Shown: positions 1 through 64,000 of the stretch, piece by piece
How positions within the stretch are numbered: position 1 is the stretch's first letter
How the letters are laid out: each line of letters starts with the position of its first letter
Assembly (NCBI GenBank): GCA_907165135.1
Contig: OU015569.1
Coordinates: 11,594,001 to 11,658,000 of the forward strand
DNA length: 64,000 nucleotides
Reading direction: 5' to 3'
Origin: Oikopleura dioica
Lineage: Eukaryota; Animalia; Chordata
Made by a program: the position numbers and the translations under genes
Notes under the pieces: model-generated
The model's input: only the letters and a program-made list of their open reading frames with translations
The model's database searches: none
What the model was told of the DNA's origin: nothing

Positions 1-1995
1 GATAAGGGAAAAACTCCCGGCCGAGAAGAAACTCGTCCAGGAGTGTCTCAAAGAGCAGGACCAAAATTTCACCGAAAAATCAACTGTAAGTCTTCAATCA
101 GTCTTAACAATAGAGTTTGTACTGTAGCCTTTGTGAAATACTCTTTCGATCAAAATTATAAAGAAAAACTCGTCAAAAAGTACTTGGAAAATTCAGCTTT
201 TTGAGAATTTAGGGTGGTCCTTGTTGTCTTCAATTTGATTACTCAAAGAATTGAAAAGTTATCAACTTTCTTCTAGTACGATGAATTCACCGCTGCCGTC
301 AAAGACATCCGAGAAAAAATCGACGCCGGTAACTTGCGCATGATTTTCGCCTGGCTGCAAGAAAAGGCAGAAAGGATAGCCCAGAAGCAGGTACGGTCTG
401 CTAGTTGTGTCACTAACAGTAGGAGATCTAAGTGGGAGCTTCGGCGGGAGGCGAAACAGTCCGACTTTTTTACAACTGACGTAGTTTTGATAATCGATTA
501 TTTCAGGGCGGCAAAACGTACAAAAAGGAACAGGCTCTGAAGAAGAAGCTTCAGGACGACGGTCTGATCGGCAAGCGCTGGGAAGAACACAAAAAAGACG
601 TGCTCGAGCTGGACGAGGCTGATGGACTCACCGAAGAAGTTGTTCAGGGAATATTTAACGGATACGATTCGGTCGAGTCGGACACCGAGTTCCCCAAAGC
701 GCCGCCCAAGAAAGCAGGTTTGTTCAATTCCACTTCGTTTGAATTTTAATTAAACAATATATAAAGATCCTACTCCTATTTTCATCGACTCCGGAGAAGA
801 CGTAATCTCACTGGCCTCGTCTGGCTCGCCCGAGAAAAAGACGTCGCCGAAGAAGGACAGAAGCACTCGCAAAAGAGAAACCAGGTAATTAACCAGCCAA
901 AACTTGACAAAGAGTACCGAAATTCCGATCTCTGAATAACTAAATTTCTAGTCAGTCAAATAAATAGCACAGTCCAAGATGCTTAGAAACATTTATTGCT
1001 AAAAATCGAGAAGCCGCTTGCGGCTTCGGGCAAAAATCTACGTTTAAGCCGCACTTTGCGCGGCTCTTTTTTACTTGAGCTCAAAGCCGATTTTTCAATT
1101 CGAGCAGAATTCCGGTTCTAATTTAAAACATTAGGAGTGTTTCGTCCGAATCTTCGCCAAGGAAGCGGAAGCGCTCGCGGAGCTCCTCAGATGAGCGCCG
1201 CTCAAAGAAGAAAAAAGAGAAAAGGGAGAAAAAAGAGCGAAAGCGCGAAAACAAAGAAAAAAAACACAAACGCGAAAGATCATACGACGAGGACTCGGAA
1301 CGGAGGAACAACTACAACTCGGACGAAAATGAGGAAGAAGAAAAAGAAGTGGCTCTCTCGTCGCCGCAGCCGAAGAGAAGGGTCGAAATCAGAAGGGTTC
1401 TTGAGCCAGAAGATCACTCCGACAATGACACCTCGAAGAAAAAGGTAATTGTTGAGCGTCCTTCAATTTTTTACAGAAATTTTTCCAAAGATATTTTCGT
1501 TTTCGTCCAAAATTTTGGATAAATAGAGTCCTCACCAATTAGTCTTCTTTTTTTATTACTGCCTAGTTTAATTACCCTCTGATCAGCTGGCGAGTGGCAA
1601 CATTGTTTTATCGTGAAGTGAAATGACTCATTCCAGAAACATGAGTCATTTCATTTTTCGATCTTTTAATCTCGTATTAGCGCGCTACTTAAAAAGCCCT
1701 GTACTGTAAAATCTTATTTATTGGATTCCATTTCTAATTCAAAAATTGAAACACTCATTTTTTTTCTTAATTTTTTAGTTTGTTGAAAAAAAGCTTCCGC
1801 TCGGAGCTTATTTCAAATTTCGCGCATTATCGCGAAAAAGATAAATCGATCCAAAATTTAAATTTTTCGCATTTTCAAGAAGAAATAAAAAAAATAATGT
1901 CTCTTTTTTTCAAGAAATCGAAGAAGGAAAAGAAGAAAAAAGAGAAGAAGGAGAAAAAATCCAGAAGACGAAATTACTCGAGCTATTCTGACTGA
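1..1995 (+). CDS. PRPF40: PRP40-like FF-domain splicing factor, 3' part (multi-exon, 5' end outside window)
   Basis: Spliced GT-AG exons read ...YDEFTAAVKDIREKIDAGNLRMIFAWLQEKAE...KRWEEHKK, resembling the PRPF40A FF repeats (DAGNIKLAFNSLLEKAE). A K/R/S/D-rich tail follows and ends NYSSYSD* at 1995. Confidence 0.7.
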
Positions 1996-2230
1996 AGTCA
2001 AAAATGATGACAAAAACTCTTTGAACTGATTTAATACTGTAACTTGAATTTTGAATGTACAGTCAACTATCCGTTCCCGCCGCTGGATTCTGTCTCGAAT
2101 ACTCCGCGACTACTGCCCTTTTCAACTTTGAAACATGAAATCTAGCTGAATCTAGCTTTTAAAATATCATCTATTCACTAATTTTAAACTTCAACGCCTT
2201 TTTCATCGAAAACTTATTTCAGAGAACGTC

Positions 2231-4617
<2,387 letters not shown>

Positions 4618-6200
4618 CCGTGTTAAATCAGTTTTAACTTGTGTCCTGTTCGCCCTAAGTTCTCCAATCTAAGTTATTTTCTACTCTTCACCTAACTAGT
4701 TAGTAGGGGCTGTAAAAGAGAGAACAGTTTAAACTCGAATCATCGAAATTTGCCGAATTGTTTCTGGCAGTAACTTAGACCAAGAAAAAAAACATAAACG
4801 ACTCATCAAAAATTAAACTACTAAAGTTCTCCTGCTAAAGTTAAACTCGACATCTCCTCCTCCTCTCATCTCCTGCGTTACTTTTGCGTATTCCCGTTCT
4901 ATTTCGTTTTTTGTTAGAGAAACTTGTAATAATAACTTCTTCCCGCGGCAGTTGCTCTGAACTGAATCCATCTCCATCCATTTTTGTGAATTGAAAAATG
5001 AAAAACTGTTTCTTTTTAACTATTGCTCTGCCCCGCTTCTTACCCTGCCCTGTACCACCACCGAGCGGTTACTCCTCCTCTTGACCTCATCTCGACCGGC
5101 CAAAATCTCAACTTGGCCGAAAAAGGGGAAAAAGGCCTCCAAAATCGCTTTTTTAAATTTTGAGAAATACTTTCTTGACTTAAAAATGCCCTGTTTTGAA
5201 CTTGAAAAAAGCCTGAACCCGACAGATTTATTAGACTTGTTAACAATTTTTGAAACTGATCGAAAAGATCGGTCCCTTCCTATCCCACCACTGCTGGAGG
5301 AGTCAACACTCCTCCATCAGATAAACCAGGTCCTATGTTGGCTACTTATTGCTCTGGCGCAGACTACTTTGGCTCTTTCCTGTAAAATATTAAATTATTG
5401 ACTCAATTGTACTATACTCTATTCTCTTTCTCGCCAGAAAGCAAAAGAGCGAGCATAAGGCCGGGTACGTAATCGTGCAAGCCCGTGCGTACCCTAGAAC
5501 CTACTCAAGAATCCACTTTCGAGTACGTCCAGTCAGGCTTCTCTGTTATTACTGTACAAGCGGCCTGCCTGCGCGCTACTCGAGACAGTAAAAAAAAACT
5601 CGAAAGAGAACTCGCTCTTCGAGTGCCAAATCGGTGCCCAACTCCAACGGCTAGTAACTGGCACAGTATCTGACTCAAGCGAAAACGACAAAAATGTAAA
5701 TTCACGCGCGCAGAGCCAGCTACTGCGCTCAAAGTTGGAGTCGCACCGAAAACCCCACGAGCGGCGCCGTTTCCAAGAACGCTCTCGTGCCCCGCTTCAA
5801 CTCCCACCGTCCCGCAATTTACCTCAAATTGTACCCGCTATGAGAATAGCCAATTTAATTTAAGAGCAATCGAACTCGTCTTATTTATTATTATTTACCA
5901 TTACTGAATTTATGAAGAACGCGTATTTATTCCTTTTTGACTATTAGTGTGCCCTTGGCTTCCTTTCTTAGAATTCCGATAACTGTTAGCTTCTATTTCC
6001 ATTATTACTATTATTTTATCATTATTTAGTAAGTAACTTAGTGACCGATTATTACTCCCCTGCTTATTTTCTCGAACAAATCAAATTGTGTACTCTTTCT
6101 CAAAGCACCCTCAAGTGGTTAATAAAAAGACTGAGTGGGAAAAACAGCTTTTCGACGGGATCAAAGCCATTTTGATTTTGTTGATCATGTTTCATTTATT

Positions 6201-7693
6201 TCATTCATAGTCTCGATCATCGGCATATCCGCCGTAGTTGGCAGCAGGAACAGGATTTACGTAATCGCCTTGTTGGCTCAGCCTGGTTGTCAGGATTTCG
6301 TTTTGTTTCATCAGTTCCTATTTTTTCAAGCAAATTTAGCGACAAAAGATGAAGCTATCTTGCCTTATTTTGATTCTTGATCATCAGAAGTTCTTGCTGC
6401 AGAAGCTCAATGTCCGAGTTCTGTTCCGAATGATCTTTTAGGAAGACAGGTTTGATTCCTAGATCGAGTTGGTGAATAATCGGCTTGAGAACAGGGTCAT
6501 CTTTCATCAGGCAGGCATTGGGAATTCGTTTGTCAGGATCGCGAAGAATGCAGTTTGAAACAAGAGGATCTAGGCCGTTTTCTAGCTTTTCTGGTCTTCT
6601 TTTGTAATGCTCGAAATACTTGACTAAAGAACTTGAAATTCGAATGTTTCGATTCCGCGAAAAACTTACGTCGCTCTTCCAAGTTTTTGCCGCCAAAAGG
6701 ATGATATCCACTCGAAATGTAAGAAATGCAAACGCCGACCGTCCAACTATCCGCTGAAAACGTCAACTTTTGCATTTCCTGGCTGCTCTCTGGTGCTCTG
6801 TCGAAGTTGTAAATGTATCTCAACCTCCTGTTTCCCGACGATTGTCCGTTCTTTTTCTTCGAGGAGTAGCGAAACTTGGCCGTTTTTGTTTTTTGGTACA
6901 TCATGGTTCCTTCGATTTGCTTCGCGCTCGAGAAGTCGCCGAGTTTTATCTGAATCCTTCTAGCTGCTGATTTAATGGACTGTAACTCACGGAAAGGTTA
7001 TCGTTCTTGACCCAAATGTTCGCCGGAGATATACCACGATGGACGACATTTCTGCTGTGGCAAAAAGAGACGGCGGAAACAAGCTTGAAAAAAATATCAA
7101 AGAAGATGAAGCGTTGAAACTGCACCTGAGCGCACATGATGTGTCCTTCTCGATCTGACAGCTTCTGGTCTTAACAGTATCTCTTTTGACTACGGCTTGA
7201 AAAATGCCCCTTACTTTTCGCAGTTTTCTCATCGAGGAAATCTTCTAGCAGTGGCCCGTTGACTTGCTCGGTGACGATGCATTTGATCGTATCGACGAAG
7301 GAGTTTCCGTACTCAAAGAGCTCCATGAAACGAACGATAAAGGGACTCCCTTAATTTCAGTTAGGAAATCGAGGGTCGAGAAAAATATTACCTTCGAGAA
7401 TAAATGTCAATTCCGCCTCATTTTGAGCAGTTTTGAAGTCATTTTGATGGCAAATCGGGATCGCCTTGATTCTCACTTTCTGATTTGGCCCTTATTGAAA
7501 GATTAATTAAGAAAAAAGAACTTCAACGGACTTGTCTTGTCTTCGCAAATGTAAACCATCCTTGGCTCATGTTCGTAAATTGTCTGAAAATATTCGTTCT
7601 CTTTCTCTGTTTTCGGAATTATTTTTGAGTCACCTCAATAATTTTGAATTTTCCATTTTCCCCAAGCTCAGTTGGTTCGCCGTCATCCGACAT
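6201..7693 (-). CDS. CAMK-like pseudokinase (multi-exon)
   Basis: Spliced product MSDDGE...KVRIKA...SPFIVRF...LVSAVSFCHSRNVVHRGISPANIWV...IKLGDFSSA...RAPE...ADSWTVG...YADDRDYE*. The last intron (6318-6363) is GC-AG. Confidence 0.8.
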
Positions 7694-7822
7694 TTTTTTC
7701 TTTTGCTTTTAGAATATTTTCTTTCGCTCGAATGGCAGCCTCATACTTTTATGCAAATAATGACGAGCTCAAAGACAAATTTGCACTATCGCTATAAAAA
7801 ATTGCTTTACTGGATGCATTTG

Positions 7823-7963
7823 CTGGGCTCAGCAACCTCTGCGAAAAAAACCTGAGTCAGGGTCTGAAAGATCTTTAATAAAAAGCCGCGTTCTTTTAAA
7901 AACGAAGCCGCGAAAGAGCTTTGCATAATTCTATTTTCAACCTATTTTTCAGATCCTGACTCA
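7823..7963. mobile_element. MITE family A copy (GGGCTC...CCTGAGTCAGG...AAGCCGC)
   Basis: Shares CTGGGCTC, AAACCTGAGTCAGGG and AAAAGCCGCG with the 15281-15519 copy; inverted CCTGACTCAG at 7955-7964. Confidence 0.65.
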
Positions 7964-8601
7964 GAATATTAGATTGCGTGATCATCGTTTTCTGGGGCGC
8001 AAGAAGAATAAAGCAAAGACCTTACTTAGTAAAGTAGTAAAAAAGTCGTCTCAAAGCCAAAAGTCGTTAGTTTGTCCGCCGGGAATCAGGCTTGATATTT
8101 TACCGCGTTTCAGCATAATTTTGCTACTTCTCAGCAATAAAATCACGAGATAGAAACGATGATAAAAATTGATTAGCTTTTCATGCATTTTCAAATGAAA
8201 GACGAGCAAAAGCCTTATGTTATTTGAGGCATAGTGCATTATCAATTTGAATTAACTCTATTGGGATTAGCTTAGTACGTTCGAATGTTTAAGTCTAGAA
8301 CGCGCAATAAATTTCTGAGCAATTTCATCACAAAGATGTTATTTTCTTTGACACCCGGTAAATAAAACGCAAAATTAATAGATCAATAAAGTAATATCTA
8401 ACGTGCCGACCGGAAGAGAATAAATGGTACACCATTACTTGAAACACACTTGACATTGGTGGTTACTCCAGAGCGGCAATTACTACTACTAATACTTTTC
8501 GCTAAACTTTCTCGTGGTTTACTTTTGATGGTGGCAACTTCGCTAAAAATGCGTCGGAATGGCGAATTAAGCTTCGCTCCTCCGGTCAAAAGAGAATCAT
8601 T

Positions 8602-8638
8602 TAACCCTAACCCAAACCCTAACCAAAACCCTAACCCA
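8602..8638. repeat. Short degenerate telomere-like (CCCTAA)n tract
   Basis: ttaaccctaacccaaaccctaaccaaaaccctaaccc, about 4 imperfect units. Confidence 0.5.
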
Positions 8639-8899
8639 ATTATGGAACGGTCCCCTAAAGAATCATGTCTTATACAGTCTTTCTTTATAAAGATATTATT
8701 TCCAACCTAGTTTTCTGCCAGTTTTATGGGATTGTTTTTGAGTTTAGTTAATTTCGTAATTCGGAAAATAACGCAGAGTGAAGATTATAGGTGGTGCTCT
8801 TTTACGGTTTTTGCGAGGCGATTCGGTATAAAATCAAGCGCAGGCGAAACCTTCTTCGTTACTTTTAGTGAACCATCGAAAATGTTCGGTTTTGATAGT

Positions 8900-11787
8900 A
8901 TGGGGGTCGCCGATCCCACAGTTGGCGAAAAAATGCCGGACAGTGAGCTGTATTTTAGCGACTCGGACGACTACGATACTGATGATTCTGTAAGTAAAAC
9001 TAGCATGAATTCCATCTGATTTCATTACGATAGATTTACGACGAGGAAGAAGATCTCGGACGACAGCTAAAAGATATTCTTCAAAATGTCGGTACTGGAG
9101 GAGATTTTTCCGCATCGTATGTCAACGAGGTCCAGCAATGGAGAGATGAGGCCGCTGTCGCCTGTCTCGACGCTCACAATGAAAAACGAGCTCTTCACGA
9201 GGACACAAACCCCCTGAAGCTCTGCAACATCCTCACGGAGCAAGCGCAAAAGGCCGTCGATTATCTCGCGCAGAATGATATATTCGACCACTTGGATATG
9301 TTTATGGACTCGCCGTAATAAAATTTAAAGCGTACTATCAATTGAACTATTATTAGTTACCAGCGCAGCGGCGAGAACCTCTACTGCTCTTGGGGTGGAA
9401 ACTACAACAACGCTGATGCGTACAAAAAAAACGGTGTAAATGCGTTGACAAGCTGGTACAAGGAGATCAAGAACTACGACTATGCAACTCAAAAAAAGAT
9501 CGATCCTGCAGGTTGCGCGATCGGCCATTTCACCCAGGCTGTTTGGGCGAAGACGACGAAAGTCGGCTTCGGAATCGCCGTGTCTCCGAAAGGCAAGATG
9601 TTCGGTAAAAAATGACTAAGTTGATAGAAGACCATCATTTTTCTTTAGTTTTATGCCGATATTTCCCCGCTGGCAACATCACCAATGCTGGATACTTCGC
9701 CGCTAATGTCAAGGCACTCGCTAGCGCTCCATCCGCTCCGCCAGCAGCGCCGCAAAAGTCTGAGGAAGAGCTCAAGGCTGAGAGGTTAGCACGTAGGGAA
9801 TGCAATCGCGAGAAACGCCAGGCGCAAAAATGCGCGAAAATGCTTGCAAAAGAAGCCGCTCAAAAGGAGAAGGACGCCAAAGAAGCGGAAAAAGCTGCTG
9901 CTGAGTTCAAAGCGGACGCCGTTGCTCCCGTATCTGGATCGATCAATTTGCAAGCGGAAAGTTTCTTCCAGCAAATCTCATCTGGCAACTGGTTCGTCAA
10001 GATGTACTCGCCTTACTGTCCACCCTGCAAGCAAATGGCTCCTGATTGGGAAACTCTTGCTGACAATCTACGTGCTGAAGGATATCTGACCAACATTGGT
10101 TCTTTGGACTGTTCAAAATACAGCGGAGCGTTGTGCGAGGTAATCAGCAAGACCGGCCTCCGATACTTTCCATCGCTGTTCATCTTCAAAGACGGCGAAA
10201 AGGTCGGTGACCATGGAATGAGATCTCGAAGCTTAGAATCTTTGACTGCTGCAGTGAAAAAAGCCTTTCCTGAAGATGCACCTCGCCCTAAAGCTGAATC
10301 AACTGATGCTGGAGCAGGGTGCTCTGCTAAAAATGATCCAGCGCCAGCTACATGTGCTCCCGGAGATCCCTCTTGCAACGCCATCCATAACGGATTCAAG
10401 GAGAACCCGCTTAAAGACCGAGTTATGACTTCCTCAACATTATGTGAGATAAAGGACAAAGTAGGAGCCAGATATATGAGAGACGGTTTGATCAAGTGGG
10501 AGCACGACGATACAGTCGGTTACGAGAAGCTTCAAATAAGCAGAGTCAAGGATATCTACATGGCCGTCAAACTCGATGTCAAAAAGACCAGAGGCCAGAT
10601 CTATTACAAGATGAAAATCAACGACGCCATCAACATCAACAACGTGAAGCCCTCAATTTTCGTATTATCTTGGACAACAAACAAAACTCTCGGGAGAGGC
10701 TACGTCAAGTACGACGAAGTCGACTTTGTCCCAGGAAAATGGGTTTGGGTCAGAGTTGGGGCCAACGCAAACAACTCGGATCCGCTTTACGTAGAAGTGG
10801 ACGGAGAGGATACTCTTTCGATTCAGTGGAACAGTTGGAATAACGCCGAATTCCGAGATATGGCTTGGGGAGGCGTCGCAGTTGTCGAAGATGAAAAAGC
10901 GCCACCAGCAGCGAAGCCCGAGCCATCTTGCGACCCGAGCGATCCAAAGTGCAATGCGAAAGATGCCAAATCAGCTAATGCTGACTGTGCTAATGGAGCA
11001 TGCGCTCTCACTGGCGAATGCGACCCTAACGATCCTGATTGCATCGAAGAAGCTGCTGATGCCAAATCCGGAGTTATTCGATTTAAAGATGTAAAGTGAG
11101 TCTTAACCTAGCCAAACGTATTTTAAATTTTTCAATTTTTCAAGTAAAAAACCTGTCATTGTTCTTCGAAAAGAGCACAGTCCTGACGTCGATGCGCCTA
11201 TCTTGAAAATCATGAGAGCCCTCGATCAATACAAAGTGTCGATCGAAGTTTTCTGGAAACCATCTTACTCACGAGGTAAAAAACCTTATTTGCGGCAGCT
11301 CTGAAATTCATATTTACAGGATGGAAAACGGTTGCTTCGTTGAACGACGAGTTCCCTGGAGCCACTGGCTATTGGTGGTCAATTTACGAAAGCCCAAATA
11401 ACTCCCACATCAACCTCACCAGAGATAAACCCGGAAAAGGAGGTCACAAAAGCACCACTACGAATAAGAGGTACGAGTTTCTTTAATTATAAATTATTAT
11501 TGTGAATTATTCAGTCTCAAATTCGACGACTGGAACTTGATCGAGTTCGTTCAAACCAAAACTAGCGACAATTCTTACAAACAGGTCTGGCTCATCAACG
11601 GCGAAGAAGTCGAGAACCACCCTATCGTTGGAGCAGGACCAAAACCCTGGCAAGGTTTGCCGAAAATATTTTTAGATACATGTTTATTTTATTCCATTCA
11701 GGTCTCGTCCAAGCTCGACTTAGATGTATATCGTACGCTCCTGCTACTCAAATGAAAGTACGAAACTGGGTCTACTCAAAACTCTAA
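8900..11787 (+). CDS. Multidomain CAP/SCP + thioredoxin (CPPC) + Cys-rich repeats + two beta-rich domains
   Basis: CAP motifs HNEKRA, SGENLY, SWYKEI, GHFTQAVW, VLCRYFPAGN; thioredoxin WFVKMYSPYCPPCK; C-D-P-x-D-P-x-C repeats; canonical introns to stop at 11785-11787. The start could be the in-frame ATG at 8726. Confidence 0.85.
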
Positions 11788-12754
11788 ATTCTTTTTTCCT
11801 GACCGTTCTCTTTTCTGATCAAGTTCTTAGTTCACTCAATCCATTTCCCTCAATGCATGTTCAAATAAATTCCTCTTCAATTCAAATATGACAAATACCC
11901 TTCCTAAAATAACTTACTACAGAACGTTCTCATCTGGAAACTGCAAGAAAATAAGACAAAAAATTGACAAAGAAGATTTTGAAAAGTGCATTTTCGATCC
12001 TTTCAAAATCTGGCGCGAGATAATGGTGGATATAGTTTATTGAAATTGATTTTATTCAGGAATCGCCTCAGTATCCCAATATCTGGAAGTTTTCTTTCTT
12101 TTGAAGTTGATTGCTCTCTTTTTGAGCATCGGAATGTCCAGAAACTCTGGGGCCGATGCTTTCGAACAGCCGAGTCGTTTCTCACTAAAAATATTCGGTT
12201 ACAAAAAGAAACTCTTCCTTGATTGCAAAAACGTCAAGAACTTACCTAAATTTGGTTGTCGCGCGGACCCGAAAAGTTCGGGAACTGATCAGCTCTGGTA
12301 AAAAAGGCCTGATAACGACAACAATTCTAGAGACAACTCTAAAACTTGAAAACATACTAATTCGACTTTCAAACGAATTCGAGCTAAGTAAGTTCTATTG
12401 AAGCTGATTTTACTGGAATTTAAAAAACTACTGATTTCAAAACAACCGATTTTGCTCTCTTCCATGATTTCAAAAACAACGAAAATGACGTTTCGCAAAA
12501 TGTATTCGAAAAAAAAAGTAAGTATAATACAGAAAAGATAGTGTTTTTTTACAGAAAGTATCGCAAGCAGAGTGCGCATCTTCAGCAGATAGTAGTAATG
12601 GTGGTTCGCGGTTGTGTGTTCTTAGGTCTGTACAGAAGTGGATTGGCGTTTACCTGATCGATCATTGGCTCGATCTATGGTAACTTTGTTGTTTGCGGAG
12701 ACTGCGTATTTGGGCGCTGGCGTGTCTTGTAGGGTCTTTTTGCTTTGATTCAAT

Positions 12755-14811
12755 TTATTGCTGGCTGGGGAAGGCCATCGGGTTGAAGAGCGAGTGCTTC
12801 ATCAGTTGCTCGGCGTTTTCGCGGTTGACGGATCCGTCCTTCAGGCTTCGGTAGCCGACGACGACGGGTCGCCACTCGACCACGGGCACCATGTCAGAAT
12901 CGCCACTGCCGTTGGCGGCGACTCCCTGCGCGTGCACTGCCGGACTGCTTTCTTGTCCTCGCCCTAAATCTACAGTTAGCAATACTGTCGCAACTGCACA
13001 TGCTCGCGAAGGAGGCAAGTGCGAATGTTCAAGATGCTCTACCGAGTCGTCGCCAGAGGTATTCTCGCTCGCTTCTCAGATTCTCCCAGTGCGCTGCTCC
13101 GCCCGCGGCCTGGCGTAATTCGTCAAGAGCACTACAAATATACAGTTAGATTTAGTTGAAGAAGATCATAAACAAGAAGGTTTAAAGTAAGGCTCCAACG
13201 GGAGTTTCGAGCCAATCAAAAGCCAGTACTGTTCGTTTTACCCAATCAAAAACGATGAATCTAATGTTTACCTTGTGGGATTGATTCTAGCATTGTCGCG
13301 GATGCCTGGGTAGACGATGATTTTGCCATTGGTGTCTCGAACTCGTTTGGTTTGAGTAATGTCGATTGGCAGATGATTGTCGCGGTTGTGTCTTTTGGAT
13401 GGAGTGTAAACTGGCGAGTCGTCGACCTCGAAGGGGCGGTAGAATTTTGGTCGCTTTTCTTTCTCGACAATGGCGCCGGAGTCGTCGGAGCCCGAGTTGG
13501 TGGCTTCTTCTTCGGAGGAGTTCTCGAGCGACTTGTGGTTTGGCGAACCGTGGCCGGAGTCGGAGTGGGCCTGGGATGGCGAATCACCCTCGCCGCAGCT
13601 GTTGCCACAGGAGTTGCCGCAGGAGTTGAGCTCGGAGGCGGATGGGTGTTCGTCGCAGACCTCGATTTCGACATCTTCTTGTTCGTCTGGCTCGTTTCCT
13701 TGTCCGACGAATGGGAGACCGGCTGGCACTTCGTAGTGCTCTTTCTTGATGAGTTCGCTGTTGTTGTTGTTGATGCTGGGCTCTGGTTGTTTGGCGGCGG
13801 CGCCGGAGATGTTCTCGCGCTCGTGGATGAGCTTGTGCTGCTTGAGGGTGAAGCTGCGGCGGAAGGTCTTGTGGCAAATGTCGCATTCGAAGGCTTTGAC
13901 TTTCGTGTGTGTTTTCTGGTGACTCTTCAAGTTGGAGATTTGGCAGAAAGCGCGTCCGCAGACATTGCATTTGTAGGGTTTCTCTCCTGAAATTTCGTTA
14001 GAGAGGAAAAGGGAGAAAGAAAAGTTACCTGTATGAATTCGGATGTGTTCTTTCAAGTGCTGGGCGAGTCGAAATCGCTTGTGGCAGTAATGGCAGCCAA
14101 AGGGCCGTTCGTCAGTGTGGATCATCTGATGGCGGTGGAGGTTCTCCAGGAGGGTAAATCGACGTCCGCATGTTTCGCACTGGTGGGGGCGGGTTTCGTT
14201 ACCTAGATTACCGAATTAGGGTTGATCGGACAGAGGAGTTCTTTACCGTCAGTGTTGTGGGTGAGCTTGTGCTTCTCGAGCTCGTCTTTGGTCTTGAAGA
14301 GGCGTCCGCAGCCTTGGCACTGGTGCTGGTGGTCGGCGCGGTGACAGGCCTAGAGATGAGCGATTAGAAAATAGAAAGCAGCGTTGCATAATCGCTAGTG
14401 TGGTAATCGCGGTGGTGCGCGCTGCCTTGCGCAACCCAGCGCCAGTAAAGCGCGGTGGAGTAATTTAGAAGGCGCCGCGGAAGATAGGGGATGATCGTTT
14501 TTGTTTTTTCTTTCTTACCTTGTGTTGCTCCAAGCTGGCCAAGTAGGAGTAGCCCCGGCCGCAAATGTCGCACACGTAGGGTTTGTCAGAGACGATCCCT
14601 TTCGGCTGGTTGAGTGGGGGCTGCTGCGGCTGTTGGCTCTGTTGCTGCTGCTGAAGAGCCATGTTCATGCTCTGGAGCTGGAAGTTGTTCATGCCCTGGA
14701 ATTGAGCATTGGAAAAACGGTCTTTTACTTTTTTAGTCTTACCGGAAAGGGCATCTGCGCGCCCTGCTGCTGGAGAAGGCGCGACTGTCCGAGCAGATTC
14801 AACAAGGACAT
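12755..14811 (-). CDS. C2H2 zinc-finger transcription factor (6 fingers, Q-rich N-terminus)
   Basis: Six CxxC..HxxxH fingers after splicing (YVCDIC, HQCQGC, HQCETC, FGCHYC, YKCNVC, FECDIC) with a TGEKP linker. Two extra 3' exons join in phase and end MAFPSQQ*. Confidence 0.88.
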
Positions 14812-15280
14812 TCTCTGTGTTTTTTTTGTGTTTTAGGGTCTCTGTCTGCGTCGTTTCTTATTTTTTTTCTTTTTTATAAAATACAAAAGTTTTCGATTTT
14901 CACGTTTTTTTCTTCTTGTTGCTTTTCGCCGTGCTGTGAAGTAAAATGTTCTGAGTTCCACGAATCCAGAGTTCCATGAACCGACTCTAATTCAGTTTTG
15001 ATGGCGCTCTGGAGGGGCTGCCGCGAGCGCCTCCACCAGCACCACCACCGCTCGCGAAGTTGAACATTGCGCAAATGTGAAGCTCCTTCTAATGGATTTA
15101 ACTAACTTCACGATGGCGCAGCAACGCGCCAAATAGAACGTGCTTTTCAACACGTTCCCTAATCAATCCAGCTAACCCTTTTACTTTTTGATAAAGACTC
15201 GTTATCAAACTCAGCATTCAAGGACGAAGAAAGCGCCATCCGGAGCTTTTCTGGCAATTTTTCAAGGAAACGGAGTTCTG

Positions 15281-15519
15281 GGCTCGACAACCTGAGAAGA
15301 AAACCTGAGTCAGGGTTCTAAAAGAGTAAACTGAAAAGCCGCGTAGCGGCTTTTTTGGTAAGAAGCCGCAAGGCGGCTTCGCTAGTTACAATAATTGATT
15401 GATTTGGTAACTTTGGCGAAGCCGCTTTGCGGCTTCGTTTTTAGAAAAAGCCGCTACGCGGCTTTTAATTTTACTCTTTTAAAACCCTGACTCAGGTTTT
15501 CTACTCAGGCTGCCGAGCC
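15281..15519. mobile_element. MITE family A, most complete copy (239 bp, long TIRs)
   Basis: Left arm ggctcgacaacctgagaagaaaacctgagtcagggttctaaaagagtaaa..aagccgcgtagcggc is the reverse complement of right arm gccgctacgcggctttt..tttactcttt..accctgactcaggttttctactcaggctgccgagcc. Confidence 0.85.
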
Positions 15520-16255
15520 AAGAAGTAGTTAATTCGACTTTATTGAGAATAACTTTCGAAAGAAATCGAAGAAAAGGAATAGTCTTCCTTGATTCCAACT
15601 CAGTGCTTTTCTGATGAATTCATCAAAAATGTCGTGATTTAAGATTTTGCCAACAGACGAGAAAAAATGAGAAATTTGTTCGACATGCTCGTGTGAGTGC
15701 GATAATTTCGAACGTTATTCAATCTTTCCAAAATATTGCGCTCTTCGCTCATACGTGGCCGAAAGCGAGCCTCGCACCATTTATTCTTTCAATAACATTT
15801 CAAGATGAAGATCTTCTCACTCTGATTTATTCGTAAACATTGGCGACGGATATTTTAGACTACAGTTTTACTGTAAGTCCTCGACAAAATATACTTGATT
15901 TAAAATCAAGAAAACTAAGAGTTTTTCTTTGAAAATTTTAACTAAAAATAGTATAAATAATTTAGGTTGATTGGACATCAAGAATCAAAATTTTCGTGCT
16001 GGATTTTCTTCCAAAGTTAACATAGTGAGACCCTTATTTTATTTTCTCGACAAAAAGCTCAGACCATTATCTTGGTATTGTAAAAGCTGAAATTTGAAGT
16101 AACCATCCGAAATAGCCATAACATCGAGTAATTCACTAGAAAACTTTCAAGACCCTGGCTTACCAACGTTCCTACACAATTTGCCGAGCGTTGATCCTAT
16201 AATAGTAAATAAAATAAATATTTTGTGCAATTTAAAAGAGCGCGCGATGGAAGGT

Positions 16256-17041
16256 TGCAATTAGCCTGGCCCCAGAACCAGGATTCGACAAAAATCCGAA
16301 TCCTGGCCCCAGAACCAGGATTCGACAAAAATCCGAATCCTGGCCCCCCGAGCCAGGATTCGCTTAAATTTTTCTAGCCTGGCCCCTGGGGCCAGGATTC
16401 GTCTAGAATTCCCAATCCTGGCCACGGCGGCTGGTAGAGTCAATTTACACTCGCTTCTCTCGATTCTCTCGAAGGTTTTGCCCATTAATTAATAAATCAA
16501 ATTAATTATTGGCTGTAATTAATGATTGGCTTAATTTTGTGGTTAGGGTTAGGGGCACCTCGCAAAATGACAGAACAGTTTCACCCGAGGGGGATAGGCT
16601 AGGGTTAGTTAGGGTTACTGAAGGTAACCCTAAGTAACCCTAGACTAGACCCCGGCATTTTAGGACCTAAGGGGCGAAGCCCCGTGGTAAGGGGCACTAG
16701 GATTTTTCTTAATTTACAAAATTAAATATGGCTTTCCATACCAAGTATTTCCTTGAGTCTTGGTCAATCCTGGAGTTTACTGAAATCCAGGCGCGAAGCG
16801 CACTCCCCGGTCTCTTTTGGTTAGGAGATAGAATAGTTCTGTCAATAAAATTATATCGCAACCTTGATAAGTAAAAGAGTTTCTTCATTCAGGTGAATCC
16901 TGGCCGCCGGGGCCAGGATTGGGAATTTTAGACGAATCCTGGCCCCAGGGGCCAGGCTAGAAAAATTATAGCTAATCCTGGCTCGGGGGGCCAGGATTCG
17001 GATTTTGGTCGAATCCTGGTTTTTGGGCCAGGCTAATTGCA
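16256..17041. mobile_element. Foldback-type element with ~140-175 bp TIRs built from palindromic subrepeats
   Basis: 16261-16433 is the reverse complement of 16896-17036. Arms are made of CCTGG-N8-CCAGG-ATTCG units; a 37-bp unit is exactly duplicated in the left arm; TA flanks GCCTGG...CCAGGC. Confidence 0.85.
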
Positions 17042-17475
17042 TACTTCCCGCGCGATGAAGCGCAAGTGATCTTGGCGGATATGTCTTGTTGAAGTGTCGT
17101 TGGGGAGATGTGGTGTCTGGCGGAGGTGCTAGGCGATTGTGTGACGTGAGGCGGCGGTGTGGTGTCTTGCACAATCTCGATTTTGCTGCGGAAGGCGCCA
17201 CCACACCGCGGCTTAAAGAACGTTTAGAGCGCCACGTTAGAAGGCGCGCGCCGAGCTGGAGTTCTAAATGTACTACACCCTTCGCCGCGCCACTCTCTCG
17301 CCGCGCTCGCAACGTTGGCCCGTTCCATTTCGTCGAACATTTTCTAACGTGCATTTCCATCCACTTCCGTACCAAACACACTCATCAAGCAAAGCAAGTT
17401 TAATTCTTTATTGAACATTTTCGCGCTTCCGAAAATCTCCGAATCCGAAGAAAAGCTTCTTTCTGATTTCTTAGA

Positions 17476-19593
17476 TTAAGGGGGTAGCCCTACCTTATTG
17501 TCGTTTAATATTCTTCATCTTTTATTTTCCTCGAAATTTAACATAGCGAAACCCTTATTTGATCGTTTTTTTTAAATATTTTGACGCTTTTTTTGGTAAA
17601 ATTAAAAACACCAATTAATGAAGTCTACACCCTTAAGACTGAAACGAATAAAAATCCTATCTTTTTATAATTCAAATTAGTTCTGAGAAAATTCGTTTTA
17701 CCAGAAAATTTACGGGTGTTATTTCTGAATAAATTCAAAAATACGAAATATTGTTTACGAAGTATACACCCTTAAAACCCTATACAGCCAAAAAACCTTT
17801 TATTACAAAGACTTTGAAATAAAATTTAAAAGCAATTTTCACAAATAAATAAGGGTATCACTATTTTAATTCTCAAATAAATAAGATAAAAGAAATACTG
17901 GTAATGAGGTCTACACCCTTAAAATAAAGACGCTCTTTGTAAATCCCTTGATTCTGACATTACGAAAATTGATGTAGAAACAAAAAGAATTGATTTTTTT
18001 GAGCGATTTTATAATGAATTTTTACTTTGATTTTTGATTTTGGGGCAGCTTCTAATTACGAAGTGAGATGTAAGGTGAAACACGTGTCTAATTAGAAGCG
18101 GTTTAGAGATTCGAAATTGACAGGAGCTGCGCTGATTTTTCTTTCCGCCGATTTTAAACGCAGCCGCAAGTAGCTAGTCCGCGGCTTCTACTTGCGAACC
18201 GCTCACTCGCATTATCGCACTTTTAGACGACACTTCTTTACAACTTATCCATCCCAATTTTCCCTTTGTTTTTCTAAGATTTGCGTTTTTGTTTGAAAAA
18301 TTCCCAAATTTACGCGCAAATTGGTTTATTTCTTCATTTTCTTAACATCATAGACTATGATTCATAGTTATCTGTCAGATCATGCTGATCCAACATCTTA
18401 AGGGTATCTACAACTATACGAATCAAAGTGCATATACCAGCTTAATAAGTGTTCCTTTGAAGAAAATTAATTCAGTCTAAACTTTAGACTCTAAAGTTAT
18501 CTTAATGCTTTCACATGGATGACAGCACAGGTTTGTTGGATAAAAATGATATGATGACAAGGTCTATTACAGAAATTCTATATTTTCATCGAAAGCCATG
18601 GCCTCAACAACAACACTATTTTATTTTTACATTTATTTCAATTCTCTCTTATACACTCATTCATTTTTATAATTGTTCGGTCAGTCGGGAGTACAGAGCA
18701 TTACTTTCAAATTTTCAAGTTTCATTTTTCAAGTAAAATGTTTGAACCACGATGGTTTTCATGCATTTATTGACATCGATAAATATCTTTCCGCACTAGA
18801 AATTTTTATCAGATTGAACGCGCTAAATTTAGTTCGATCTTGTTCTTATCTCTGGCTTGAGAATATCGTATTGAAAATGCTATAGTTTTTCTAGTTTAAA
18901 ATCACCATTTATTAGAGACTAGACTCTAGTCACTAGATAGAGAAAATTTCATAGACGACGTTTCTCAATCAACCGGTGCGTTTTAGAAGGCGTCTGATGA
19001 GTTGGATCTCGGCCAGTGGATCTGAACGGGTTGGAGAAGCGCCAAACTTGTCCGGCTTTGGACTTGTGCCAGCAGCTCCGGCACTAGAATAAAGCTCATT
19101 ACGATCTCCGACCAGTAGCTCCTTGTGCAAAATGCAGCGAAACTTATCGAAAACTCGATCCATTTTCATTTTCATAAAGCAATTTATCAAAAGCGGGAAA
19201 TAGACATCATGCATTGCCAAAATCTACCGTCTTAGATTACGACACGTTGTTTATTTTTAGTGACATCTCTATAAGTGTCGAGAGTTTCTTGTTTTTCGCC
19301 AAAACATAGTTATTAATTGTCTTCTTCGTTTTAAACTTACGTGCGAAAATAGCGAATATTACGGAGATATCCTTAAGTTTTTAGACCAAAAACACGCTGT
19401 ATTCAAAGCGAATCGATATTGTTTCATTTCGGCTTTTTTGAAGGTATACCCTTAATCAAAAAACTTGAAAATTGTAAGTTAATCTTTTTAGAAATTTGTT
19501 GGGATACCCTTAATGTTTTTAGTTAAAAATTTTATCGAAAAGAGTGTGAATCATTATTACGTCTTTTTTGCCTTTTCGAAGAGATACCCTTAA
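17476..19593. repeat. Cluster of TTAAGGG / CCCTTAA terminal-like motifs
   Basis: TTAAGGGGGTAG at 17476; (C/A)TACACCCTTAA at ~17625, ~17764, ~17911; TTAAGGGTATC at 18398; (G/T)ATACCCTTAA at ~19445, 19503, 19583. Confidence 0.5.
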
Positions 19594-20733
19594 ATTAAAA
19601 AAATGAATAAAAAAGGGTTGATCCTGTAATTTTTCAATGAAGGGTAGAATTTTCTAAAATTGACTGTTGTGGAGAGATAGAAAGCGCTTTTTGAAAGTAG
19701 TTATTTGAAGATGATGGAGTGCATCTTTGGTTGTTGTGTTTCGTAACGTAAACTGACTGGAGCAAGCGAGAGTGGCGGCGGCTGCGGTGTGGTGCTGGTG
19801 GCGTTCGGTGGAGTACTCGGGTCAGGTGGCGCGAGCTGGGGCTGGTAAATTCGTAACGCGTAATGGAACCCGCTGAAAATTCTAAACGCGCTCTAAACGA
19901 ATAGAATGACACGCGCTCGCCGCTTCATTCACGCCGTCGAACACTCTTACTGTAACTCTCTTCTACGCGCTTGCACTTCGAAAAAACTTGGCTCAAGAAT
20001 TTGCCAAACTCTTGGAGGTAAAATCCACTGTAGAATTGCATCAATTTATTTTGAAAATGACTGAAGAAAAAAAAATATCAAAATTATTTTTAAACTAATA
20101 AATAAAAAAATGAAAATTAATATTTTTACAAATGATATTTAGTATCATTTGATCAAAAAAATTATTAGTCAATTTCAAAGATAAAATTAGTAAAACGACT
20201 TAATTTATTTTCAAGCCTAAGTGTCAGGATGAATAAGTTGACACTCGTCACGTGAAAGTTCAAACGACAGTAATGATCTGATTTAGTTACTGTGACTAGA
20301 GAGTGTTTCTTTTTCCCACGGCGTAAAAAAGGGAGTCCTTGCGCCCGCGGGGGCTTCCCAGCGCGGAGTCGCGGGTAACTCAGCGACTCAGCGCGGCTTC
20401 TTCTTTTTACAGTTGTTGTGCTGGACTGTTTCTGTTTGTGTGTCTGTGCCTGAACTATGCGCAACTCGCAAGATAGAAGCGTTGCGCCCATTCTAGCGCT
20501 GCAAATTCCAGCGAGGGGTGAGCACGATTCCTTACCTTATAAATCTGGCACTTAGCACCTGTGTCTCTCTGAGTTCGCCCTATCAAAGTTCTTTTGTCAA
20601 CCCTCATTAAGTCCATCAGTCGCTGTCTTTTGTGTACGCTTCTATAAATAAAAAAAAGAACTTTTCTTTCAAACTTTTTTTTACAAAGAATTATTCTTTC
20701 GCGTTTTTCATTTTCATTCCGAAAAAAACAACA

Positions 20734-23015
20734 ATGACTTCGAGAGATTTACATCAAGCAATCATCGACGGAAATTTCACCACTGGCAGGTTAAAAATAA
20801 CTTTTTTTTTTCAGTGAACTGATAGAATAGATTGAAAATTATTTTGGCGAAGCCGATTTGCGGCTTTGTTTTTGAGAAAGCCGCGACGCGGCTTTTATAC
20901 AACCATTTCCATTACCCTGACACAGCTTGCCGAGCCCATGGTAAACCTTTTACTTTATTCACCAAATATTTTGTAGACGATACATTGGGCGATGTTCAAT
21001 GGTTTTCCGAGGCAAGAAAGCCTGTCACGTGGCCTGTGGAGATACTTATACAAAGCGCGGTACGACAACAGTCCAGTTTCTCGAGTCGCTGGAATCGAAC
21101 GGAGCCGACCTCGAAGACCCAGACGAAGATGGATTCACAACGCTTTTACTCGCCGCGCTCTTTCACTGCGACCCTGGGCAAGGCTGCGAAAAAACAAGTT
21201 CCACAAGTTACGTAATGGAACTCACTCAACCCGTGAGAACTCTCTATCATCCTTTGTGCCAATCAGATAACTCACCATTGTGAAACGTGTTGAGCAGCCT
21301 TACGCAGCCCTGTCGTCGCCTTCCTCAATTCAAAGGTGCCAGCCGTCGTCGACAAAACTGATAAAACTGGACGCAACGCTCTTCATCTATTAGGCCACGG
21401 GGATTTCAAGCTACAGTAATTTTCACCATTAGACTATTTTCGTTTTTTACGAATAATATAAAAGCTTACATTATCCTCTATCAGCGCTGAATGAAAAGCT
21501 AAAAGCCACGGTTCATAAGTTCAAATTGTTCAGTAGTCGCTCTCGAAGGAATGAGTGACAGTAGTTGAACCGACAGAAAGATACTGAAACAATGCTGTTG
21601 GCAATGGACGAGCTGCTGCCGAATATATCGCTCGATGCCCAGGTCCAATTAATTTCTTAGAATCAAGCGTTTCATCGAAACTTTCAGGACGATCTGGGCA
21701 ACACTGCTCTGCACTATCACGTGACTGCCAAAGGAGCCTTCGCAGTGGAAGCCTGTCTTAAGCTTCTGCAAGCAGGCGCCGACTTCCGCCTCAAGAACAA
21801 GAACGGCCAGGAGCCGCTCGAGCTACTCGAAAGCAATGAAAAGCTCTCAACGAAACAGCTCGACCAGGTCAAATGCGAGATCTGGGCGAGAATGGACAGA
21901 AAAGAACAGACGCAAGAGCTCCAGAAAAGTCTTGAGGATGTTGAAGGTTTCCGCCAAAAAATATCTGAAAATCTTAATTGTATTTTTAAGCTGAAAATTC
22001 GGAACCAGAACCGGAGCCGCCAAAACGTCGGGCATCAATTTTCGATGACTTGCCTAAAACGATTCTGAAAGACACTGTTGAAATCTTCAACGATGAGCCG
22101 CTAAGCAAGAAACTTGGAGACAAGGAAGAGTATTCTGATAGCGAGGGAGAGGGGGAGGAAGAAGAAGAAGAGCCTCTTTCTGATTCCTGTCTTGATTCTG
22201 AGCCTGAACTGGTTGACATTGACAGTGAGCCTGAGCAGCTTGAAAGCAGTTTTGAAAGTCGAAAGAATGAGAATGAAGAGAGTGAGGAAATAGTTCCGGA
22301 AGTATTTGTTTCTGAATGCGCTTCCCCTGTTTCTGAAATGGCACAAACTGAAAGTGTGCCATCTCAGCTTCCAGCGCCCGTCTTTTTGAAGGAGGAGCAG
22401 TTCTCCTTCTCCTCAAGTTTAAAGGTGTGTGCGAGTTAAACTTGAGCGGTGGCGAGACGGCCATTTTAAGGACTCGATTTCAGGCAGCTTCGAGAGCATT
22501 CCGATCAACTCGGAGGACGAAGAAAGCCCGAGTCCGGAGCCCTCGCCCAAGCAGATGCCGAAAATATACAGCCAGGTTTATATCTACAGAAGTAGCTAGG
22601 TATTTATACATTTTATAGGCGTATTGCTGTCCTTCCGGCGTCAAGAAGGTTAAAATCGATGGTCCGCTAGCTTCGCATGAGCACTTGGACGAGTGGCTCA
22701 ACTCGCAGACTTGGCAGGGATGTCGCAAAAACTTTTAAAAAATAGCAACAGTTTACGATTGATTTTGCGACTTTTTAAAAATAGGGACAAGTGATAAGCA
22801 AATTCAAGCAGCTGAGCTTGTGCAACCCGGAAAACTGGATCGGAGGCAACAAGTCTGACGGTGAGAGTTTATAGCTTGGGTATTGCAGTTTGATTTTTTT
22901 TTCAGTGATGAAATGGGTCAAATCGAAGGATGGTCGATCACTGCATCTTCAAGATCGCCAGCTTATCAAATCGGCAACGTCTCGTTGGAATAAAATATAC
23001 AAGATTTCTGTATGA
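20734..23015 (+). CDS. Ankyrin-repeat protein with acidic region (possibly disrupted)
   Basis: Ankyrin motifs GADLEDPDEDGFTTLLLAA, DKTGRNALHLL, DDLGNTALHYHV, GADFRLKNKNGQEPLEL; acidic tract at 22050-22420. There is an in-frame TGA at 21291 and one splice phase could not be resolved. Confidence 0.7.
20845..20938. mobile_element. MITE family A half copy in ankyrin intron 1
   Basis: ttggcgaagccgatttgcggctttgtttttgagaaagccgcgacgcggctttt...cttgccgagccc matches the right arm of 15281-15519. Confidence 0.65.
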
Positions 23016-23490
23016 AAAAAATAAAATTTGATAAAAACTCTCTCCTAGAAATTTTTTCTCCAGAATTTTTGTCCATATCAACACCCCGAAAGAGCAAAAA
23101 TAATCTCGTCAGATTTAAAAACCGGTTCAAGGCTTGAACTTCAAGCTTGATTTGAATACCAACACGGCTTCCACTAATTCCCTTCTGGGTTTCTCTCCCG
23201 TCAAGAAACGAATTGCGGCAGATTATCGTTATAACGAGCAGAGTGGAGGACTTTCAGTAGAAGTCGATCTTATTCACTTTCGCACTTGAGCTTGATTTTT
23301 ATCGATGCGATCGAGGATCGAGGAAGGGGTTCCGTATATCGAAGAGGCTAGGCCGCCAAAACTTAAAAGATCGAAGGGCCAGCGGCGAAAGGAAACTAAA
23401 TTAAGCCGAATAAAAGTTCAGGTATTTGAGTAACTTGCTAAGACGGCAAGGAAAAAAATCAAGCATTTGAACTAAAATTGAAACCAGTGT

Positions 23491-26400
23491 TTGGACTGCA
23501 AATGCTTTGGAACGTTGCGAAAGCTCGGCGAGAAAGTTTATCTCCACACCGAAGAGATTCTCTCCACACGAAACATCCATACGCAGAAGAAAGATTTGAC
23601 GAAGAAAACATGGAAGAAAAAGGTCACAGGAGTAAGACTGGCTAAGCATGGAAACGCCACGGATAGACAACAACGCAGTTACCTAGTACTTGGCTTTCTT
23701 TTCTGGATGACTGTCATACTCATAGGTAATCATGAATTCAAGGTAAACAGAGTGAATGAAATTTTGCTTGGCTTCGCAGCTTTAAAATGTCAGGCCGTTT
23801 CTAGTTCGTAAAATCGCTTACTTTCAAGATATCCATCGTCAGTAAAAATTCAAAACGCTATCTAATCGTTTTAGCGAATTACGCCTCCTTGGAGAAATCA
23901 AAACTACAAACGACTTTTCTGACGTCAGTTTGCCACAGAAACTACAAACACTGCGTGAAAATCGAATCAATGGGTCTCTGCGGCCATCTAATGAAGCAAT
24001 GTCACGAAACGCAAGAATTCATCCTTCCAGAGCCAGTTTCCCTTATCAAGGCAAAAGAGACTGAGCTGGTCAAATTCTCGGCAGAAGAAAATAAAGTGAA
24101 TCTGCGCCGCTGCAAGAAGAAAAAGTTCTTCGACCAAAAAGTCTGCCGCCATCTTTGCTCAAACTCGCTGAATTTGGAATCAACGAGGACTCACTCGATT
24201 TCGCCCTGCGAATCAATTTGCTTCGAGCTGACCCGATCTTTCAACTCTGCTGGAGATATTTGTCCAACGGAGAAATATTGCAAAAATGGATGTCCCTGTC
24301 CTTTCTATAAATGCGAAAAGACTCATAAGGACCAGAAATTCGTCCCCGTCTTTGATTTAAAAAAGGATGATTACAGTCGAAGAAAAGATCAAAAAGAAGA
24401 GACTAAAAGCATAGTAAAGAAAGAAGCCGTTCAGTTGGTAGATTTTTCTGAAACTCAAGCTTCAAAGAAAAAGAGCATCGTGTTTTTGAAAGGCGAGTCT
24501 TTCGACCACTATGAACGTTTTCATTTTTTTTTCTTCAAAACACCAGTATACCAGCAAAAATGAACACATCAAGGCAATTGGCGCTACGTTTCTGGATGGA
24601 GAACACTATTTGGTCGACCAAAGAGGAAGTTTGATGCGAGTCAGTGAAAACGGAACGGCCTCTCTATTCATTGAAAACCGTTACATTGTCAGGTTAGCCT
24701 TTAATGAAAGGGATAAACTGATCAATCATTTGCAGAACTGGCAATTTTGCGTTTCATTACGGCTCTTCCATTGGAACTCACGAAATCACAATCAGAAATG
24801 AGGAGAAAAATTCGACCGCTTTCCCGGTTGTTGTCATCTGAAAATGGTGCGAAACAAATAACGATAAACCTGTAGCTTAAAACATTCGTTTTATCCATCA
24901 TTTTCGACCATAAAAAGCTCTCCAAGCGGCCGTCCAGACAAATGTTACTATTATGCACCGGATTATAATCTCAACAGATTCGAATCCGCCCAAGGTAAGG
25001 AATCGCTTCTTCCATGGATTCTTACATTTCAAGGCTACATCGCGAGCAACCACTTTAACGCCAGAATGTCTTCGGTCAGCTTTGGCGGAACATTGTTCCT
25101 GATGAGCGTCAGACTCGGCGTTAACTGGATTACACTGTCGAAAACGGTCGCTCTGAACTCGATTCGATCGACGGAAGAATTGGAGAAGGGCTGGCGAAAG
25201 GATGAAATCGCGGTTCCAGTAATGTTCAGGGACTTTGACCCTGTTCACGTGATCCCTCTGGAATGAGTTCGATAAAATTATTATTCATTCTTTGAAAAGA
25301 GTTTGGGAACTCAGTAAAAGATCGATCTCGGCCAATTAATGCTTATTCTCGTTACCAGGAGCATCGACTTGTCGAGCATGCAATACTCTTTATTACTCGA
25401 GAAAGAAGGAAAATTTCTGAGCTTAGCCAACGAGTGGATCGGCTCCTTGGTCAAATACGAGCAAGAGTCTCTTTGCTTCTCTTCCTTACTCGCCCCGAAT
25501 GATTTTGCTTACTCGAATCCATTCGGAAGCAACAACGATGAGTGCGAATATTTCATAAATGGCTTCTTGAACAATGATCGTATTTACCTTCAGAATCTCG
25601 TTTTTGATACCACTTTTGAAATTTACTTCGATTTCGGAAAGGATCTTACTTTATTTTAAAAAATACTGATTTTTAATATATTGAACATATTGATCCCAAA
25701 AACGAACAAATTGAGATGGATTTTCAGCAGCAAAAAGCCATGAAGAAAATGCACGTGACAAGTAACCCGTTTTTCGCGTTTCATGATGACGTCTTTCCCA
25801 ACTTTGCTAAAAACGCTGTTGGGGAAGTTAAGAAATTTCCACAGTCAGTTGAGGCTCTTGAATAATCAATTATAAATGAACTGTTCATGATGAACGTACA
25901 ACCTGCATTGTAACCGAAGGTAAGAGCCTTGATTAAAGCAAGCAGTCTATCTCCGCCATATCCTCTCGTAATTATTCCGAATTCTGGTTTTACCTCTTTC
26001 GACGAGTCATTATTCCACATTTCTTCAATTGAACTCGACTTTAACCAAAAGTTAAAATTAAACTTTGAAATAAAGGAAAGAGTCTCAAACAAAATCAAAA
26101 CTTTTCGATAATCGTAATTACCGTTAAACGCTTTTATGAGGCTCTGAAGAAAAATTCAAACTTGCCAAACAAAGCAGCCAAAATCCTCGAGTTCCGATCA
26201 TTCAGCGAGCAATCGATCTTTGCAGTTGAAATTTTTGATAACAGCTCAATTGGAATTTCATCCGAATTTTTCGATAAAACGATCGTCTTGGAAACTCGTT
26301 TGAGCTTGCACTGGACGTCTTTTGAACTGATTTTCGATGCCCAAGGAGACTCGTCAGTGCTTTTGATTATAAAGAATAAAGACAAGAAAATTGCAAAAGA

Positions 26401-27542
26401 AGAAATGAAGGAACTTCGAACGCTGAAAGAAAAGCGAATACGAGTGTTTAAATTCGACAGGCGAACTGAAATCAGAAACGTCTATTTCTTTGAGCATAGA
26501 CCGAGTCAGATCCATGTCATCATACATGAACGGAATTTGAATAATTACGTACAATATTCTCTTTCTGGGGACGGCGCTAGAAACGACAATGCGAAAATAG
26601 TTATTTCGAAGAATATTTATGCATCTAAATATGAACTTATCAATGGTCGATTGCATCTTTTCGGTGGCTGGGAGGACGGATTACGAGTAAGTCATGATAT
26701 CATCATTAATAATTTATAAATTTTAAGATTCTAAGAATAGATAGATGCAGTCTTACTCTTCTTCCGAACCGGCTACTGGGAGACTATATGGTCGGGGCTA
26801 CACTGTCGATTTCGGATGGAAGTGAAGGTACTACGCGAAAATCCTTGATTGCTGATTTATGATTTTTAAGCTCTGCTTTGTTTCGATTGGTATACAAACA
26901 AAATGTGCGAAGTATTCGATGGCACTGTTACTAGAGAGCTTTCATTCACCCCAAACTATGGACACGTGCATGCCGGCATTGCCTTTTATAAGGGATCGCC
27001 TACAGCAGTCGGCGGTCGGAATACTCGTCCGGGATCGACTGAAAAACTCACGAATGATGGCTGGGAAGAACTTCCTACACATCCAAGGCCAATAAGAGAT
27101 CATTCTGTTATTGGCTTGCCGTCTGGATCAATCATCACGATAGGCGGCTTTGACGACCACGTTTATTTGTATTTAGCAGAAGTTTGGCTGCTCAACGGAG
27201 TCGCTTGGGCGAAAATGAAAAATCTGCTACAGGTGAAACAATTTCAGAGTTTTTTCGAGATTTGAAATCTTTAATTCTTCAGCCATGTTATCGGGGATCA
27301 TCAATTCTATCAGAAAACACGATTTATGTTTTTCCAGGGGAAAGTAGGGCATCCACTCGAAACGTGCAACGCATATCACTAGGAACAGTTGACCAACTTT
27401 CTATTCCCAAAGACTTGCTGCTTGTTCAACTGATAGCAAAGATGGCGACGATATTGCCAAGGTAGAGACTATTGGGTATCATGAGAAATTTGCAACTTAT
27501 CCGATTCTCTTCGTGACGCCGATGAATTATTGTAGTCTGTAG
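23491..27542 (+). pseudogene. Decayed Cys-rich (C-x-x-GCPC) / kelch-like beta-propeller locus
   Basis: CPTEKYCKNGCPCPFYKC motif; kelch-like blades (PTAVGG, IITIGG, AEVWLL) ending YPILFVTPMNYCSL*. A frameshift lies in a T9 run at ~24524-24532, with in-frame stops such as TGA 24839. The 5' boundary is uncertain. Confidence 0.6.
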
Positions 27543-27792
27543 AATCTACATCTGTGGAGTATTCTGAATACTGTATTCATTCTTTATTCCAAACTGATAG
27601 TTCTGTTAATCAAAATTAATTCTCATTATAAAATGCACTTCCCCTGCGCTAACAAAAATCTTTGGTACGTGCTTGATTTCTTGACTCGACGTCAATAAAC
27701 CTGACTGTCTGCTCTGTTTTGTTGATCTTTTTTATTAACGCAGAAATCGTCGTTTTCCGTGAATGAACAGAAATAGAAATTATACGCCCGGT

Positions 27793-29757
27793 TCAGGCTG
27801 ACGCTGCTTGCTCCTCCTCGACTTCAGGTTCCCTTCTTGTCAGCACGGGTTCTTTCTTTTTATCAACGACATCGGCGTCAATATAAACTAAAGCAAAGTT
27901 TAGTAAATAATCAATTCTAGCACAGGGACTCTTAATTGAAAGGCACTTACCAGAGGTAATGTCAGAGCCAGGAATTTCATATTTTACAGTTTTGAGAAGA
28001 TTGTGCATCGAAGAGTTGAGGCCTCGCGCACCAGTGCCGCGTTCGATGGCGATTTGGGCGATGCGCTCGAACGCCTCATCCGTGATCTCCAGCTCGACAG
28101 GGGCGAGCAGCGAGCGGTACTGCTTCACGATCGCGTTGTCCGGCTCGTTGAGGATTCTGACGAAGTCCGCCTGTGTCAGGTTCATGATCGGGCAAAGAAC
28201 TAAAGAAGAAAATCAACTTCTCTTCCTTGCTTTCGAATTCTGACCTTGAAGGCGACCGACAAACTCGGGGATGAGACCAAACTTGTGCAGATCGTCAGGC
28301 TCTATCCTAAGCATGCATGCGTCTTCTTCCTTGTGGCGCTCCTCCATCGCAGCGATTTTGGACTTTTTACTGAGAGAGACTTTTTGAGGCTTCGTCGTGA
28401 AACCAAGAGACTTCTTTTGCAAACGGCTTTGAATGAGCTTCGGCAGTCCAGTGAACGCACCCGAACAGATGAAGAGAATATCAGAAGTGTCCACTAAAAC
28501 CATACGATTAGGGGTAGGGTTTGAACCAAGATAACGTGCTGCTACTTCTTTTGGTGAATTCGAGCCTTTTTTTGGAGTATAATAATTTGCTTTACCTTGA
28601 ATATTTCCTGCTGCAGGTTTTTTAAACGGATCTTTGACAGAAACAACCGACCCTTCCAGCAATTTGAGCAGTCCTTGCTGAACACCCTCGCCAGAAACAT
28701 CGCGGAAGTTACCGCCGGATAGCTTTCTTGCTGCAATTTTATCGATCTCGTCCAAGTAAACGATACCACGCTGGGCCTTTTCTACATTTCCTCCAGCGTT
28801 TTGCAAAAGCTTTTGAATGACCGATTCGATGTCTTCGCCGACGTAGCCTGCTTGGGTTAGGGCTGTGCAGTCGGCGACGGCGTAGGGGACGTCTAGATAT
28901 TTTGCAAGCGTCTAAAAGTGGGTTTTACCATTGATTTCTATCTATTTTTTGTCTTATTACCTGGACTAGATGTGTTTTTCCAGAGCCAGTTGGGCCCATG
29001 ATTAAAATATTAGACTTGTCAATGAGAACACTCGCGATTTCGCCCTCCGCCGCTTGGGTCTTATTCTCCTGATTAGCCTTGTACTGTAAGTTGTTCTGTA
29101 TCCTCTTGTAGTGATAATGAACAGCGGTGGAGAGCTCCATTTTCGCCGGCTCTTGTCCGATCACGAATCTGTCCAAGTACTGGTGGAATTCTTTCGGCGT
29201 CGGAATTTCTTGAAACGTTTTTCCTTCTGTTAGGCCTGCCTCGCTCGTTTCCTGCGGCTGGCTGTTCGGCTGGTACAGTCGCGTTTCAGATTTGTAGTAC
29301 ATCTTGCAAACTTAAAGAATCAATGTTAACTTGGGCTGCCAACAGGTTGACTATAACTAACTTCTATCCATATAATTCTGATATAATTAGCTCTAAAAGA
29401 CCTTATACGAGGCCTTGTACACATGTTGCGAGTCTAGGATTATGCTACATAACTGTAAGCTACTTGTAAAGAAAAATTAGAGGCATGAATATTTGGCTAG
29501 TTCTAAAAAGTACCTTTGCATTCGAAAAAGCGCGCGCCAATTTGTAACTTGGAGATGGAGACCATGGGCGCTCCGCAATCGGGGCACTTGTGATTGTTAC
29601 CATCATTTCCGCCGTCAGCGCCCCCAGTTCCTCTGTCAAAAGCGCGCAACTGGCAGGTCGAAACTAGCGGTCGGCTGAGTACTCGCACCACTCGCCCTCG
29701 ATGCAGACAAGTCAGCGGGACATGTCGCCGTAACGAACTCATACACGGGTTAGACAT
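27793..29757 (-). CDS. CLPX: Mitochondrial ATP-dependent Clp protease ATP-binding subunit ClpX
   Basis: Targeting-like N-terminus, CPDC Zn motif, Walker [21 protein letters not shown], Walker [33 protein letters not shown]. Confidence 0.96.
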
Positions 29758-30043
29758 TTTAATTTTTCACTGCTGTTTTTTTTTCGAATAATAATTTAGC
29801 CTCGAGGGAGAAAAAATAAAACTAGCGCTGTAATGACAGCGGGTTACATAACTCTTCGAGAAAGAACCAATGCTAACAATTCACAATCAACGGACACTAC
29901 TTTTAATCGATTGAAATCGATACTATTTTTCATTCAAATTTTCCGAATGTTTATGATAATCATTAAACTGCTTATTGATTTTCCAAGTAATTAATTCTCC
30001 AACATTTCATATTTTTCGACTTGGAATGTTCTATTGTTGACGT

Positions 30044-30153
30044 CAGGGCTCGACAACATGTGTGGAAACCTGAGTCAAGATAACCTTTGATAAAAAGCCG
30101 TGTTATCAAAGCTATTTGAAACCTGACTCAGGTTTCTACACATGTCGCCGAGG
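30044..30153. mobile_element. MITE family A short copy
   Basis: cagggctcgacaacatgtgtggaaacctgagtca ... cctgactcaggtttctacacatgtcgccgag form inverted arms. Confidence 0.75.
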
Positions 30154-30456
30154 TCGCCAGATTGACCTGAATTATATAACCCTGCCCGGAAAGCCATAAC
30201 TGCTTGTGAAAACTACTTTCTGAAGTAGAATAATTCGCGTTCTAGAAAATAAAACAGCTGTTAATAATTCGTAGAAACGTAGATTTTCAGAGGTCGTTTA
30301 TTGATTCAGAAATCGACTCTTCAATATTGCACTTCATAAAAGGGAAGGAACAGAGGCCGGCTGAAATTTAGACTGAAAAAACTCTGGCTGAGCGAGAGAA
30401 AAAAATTGCTAAATTTGTCCGGCGGCCAACAATTGGCCAAAGCAACGAGTTTTTTT

Positions 30457-33391
30457 CTAGGCAATGATGTGTTGTGGCTCTTCTTCGATGATGTGCGTTT
30501 CTTCGTATTCCTTGAGCTTCTGTTGGGCGAAATCGATGTTGGCACGGGCCATTGCCTGGCGGATGCTGAGCTCCCAGCCAGATAGAACTGAAGTCACCGT
30601 CAAACCAGATCTTTACATAGAGAAAGAGGGACCGCCATATCAGCCTCTTTGTTTACCTTGAGTTAGAGTAACAACATGGCTCCCGAGAGAGTACTGCCTC
30701 TCATGGAAGATCAATTTCTGGGTTTGAATGAAATCGGTTCCTTCTTCCAATGTTTCGACCATGTGTTGTTCCATGTTGTCATCAGTATTTTCAACAATCG
30801 GCGATATATTCGGATAATCAGCAGGAATCGTTATACTAGAATATTAAATAAAGCTTCAGTACTATTTCTTAAATTGTAAGGCAATGCCGAGCTCAGCTTT
30901 TTTACTTACTAAAGAGGTCTGACAGGAGGTAGAGTTGGATCATTGAGCTCGACGACGATATGAATGTCGCCCTTGGTGTTGTGGCAGGAATCGTTGAGTT
31001 TGACGGAGAATTTCTTGTCCAAAGAAGCGACTTCTCCTTGAAGAATCAATGGGATGGTGTGTTTCCGCGCTGGGAGATTTTCCTCTTTTTGGTTGATCGC
31101 GTAGGGCGCAGGGTCTGGTCGGACTTTGTCCAAAACCGGCTTGAAGGTCCGACTGAGTGTGTGGTTGATGTTGGGCTTGGAGATGTGGGCAATGACGACG
31201 TCAAGCAGCGCCTGGCAGGGATGGTTGTTGTTGTTCTTCGGTGTGTAGTCGTTTTGCTGCTGATTTTCGACCAGCATCTGCTTGCAAAACGCCTCCACTT
31301 TGTCTAGCAATTGAATGTCGTGGATTTCTTGGCCGAGGATGATCGCTCGCACCTTTAGTAAAATGGTTTTGGTTGAATTAGATGCTGTTTTGAAACCTTT
31401 GTGGCAGGGTCATTGATTCGCGGCACGGTTTGGTTGGTTTCGTTTCTAGCAATCATTCGATTCAGCGGCTCGATGTATCGTTGCAGCCGGCGGAGTTTTT
31501 CTTTGTAGAAGCGTTGCTGCTCCTCGTCATTTTCGCGCTTGATCTGTGGATTTTGCGCGTTACCCGGATGAGCGCCTTGATGCATGTTTCCTTGGCCATG
31601 AGAGCCCATGCTCGCATTTTGAGGCATTCCGCCGGCGTTTGGTCCAGCCATTCCGGAGTTCATCTGCTGCTGTGGGCTTGGAACATGTTGATTTTGGACG
31701 CGCTAGAAAATGATTGTCTAGATATCGTTTTTTCTAAGAAGGTGAAATATATTGCGGTTCCCATAGTTGTTATAAAAGTAAGATTCACTAAAATTGAACA
31801 TTGACTCTTTGATTATTTTTACTCGACTCTTGATCTTTGGCTTGATTTATTATCGTAAAGAGAGTTCTTCCAGCTTTTGAGAAAGACTAGATCGGGACTT
31901 TTCAGATTCGGCTTTGGCAGCGCGCTCAGCTTCGAGTTCTTTCTCGAGCTCCTCAACTCGTGCCGTGAGTTCCCTTATCTTCATGTGGAGCTGAGCAACA
32001 ACCGCCGGCCCGTACTGAAAATGTCACGAATGGGATTTACTCAGTCAGCTCTACAGTGCTGTGAATTTGACGTGCTGTTCGAAATCGAAAATGACGATGA
32101 ATTTAGCTTGATTGAAGCCTATAAAGGCTCTATATGATTTCATTAACGTATTCCTAGCTGAATGGGAACATAATGAATGATCATAAGTGGGTTTGTCATA
32201 CCCTGCATGCGACAGTTCGGTATAAAAAACGAGATGGAGGGTTTACCTGTTGCTGCTGAAAATTTTGTTGGTTCTGAAAGGCGCCCGGCTGCTGTGGCAT
32301 CCAGCGTTGGCCCATTTGCTGCTGCTGAACGCCTTGAAAAGGCATGTAATTCAACCATCAACTAATAAAAATTAAACTAGTACCATGATGCTTCAATTTG
32401 AATTTCAAGATTTGTTCATAATTGCCAAATTAACGAGAAATAGTCAGAACTGAAAGGACGCCATTTTTGGAAAAAAAAGATATTGAAACTCATTCCTGAT
32501 GGATCTGCTGCGCTTGTGGCTGCGGATGGCCGGGTGGTTGGACTTGATTGTGCTGTTGTTGATTGTTCGGGTTGTTTCGGTTGCCCGAGTTCTGCTGAAA
32601 AAATGTTTCAAAAGAACTTATCGGAAAGAAATCCCGGATGCTCTTTCTTTGATTGTCGAAAAAAAGAACATCTGGCGATTAAAAACGAGCATGAAAGAAC
32701 CAATTTAGTCAAAAGCCGATATCTCAATTCTTCTTTCTTCCAAAATGTCATCAAAAAAGGGAAACGAAATAACCTGATACTCTAAAAAAGGCTCAAAAAA
32801 CACAATCAAAGTCTGCCATTCAATTTTTTAATGGTTGTTAGAGGTTAATGAGGCGTTTGATGAGCCGATCCTTGGAGCTTGGAGATCAACTTCGATGCCA
32901 GGTTGACGTATTCGTTCTTGTCTTTCACGAGTTGCCCGAGTGTGTTCATTTTTGCTCTGTTTTTTGAGGAATTAACGTTTTCGAGTGAACAACTTGGCTG
33001 TGGACTTTGAAAAGAGTTGCTGCTCCCAAGTGGCGGCCTTCTCGGAACCGGAGTTGTCGACCTCCTGGCGAGATATATCACGATTTTACTACTGACTACA
33101 TCTTGCTTTGAAACTGAGGACTCCTGAGTTATCGAGAAGAAATCGAGAAATCCAAGATGGGTTTCTTGAAAGAAGACAGACCCTAACTCAGGCTTTCAAC
33201 ACAAATTCCCGAGCACAAATAGACAGTATTATTCCTCAGTTTTCTACAGACTACAAAAGCGACATATGATCTAGATCTCCTTCCTGCAGATACTGATGTA
33301 TCTGATTCCGCACCCGCGTTCGAAACGAGTCCGAGCGCCAGTCGTCATTGTCCGCCTGCTGCTGCGGATGATGATTCTGCTGGTAACTCAT
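30457..33391 (-). CDS. MED15: Mediator subunit 15
   Basis: KIX domain ([16 protein letters not shown]; WEQQLFSK; [11 protein letters not shown]), Q-rich middle, and C-terminal [42 protein letters not shown]. Confidence 0.88.
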
Positions 33392-33514
33392 TTCAGACTG
33401 AATTGGCGCAGGAGTTTATTCACAGTGAAAAAATATAATTTATTTTTGAAATTTAAAAATATAGAAATTCAAAACAAGAGAAAGAAGAGAGAACTGAAGT
33501 GGCGCTTGGCTCTT

Positions 33515-35015
33515 TTAGGAAGTGACGATGTCCGATGGCTTCACTTTTTGGCGATTCACCATTCTGATCGGAGCCAGATCCACTACTCGCGGAGAGCGTT
33601 GAGAACCTTTTCAGGCTTATAACAAATTTTCCTTCGATTGAGAATTTAATATTTTTTATAAACAATCCTTTGGCAATTGCTCTTGGTCCAATTTCGTCCA
33701 TCGATACGCCGCACGGGAAGTTGGCATGAGTGATGATTTGGGTGTTGCACTTGACGGGTTTGTTGTTTTCTCGCACTTTTGTAATTCGCCGCGGCCGGTT
33801 CAGCAGAGCAGGAGGGGCGCTCGTCGAGGAAGCCTCACTCATCGAGGACGGAGACTCGATCTTGTAAGACGTTCGGTTCTTGCTGGCGCGGGGCAACTGA
33901 TCCACGCCGATTTTAGCAACGCTGATAACATTGCCTACTTCGTCGTACTCGACCAAATGCTAAAATTAACAACGCTAGAATCTACCCGAAAAGGAAAAAA
34001 ACTGACCTTCGAGGCGGCCTTGACTGATCCACGGAAAGAGTCGGTTCCGTACTTTTGAATCTTCGGGAGAGGATTCAAACCTCCTTTGCCAGATGGCGGA
34101 ATAACGGGCGAAAGAAGCAGCTGAAAAGTGACTAGAATTCGCTGAAGGAAAGAAAACGGGTACCTCTGCTTCGTCGCTCAGAAGAGGCGAAGGAGTTAGA
34201 CTTCCTTTTTTGATCTTTGGGGAGTCTTTTCGTCGTCCGTTTATCTAATCATCAATTAGGCGAGTTCAATAGTTGAAATGAAAAAGGGAAGATGGAATTG
34301 CGAACACTCCTACTAAAATTTACCGTTCTGTTGACCGAGAGTTTCTTCGGCGGGGGAATAGGAGATTCAAACTCTGGAGTGTTTGGTGTGTTCTGCAGCT
34401 GCTCCTCTGAAATCAGCGTACTCGAAGTCGAGGCAGAGAGACGAGAGAAAGGCCTGGAAAATAATGGTCATTTGTCGAGTGTTGCTCGTTGAACTGTACC
34501 TATCAGTGGGAGTTCGAATCACCGGCACTTTGTTACTCATCCACGAGTCGATTATCGATACTTTTGGAGGCTCATCTTCTGCCCAGATCTCATCCCGTCC
34601 GAATTCCAGATCTGTCGAGAGGAAATAGTTCTCAACAGTGCACTGAAATTTGTAAGCTTCGAATCTTTCAATTCTTTCGCACCTCTAGAATTTGGCAGAA
34701 GATATCCGCCGCGTAGGCAGATGCCTGTTGCTTCAAAATTCGCGCTTGGCAAGTGTTGAGCGAGTCCTCAACCAAGCTTCCTACTAGGCCGGCGATAAAG
34801 GAGTCTCTCTGAAAGAATGAAGCGCTGAAATCATGGAAGAGAACCGGGACAAATGCTTCTTCAAGCTACTAGTGCGTTTTTACCTCGTCTATGCCCTGCA
34901 GAAAGTCCCAATCGGCCTCCGACACACCTGGAACAAACTCCGAGGAGTTGTTCGCCGACCCCCGATCCTTCCCGCCAACATCGGGGGTCTTAGGTGGCTT
35001 GGCCTTCCCCTTCAT
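33515..35015 (-). CDS. C2orf81/DUF4639-like protein (3' end uncertain)
   Basis: VPGVSEADWDFL..DSFIAGLVGSLV..KQQASAY and WAEDEPPKVSIIDSWMSNKVPV resemble, from recall, the C2orf81 motifs VPGRLSEAEW and WGEDEEP..DSWAQGSVPV. Confidence 0.55.
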
Positions 35016-35402
35016 CGGCGCATTCTTAGCGGGCGGAATGGTGGCTTATTTTTCTGAAAAAGAGATGCTCAGAATAGACGAAAGAAAAGATGATGCTCAA
35101 TTCAGTTATTTTAAACGTATTCCATTATTTAAAAGTATAATCTAGAAATTGCACAGGAATTGCACAGACAGAGGTACTGGGCAGATAGGAATTTATTTTT
35201 TTTATTATCTTTTTTTTTGTTTCGCCCAGTTGATGGTGTTGCTTTGGTGCGCCAGCGGTTGTGGTTGAGTCGGGGAATATGTTTTGTTTTTTTTTCGTTG
35301 TTGCTTTTTTGATAAATGTTTTGTTTTTTGGAGATATGCAGCTGGGTTGAAATATTATCGGTAGTTGAATTATTGAAGAAAAAGGAAAAGCATGTGGGCT
35401 CT

Positions 35403-36306
35403 TTAATAGCGCTGGTCGATCACCTTAAATTTACTTGAAAAATGTGAATAAAGAAAATTTTGCTTACGGTGCCGGAGTCTTCTTTTCCCTGGAATTTCTT
35501 CTTTCCTGAGGTCCATGGAACATACTTATGCTTCATCATATGTCTGATTTGTCGCTTCATCGTGATGACTTTAAGTTTTTAAGTTAGTAAGAGATCAAGC
35601 GAAAAATGGGATATGAAAAGCTACTGTAAGAGCTAATACTAACCGAAGAGCATGATAAAATACATGACAAGAATGGGCCAGAAGACTGGCACGTTGAATC
35701 CTTCAAAGAAAGTCATGGCAAATGAAACGCACGTTGCTCTCGTTGCCCAGCACCAGAACTAGCAAGTACATTTTGGAAAAGAAAGAAAGCCCTTTTTACC
35801 TTGAACTCGGGCAGTCTTCTGATAAAAGGTTTGAACTCGCCGCCTCGGGTGGGCAGCTGTCCGTCGGAATCGTCCTCATCTAATGCATCGTCGTAACTCA
35901 TGGGGTCAACCTTTGGTGTGAGAAACGCGATGAAAAGATTGAGGAAATAAATGTGAAGCGCGTAAGTGATGATGTGGAAGCCGTTGAGATACCTTGATTC
36001 TATTTTAGGGGGTGTTGTGAATATGATGGACTTACCAGACTCGGACCCAGTAAATCATGTAAAGAGTGAAAGCAAAGGACCATCTTGGAACAGTGAGGGG
36101 AACGGTTTTGTCGAGGATAGTTTGAAACTGGCGAGAAATTCGGATTCTTTCAAAGACTAGACAACCATTTTTGACAAAACTGCCAACTAGGGTTAGGTTT
36201 AGGAGCCTCCTCCCAACCCTTACCCAACTTAGCTCATACACAACAGTTATTTTAGTCCTTTCCTAAGCTGCTCAAGTTTTCCAGGGGTGTTGCCAGACGA
36301 TTCCAT
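35403..36306 (-). CDS. RER1: Golgi-ER retrieval receptor Rer1
   Basis: [82 protein letters not shown]. Confidence 0.93.
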
Positions 36307-36878
36307 ATCGAGTAATTGAGTGACAATTGAGGACTCTGAACAAAACGTAAAGAAGCATTTGTTTGTTTACTTATCTGGTCAAAGCAGAGAGGCAGAAGAC
36401 CTCTGTGATCAAACCGAATATATTTTTATAATATTTAAAGTTGTTTAGGTAACGACGGATGCGGGAAAGCGTTAGTTGAAAACTTTTTTGAACGATTAAA
36501 TTTTTTGTGTGTTTTTTGCTGAGACTTTTTTGCAGTGAGATTAGATAGAAAAGCGTTTGAACGAGTATACTTGTGATTTTTGAGCAGGTAAAAGTGGAAA
36601 TAAGTTTAGTGCACATTTAGCATGACAAACTTGAAACAAGAAATAAAGATACCGCAAAAAATCAATGATCTTGGCGGGTCTTACCTTCAAATTAAAGGCT
36701 TTAATAGATGCACTGTGGAAACAGTCTTCCACAAAGAAGAGGGTACTGGAGCGCTTTTGCCGATCTCAGGCCTCCAGTTGATATCTGTTGGATATTATAT
36801 GTAGTTTAAAGTGAATGAAGATACATAGTAATGCGACGTCAGCTTTTCATTTCATAGAATATGGAATAAAGATCGAAT

Positions 36879-37471
36879 GACGTGCTTTTTTTAAGGTTCC
36901 TGGATTTAAACAACCGATTTACACCTTTTTATACCTGGAACATCATACAGATTTGGAATCAGCAGAAAAAATCTAGAAATTTGACCCTTTTAGGTTTCTA
37001 AAAATCACTTCCGGTTGCGATTCTAGAGCCAGAAGTTGGCGAAATTTATGAGAATGGCATGCATGTGACCTATCAAATTGAAGCTTAGAACATTTCCAGT
37101 CACTTGAAAGAGGAATTAAATCGAAACACGGTCAAAACGACCGGTAAAACCAGAAAACAAAATCGATTTTTCTGGGCTTTTTTAAGAATTTCAAATTAAA
37201 GGAAAACAAATTAAACCAAATAAAAACTGAATCTGACCGCGCGCAAATGATTTAAAATGTTCTACGCTTCAATTTGAAAGGTCATTTGCATGCCATTCTC
37301 ATAAATTTCGCCAACTTCCGGCTCTAGAATCGCAACCGGAAGTGATTTTTGGAAACCTAAAAGGGTCAAAGTTCTAGATTTTTTCTGCTGATTCCAAATC
37401 TGTATGATGTTCCAGGTAAAAAAAGGTAGAAAGTGGTTTTTTAAATCCAGGAACCTTAAAAAAAGCACGTC
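36879..37471. mobile_element. 593-bp non-autonomous TIR element with ~215-bp arms and AAT target duplication
   Basis: 36879-37096 is the reverse complement of 37256-37471 (few mismatches); flanks read aat|GACGTGC ... GCACGTC|aat. Confidence 0.88.
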
Positions 37472-38576
37472 AATGGAGTGTGATTGGCAAAAGAGCATGA
37501 GTACACCCTTCTTCGTGGAAGACGGTTTCCACAAAGCCTTTTTTACTAAATTAAAAACTTGCGAAGATCGTTGGTCAATGCGGTAAAAGAATGAAACGAT
37601 GATGCAAAATAAAGTTGGGCAGATGAATCTGTATCTGATAGATACGCACTGCGAGAATGGTACTTAAAGTATCGCATCGATTCGATTTCGAACAATCGAA
37701 CTATCGGAGAGGCAGTTTTTTATCCCTTTTTGCTTGTGATACGCATGCACCACCGAAAAAATAAAAATAGAATGAAGTAGATGATTAGTGAAGAAGAAAA
37801 AAAGAGAACGAGACGGGTGTTTTATCAATGGAACGAGTCCGAGGATAGGCGCGAGTTCCGAATCTCGGAACGGACGATCTCGCGAATTTGGCTCAAGAAA
37901 TCGGCCTGAAAAACTAACAGTTCCTGGCGCAGGGCTTTCTGCATTTGCTGCATTTTGGAGACTTCGCAAACTTCACCAGCGGTTTCTGACGAGTAATCCG
38001 AGCTAGAAATAAGATTTAAACATAATAAGCAGATAAATAATTAAAAAAGATGAATATAATGCATAGAGGATTCCAATTTTTTCCCTTCTTTGGTTTAATC
38101 ATTTTTATTGGACGGCAGTTTATGGAACCGTGAAATTTCAAGCAATCAACATCAAACGAAATAAAGATCAAAATCAAGGGCACATAGATTTCTTTTGATT
38201 ATATAAAGAAAAATTCATCTGGAAAGGAACATTCGAAAAAATGATACGATCATAGTTGTGAGAATTTTTGTTTATTAAACAGAACAACTAATTGTTGTTA
38301 AATATTTTCAAAATGATGCATTTGCAAATACTTGGCTGAACTTCATATCATCTACCACAATTTCTGCAAATAAAATCATACTACAGTAGTAACTGTTAAA
38401 AAGCTGAAAGCATCTCGTTACTATTTAAAAACTTTACTAAATAATAGGTGAAAATTATCTTTGTCCATTTACGATAGAAAAAAACCTTGAATCTTGGGGC
38501 TGAATCGTCGATTGAACTTGGTTTTGAACTTCTGTCGGGTTGTTTGTAGTTTGCACGCGCGTTTGAAGACACCTTT

Positions 38577-39511
38577 TTAATTCATCGCTGAAGTTTTGTT
38601 GTGTACTTTCTTTGCCTTTCTAAACCAACTTTGAGACCTCTTCCTGACTTTCAACGACCCTACCGGTTGTGTTACAATTTCTGCTGCTTGAGCTTGTTGC
38701 GGTGATTTTTCTTCTTTTCTCGGATTCAGCGTCACTTTGTTTTTGGTCATTTGACTTGAGCTGCTTTGATAAGGAGTTCGCGTTGCTTGCATTTCCGAGG
38801 AGTGAATATTTTGGTTGATATCGGGTTGTTGATGGACTGCCGAACTTGAATTATCAAGATGCAACTTTGACAACTGATTTGCAGCTGATTCCGCGACTCG
38901 CAGTTCTTTTACGTGGCTCTCGCAAGGCCACGCTATTCGGCCGCACACGTAGTCCAGACACTTGTTCATCCAAAGCGAGAAGTTTTGGGCTTCTTCTTGT
39001 GACAAGAAATTTAGCCTAAAAAGAGACAAATTAGAATTGAGAAAATTGAAAGAAGAGAACTCTAGTTTGTTTCTATCGAGCAGAATCCGCGGAAACATAT
39101 TTTTGGCCTCTTAATTTTCAACAATTTTCTCAACGAAAACCCCTTATAAACGCAGGTTTCCCAAAAAAATGCTGGAAAATCTGGTACTCTTCGTTGATTT
39201 CCAAACTATTTCAAAGTAAAACTTTTCACTACTCACCCATAAACGGATCCACTGTGTCGCCATTGATGAAAAGTCGCAGTTGCTTCATTGTAAATCAATC
39301 CTCTGACAATGGAGCAATGAACGGAGAGCTCCTGCGTATCGTTCTTTCGTCCAACGACGCGGAACGAGCGATTCTGCGGGTGCTGATAGATGCAAACGCG
39401 CGAGATACCATTCCCAGAGCAAGGATACCAGCGCTTCTCTGTTTGATTGTACATCATTACTGAAGCGCGGACGGAGCAAACTGGTGATTCCAAACTTGAT
39501 CCAGAGTCCAT
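38577..39511 (-). CDS. Ena/VASP-type EVH1-domain protein lacking EVH2
   Basis: VRASVMMY..KRWYP..SRVCIY..SFRVVGRK..YNEATATFHQWR..YG|LNFLSQEEA; one GT-AG intron; S/Q-rich tail ending SAMN*. Confidence 0.85.
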
Positions 39512-39658
39512 TCTAGAGAATTTAAAGAGTGGTTTTAAGAAGTGAAAGGTCGAACGATAGAATAGAATATAATGTAGCAGTACGAAGTTTAATAGTATTC
39601 ATAAGACTATACTCGTCGATTTGATCATCTTTCCTAAAGTAAATCCCAATTTAATGAA

Positions 39659-42600
39659 CTAAGAGATAGGCGAAATCGACGAGTACACCCTTAACCCTGC
39701 CCGATCGAGCAGAAATGGATAAATAAAATGAACTGATTGAACACAATGAAAACTCTGTTTTGAACTTAGCTTTTCTTCTTGCGGTTGAAGAGGCCTTTCT
39801 TCTGCTTTTGGGGAAAAAGAAGATCCAACTTTTTCGTGGAGAGGTTGTCTTCCGGTGATGGCAGCTCTTTCTCGTTCTTGTTTTTTCGGTCTTTTACTTT
39901 TAGCACTTTCTGCTGAAATGCTAGTTCGGGGTTTAACAAGCTCGGCGATCAATAACAAGTAGAGTTTCTAGAGAAAAAGTACCAGTTGACAAAACCCGTC
40001 CCTTGCTGCATGAGAACTTTTTGGCAGCTATTTTTGATATTCGAAGCTAAATCTTGCCAAGTCCAAGTCTTGTTCTTGTACTCAATGCACGGAATATCCA
40101 GCCGCATATTGTCCAAGCTTGGCACTCGAACTGAAAAAATCATAGATCGAGATATTCTTTATTTGAGCGAAATTGCACCTTTGTTGGTTCTACAGTCGGA
40201 ATGGTAGGAAACGGTGAGTGGGACTTTTGGAATCTGGATGTGGTGGAATGTCTGGTTGTTTCGCGCCCGATCAGCCATGATTTTAGCGCCGTGGTCATCG
40301 AAGCTCGGGAGACTTGAGCTGTAGATTTCGGATAAACTAGAAAAGGGAACGTTAGTGACTAAAAAATACGGAAAATCAGAAGCTCTTCCTTGAGTTTTAC
40401 CTCGATTGTTTTTCAAGCGTTGGACTCGAACGTCTAAATTTCGAAAAGAGACGACTTTTTCTATCACTTCCAGCTTCTGACTTTGAATCGGCTTCTTTTC
40501 TCAAAGTCTTTGGCGAGGCAGGTTTTGAAACTGACACTGTGTCCAAAGACGGGTCCGGGAAGAAGAAGTTGCGAAAGGCGCGATAGAAAGTGTTCGTTAC
40601 AGTAATGTGCAAAGGTAGAATGTTCAGTTCGATGCGCTCTTTGACCGGGATGCCGCCGACTGGAGGCCTCACTTTGCAAAAGACCCGAATCGAGGCAAGA
40701 TTGGAGGGGGCGATGCGAACTTGCGGTCGGAGAATGGTTTGGAACTTCTGATTCTCCAGCAAGTTCGACAATTCGAAATCGCCAATTTTAAACTCGTGGG
40801 AATGGTGATTCTGGTTTGACTTCTCGTGCAGATCGGAATCAACTGAAGCTACAGAGCGGTACTCGAAATTTTTCATGACGAAATTTGCTATTCCCTAAAA
40901 ACAGTTAGTCATTCCAAAATGTTGAGAAGGAAACCTTTGGCTGAATGGAAGCTAAAATGTTTGGCGAAGCTTCCACACTGACAAGTTTCCATTTGACTTC
41001 GTGGAAGATAAAATGCGTCCGCCTCGTCTGCCGTTCCGAATCCTTTCCGATGTCTTCGCTCAACAACTGCTGCTTGAGGTGCGTTTCCTTCGCCAGCGAC
41101 ACCATTACGGCCATTTCTTCTGATCGAATGTTGAGTACGTCTTTCTTGTCGTTGACCTGGTCCTCTGTTTCAGAAATAAGCTGCTTGAGTTCCTCATCAT
41201 CACTGTCGTCGTCTTCATTCGAGCAGCACAAGGTGTACAGTTCGTGTTCCAAGCTACGGACACAATCCAGATCTTCCCGAATTCGAGCTTGGATCTCCAT
41301 CGCTTGATCCCTAAGATATTGGTTAGAAATTGCTTGCAATTCTAATGATTTGTGTTAGTTCGTTCCAGCGAATATTTGAAAAACAAATTTGGAGGCCTAA
41401 ATTTTGGTTGATTTGCATCTCTCTGCGGGAGATGAGCTTCATATAAACCTCTGACTCTTCTTCAGAATATTCAAAAATATAATGGACCAATATTGTGTGA
41501 CGCTACTAATTCAACTGTGTTATCTTCTCTGAATTTCTCTAATAAAATTACGAAAAAAATCGAGCCAAAGGAATCAAACTTGCGAAAATCTAATCTGTGA
41601 TCATTCAGCAGAATGCCTCAGCTGTCTGATCCACCTATAACTTAGGATAAAGATTTACGGTATTAACGAGCTCAGGAGTTCAATAACTTACCTAAGCTTC
41701 TCGCGCAACTCCTCGACTTTATTCTCAACGGTCTGATCCTCTACCAGTTGCAGATGAAATCTTTTCGACAGCATCTTCAGCGTCAGTCGTTCCTTTATAC
41801 CTGGCTCCACGTGGAGGAATAAATTGTTCACGATATCCAAAGCTAGAAGATATTGTTGATCCGTCGTCCAAATTTCCATTTGTTTCTGTGAAACAGTGAG
41901 TGTGTTGATTGTCTTTTCCCGGTTGAAAGTTCGACTGTCGCGGAGCACTTCTTCAGGCGAGATCGGAGGAATGTCGACGTTGCCAGGAATCGGGCAGTAA
42001 GACATGTAGTTTATCGTCAAGGCGCAGGGATGAACTATCTTTGTGTAAGCACCTTTGAAAAAGAATGTCAAAATGATCGAGAAAACGTTTAAATCTTTTC
42101 TAGATATGAGTCCATTGTTTTTGAGATTTCATCAACGGACTCTTCACTCTTAAAAATTGAGCTGAGCAGCATGGTCTTCTCCGAAGAAGCAGAAGAGTTT
42201 CTGATGCCTAGAACCCCAGCGAGCACCGACCCCGCCTTCGAGACCTTCGACGGGTCCGACTGGAACCCTGACGTAAGTATCTTTTCTCAGGAAAGAGTTA
42301 ATAAAATGTTAAGGAGTTCCTCGCGAGTCTCCAGGAGACGGCGGTGAACGAGATCCTCTGGTCGAACCGCCAGGCCCGGCTGAAGACACCTCCTCTTCGC
42401 CGACCAAAGATGTCCCGGACGAAGAAGATTATTTCCGGCGCGGTGCTCGCTGGGGTTTTCCTCAGCAGCAGTTACTTCTGCTACAAAATTTTATTTTAAT
42501 AAATTATTAAAATCAATAAGAGTGTTTATTCATTTGACATCCGCGCCTGGCATGTTCTCTGGTGGATCGAGATCGTGGGAGAGTTCTTGTTGGATTTGAT

Positions 42601-45600
42601 ACGCAGGAACCCAGAGGTGGTCGGTTTCGTTTAGCGTGCTGCCTTTGGAGCCGACGGAGAGGGAGAACAGTTGCATCCCTGTAAGTGTGCCTTTCGTGCC
42701 GAACTTGTCCAAGTACTGACCGTCTCGCCAGGCTCGGCAATACTCGTGTCGTATCAGATTGATATTGTCGGCGGTGAGACACATGAAGCCAGGCCTTTCG
42801 AATCCCTTCAGCAGCACTTGGCAGTTTCGCAGATTACATTCGAGCCCCGTGTAGACTGGTTTCTCCTCGTTCGCCTTGGCTGATTGCTCGACGAATTCGG
42901 TCGAGCAAGTCTTTTTTCCAGAGTTTAAGAGTTGATTCAAAGGATTGATGAATTCCGCAGCTGTGAGTTCTTTCATTTCCTCCCCATTTTGATGGGCTCC
43001 TTTATTGTTCTTCGAGTTGGAACTTAAGTTTTCGTTCTTTGAAAACATCACCGTTAATTTCGCGGTCAAGTTCTTTTTCAAAATGTTTCCACATTCTGCT
43101 GAATTGATCAGTGTCATAATACAGTCTCGGTTTTCCACCTTCCAGAGCGCTTTGAAATCGGCCGCGTCAAAGATCATTTTTCGTCGATCGGCGTTCTCGA
43201 TGAACTCGGCGAAGCGACGGAACTTCACATTGTCTAAACTGGCGAAGAAATTCTTCTCGGCGTTGTCAGTCGAGGAGGAGGCATTTTTGAGGTAGACGTG
43301 GATCTCCTTTGCTTCCAGATTCATCTTTTCCATCGACCACTCGGCTTTTGGACGGAGAAGAATGGCTTCGTCGCGGGGTCGCTCTTCGATCTTGAGCAAG
43401 TGATTGGACTCGAGAAAGCCAGCTTTTGATTGAATCACGAAACCGATGTTCTTCGAAAAGCTCTGTCGATACTCGCACGCCATAGAGTCGAAACGCCAGA
43501 GAAGAGAAGTCTTGTGATAATGCCTGGAGAACTTTTTCTTCGGCGGAGTGTTGTCGGCCCACCAACCGTTTCCGCGCTTGATCGGCCGAGCCACGTCCGT
43601 TATCGATTTCCAAAACGAGCTCAACCAGTTCAGCGTCGTCGAAAACAGAAAAATGCGAAACATTGGGACGTTGATTCGCCATTCGAGGTCTAGACTTTTC
43701 GAGCGAAAGTTGGAATAAGTATCTGCCCCGTCTTGTAGAGGCGTTGTAGAGGGAAAGACATTGTGCCCAGTTCGGTTCCCATTCCGCGGCAAGTTCCAGC
43801 TGATCAGCCAGTCCATCGACAAGTTTGGCATTTCGATGAATTTGATGTTCGACCATTTTCGTCGCGTGTTGATGGTGATGATCAGATCGCCCAGGAAGGA
43901 GATCTTTCCGTGCACCCAGTTCATTGTCAAGCCTTTTTTCGACTCTGTTAGTGAGTTCTTTTTATGGGATCATCGTCAATGTTCAGATAAAAGATATGAA
44001 TATTTTTCTACACTTTCAACCGGTAGCTTTAGTCAATAATCGAAAAACAAACGCGTGTAATCTTTCTTAATTGAAAATTGAAGATCCCTAGTCCCATTGC
44101 CAGCAAAGGCGTTCTTCGTGCGCGTACGGACTCTTTGACGACAAATGATGCCATTCTGATCGATTAGCTTTCAGGACAATTTTGCCTCTGTACTTGAGTC
44201 GCTGCTTGTCCCACCAGGGCAGTGCTGGCGAGTTATCCGGCGGGCCAGAGGTTATTCGATCGAATGCGTGTTGGAACTCGCCCCAGGCTGCTTCTAGACA
44301 TGGACCCCAACCGAGCTCAAGAAGATCGTAATTCATCTCAATGTCGTGGAAGAACTTGAGCGGGGCGAGGTTTCGCATCACTTCTCGCGAACTCCACGGC
44401 TGTCCCGGATCGATTGTGAATCGCTTCCAGTTGTGCTCTTCCGTTCCGTGCTGCTCTGCACCGCAGAGCGTTCCTGTCCACGAGAAATTCTCGGCTTTCA
44501 CCAAGTCGGTCGGAAAGTCCCGAAGCTGGACGCGCCAGTTCGATGCTTTGAGCTCAATCACTCGGCCCCACATTGTCGAGTACTCGAAGGCAGCTACAGT
44601 TTCGTCTTGAAGGTCTTGGTCGATCAGAAGCAGCAGTTCCTTCAGCGGTTCGTATCCGTTCATCGATTTATCCGCCAAAACTGTCAAGTCAAAATCAGTT
44701 ACAGTCCAGCTGAAGAGATTTTTATACTTGATCCATTTTTCTTCTGCTTTCATTTTACGAATACGAGCTAAAACCGAGTGATTATACGAGATTTTATCTG
44801 GAATAAGCTTACCTAGATAGATGTCAATGTTCTTTTCAAGAAGTTTGTCCAGGAGCCCCCGTAAGACACTTTCTTCCGCTTCCATTTGTTTAATTCGATC
44901 TTCGAGGATTTTGAGACGCTTCTGCTGGTCGATAACCTCTTGGGAGTGAAAGTCATAGACTGACCGAAGCTTAATCTCAAAGGGATCGTCTTCGACCGTC
45001 CAGAGCCACTTCTTGACGCGAAAGACGAGATCGGGTGGCAACTTGGTGCTTGAAAACGGCTCCGAATTCGGTTTGTAGAGTTTTTTGATCATCTTGAAAG
45101 TGGCGATGCAGTGCTCGAATGTGGTTGTGAACATATAGTTGAAGGGGAAATGAAGATGCAGGAGGCTGGATTCGATGAAAAGAACGCGATTTGACAATGT
45201 TTTTGGCTTCAGCTTGAAATAAGCCTCACGATCTTTTCGCAACGCGTCTAAATTGTCGTCTTTTTCTTTGTAAGTTACTTTTAGCTCTTCTATGTTTATG
45301 AGTTTGGAATGATCGTCGAAGTCGAATATCATCGACGAGGACGAGAATCGAATCTCGGAGAGCTTATTGCACACACAGCCGAAGTTGACGAGACGCAGCT
45401 CCATTTTCTGGCCCGTGTCGAGGTTGAAAATCAGGTGAAAGTCCCGTAAATTCGCGCTGATATACTTCAGAAGATTGAGTCTCTCCTTTCCTTCGCTTCC
45501 TGATAGACCTGGCCCATTGGTAAAAGAAGAGTTTGGTGTCGAGGGAGGAGTGGACATGACCGCGTTCCGAAGGTGATTGATGATTTCAACGACGCTTTCG

Positions 45601-48012
45601 TGGAAGAGAATGTGCACTCGTGGACTCCACTTGAGCACTGTCACATGACCAGCAGGAAACTCGACCGATAACTTTTCCAAGGCGTAATCAGACAGCTCAA
45701 ACGTTGCGAGGCATTCCTTGATTTCGAAGAACTTGTCATCGATGCTATCCGAAGGCAGACACTCTACTTTCGATCCAATAAACTGCGTCAGTCCAAATGC
45801 CACGCCAGAAATCTTGATCTTCAGCGCCTTCAAATTTCTATCTGCTTGGAGAGTATCGAGTCGGAATAAAACCAGCTCTGGACATTGACTCGATCGCACA
45901 TAAATCGTCACATCGCGCACATTCACATCTGCGTATCTGGAGTCAACTTTGAGCACGGAAGATATTCTAGAATTTCGCACGCGATCGGGAGAGGTATCTT
46001 GGAAGTGATTTTCGACAAAGTTGGTGACTGTGCGGATTAATTGAGTCAAGTTTTCCGCAATTTCGTTCGATACTTCCATTGTAAAGCCATACACTTTGAC
46101 ATCGTTGTGGCAGATGGTTTGATTCAGATCCCTTCCGGTTTCGAATTCGAGCGAGTTTCCAAGCCGCACTTGTTCAATTCCAATAAGCGTGCCCCAATGA
46201 TGCGTACCACTTTCAAAAGCTGGCGGTCCTTTTCCGAGAACAGACTCGGTGAAGCTCTGCAGCTTGTCAATGTTGAAGATGATCCCCTGGCTGTCTGAGT
46301 GCTTATGGTTGAGGATGGAGAGCGAGCGAAAGGTTAGTAGAGCTTTGGATTGATGCGACTCAATGGAGCATTTGGCGTTGTTGATCTTTGCTGAGAGGAA
46401 GTATTCAATGACAAGCGCCCTTTTCGCATAGGGATTTTTAATTCCCGGTTCGGACTTGGTCTTCCGATGCCTCTGAAGTTTGAACATTTCTAAGGACTCT
46501 TTTGAACCAAACGGGCGAAGACCTGACGGGCCTGGCGTCCATTCCAACCCTGCCTTCGCCAATTTATACCAAAGGAATGCCTCGTCCAAGTTCAGAAACA
46601 GGGTCAATTGACTGCTTTGGACGACGAATATGATGCGCATTGGTTGGACGCGACCGTTTTCCACCTCGACATTGCATCGCAGGTGATTCGCTTCGATCAG
46701 CGGCGCTTCTATGTCGTGACTTCTGAGACTCGTTTCTTTCAGTTCGAAAAGAAGAGATGTTCGTTCGCACGCAGCCATTGATTCGATTGACCAGGAGGTG
46801 CGAAATGGCTTTCTTCTGGAGCCCGCTCTATTCGCCCGTGCGTTGTCCACTTCGACGAGTTCGACTTCCTTCAGCGTTTTCATGATAGACACTTCGGAGC
46901 AGGAGAGCTCCAGCGTTTTCATTTCGCGCTCTGAGTTGATCTCCGCGCAGAAGTTGTGAATTCGAAGCTCGGCACGAGGCATATTCGTCAATTTGAGCAG
47001 CTTTTGGGCAGTTTTGGAAGAGTGGATAAGCTGCGTTGAAGAGGAAAAGTGCTCCGGGCTAGTTCCTCCAAGTGGCGCTTTTTTGATGAAGGAGCGGATC
47101 ACGCCTAAGGCTTTGATTTCCGCCTCGATGTTGAACTTAGAGAAGACGATCTCGAGGAACTCGGGCTCTTCGTTGACGCAGGGCATTTGTAATGGCAGTG
47201 TGTAGTTGATTAGTAAGGGACAGTACACCCGTAGGATTTGGCCTTTCGGGTAGTTGATCGATAGGGAAATCTCGGGAGTAGATAAAGTTGTGAAAAGGTG
47301 GTTGAGTTTTTCCCGCACGGATATGGCGAATTCTGTTTGAAGGACTGAAAATGTTATCGCGCATTCTGACAGGCGATAGCCAGGGTTGAAGACTGAAAAG
47401 GTTGATTAAAGCAGGTGGAGGAGGCGAATGACTTACTATCGAAACGACTGGTGAAAGAGGAACATTGAAGACTTTGGAGGAAAAAGTTTTTGATGAAGAA
47501 ATCTTGCGAGGACGACCGAGACGCGTAGGATGAAGAAGATTGAGGAACGAAGGAAGGAACTGGGCTTTCAGCTTGGCGGTACAAGTCGAAGACGGTATTT
47601 ACGTCGCCTATTTTGAGCGAAATTGGTCTTTTGTAAAGAAGGCGCCTGAAGACGCAGAACCAATGGATTTGAATGGAGGAAATGTTCGCCTTGATTTTTT
47701 CGCATGCAAAACCGTTTGAAATTGGAGGCGAATTCGGAAAGGTGACGGTGAATTCTACTGCGTTGACTGACAAGTAGGTCGAGAAGAAGGTAAAGTTGTA
47801 GTAGGCGAGCTCGAACTCGCAGTTGAGCTTTTGCGCAAATATGAGAGAACATATCGCTCTCCGATCAGAAGAATCAACCGTACAACGATCTAAAATGAAT
47901 AAGATGAATGAAAATCTGAGTCAGGATCCTGAAAGACCATTTGCCTGAGTGTACTTACGTAAACAATAGCAAATATCAGTACGAGAACGGCTCCAGAGGA
48001 GAAATCTTCCAT
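39659..48012 (-). CDS. BLTP2: Bridge-like lipid transfer protein 2 (KIAA0100/hobbit/FMP27 family)
   Basis: N-terminal TM segment; DDPFEIKL, LRDFP, RNLAPLKFFHD, WGPCLEAAW, SPALPWWDKQR, LDIVNNL, MADRARNNQTFHHIQIP motifs; 1076-aa and 466-aa exons. There is one frameshift at ~47830 and the 3' end is approximate. Confidence 0.9.
42171..42499 (+). CDS. Nested 95-aa tail-anchored microprotein in a BLTP2 intron (antisense)
   Basis: ATG 42171; GTAAG..AAG intron 42273-42313 joins in phase; C-terminal hydrophobic segment IISGAVLAGVFLSSSYFCY; TAA at 42497 overlaps AATAAA; upstream acceptor ttttctag at ~42103. Confidence 0.7.
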
Positions 48013-48309
48013 ATCATTCTTCTTTTTTCCTCGATTCCAATAGTCTGAAAGTAGCGAAAAAACACATGAGAAGTGGATTTGAATGAATGATTAGTCAGTT
48101 TTTACAGAATCTAAAAAGAAAGATAAAAAGAATCGCGGTATTTGATATTTGAGTCCGTGCAAATCAGCAGTGGGAAGAAAGTTTCAGTCTTTTCTGGAAT
48201 TTCGAATATTGATAGGTTCGTTTTGAGCGTTGAATTCCTGTTTTTCGTAAGTAGAAGAATAAACGATAAGAAGGGATTACTTAAATTAGACTAGGCGGGA
48301 AGAAAGAGG

Positions 48310-49556
<1,247 letters not shown>

Positions 49557-49948
49557 TTTCCGCCCTCAGCACACCCTTCTTCTTTTTCTTTCCAAACGAA
49601 CCAGAAAAAAAGAAACACTTTGTCAATTCCGACAATTTTCTTGAAGAGATTTTGTCATTTTTTTATTTCAGTTTTTTTGGTGTTGATTGCACAAAAGAGT
49701 AATTCAAACACGGTCTTTTTTTCGAAATGTAGAATTTTGAATTTGAATTTTGAATATTGAAGAAAGCGTTATTAAAAAATCAAGGCACACAAAAGATCGG
49801 AAAGGGGGTTTTTCGAATTATATACAGCCGGTTTTTAAGAGTGCGCGAAAGATGATGAGCTGCTTTCTTTTTTTTTTGGATAGGTCGGTTTTTAAGTGTT
49901 TTTAACAGACAGAATAGAAATAGGATGGAACAGAAAGAGAGACAGAAA

Positions 49949-52900
49949 TTAGTAGATATCCAATACTTCGTAGTCGGATGTAGAGTCGTCGCTGTCCGCC
50001 GTTACAGTAATGGAAGACACCGCCACTTTTCGCTGGGAAACTTGGTCCAGGGTGGCTATTTTGGATTTGGGGGTTAGTTGGAATTGGATTGGATCCAATC
50101 CAATAAGGTTTGGATGGAATTTGGATGGCCAGGGTACCGGATTTTGTTGGGGAAAATTGGGCAATTGGGGGAAATTGGGGAAATCGGATCCAATAAAAAA
50201 TATATCTCTAAACTATGCAAAGTTGGGTCATTTTCATGATAAAAATGAACAATCTCAGTTAAAAAAATCATTGTTTTGGCTCTGTTGATCCTCCTTTCGG
50301 ATAAAAACTTACTGTTTCATTTCTTTTCAAAGTACTAGAAGCCTTGGAAAAATTGGAAACCCAATTGGATCCAATTGGAATTGGGGATTATTGGGGAATT
50401 GGGTAAAATTGGATTGGATTGGATTTTGGATGGATAGCTTCGACTCAAAATTTATTGGATGGAAATTGGATGGCGAGACCCCGAAATTTTGTCCAAAATA
50501 GCCACCCTGACTTGGTCAACAACTCCAAACGGCAAATCGGGGACATCTTTTACATCCTGAAAAAAGCAATTGAGTGTCTACAAGAAAATAGAACAGTTGA
50601 TCTTACCTTAGTCCAAAGAATAAACTCTTCGACAGTGTTAAAAATGAAGCCGACAGCTAAACTCGGGTCCAACTTGAGCGCTTTAATCCAGCAGAGCTTG
50701 TCCGTGTGGAGGGATTTGTCGAACTCTTCAAAGGGCATGTGGTTGTTGACAGAAACGGGCGACTGCTGCGTCGTGTGCGGATCTAGGTAAAGCAGCCACG
50801 TCTCTTCATCTGTTTCTTGGTAGCCGACGAAGTAGTGCGCCTAAATCGGTTTAAAATCGTTTTCTAGAGCCTGGGAAACATGCTGGGAAACGTTTTGCGT
50901 TTCTCAGCCAAGGTGAGAAACACCCGTTTGTCTAGAGAAATTTTGTTGTTAAAGTTGCTCGCAGAAGAAGTTTCCAACAGCAAAAAGTCTCTAGATGAAG
51001 GGGTGTTTCTCACTTGCCAAAAATGGACAAAAAATAGCTTCTTCCATCATTTCCAGTCTTTTAAAAGGGTTTATCGAGAGTTTTAGGGGATGGAAAAGGC
51101 CAAAATTCAGTAAAGAGAATAATTCACGTTTTTTCAGGATTTTTCCGAAGAATAATGACCTGATCTACGTGAAATTGTGATCAAAACTGGGCTCGTTTAC
51201 CCTGACTCAGGTTTTCGACACAGGCAATCAAGATCAGTATCGAAATAACTTGAAAGTTAGCCAAAGCTTTATTATTAAAAACTGCTACGCGGCCTTTGAA
51301 CGTTTCTTTTTTAAATTAAGTTGGATTGCTTCTTCTTTATAAGTTTTTTACCTGGTTGGGTTTTCCGCCCATGATTCCAACGCAGTACTTTGAAGCGAGA
51401 AAGACTTTCAACGGATTGACGTAAATTTCATTTACATTGTTGAGTCCCAGACGCAGCGGAATAATGAGCACAAGTGGCGTCGGATTGCCTTGATTGACGA
51501 TTTGCGCGGAGACGTCTTCGATGGAAACGACTGAGTCCATGGCGACAGCGACGCCGAAGCCCAACGATCTGCTTTTGGTGATTCTCTTCAGCACCTGGGC
51601 CATCGTATTCGGCCCAAACCACTCGCCTACAGCGCGTTTTTCCGCCGTAGCTCCTGTCAGCGCAATCTGAATTTTGAGTTTTTCACTTGTTTGTGCTTGT
51701 ACCTGTTGTATACTGAGCTCAGCAGAGTGCGTGTCCCGGAAGAGCTCGAGAATTTCTGTATATCGCTCGTCCTCGATCGCTGCTTTATCTCTCCAAACGT
51801 ATTCGCGGCCAAGACGTTGCCTCAGTAAGCATTCGGCGATGATCATTTGTCCGGCGCGAAGCATACAGCCCCAGCCCTAGAATTGAGGTTTCACAGTCGT
51901 AGATAAAAATATACATCATCCCAGAGAAGTAATTTGATTATACTGAACTATCGATAAAGAAAACATCAAATCCTAGAGCGGCTTAAAAAAACGAAGCTAA
52001 CCCTAACCCTACCTACTACTACTACTACTAGAATCAATTCTACCATCGAGCCGATATTTTCACAACTTCTAGGATATTTCCTTTTCTTTAGAAAGCAGAT
52101 CACCAAGTACCTGATCAGAGGTTGGGCCAGAGCCACCTATACTGGCGAAATTCCGACGATAAGTAAACCACAGTCTCGATTGGAAGTCTTCTGTAATTCT
52201 TTCCAATTCGGCATGTTCTTTTCCCAGCAGCGTTACTTTCTTATTCTTGTCTGGCAGCTCCTAAATTACTTTTCTCAATAGAATAAGAATGAAAGAAAAG
52301 GGGTTGAAACGGGGAGACAAGTGGGGGCTTCGAAGTTACAAATTTTCAAACAGAGTTTTGTGAAAATTTGTTGCTAGTTCTATTGTTAGGAACATGGCTA
52401 GTGGTAGATTGATTTTTCATTTTTAATCACTTGAAACTAACCCCTTGGATTTCATTAATATCTCCACTTTGATCGCCACTGGATGGGAAGAAGCGAGACA
52501 TAACTGCGGGGATCATGAGTCCAATTTAGGCCTATCTCATGTCGAGACAGTAACAGTCTAAAAACCCAAAAATAGATTTTTCTTCAATCTCCTATTTTGT
52601 CATTCAAAAACTTCAGAATCCAGATGAAGAAGGAGACAAACCGACATTTGGAAAAATTGTATGAAAGAGCCGCATGCGGCTTAATTCTTAATTCATTGAA
52701 ATCATAGCCTCAAAGTTCAAGTACTTGATACTGGCTTTGGCAACTTGTGGATAAAACCTGAGTCAGGGTCGTGAAATAGCTTTAATGAATAGCCGCGTAC
52801 TGTCTCAATCTATTTAGGACTTTTTCTAAAGATGATGACCCTGACTCAGGTTTTCAACAGAGGTTGCCGAGCTAAGATTCCAATATTTTCGAGTAAAAAG

Positions 52901-53176
52901 CCGCGTTTCAATTTAAAAGCCGCATAGAAGAACTTACTACAGGCAAATTGATTCGAATTTAGTCATTTGCATAAAAAGCCGCGTGCGGTTTTTTCATAAA
53001 GACAATTCTAAAGCTCAAAATTTAAAGTCAACTTCAATTTTTTGATAATTATTTTTTTCTTGAGTCATTTTTCCGCTCTCTTTTTTTCAAAGAATCGACA
53101 GATCAGGAGATTTTCTTTTCTTCTGTACCTCTGGGCCTTCGAAGGAAACGTTTTCGTAAGTAGTCGAGAACATCAT
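49949..53176 (-). CDS. ATG4: Cysteine protease ATG4
   Basis: MFSTTYENVSF, FQSRLWFTYRRNF, SDQGWGCMLRAGQM, WFGPNT, LIIPLRLG, GGKPNQAHYFVG, YLDPH, DPSLAVGF; acidic LIR-like C-terminus DSDDSTSDYEVL. Confidence 0.95.
50048..50509. mobile_element. Non-autonomous hAT-type element (462 bp) with 8-bp TSD, inside the last ATG4 exon
   Basis: TIR CAGGGTGGCTATTTTGGA / TCCAAAATAGCCACCCTG; perfect direct repeat ACTTGGTC at 50040-50047 and 50510-50517; interior rich in TTGGA/TTGGG. Confidence 0.92.
50861..51030. mobile_element. MITE family B copy in an ATG4 intron
   Basis: tttctagagcctgggaaac..caaggtgagaaacacccgtttgtctagagaaa...tctctagatgaaggggtgtttctcacttg, homologous to 48727-48890. Confidence 0.7.
52731..52876. 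mobile_element. MITE family A copy in ATG4 intron 1 (another remnant at ~51187-51295)
   Basis: ggcaacttgtggataaaacctgagtcagggtc ... gaccctgactcaggttttcaacagaggttgccgagc form inverted arms. Confidence 0.75.
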
Positions 53177-53376
53177 TAACGAAACGCGACGCGGAGCTGA
53201 CAAGGCTGCTTTTCAGACAGTGCTTGCGTAGGCGGCGCCCTCCTGTGACGTCTCGTCAAAATTCTCTACTTTCGTTTCTTGTGATAATGAAAGATAGCTT
53301 TATTGGTTGATAAATTATCAATGATAATCGATAAAATGAGCAGTTTTCCAAGGAAGACAAAATTTAGTTCATTTGT

Positions 53377-53392
53377 GGCCCTTAAAAGGGCC
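53377..53392 (-). terminator. Histone 3' stem-loop
   Basis: GGCCCTTTTAAGGGCC on the minus strand, about 30 nt after the H2A stop. Confidence 0.9.
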
Positions 53393-53421
53393 GGTTTTGA
53401 AGGAGCATCGAAAAGATGCCC

Positions 53422-53781
53422 TTAGTTCTTCTTGGGAAGGAGAACTGGGTTGATGTGGGGGAGGACACCACCCTGGGCGATGGTCACTCCGTCGCAGAGT
53501 TTCACCAGCTCTTCGTCGGTCTGGATGGCGAGCTGAAGATGTCGGGGGTTGATTCGACTCTTCTTGTTCTCCTTGGCGAAGTTGCCAGCGAGTTCGACGA
53601 CCTCGGCGGTGAGGTACTCGAGGACGGCGGCCAAGTAGACGGGAGCACCGGCGCCGACGCGGTCAGCCCAGTTGCCCTTGCGGAGCATTCGGTGCACTCG
53701 GCCGACGGGGAAGGCGAGTCCAGCTCGGGATGAGCGGGTCTTCTTGGCGGCAGCGTTAGTCTTGGCTTTTCGTCCGGACAT
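53422..53781 (-). CDS. H2A: Divergent histone H2A (119 aa, short C-tail), copy 1
   Basis: Intronless [52 protein letters not shown]; TATA-like box upstream and stem-loop downstream. Confidence 0.95.
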
Positions 53782-54077
53782 CCTTTCGTTTTCTCGGTAA
53801 AGTGAGAATGAGCAGTTTCGCGATTTCGGGCTCCTTATATACGCGTTGCTGGGAAGAACAACAGCCAGCTCTAGAGACTTTTTTCTCCAAAGCGCGAAAA
53901 AAAACAACAAGGATGCTCTGGAATGCTCAGCAAAAGGAGAAAAATGACGAGAAAGTCCATAATTTCAGGAATAGGCTATCGATTTCACTAATGACACTGT
54001 CATTATGACAGCGAAGAGCTGTTGATTCTAGTTTAGTTGTAAATTTTGACACTTCTGAAATATCAAGTTTAATTTAT

Positions 54078-57054
54078 TTAATTCGAAAAGAATTCTTTTG
54101 GCATTCGCGCAGGTAACTTGAAAGTAAGAGTGATAGAGTATGCTTGAGACAGAAGATACCATTTTTCCATTTCCATATTGAATTGTTCGTTCACTAAAGC
54201 TAAGAACTCGTTGTTTGGTCCAAAGTATATGAAATCATTGAAAGTGTTAAAACAGTCGGCAGTCATCTCGTAAGGAGCGTAGTATTCACGACAAAGAGGG
54301 ATTCTGACTTGAGAGCCAGAATGGTCGATCAAAGTGTTTTGGAGGATGTATTCGGAGTTTTCGATTCGGTCGACAACCATTTGGTGGAAAATTATTGATC
54401 CATCGGGATTCAGATAGGCGCCGGTTACAGTCAGGGGGCGGCTGAAGATGAAGTTTTGGTGGAGGAGAACTGAATATTGAATTTATTTCAAAAGACTTTT
54501 TGTAAAATTAAACCTCGTTGAAAATCGAATTCTGATAATTTAATCGGGCTATGGTGACAGATAATTTGCCATCCACTCTCATTCAAATAAGTTCTGAATT
54601 TCATTCTTCTGAGAAGCAATTCAATTTCATTATCTTGAAATTTCTGTTCTTCTTTTTTTGGATTGAGATTGAATCCAGCAAAACTACGCGGATAAACAAC
54701 CATTGTCAAAATGGTGAAGATATTTTCGAGAGAAAAATACTCTTCGAAAAGCGAGAGTCTCATTTCACCCACTTTCAAATCATTCATGACCGCCCATCGA
54801 AGAAGAACGCTGACTGAAAGCGGGACACACAGATTGCTTTCTTTTTGATTTAAAACGTTCGTCGTCACATTTTTAAAATCATAATTAATCTCCCTTGTAA
54901 GTTTTTGTTTGAGATTGGCCATTGCGGAAGATTTTGTCAGATTTGGATCGTCCAGGCAGAAGTCAGAAGACGCGCTTTCCAATGAGATGATTTTCGTCAT
55001 TTGCTTTATTTCTTGAATCTTCGGAGGACGTGCCTTCAGATATCCTAACCAGTTTGCATTTGCAGCCTTAAGATTATGATTTTTTATTACAATGAAGAAA
55101 ATACCTCCAGTGATCTTCTTATCTCTTCCTCGCCGTTATCGATCGGGTTATATAGAAGACTCCATGCTGTCTTCCATTCAGACAGCACGAAAATGTAAAT
55201 TAAATACAGGTTGTTAAGAACATCATAATTGTGGCAAAGTTGTTCTGTTCTTGCAAAGCCTGCAGAACCAGCATCTAAAATAGAGTATTCTTAGATAGGC
55301 TATCTAAGATAGTCTCTCAGAAACAAATTCCAAACTATAAATACAATTTCATCTCAGCTTGACTCAAGATTATGTAGACTTACAAAGGTATTGAAAATGT
55401 CTAAACTTCCCTCCACTTCTTGCGTAGCCCATTTCTTGGTAGCTCTTCCTTTCACTTTTGTTATCAACAATCCCAAAATCAATCCATTTCGCTTTTCCGA
55501 GTGCCACTCGGCGAGTGGTCTCCGTTTGCCCAAATCGCCATTTGCCTAAGATCTCCGTTTGCCCAACTTGAGGAAAAGGCGACTTGGGCAAACGGCGATG
55601 TGATTTAATTAAAATTGATTGACCAAATAACTTTATTTTATTGGCTTCTCCACACTCAATCCCGGCTTCAACAACTTCTATCCTAGCTTTTCAGAGGTCA
55701 ATCCTTGTGACTAAAACTTCAATCCTGGCATCTCCAGCGTCAATCCCGGATTCTTTAACGCCGATCCGGGCGTCACTAACATCAATTCTAGCTTCTCATA
55801 CGTCAGTCCCGACTTCTCAGTTGTCAATCATGGCGTCTCGAAAGTCAATCATGGCTTCTCAAAGATTGGAATGACGTTGGAAAAGCGGCTTTTCAAAAGC
55901 CTAGATTGAAATTGATGAAGCCGGGATGGACGTCGAAGACCCCGGGATTGACATCAGAGAAGCCATGATTGAAGTCGGTGAAGCCAGGATTGACGATGTA
56001 GAGACCAGAATTGACGATGGAGAAGCAATGATTGATTTAATATCAGTGATATTGGAGAAGTTATGAGATCTCCGTTTCCCCAAGTTGGGTGAACGGCGAT
56101 TTGGGGAAACGGCGACTTGGGCAAACGGAGACCACTCCCCTTTTCCATTTTTCAAAAGAATATTTTCTGGTTTTTTATCGTGATGATCAATTCCAATTTT
56201 CCTTAAATAATCTTCCCCTTCTATAACTCCAATTACAATTTTCTTCCTTTCTTCCAAATTCAAATTTCCGTCTTTCAACATGCTTCTCAAATCAGAGTCG
56301 CACTTTTCCATAATTGTTATCCATCCAATACAGTCCTCTTTATCAACATCGTCGTTTGAAAAAACTTCAATGTTAACGTAATTTTTGATGATATTCGTAT
56401 GAAAGGGGAATACAATCTTCATTTCCATCCCGACTATGCGCAATTCGGTAATCTAAATCGCAAGATATGAAATGCAATTAATCAAATTATTTATATAATA
56501 TAACCTTTTGAAAGATGAATTTCAAATTTATATTCTTCATTATTTGTGGTAAACAATGCGGAGTCAAACGCCTGAACCCGAACAGCAACATCTAGGTCTC
56601 CAAATTTTTCATTCAGTACGAATGCTTCTCCTCCTGATGATATTATTTTATCACGAAGAGACTGATGAAGAATCCATTCTCCAGTTTCCGCTTTTAATTC
56701 TGACCGTTGAGTTATTCTGCCGCTAAAGGTTGGGTTTCTTTTCAGAATTTTCTTTTGAAACAAGGTCATTTGTTTTGTCTGCAATATCTTATTTGATATT
56801 CGAGGAACGAAAATTATTTTTAATATGTCATCCTTAAAAATAATCTCCTTCCATCCAGCACAATCTTTACTGTTGAACTCCATTCTCTCGACCGACAAGA
56901 TCAATCTGTCCAGATCATCTCTGCTTGTAGTTCTTGTCAATTTCTTTGTGAAATCTTGCAGCCATGACTCGATTGCTTCTCTCGTTAGCTCTTTCGGATG
57001 CGTTAAAATTTTTAAGTTCAACAACCTTGAAGCATAATCTCTGAATTTATCCAT
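54078..57054 (-). pseudogene. Kinase-like + papain-fold cysteine protease fusion gene, disrupted in this copy
   Basis: ISSGGEA, VAVR, IMEKCD, HHDKKPENILL, WIDFG, GSAGFARTEQ; then NQKESNLCVP, FHQMVVD, YILQNT. It has GT-AG introns, a +1 frameshift at ~56403 and an element insertion between NG|K and AKWIDFG. Confidence 0.75.
55499..56139. mobile_element. 641-bp foldback element with inverted 21-bp arrays and 7-bp TSD
   Basis: TIR GAGTGGTCTCCGTTTGCCCAA; CTTTTCC duplicated at 55492-55498 and 56140-56146; TCAATC(C/A)TGGCTTCTC-type 21-mers face each other; excision restores KNGKAKWIDFG. Confidence 0.88.
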
Positions 57055-57220
57055 AATTAATAGAACGTAACTTCAATTATGAATAAATTTGACAATTACA
57101 ACTACCAAACTCCAAGGCGATCAATAGACAATGGCAGCTTAATTCAAATAAAATTATAAAAGAGGAGGAAATCTTTCAATGCTCAGCGAGCAGTTTCTCA
57201 AAATGTTCTTTGTAATTTGT

Positions 57221-57236
57221 GGCCCTTAAAAGGGCC
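57221..57236 (-). terminator. Histone 3' stem-loop
   Basis: GGCCCTTTTAAGGGCC on the minus strand, downstream of H2A copy 2. Confidence 0.9.
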
Positions 57237-57265
57237 GGTTTTGAAGGAGCATCAAAAAGATGTCC

Positions 57266-57628
57266 TTAGTTCCTCTTCATGGGAAGGAGAACTGGGTTGA
57301 TGTGGGGGAGGACACCACCCTGGGCGATGGTGACTCCGTCGCAGAGTTTCACGAGCTCTTCGTCGTTCTGGATGGCGAGCTGAAGATGTCGTGGGTTTAT
57401 TCTTGTCTTCTTGTTTTCCTTGGCTGCGTTGCCAGCGAGCTCGACGACCTCGGCGGTGAGGTACTCGAGGACAGCAGCCAAGTAGACGGGAGCACCGGCG
57501 CCGACGCGGTCAGCCCAGTTGCCCTTGCGGAGCATTCGGTGCACTCGGCCGACGGGGAAGGCGAGTCCAGCTCGGGATGAGCGGGTCTTCTTGGCGGCAG
57601 CGTTTGTCTTCGCTTTTCGTCCGGACAT
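57266..57628 (-). CDS. H2A: Divergent histone H2A (120 aa, short C-tail), copy 2
   Basis: Intronless H2A fold ending LLPMKRN*, transcribed divergently from H2B. Confidence 0.95.
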
Positions 57629-57953
57629 GTTTTCGTTTTCTCGGCAAAGTGAGAATGAGCAGTTTCGCGATTTCGGGCTCCTTATATAGGCGTTGCTGGG
57701 AAGAACAACAGCCAGCTCTAGAGACTTTTTCTCCAGAGCGCGAGAAAAACAACAACGAGCTCTGGAATGCACGGAAAGAAAAACAAATTTTCTCGAAATC
57801 GTGCTTCGAGAACATGTTGTTTTTGTTATTGAAAATCGCGGCGAAGGGTTGTCTCCCGCACGAACATCCTCAAGGCCGGATTTTCTATAAATACGCGGCG
57901 AAAACGCAGTTGCTCACCACTCACAAACTTGCAAAACTTGTGAAACAGCAAAA
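57629..57953. promoter_or_regulatory. Bidirectional H2A/H2B promoter
   Basis: Head-to-head genes; TATA-like CTATATAAG on the minus strand at ~57681-57689 and TATAAAT at ~57886. Confidence 0.75.
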
Positions 57954-58292
57954 ATGGCCAAGACCAACGCCAAGCCCGCCGCCGCCAACACCAGAAAATA
58001 CCGAAAGGCCCGAAAGGAGTCCTTCGCTATTTACATCTACAAGGTCTTGAAGCAGGTCCACCCCGACCAGGGCATCTCTTCGAGAGCCATGTCCATCATG
58101 AACTCGTTCGTGAGCGACATCTTCGACCGAGTCAGTGGCGAAGCTTCCCGCCTTGCCAAGATCAACAAGAAGTCGACCATCTCCTCCCGGGAGATCCAGA
58201 CTGCTTGCAGACTCCTCTTCCCCGGAGAGCTTTCCAAGCACGCCGTCTCCGAAGGTACTAAAGCTGTGGCTAAGTACAACGCTGCTAAGTAA
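57954..58292 (+). CDS. H2B: Divergent histone H2B (112 aa, short N-tail)
   Basis: [70 protein letters not shown]. Confidence 0.95.
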
Positions 58293-58319
58293 TTCTTTAA
58301 TTACGAAGAGCGAAAAACC

Positions 58320-58335
58320 GGCCCTTTTAAGGGCC
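58320..58335 (+). terminator. Histone 3' stem-loop
   Basis: GGCCCTTTTAAGGGCC about 27 nt after the H2B stop. Confidence 0.9.
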
Positions 58336-58415
58336 ACAAATCTTATGAAAACAGCTTACTAATTATGATTAGTCAGCTAATTTTTTATGGTATGATAGTC
58401 CACATTCAATTGTAG

Positions 58416-58652
58416 GACTCGATGTCAATGAAGTTATACTCGACATTATTTCCGAATTCAAGAAAGTACCAAAATCAGCTGCTCAAGACTTTCTCAAGAG
58501 TGAGTATTAAATATAGTCTACATTATAGCGACTATATTATATATTCTTCTCATTAATGCTCGATCTTGACCCTAACCCAGAGTTCCTGCACATCTAACTT
58601 TGATCTAGGCATGAGGAACAAGGGGCGCTACCAAGAAGATGTTTGGAGTTAA
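58416..58652 (+). other. Orphan last two exons of a diflavin reductase (NADPH-cytochrome P450 reductase-like)
   Basis: ag|GLDVNEVILDIISEFKKVPKSAAQDFLK|gtgag..tag|SMRNKGRYQEDVWS*, resembling the POR C-terminus KGRYSLDVWS; AATAAA at ~58798; no upstream reductase exons found in the window. Confidence 0.7.
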
Positions 58653-59414
58653 CGTCGGCAAATCTACAAATCTACCTGCAAATCTGCTTCTGTACTTCTA
58701 CTTTTATGTTATTGCAATTCTAGATCAATCAATTAAACATTCGTTCTTCTGTGAAATTCCTGCTAAGAAATATATTTATAAATAATTGAAAAATGAAAAT
58801 AAACCGAAAAAAGAAAGATCTAAAGTTAGTCTGGTTGGCCTGTCGAAAGCATGATCGATGATATCGACGAGATTATGATGCTTTTGAATTCAATGCCGGC
58901 GGGAATCAACAAGGAGAACCCAGCTGAGGAGGTATTGCCGTAGAAACATGCTCCAAGGATAATTACAAAAGTGATTGTTTTGATAGAGATTTTTCTTAGT
59001 GGTAAGGTAATTCTTCTGGATAGGCTGTAGACTGGCGCCCCGAAGGTCCTTCTTCTGGGTCGGTTTCGGACGAAGCTAATTCGAAATCGGAAGCACGGCA
59101 GTCGTCGCAAGCCACAAACAACGAGGCGGGGAGAAACCAACCAGGTCTTGCGAATCTCGCTCGAAAACCTTCCCACATGTGGCATTGGCCTATAAGAGGC
59201 CTTGTCTATGGCGGAAAAGCTCATTTTTCATTTTTTCCACCGCACATGCCACCGCGCCGGGCAATTTCTTGATTTTCGCTCGATTTACTTTTCGCGATTA
59301 TTGCACCTTCAATAGAGAACATGACCCTTAATAAGAGAAGAACCCGTCCTGGACTTTCATTTTCCTTAATAAGGAATCTCTTGAATAATTATATTTTTCT
59401 AGACTTCTTTCGAA

Positions 59415-62400
59415 ATGATGAAAATGCCGCTCGAAAAATTCGCGCAGTCATCTGAGGAGAAAAATGACAAGAAGCAGCGAATGGACAAAATAAAGGTAAA
59501 ATACATTATCTTAAATTTGTATAAATTTCAATTTCTAGGTATGCGTACGATGCAGGCCGATGAACGAAAAAGAGACCACGGAAAAGGCGCGAAGATGCGT
59601 CGATGTCTCGGAGAAAACCGGCGAAGTTAGGATCAACAAAAAAAGCTACTTTTTCGACAAAGGTATTTTTCGATTCTTTTTCTTGATTTCAACAATATTT
59701 TTAGTGTTTGGTCCTGATTCAAGCCAAGTTGCCGTCTACAAAGAGGTCGTTGTTCCAATCGTCAAGGAAGTGCTCGGCGGTTATTCTTGTACCATCTTCG
59801 CTTACGGCCAGACTGGTTCAGGAAAAACGTACACGATGGAGGGAGAGAAAAGATCCGGCAGCGAGTTTTCGTGGGAAAACGATCCTCATTCTGGCATCAT
59901 TCCGAGGACGATGAACCACATTTTCGACAAGCTGAATTCTGGCGACTTCTCGGAATACGCCGTTCATGTGAGGTAAGAAAGAGCAACCAAAGGAAACTTC
60001 AAAAATCATTATTCATTTTTAGTCTCATCGAAATCTACAACGATGAAATCTTCGATCTTCTCTCTGACCGCCAAGACATCGAGAAGCTCAAGATGTTCGA
60101 CGACCCAAATAAAAAAGGAGCTGTGAAGATCAAGGGCGTCAAAGAATTTGCAGTTTCCAACAAAGAAGACATCTACGCAATCATGGAGCGAGGATCGCAG
60201 AAGAGGAAAGTCACAAAGACGAAGATGAACGCACACTCATCGCGATCACACTGCGTCTTCCAGATTCAATTGAGCACGAAGGTGAAAGTCGAGGACTCGG
60301 ATGGCATCGACGAGGACTACATTCGACAGGGAAAACTCTACCTGGTCGACTTGGCCGGAAGCGAGAATGTTGGGCGATCAGTAGCGCAGAATCAGCAAGC
60401 CAGAGAAGCGGGTCATATCAACCAGAGCTTGCTTGCCCTCGGGCGAGTTGTTACTGGCCTGGTTGAGGGATCACCGCACATCCCTTATAGGTAAATACCT
60501 TCCACTCTTCATCGCCTCATCCTTCCTTTTAGAGAGTCGAAGCTAACTCGACTTCTGCAAGACTCGCTCGGCGGATCAACGAAAACCTGCATCATTTCTA
60601 CTATCTCGCCGGCCAGCACTTCTCAGGAAGAAACCCTCTCAACCCTCGATTACTCCGCTAGGTAAACGATCCCATCAATAGTTCCCAATCAAAATCTCTC
60701 TTCAGAGCAAAGAAGATCTCCAACAAGCCACAGATCAACCAAGTGATCAAAAAGCGAGCTTTGATTGAAAAGTTTGTCAATCAAATCAAAGCGCTCAAGG
60801 CAGATCTCGCCGCTTCTCAGCAGAAAAATAGCGATTACATTGACCCAACTGAGTATGAGAAAATGAAGGAGGAGTTGGAAGCGCTGAATCTTGAGAAAGA
60901 ACAGATGCTTGTCAAAGACGCGCAAATTGAGGAAGAGATGCAAAAGTTGAGAAACGAGATCGACGACCTAATTCAGAAAAACAAAGGTAAATATTGTCTA
61001 TATTTTCCTAGTCATGAACTTATTTTCTAGAGCTGAAAAGGAAGTACAAGTCCGTGAAGGCCGATCTGCACAAAACAGATTTCCTGAAAGGCGAGCAGCT
61101 CAAAGCCAATCTCAAGCAGTATCACCTAACAAAAGACCTCTGTACCGATCTCGACAAAAATGAGGGCGACATCGTCGAGCTCCAGCGCGCGCTTGGTTCT
61201 TGCAAACAAGTGATGGAGAAAAACGCGTCATCGATCGCGAGATTTAGAGAGGACGAGATTCCAGAATGCATAAAGCGATCGGATTTCGTCCAGAAGAGCA
61301 CCGATGCGACTGAGTCTCATATGGAGAAGGTCAAGGCGAGTGTCGGTCGAGTGGAAGCGACATTGAAGGAAGAGTTGGATTCGCATGCCAGCGTTTCGCG
61401 AAAAGGATTCGAAGACCTCACCGCAGGTGTGAACGAACTCCTTGCCAGCTTCAAGTCGAAAACCGAAGAATGCGCTGGCGAAGTCGAAAGCACCTCCGAG
61501 CGTCTTCTGAAAAAACTTTTCGAGAGTCTTGAGGATTTCAAGATATCGCATGACAAGTCGATCCAGAAGCTGCAGACGATTACGAACTCTGTCAGCAGTT
61601 CTGTTGAGTCACTAAACAGCGAAGTTCTCGAGTCACTCTCTTCCATCCAGCCAGAGATGGAAAATGCGACTTCTGCGAGCGAAGAATCAACGAAGATCCT
61701 TCGCGAAACAGAGAAAAAGATGAAGGAGACAATTGAAGCGACGATGAGCCAGATGATGAGCCAGATGATAAGCCAGATGTCCCAGTGCCTTTCTTCGAAG
61801 AGCTCTGCCGACGAAAAGCTCCGGAACGCGGCGAATTCTGTCTCCAAATCTGTCGAAAGCGCGAAAGCGACACTCGAGAGCAAGACTGGAGACATAAAGA
61901 ACTCACTTGCGGAATCAAAGAAGACTCTGGTCGATGTCAACCGACAAACGAGTGCTCACGTTGAGACTTCCATCGACAAAAAGCAAGCATACTCGGAATC
62001 GCTCAAGGTCGCTCTTGACAAGATTACTCAAGATGCGAGTTGCCACGAGAAGACTTTGTATTGGCGAGTGAAAACAGCGACCGAGACATGTACCAGCGAA
62101 TTGGAGAAACGCGAACAAGGGCAGAAAAAAAAGCTCTCAGAAATCAAGGACGAAGTTGGAAAGCTCTTGTCCGAAGGAAAATCGTTCGCGACTGCTCAAA
62201 AATCTCTTCTGGAGGTAAGCTTTCCCCTTTTTATCCTTTAAAAAAAAAAACTTAATTCAGGAAATCGACGCTTCAAACAAATCCACTGAAGGCGCCCTCA
62301 CTTCTCTCTCATTGGTAGAATACAACGAGAGCGGAGAAACTCCAGCAAAACGCGATCGACGATCTCTTCAGAAGCCTCTGAGCATCAGGAACGAAGTGCA

Positions 62401-62778
62401 GATTCTTCGCGAGTACGAGGAGCCGTCCACAACAATCGACGAAGAAGATCTTCCGGTAGCTGACTTGATTGAAAACTGATTTTTACTAATGATTTCAGCA
62501 GGATGAGAGTCTTCCGACAGAACCAGAAGAAGAGCTAGACTCCAAAAACATCTCCGAGGACTCAATGGCCTTCGAATGCCGACAGGCAACATCATCTGCT
62601 CCTATGTTTGGGGTGAGTCATTTTTTGTATCTTTTTTTTTGCATCTAAATCGAATTCAAAGGAATCGAAAAAGACGCGCTCTAAAAAGCGCAAGGGTCCC
62701 AACTCTCCTCTCGTCGAGCCTGCTGGAAAACGAGCGTCTGATGAACACATCCAGGCAAAGAAATTTGGCCCCTCTTAG
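59415..62778 (+). CDS. KIF11: Kinesin-5 (Eg5/BimC)
   Basis: [68 protein letters not shown], coiled coil and BimC box SGETPAKR. The last exon is uncertain. Confidence 0.95.
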
Positions 62779-63277
62779 CTTCCAAGGGTAAAATATGTCT
62801 TGATAAATACTGTTATTATCTTTCATTGTAGCCAGCGCTCAACAAGAAGAATTGAGTAAATGTAGACTGATCAACTTCCTCACCAGAAATCACAGCCCAA
62901 CACTTTCACATTCCCTGTATATTTCACTATTCTAAACAAAGCTATTATATTTTTTATCACCTGCCAATTGTCTCAATAAAGAATCTCCAATGTAACATCC
63001 TGAGTTTATTAATTTTATGCAGAATGATATTTGCCTATTTTTGGATAATACAAAAGATATAAATACATGGCCAAAAACTGTTTTTCCTAATCTATTAGCG
63101 GCTTACTTACAAGTCGATAAAACTGCACGAGTTTTCCCTACTTTGAGGATTGGGCGTAATGCAAAAACACGGGGCGAAGTTTATCACGGCGGGGCGCTGA
63201 AAGTTCCTGTATAAAAAGAGGCTATTGCTGTATCTATCCATCAAATATTCAACCAGCGAAGAAGACAAAGTAAAAAG

Positions 63278-64000
63278 ATGGCTAGATTTTTCAAATACTT
63301 GGCTTTTTTCCTCGTCCTGATCAGCCAGATCGCCAATATCACCGTCGAAGCGGGAAAAAAGTACAAAAAATCGAAAAAAGCGGAGCCCGAACCTGAACCA
63401 GAGCTAGAACAAGAGATGGAGCAAGAAATGGAGATGGAGAATGAGTTCGAGAATGAGTTTGAAAACGAATTCGAAGAGGGACAAGAGCAAGAGCCTCAAA
63501 TTGTTCCCGATGCCGGAGTTCCAATGGGCCAGGCGCAGAATGAGTGTAAATTTGAATTGATAAAGTGCCATAATTAACGAGCTTTTAGTGGTGTCGTTTG
63601 CACTTTTAGTGGCTGGCACATGGATTGCTATTTCAGTCACCCGGCGGGTTACACGATCAATTTCTAGCGTCGCTAATTTGGAGGTAAAATTATCAATTTC
63701 CGTCGGAGACTTAAATCAAATTTTAGGTTTTGGGTCTTATCGCTGCTATTGCCATGTCCTACTACTGTTACAATGGAAACCAGGCGCTTTTCGGCACCAT
63801 GGTAGTTCATAAAAATTGATCTTTATACAATGTTTTTCAAGAACACGAGTTTTGGAAAGCTCTGGACCTCCGCCACCGCCGCCGAATTCGGAGCAAACGC
63901 AGGAGAACTCGTCAAAAATCTGGCTCAACTTCTTCTTCTCGTCTTCAAGGACGGCTTTGCCTACGCTTCTAGTGCCTTCAACTCTGCCAACCTGTCCCTG
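63278..64000 (+). CDS. Signal-peptide protein with acidic repeats and a downstream hydrophobic segment (3' partial)
   Basis: MARFFKYLAFFLVLISQIANITVEAG, EPEPEP/EQEM/ENEF repeats, and later exons VLGLIAAIAMSYYCY and NTSFGKLW; internal splicing not fully resolved. Confidence 0.6.

What the first reader, a model, noticed from the sequence alone, without database searches (positions are those of the whole stretch)
53922..57187. Kinase + papain-fold protease fusion gene in a 3.25-kb block flanked by 10-bp direct repeats between duplicated H2A genes
Seen: after removing the internal element and a 1-nt frameshift, the minus-strand gene encodes an N-terminal domain, an atypical kinase (VAVR for VAIK, HHDKKPEN, DFG) and a C-terminal region with NQxxxxLCVP (Cys ~54828), FHQMVV (His ~54385) and YILQNT. 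AATGCTCAGC flanks the block at the points where the two H2A copies stop aligning. Established: Gln/Cys, then His, then Asn in that order is the papain (clan CA) active-site layout, and 9-11 bp TSDs are typical of Mutator-type insertion. Inference: an intron-bearing kinase-protease module that moved as DNA without its own transposase or TIRs, possibly a lineage-specific mobile effector (defence or signalling) family.
Basis: partly seen in the sequence, partly recalled or inferred. Interest (0 to 1): 0.78.

Follow-up and report, generated by a model that had tools for sequence, protein, structure and literature searches.

The report
Kinase–papain protease gene between H2A copies
This is one, possibly decaying, copy of a family of more than 130 Oikopleura dioica genes that fuse an unusual protein kinase to an unannotated papain-fold cysteine protease; the 10-bp repeats around it are real, but nothing shows that the family is mobile.

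Summary
The window comes from the Oikopleura dioica OKI2018_I69 assembly, a tunicate.

**Observation: confirmed.**
- AATGCTCAGC lies at 53922-53931 and 57178-57187.
- These are the edges of two H2A units that are about 94% identical.
- Between them is a minus-strand gene with six exons.
- The gene carries a 648-nt MITE insertion and a +1 shift in a C-run at 56407-56410.

**Kinase plus papain-fold protease: supported.**
- Paralogue models fold as a protein kinase (pLDDT 83.5; every listed Foldseek row is a protein kinase).
- The C-terminal domain folds as a papain-like peptidase: all 50 listed rows of the structure search are papain-like cysteine peptidases, best Z 9.1.
- Gln-x5-Cys and His-x15-Asn are kept in 94-99% of paralogues.
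- The protease domain matches no Pfam or PDB sequence.
- The kinase has Arg in place of the beta-3 Lys in 43 of 43 copies.

**Mobile-module reading: weak.**
- The block has no terminal inverted repeats, and its ends are unique in the genome.
- Paralogues share only coding sequence.
- Flanking repeats in 39 paralogues match chance controls.
- The nearest paralogue is far more diverged than the two H2A copies.
- Insertion into a tandem H2A pair and microhomology-mediated duplication of H2A across a resident gene remain about equally likely.

The scan had already found this family on other DNA of the same genome.

The parts
53338..53926 (-). H2A unit, copy 1: 3' hairpin, CDS 53425-53781, stop 53422-53424, and 145 bp of promoter. 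It has no H2B partner.
   Evidence: Pfam Histone plus Histone_H2A_C. It is 94% identical to copy 2.
53922..53931 (.). Left copy of the direct repeat AATGCTCAGC. Its first 5 bases are also the end of the H2A-unit homology.
53932..57177 (-). The 3246-bp block: one kinase-protease gene with 146 bp of 3' flank and 123 bp of 5' flank.
   Evidence: The flanks are unique in the genome. There are no terminal inverted repeats.
54078..54469 (-). Exon 6: second half of the papain-fold domain. His codon 54386-54384, Asn codon 54338-54336, stop 54078-54080.
   Evidence: The paralogue model places the His on a beta strand and the Asn at the end of the next strand.
54514..55066 (-). Exon 5: linker plus first half of the papain-fold domain. 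The Gln-x5-Cys motif has its Cys codon at 54829-54827.
   Evidence: Peptidase_C1_2, E 0.038. At least 136 matches in the own genome. Conservation.
55105..55274 (-). Exon 4: C-lobe of the kinase.
   Evidence: Frame and GT..AG borders read. Paralogue homology.
55384..55491 (-). Exon 2/3, part 3' of the MITE, holding the DFG motif.
55492..56139 (.). MITE plus one copy of its GGAAAAG duplication: 648 nt, a multiple of 3. On the minus strand it starts GG and ends AG. It is a possible non-canonical intron.
   Evidence: Inverted repeats of 40 nt, 88% complementary. At least 40 dispersed copies at 72-81% identity. Removing it is in frame and restores the paralogue-like sequence.
56140..56452 (-). Exon 2, part 5' of the MITE: hinge and catalytic loop HHDKKPEN. 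The +1 shift is in the C-run at 56407-56410.
   Evidence: Pfam Pkinase, E 1.5e-6. Frame comparison with paralogues.
56505..57054 (-). Exon 1: N-terminal domain, Gly-rich loop and beta-3 strand with VAVR (Arg in place of Lys).
   Evidence: Arg in 43 of 43 paralogue copies.
57178..57187 (.). Right copy of the direct repeat AATGCTCAGC.
57188..57771 (-). H2A unit, copy 2: CDS 57269-57628, stop 57266-57268. It shares a divergent promoter with H2B.
57954..58292 (+). H2B gene, the divergent partner of H2A copy 2.
   Evidence: Pfam Histone, E 6e-19.

Best explanation
The block is one member of a multigene family that named records show only in Oikopleura dioica, with at least 136 exon-5 matches in this 64-Mb genome.

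**The protein (cytosolic, no signal peptide seen).**
- An N-terminal domain of about 130 residues comes first.
- Next is a divergent eukaryotic-type protein kinase. It keeps the Gly-rich loop, the HxDxKxxN catalytic loop and DFG, but always has Arg where the ATP-binding beta-3 Lys should be.
- Last is a papain-fold cysteine-peptidase domain of about 250 residues with a Gln/Cys/His/Asn catalytic set.

**Inferred mechanism.** The protease half is an active thiol peptidase, because its four catalytic positions are under strong purifying selection across paralogues. The kinase half is an atypical or regulatory kinase that targets or gates it.

**This copy** is a singleton on a long branch. It carries a MITE inside the kinase exon, removable in frame as a GG..AG intron, and a +1 shift in a homopolymer. 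It is either decaying or carries an assembly error.

**Locus history.** The gene lies between two young H2A copies (about 6% diverged), bounded by an exact 10-bp repeat. This is the scar of a single DNA-level rearrangement and not the signature of a transposon family. I cannot tell whether the gene was dropped into an H2A tandem or H2A was copied across a resident gene by microhomology-driven template switching.
For: **Organism.** Named homologues are O. dioica proteins. One sits on a contig of 16,158,756 bp, the length of G000:C5. The assembly size of 64.3 Mb in 19 scaffolds and the scaffold lengths match PMC8008620.

**Family size.** 136 matches to exon 5, many in local clusters 2-6 kb apart. 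Copies group by location in the tree.

**Kinase.**
- Pfam Pkinase: 56.1 bits for L033 and 44.9 bits for L031, above the cutoff of 31.7.
- AF2 model pLDDT 83.5, pTM 0.84.
- At least 500 Foldseek matches at E<=0.001, and every listed row is a protein kinase.
- Motif census: Arg in 43 of 43 copies, HxDxKxxN in 71, DFG in 62.

**Protease.**
- AF2 model of a read-through paralogue ORF that is 69% identical to the window's exon 5: pLDDT 73.9, pTM 0.72. Cys78 starts helix 78-93, His224 lies in strand 221-232, and Asn240 follows strand 235-239.
- The unbiased structure search of 48,161 chains lists 50 rows, and all are papain-like cysteine peptidases. The best are xylellain (Z 9.1, 161 residues, rmsd 3.2), cathepsin B (8.4) and Der p 1 (8.4).
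- Weak Foldseek rows are enriched in the same fold.
- Language-model features point to Peptidase_C1 clusters.
- Pfam Peptidase_C1_2 hits the Cys motif at E 0.038.
- Conservation: Gln 68/69, Cys 65/69 (the other 4 are Ser), His 53/54, Asn 53/54.

**Rearrangement.** AATG sits at all four ends of the two H2A units. O. dioica lacks classical end joining and repairs breaks by the alternative pathway (PMC6635534, read).
Against: - Catalytic activity is untested for both domains.
- The Arg at beta-3 may make the kinase a pseudokinase.
- The structure-search Z values (7-9) are in the range the tool calls middling. The argument rests on the uniformity of the list and on the motif spacing.
- I could not measure the Cys-His distance, because model coordinates are not exposed.
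- The fold was predicted on paralogues that carry a short read-through intron, not on the window's own spliced protein.
- The second half of the protease alignment had only 11-17 rows.
- The locus history is not resolved. An exact, non-repetitive 10-mer at both edges is what a target-site duplication looks like.
Confidence: 0.8

Rival explanations
1. Insertion with a target-site duplication. Two H2A units were once adjacent, joined as ...GGAATGCTCAGC-GAGCAG.... The 3.25-kb gene then integrated there as DNA and duplicated 10 bp. The agent was a Mutator-like transposase acting in trans, or another staggered-cut mechanism.
For: - The 10-bp repeat is exact and not low-complexity, and it sits at the edges of the block.
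- Homology of the H2A copies ends there, and nothing aligns beyond.
- The introns are retained, so the move was at the DNA level.
- An earlier, unchecked scan note reports a Pack-MULE inside another H2A/H2B promoter of this genome.
Against: - No terminal inverted repeats: 7 of 30 bases match in register, and the local alignment score is no better than shuffles.
- Both ends are unique in the genome.
- There is no donor. The nearest paralogue is 74% identical in exon 5, and the window copy sits on a branch of 0.43 changes per site, while the H2A copies differ by only about 6%. This model needs cut-and-paste or loss of the donor.
- The insertion would have to fall exactly on the junction of a tandem duplication.
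- 5 bp (TCAGC) at that junction remain unexplained.
- Paralogues show no excess of flanking repeats.
Confidence: 0.4
2. Resident gene with a recent H2A duplication. The kinase-protease gene has long sat 3' of the H2A/H2B pair. A replication or repair template switch using AATG(C) microhomology copied the 0.59-kb H2A unit to the other side of the gene. The repeated 10-mer is a junction by-product.
For: - It explains why the H2A copies are young (93-94% identical even in the promoter) while the gene has no close relative.
- AATG lies at all four ends of the H2A units, and copy 1 sits between AATG and CTCAGC.
- The species relies on microhomology-type end joining (PMC6635534).
- Family growth is mostly local duplication.
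Against: No single two-switch path that I could write reproduces the observed order exactly. The model needs either a 10-mer already present on both sides of the gene or a further 7-bp loss. It does not by itself explain the duplicated CTCAGC.
Confidence: 0.4
3. The family is a self-propagating mobile gene module: a transposon or part of a larger element that carries the kinase-protease gene as cargo or as its own machinery.
For: - More than 130 copies lie on four large scaffolds.
- Some sister copies are on different chromosomes: C1 5.97 Mb groups with C4 1.49 Mb at 99% SH-aLRT support.
- Gene length is uniform, at about 2.2 kb.
Against: - Nucleotide similarity among 74 paralogue loci stops at the start and stop codons.
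- There is no excess of flanking repeats.
- Neighbours are unrelated host genes: EGF proteins, a dynein heavy chain and a USP8-interacting protein.
- Most relatives are local tandem copies.
- No transposase or integrase domain is present in the protein.
Confidence: 0.1

Closest known systems
Papain family (MEROPS C1, clan CA): papain, cathepsin B, Der p 1, xylellain, bleomycin hydrolase
   Same: The catalytic order Gln, Cys, His, Asn is the same. The spacings Gln-x5-Cys and His-x15-Asn, and about 132 residues from Cys to His, equal papain's Gln19/Cys25 and His159/Asn175 (papain numbers from my own knowledge). The Cys starts the central helix, and the His and Asn sit on neighbouring strands. 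These are the best structural matches.
   Different: There is no sequence-level membership. Pfam gives only E 0.038 for one exon and nothing for the paralogues. A PDB profile search finds nothing. No signal peptide or classical prodomain was seen. The domain is fused behind a kinase, and four paralogues have Ser in place of Cys.
Eukaryotic protein kinases with an Arg or other residue at the beta-3 Lys position (KSR-type, WNK-type atypical kinases or pseudokinases)
   Same: The fold is a protein kinase with a catalytic loop Asp/Lys/Asn and DFG. KSR is among the weak PDB sequence matches.
   Different: It fits no kinase group. The best PDB E-values are about 1e-6 and cover the catalytic-loop region only. 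The family has its own N-terminal domain and a C-terminal protease.
Pack-MULE / Mutator-like non-autonomous elements
   Same: The flanking duplication is 10 bp long. The cargo is a host-type gene with introns. The position is next to a histone promoter.
   Different: There are no terminal inverted repeats, the ends are single-copy, and no family of copies shares those ends.
Introner-like MITE insertions (applies to the internal element only)
   Same: It is a multi-copy element with terminal inverted repeats inside an exon. The element plus one duplication copy is a multiple of 3, and it is bounded by GG..AG. In OKI2018_I69, 11% of introns are not GT/AG (PMC8008620).
   Different: Splicing of this copy is not shown.

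Membership tests
Papain-like cysteine peptidase fold (clan CA) | Nucleophile Cys at the N-terminus of a helix, followed in sequence by a His on a beta strand and an Asn or Asp, with a Gln before the Cys for the oxyanion hole | tested here: met
   Gln72, Cys78 (starts helix 78-93), His224 (in strand 221-232) and Asn240 (after strand 235-239) in the L009 model. The same residues are in window exons 5 and 6. They are kept in 94-99% of paralogues.
Papain-like cysteine peptidase fold (clan CA) | Three-dimensional similarity to solved members | tested here: met
   All 50 listed rows of the VIA-align wide search are papain-like cysteine peptidases. Best Z is 9.1 (161 residues, rmsd 3.2), and 6 chains reach Z>=8. 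Foldseek alone is weak, with best relevant E 0.097.
Papain-like cysteine peptidase fold (clan CA) | Cys and His side chains within catalytic distance | not testable with these tools
   Model coordinates are not exposed to scripts.
Pfam Peptidase_C1 / Peptidase_C1_2 (sequence family) | Score above the family's gathering threshold | tested here: not met
   13.2 bits against a cutoff of 22 for window exon 5. No hit for the 313-aa and 404-aa paralogue ORFs. No PDB sequence hit.
Eukaryotic protein kinase (Pfam PF00069) | Score above the gathering threshold, and a kinase fold | tested here: met
   Paralogues score 56.1 and 44.9 bits against a cutoff of 31.7. The window's exon fragment scores 28.2 bits. 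The model has pLDDT 83.5, and every listed Foldseek row is a kinase.
Eukaryotic protein kinase (catalytically competent) | Beta-3 Lys (VAIK), catalytic-loop Asp and Asn, DFG Asp | tested here: inconclusive
   The Lys is replaced by Arg in 43 of 43 copies. HxDxKxxN is kept in 71 ORFs and DFG in 62. Activity cannot be judged from sequence.
Mutator-like / Pack-MULE element | Target-site duplication of 9-11 bp | tested here: met
   A 10-bp exact repeat lies at both edges.
Mutator-like / Pack-MULE element | Terminal inverted repeats | tested here: not met
   The local alignment of the left 300 bp against the reverse complement of the right 300 bp scores no better than shuffles. 7 of 30 bases match in register.
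Mutator-like / Pack-MULE element | Several copies that share their ends | tested here: not met
   Each end matches only itself in the genome. Paralogues share coding sequence only.
Processed retrocopy | Loss of introns and a poly(A) tract at the 3' end | tested here: not met
   Five introns are retained (four GT..AG, plus the MITE if it is spliced). There is no A-run at the 3' end of the gene strand.
MITE (the internal element) | Terminal inverted repeats, flanking duplication, many non-coding copies | tested here: met
   40-nt inverted repeats, 88% complementary. GGAAAAG lies on both sides. At least 40 dispersed copies at 72-81% identity.

The most novel reading that the evidence does not exclude
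The chordate O. dioica lacks classical end joining. In it, an intron-bearing host gene may have been inserted as DNA with a clean 10-bp flanking duplication and without inverted repeats. That would be a transposase-independent, or trans-mobilised, route of gene dispersal. This route may have helped spread a lineage-specific arsenal of more than 130 kinase-protease proteins, which could serve as a home-grown defence or signalling system in an animal that has lost much of the usual immune repertoire.
Probability: 0.12. Interest if true: 0.75.

Novelty: new variant of a known kind. Interest (0 to 1): 0.45.

Why it matters
The protease half is a papain-fold domain that neither Pfam nor PDB sequence searches recognise. 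It is fused to a kinase whose ATP-binding Lys is always Arg, and it has been amplified to more than 130 copies in one of the smallest animal genomes. I found no paper on it in the library searched.

If both halves are active, this is a new architecture that couples phosphorylation and proteolysis, and it is easy to test biochemically.

The H2A-gene-H2A arrangement with an exact 10-bp repeat is a dated natural experiment on how genes are inserted or duplicated in a genome that repairs breaks without classical end joining. Comparison with the other sequenced O. dioica populations would settle which event happened.

Tried and rejected
- **Nematode origin.** This was my first guess from the histone hairpins and short introns. 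I rejected it once the homologues were named O. dioica.
- **Word-index protein search.** The Cys half of L031 gave nothing.
- **Exhaustive HMMER search.** It gave 150 hits, nearly all short Oikopleura or marine-metagenome fragments. Two long hits, P0116 (unnamed, from a marine metagenome assembly) and P0126 (Chitinophaga), are repeat artefacts without the Cys.
- **First alignment, A1.** Mixing the exon-5 and exon-6 rows misaligned the motif YPRSLAGxNLNP onto RPLTVTGAYLNP. I discarded it for folding and built A3 instead.
- **Profile search of PDB sequences.** It returned only chance hits.
- **Metagenome scan for an empty H2A-H2A junction.** It returned two unrelated bacterial contigs.
- **Homology beyond the 10-mers.** None.
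- **Terminal inverted repeats.** None.
- **Flanking repeats in paralogues.** Same distribution as controls.
- **Retrocopy.** Rejected, because the introns are kept.
- **Spliced protein.** I never joined the window's spliced protein for a search or a fold. Exons were searched one by one by reference, and paralogue ORFs that read through a short intron stood in for it. Only for the tree were the two exon translations of each copy concatenated, inside a script.
Full report
**Where the window comes from.** The own-genome search places the window at G000:C2:11594001-11658000 of a 64,281,565-bp assembly in 19 contigs. Homologues found by the exhaustive protein search are named Oikopleura dioica proteins. 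These include CBY13560.1, CBY31701.1 and CBY31442.1. Another, CAG5114306.1, is labelled OKI2018_I69 chr2 and sits on a contig of 16,158,756 bp, which is exactly the length of G000:C5. The OKI2018_I69 paper gives 64.3 Mb in 19 scaffolds. It also gives arm coordinates that end at 14,533,022, 16,158,756 and 17,092,476, and these are the lengths of C4, C5 and C1 (PMC8008620). So this is the Okinawan O. dioica, a tunicate. By elimination, C2 (12.96 Mb) is one of the sex-specific scaffolds; that step is an inference.

**The observation.**
- AATGCTCAGC is at 53922-53931 and 57178-57187.
- Both flanking minus-strand genes are H2A. Copy 2 shares a divergent promoter with an H2B gene at 57954-58292.
- The two H2A units are 94.2% identical in the CDS, 93.1% in 145 bp of 5'UTR and promoter, and 96% around the 3' hairpin.
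- Copy 1 stops aligning after AATGC, which is inside the left 10-mer.
- Copy 2 starts either directly after the right 10-mer, at the shared GAGCAGTTT, or 27 bp further in by BLAST.
- Nothing aligns beyond the 10-mers.
- A 10-bp match somewhere within 250-bp flanks is not rare: 17.7% of 1560 unrelated flank pairs have one. The position of this repeat, not its length, makes it non-random.

**Gene model (minus strand).**
- Exon 1 is 57054-56505.
- A 52-nt GT..AG intron follows.
- The next exon runs 56452-55384 and is interrupted by a MITE.
- A 109-nt intron follows, then exon 4 (55274-55105).
- A 38-nt intron follows, then exon 5 (55066-54514).
- A 44-nt intron follows, then exon 6 (54469-54078).

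The MITE has 40-nt terminal inverted repeats, GGAAAAG on both sides, and at least 40 dispersed copies at 72-81% identity. The element plus one duplication copy is 648 nt (55492-56139), a multiple of three. It begins GG and ends AG on the gene strand. Removing it gives ...NILLKNGKAKWIDFG..., which matches the paralogues. In this assembly 11% of introns are not GT/AG, so it may be spliced out. That is an inference.

After the 52-nt intron the paralogue-like reading (DY.IA...IP) is in one frame and FH.N.IKN continues in the next. The switch lies in a CCCC run at 56407-56410. It could be a true lesion or a homopolymer error of a Nanopore-based assembly. A 71-nt intron ending at 56434 would also restore the frame.

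**The protein: kinase.**
- The window's own exon gives Pkinase at E 1.5e-6, below threshold because it is a fragment.
- Near-intronless paralogues score 56.1 and 44.9 bits against a cutoff of 31.7.
- An AF2 model of L033:2630-3799, built with 121 paralogue rows, has pLDDT 83.5 and pTM 0.84.
- Foldseek counts at least 500 matches at E<=0.001, and every listed row is a protein kinase, none of one particular group.
- Across the 75 loci, the beta-3 position is Arg in 43 of 43 detected copies. HxDxKxxN (71 ORFs) and DFG (62 ORFs) are kept.
- So this is an atypical kinase or a pseudokinase.
- The first ~115 residues form a confident separate N-terminal module. I did not characterise it.

**The protein: papain-fold domain.** Pfam, a PDB sequence search and a PDB profile search do not recognise it. 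Because the catalytic Cys and His lie in different exons, I looked for paralogues whose short intron is open in frame. I found five.

I folded L009:1108-2046:-, which is 69% identical to the window's exon 5. The alignment had 85 rows: the five read-through ORFs, twelve spanning database proteins and the exon-5 rows. The model has pLDDT 73.9 and pTM 0.72. Cys78 starts helix 78-93, His224 lies in strand 221-232, and Asn240 follows strand 235-239.

- Foldseek gave only weak rows, but many were papain-like: AvrPphB, PCAT1, mexicain, AvrRpt2 and staphopain-type folds.
- The search that does not depend on Foldseek covered 48,161 chains. Its 50 listed rows are all papain-like cysteine peptidases. It was led by xylellain (Z 9.1, 161 residues, rmsd 3.2), cathepsin B (8.4), Der p 1 (8.4) and Der f 1 (8.3).
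- Z values of 7-9 alone are middling by the tool's own note. The uniformity of the list is the argument.
- The spacings Gln-x5-Cys, His-x15-Asn and about 132 residues from Cys to His equal papain's (papain numbers from my own knowledge).
- Language-model features also point to Peptidase_C1 clusters.
- Among paralogues, Gln is kept in 68/69, Cys in 65/69 (the other four are Ser), His in 53/54 and Asn in 53/54. This is what selection on catalysis looks like.
- I could not measure the Cys-His distance.

**The family.**
- Exon 5 has 136 matches in the genome, on C1, C2, C4 and C5 and two small contigs. Many are spaced 2-6 kb apart.
- The exhaustive search of 1.84 billion representatives found 150 hits. 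The ones I looked up that carry a name are O. dioica, apart from P0126; the rest are unnamed marine-metagenome fragments. Two long outliers, P0116 and P0126 (Chitinophaga), are repeat artefacts.
- Three literature searches found no description of the family.
- Two earlier follow-ups in this scan reached the same reading on other DNA of this genome.

**Is it mobile?**
- Nucleotide similarity between the block and 74 paralogue loci begins at the stop codon and ends at the start codon.
- The 146-bp and 123-bp flanks match nothing else in the genome.
- There are no terminal inverted repeats.
- In 39 paralogues with enough flank, the longest direct repeat between flanks is distributed as in 1560 mismatched controls: 15% against 17.7% reach 10 bp.
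- Neighbours are unrelated host genes: EGF-domain proteins, a dynein heavy chain and a USP8-interacting protein. One Exo_endo_phos ORF is also present.
- In a quick tree, copies group by location. The window copy is an unresolved singleton on a long branch of 0.43 changes per site, against a median of 0.25.
- So the family grows mainly by local duplication and shows no transposon hallmarks.

**What made the H2A-gene-H2A arrangement.** Two readings survive.

(a) *Insertion.* The gene was inserted at the junction of two adjacent H2A units, with a 10-bp duplication.
- For: the exact repeat at sharp homology edges.
- Against: no donor exists. The nearest paralogue is 74% identical in exon 5, yet the H2A copies differ by only about 6%. 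The insertion would have to post-date the H2A duplication and leave no source. It would also have to hit the junction exactly, and 5 junction bases remain unexplained.

(b) *H2A duplication.* The gene is an old resident, and the 0.59-kb H2A unit was recently copied across it by template switching.
- For: it fits the age contrast. AATG lies at all four ends of the H2A units, and copy 1 sits between AATG and CTCAGC. The species relies on alternative end joining (PMC6635534).
- Against: I could not write a two-switch path that reproduces the order without an extra 7-bp loss or a pre-existing 10-mer on both sides.

I rate them about equal. A scan of metagenome contigs for the empty junction gave only chance bacterial hits.

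**Limits.**
The window's exons were searched one by one, and paralogue read-through ORFs stood in for it.
- Only the tree used concatenated exon translations, inside a script.

**Verdict.** The kinase plus papain-fold reading is supported. The mobile-module reading is not supported for the family and is unresolved for this one locus.

Noticed in passing
window 55492-56139: A MITE lies inside the kinase exon. With one copy of its GGAAAAG duplication it is 648 nt, a multiple of 3, and it is bounded by GG..AG on the gene strand. It is a candidate transposon-derived non-canonical intron. A short palindrome (CCGAGTG C CACTCGG) sits at its low-coordinate end in the window (about 55498-55512).
   Followed up: partly
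window 53335-53346, 53807-53818, 57654-57665: The 12-mer AATGAGCAGTTT occurs three times: in the 5'UTR of both H2A copies, near the expected transcription start, and again just beyond the 3' end of H2A copy 1. Copy 2 has GAGCAGTTT at the matching place. The reason is unexplained.
   Followed up: no
L009:1108-2046:- residues 119-131 and 205-217 (the same motifs are in window exons 5 and 6): Two similar motifs, YPRSLAGxNLNP in the first half and RPLTVTGAYLNP in the second half of the protease domain, are alike enough to make MAFFT align the two exons on each other. They may be an internal repeat or a convergent loop.
   Followed up: no
paralogue exon-5 rows of alignment A3: Four of 69 paralogues have Ser in place of the catalytic Cys, while the surrounding motif is kept.
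   Followed up: no
G000, table: No exon-5 match falls on contig C3. The copies concentrate at C1 15.4-16.6 Mb, C1 5.5-6.0 Mb and C2 11.0-12.7 Mb, and are scattered on C4 and C5.
   Followed up: no
L008:2512-3207:-: An ORF with an Exo_endo_phos domain (E 8e-6) lies just downstream of one paralogue. It may be a fragment of a LINE-type element.
   Followed up: no
P0119 (CAG5114306.1) and P0006: One annotated protein joins a truncated family member to a DnaJ-like C-terminus. One metagenome-derived protein holds the second half of the protease domain twice in tandem. These are likely merged gene models or local duplications.
   Followed up: no
window 53338-58292 compared with G000:C2:9.60-9.73 Mb: The window's H2A is only 80-81% identical in DNA to five H2A genes clustered about 2 Mb away. 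So this H2A/H2B pair is a diverged outlier of the histone set.
   Followed up: no
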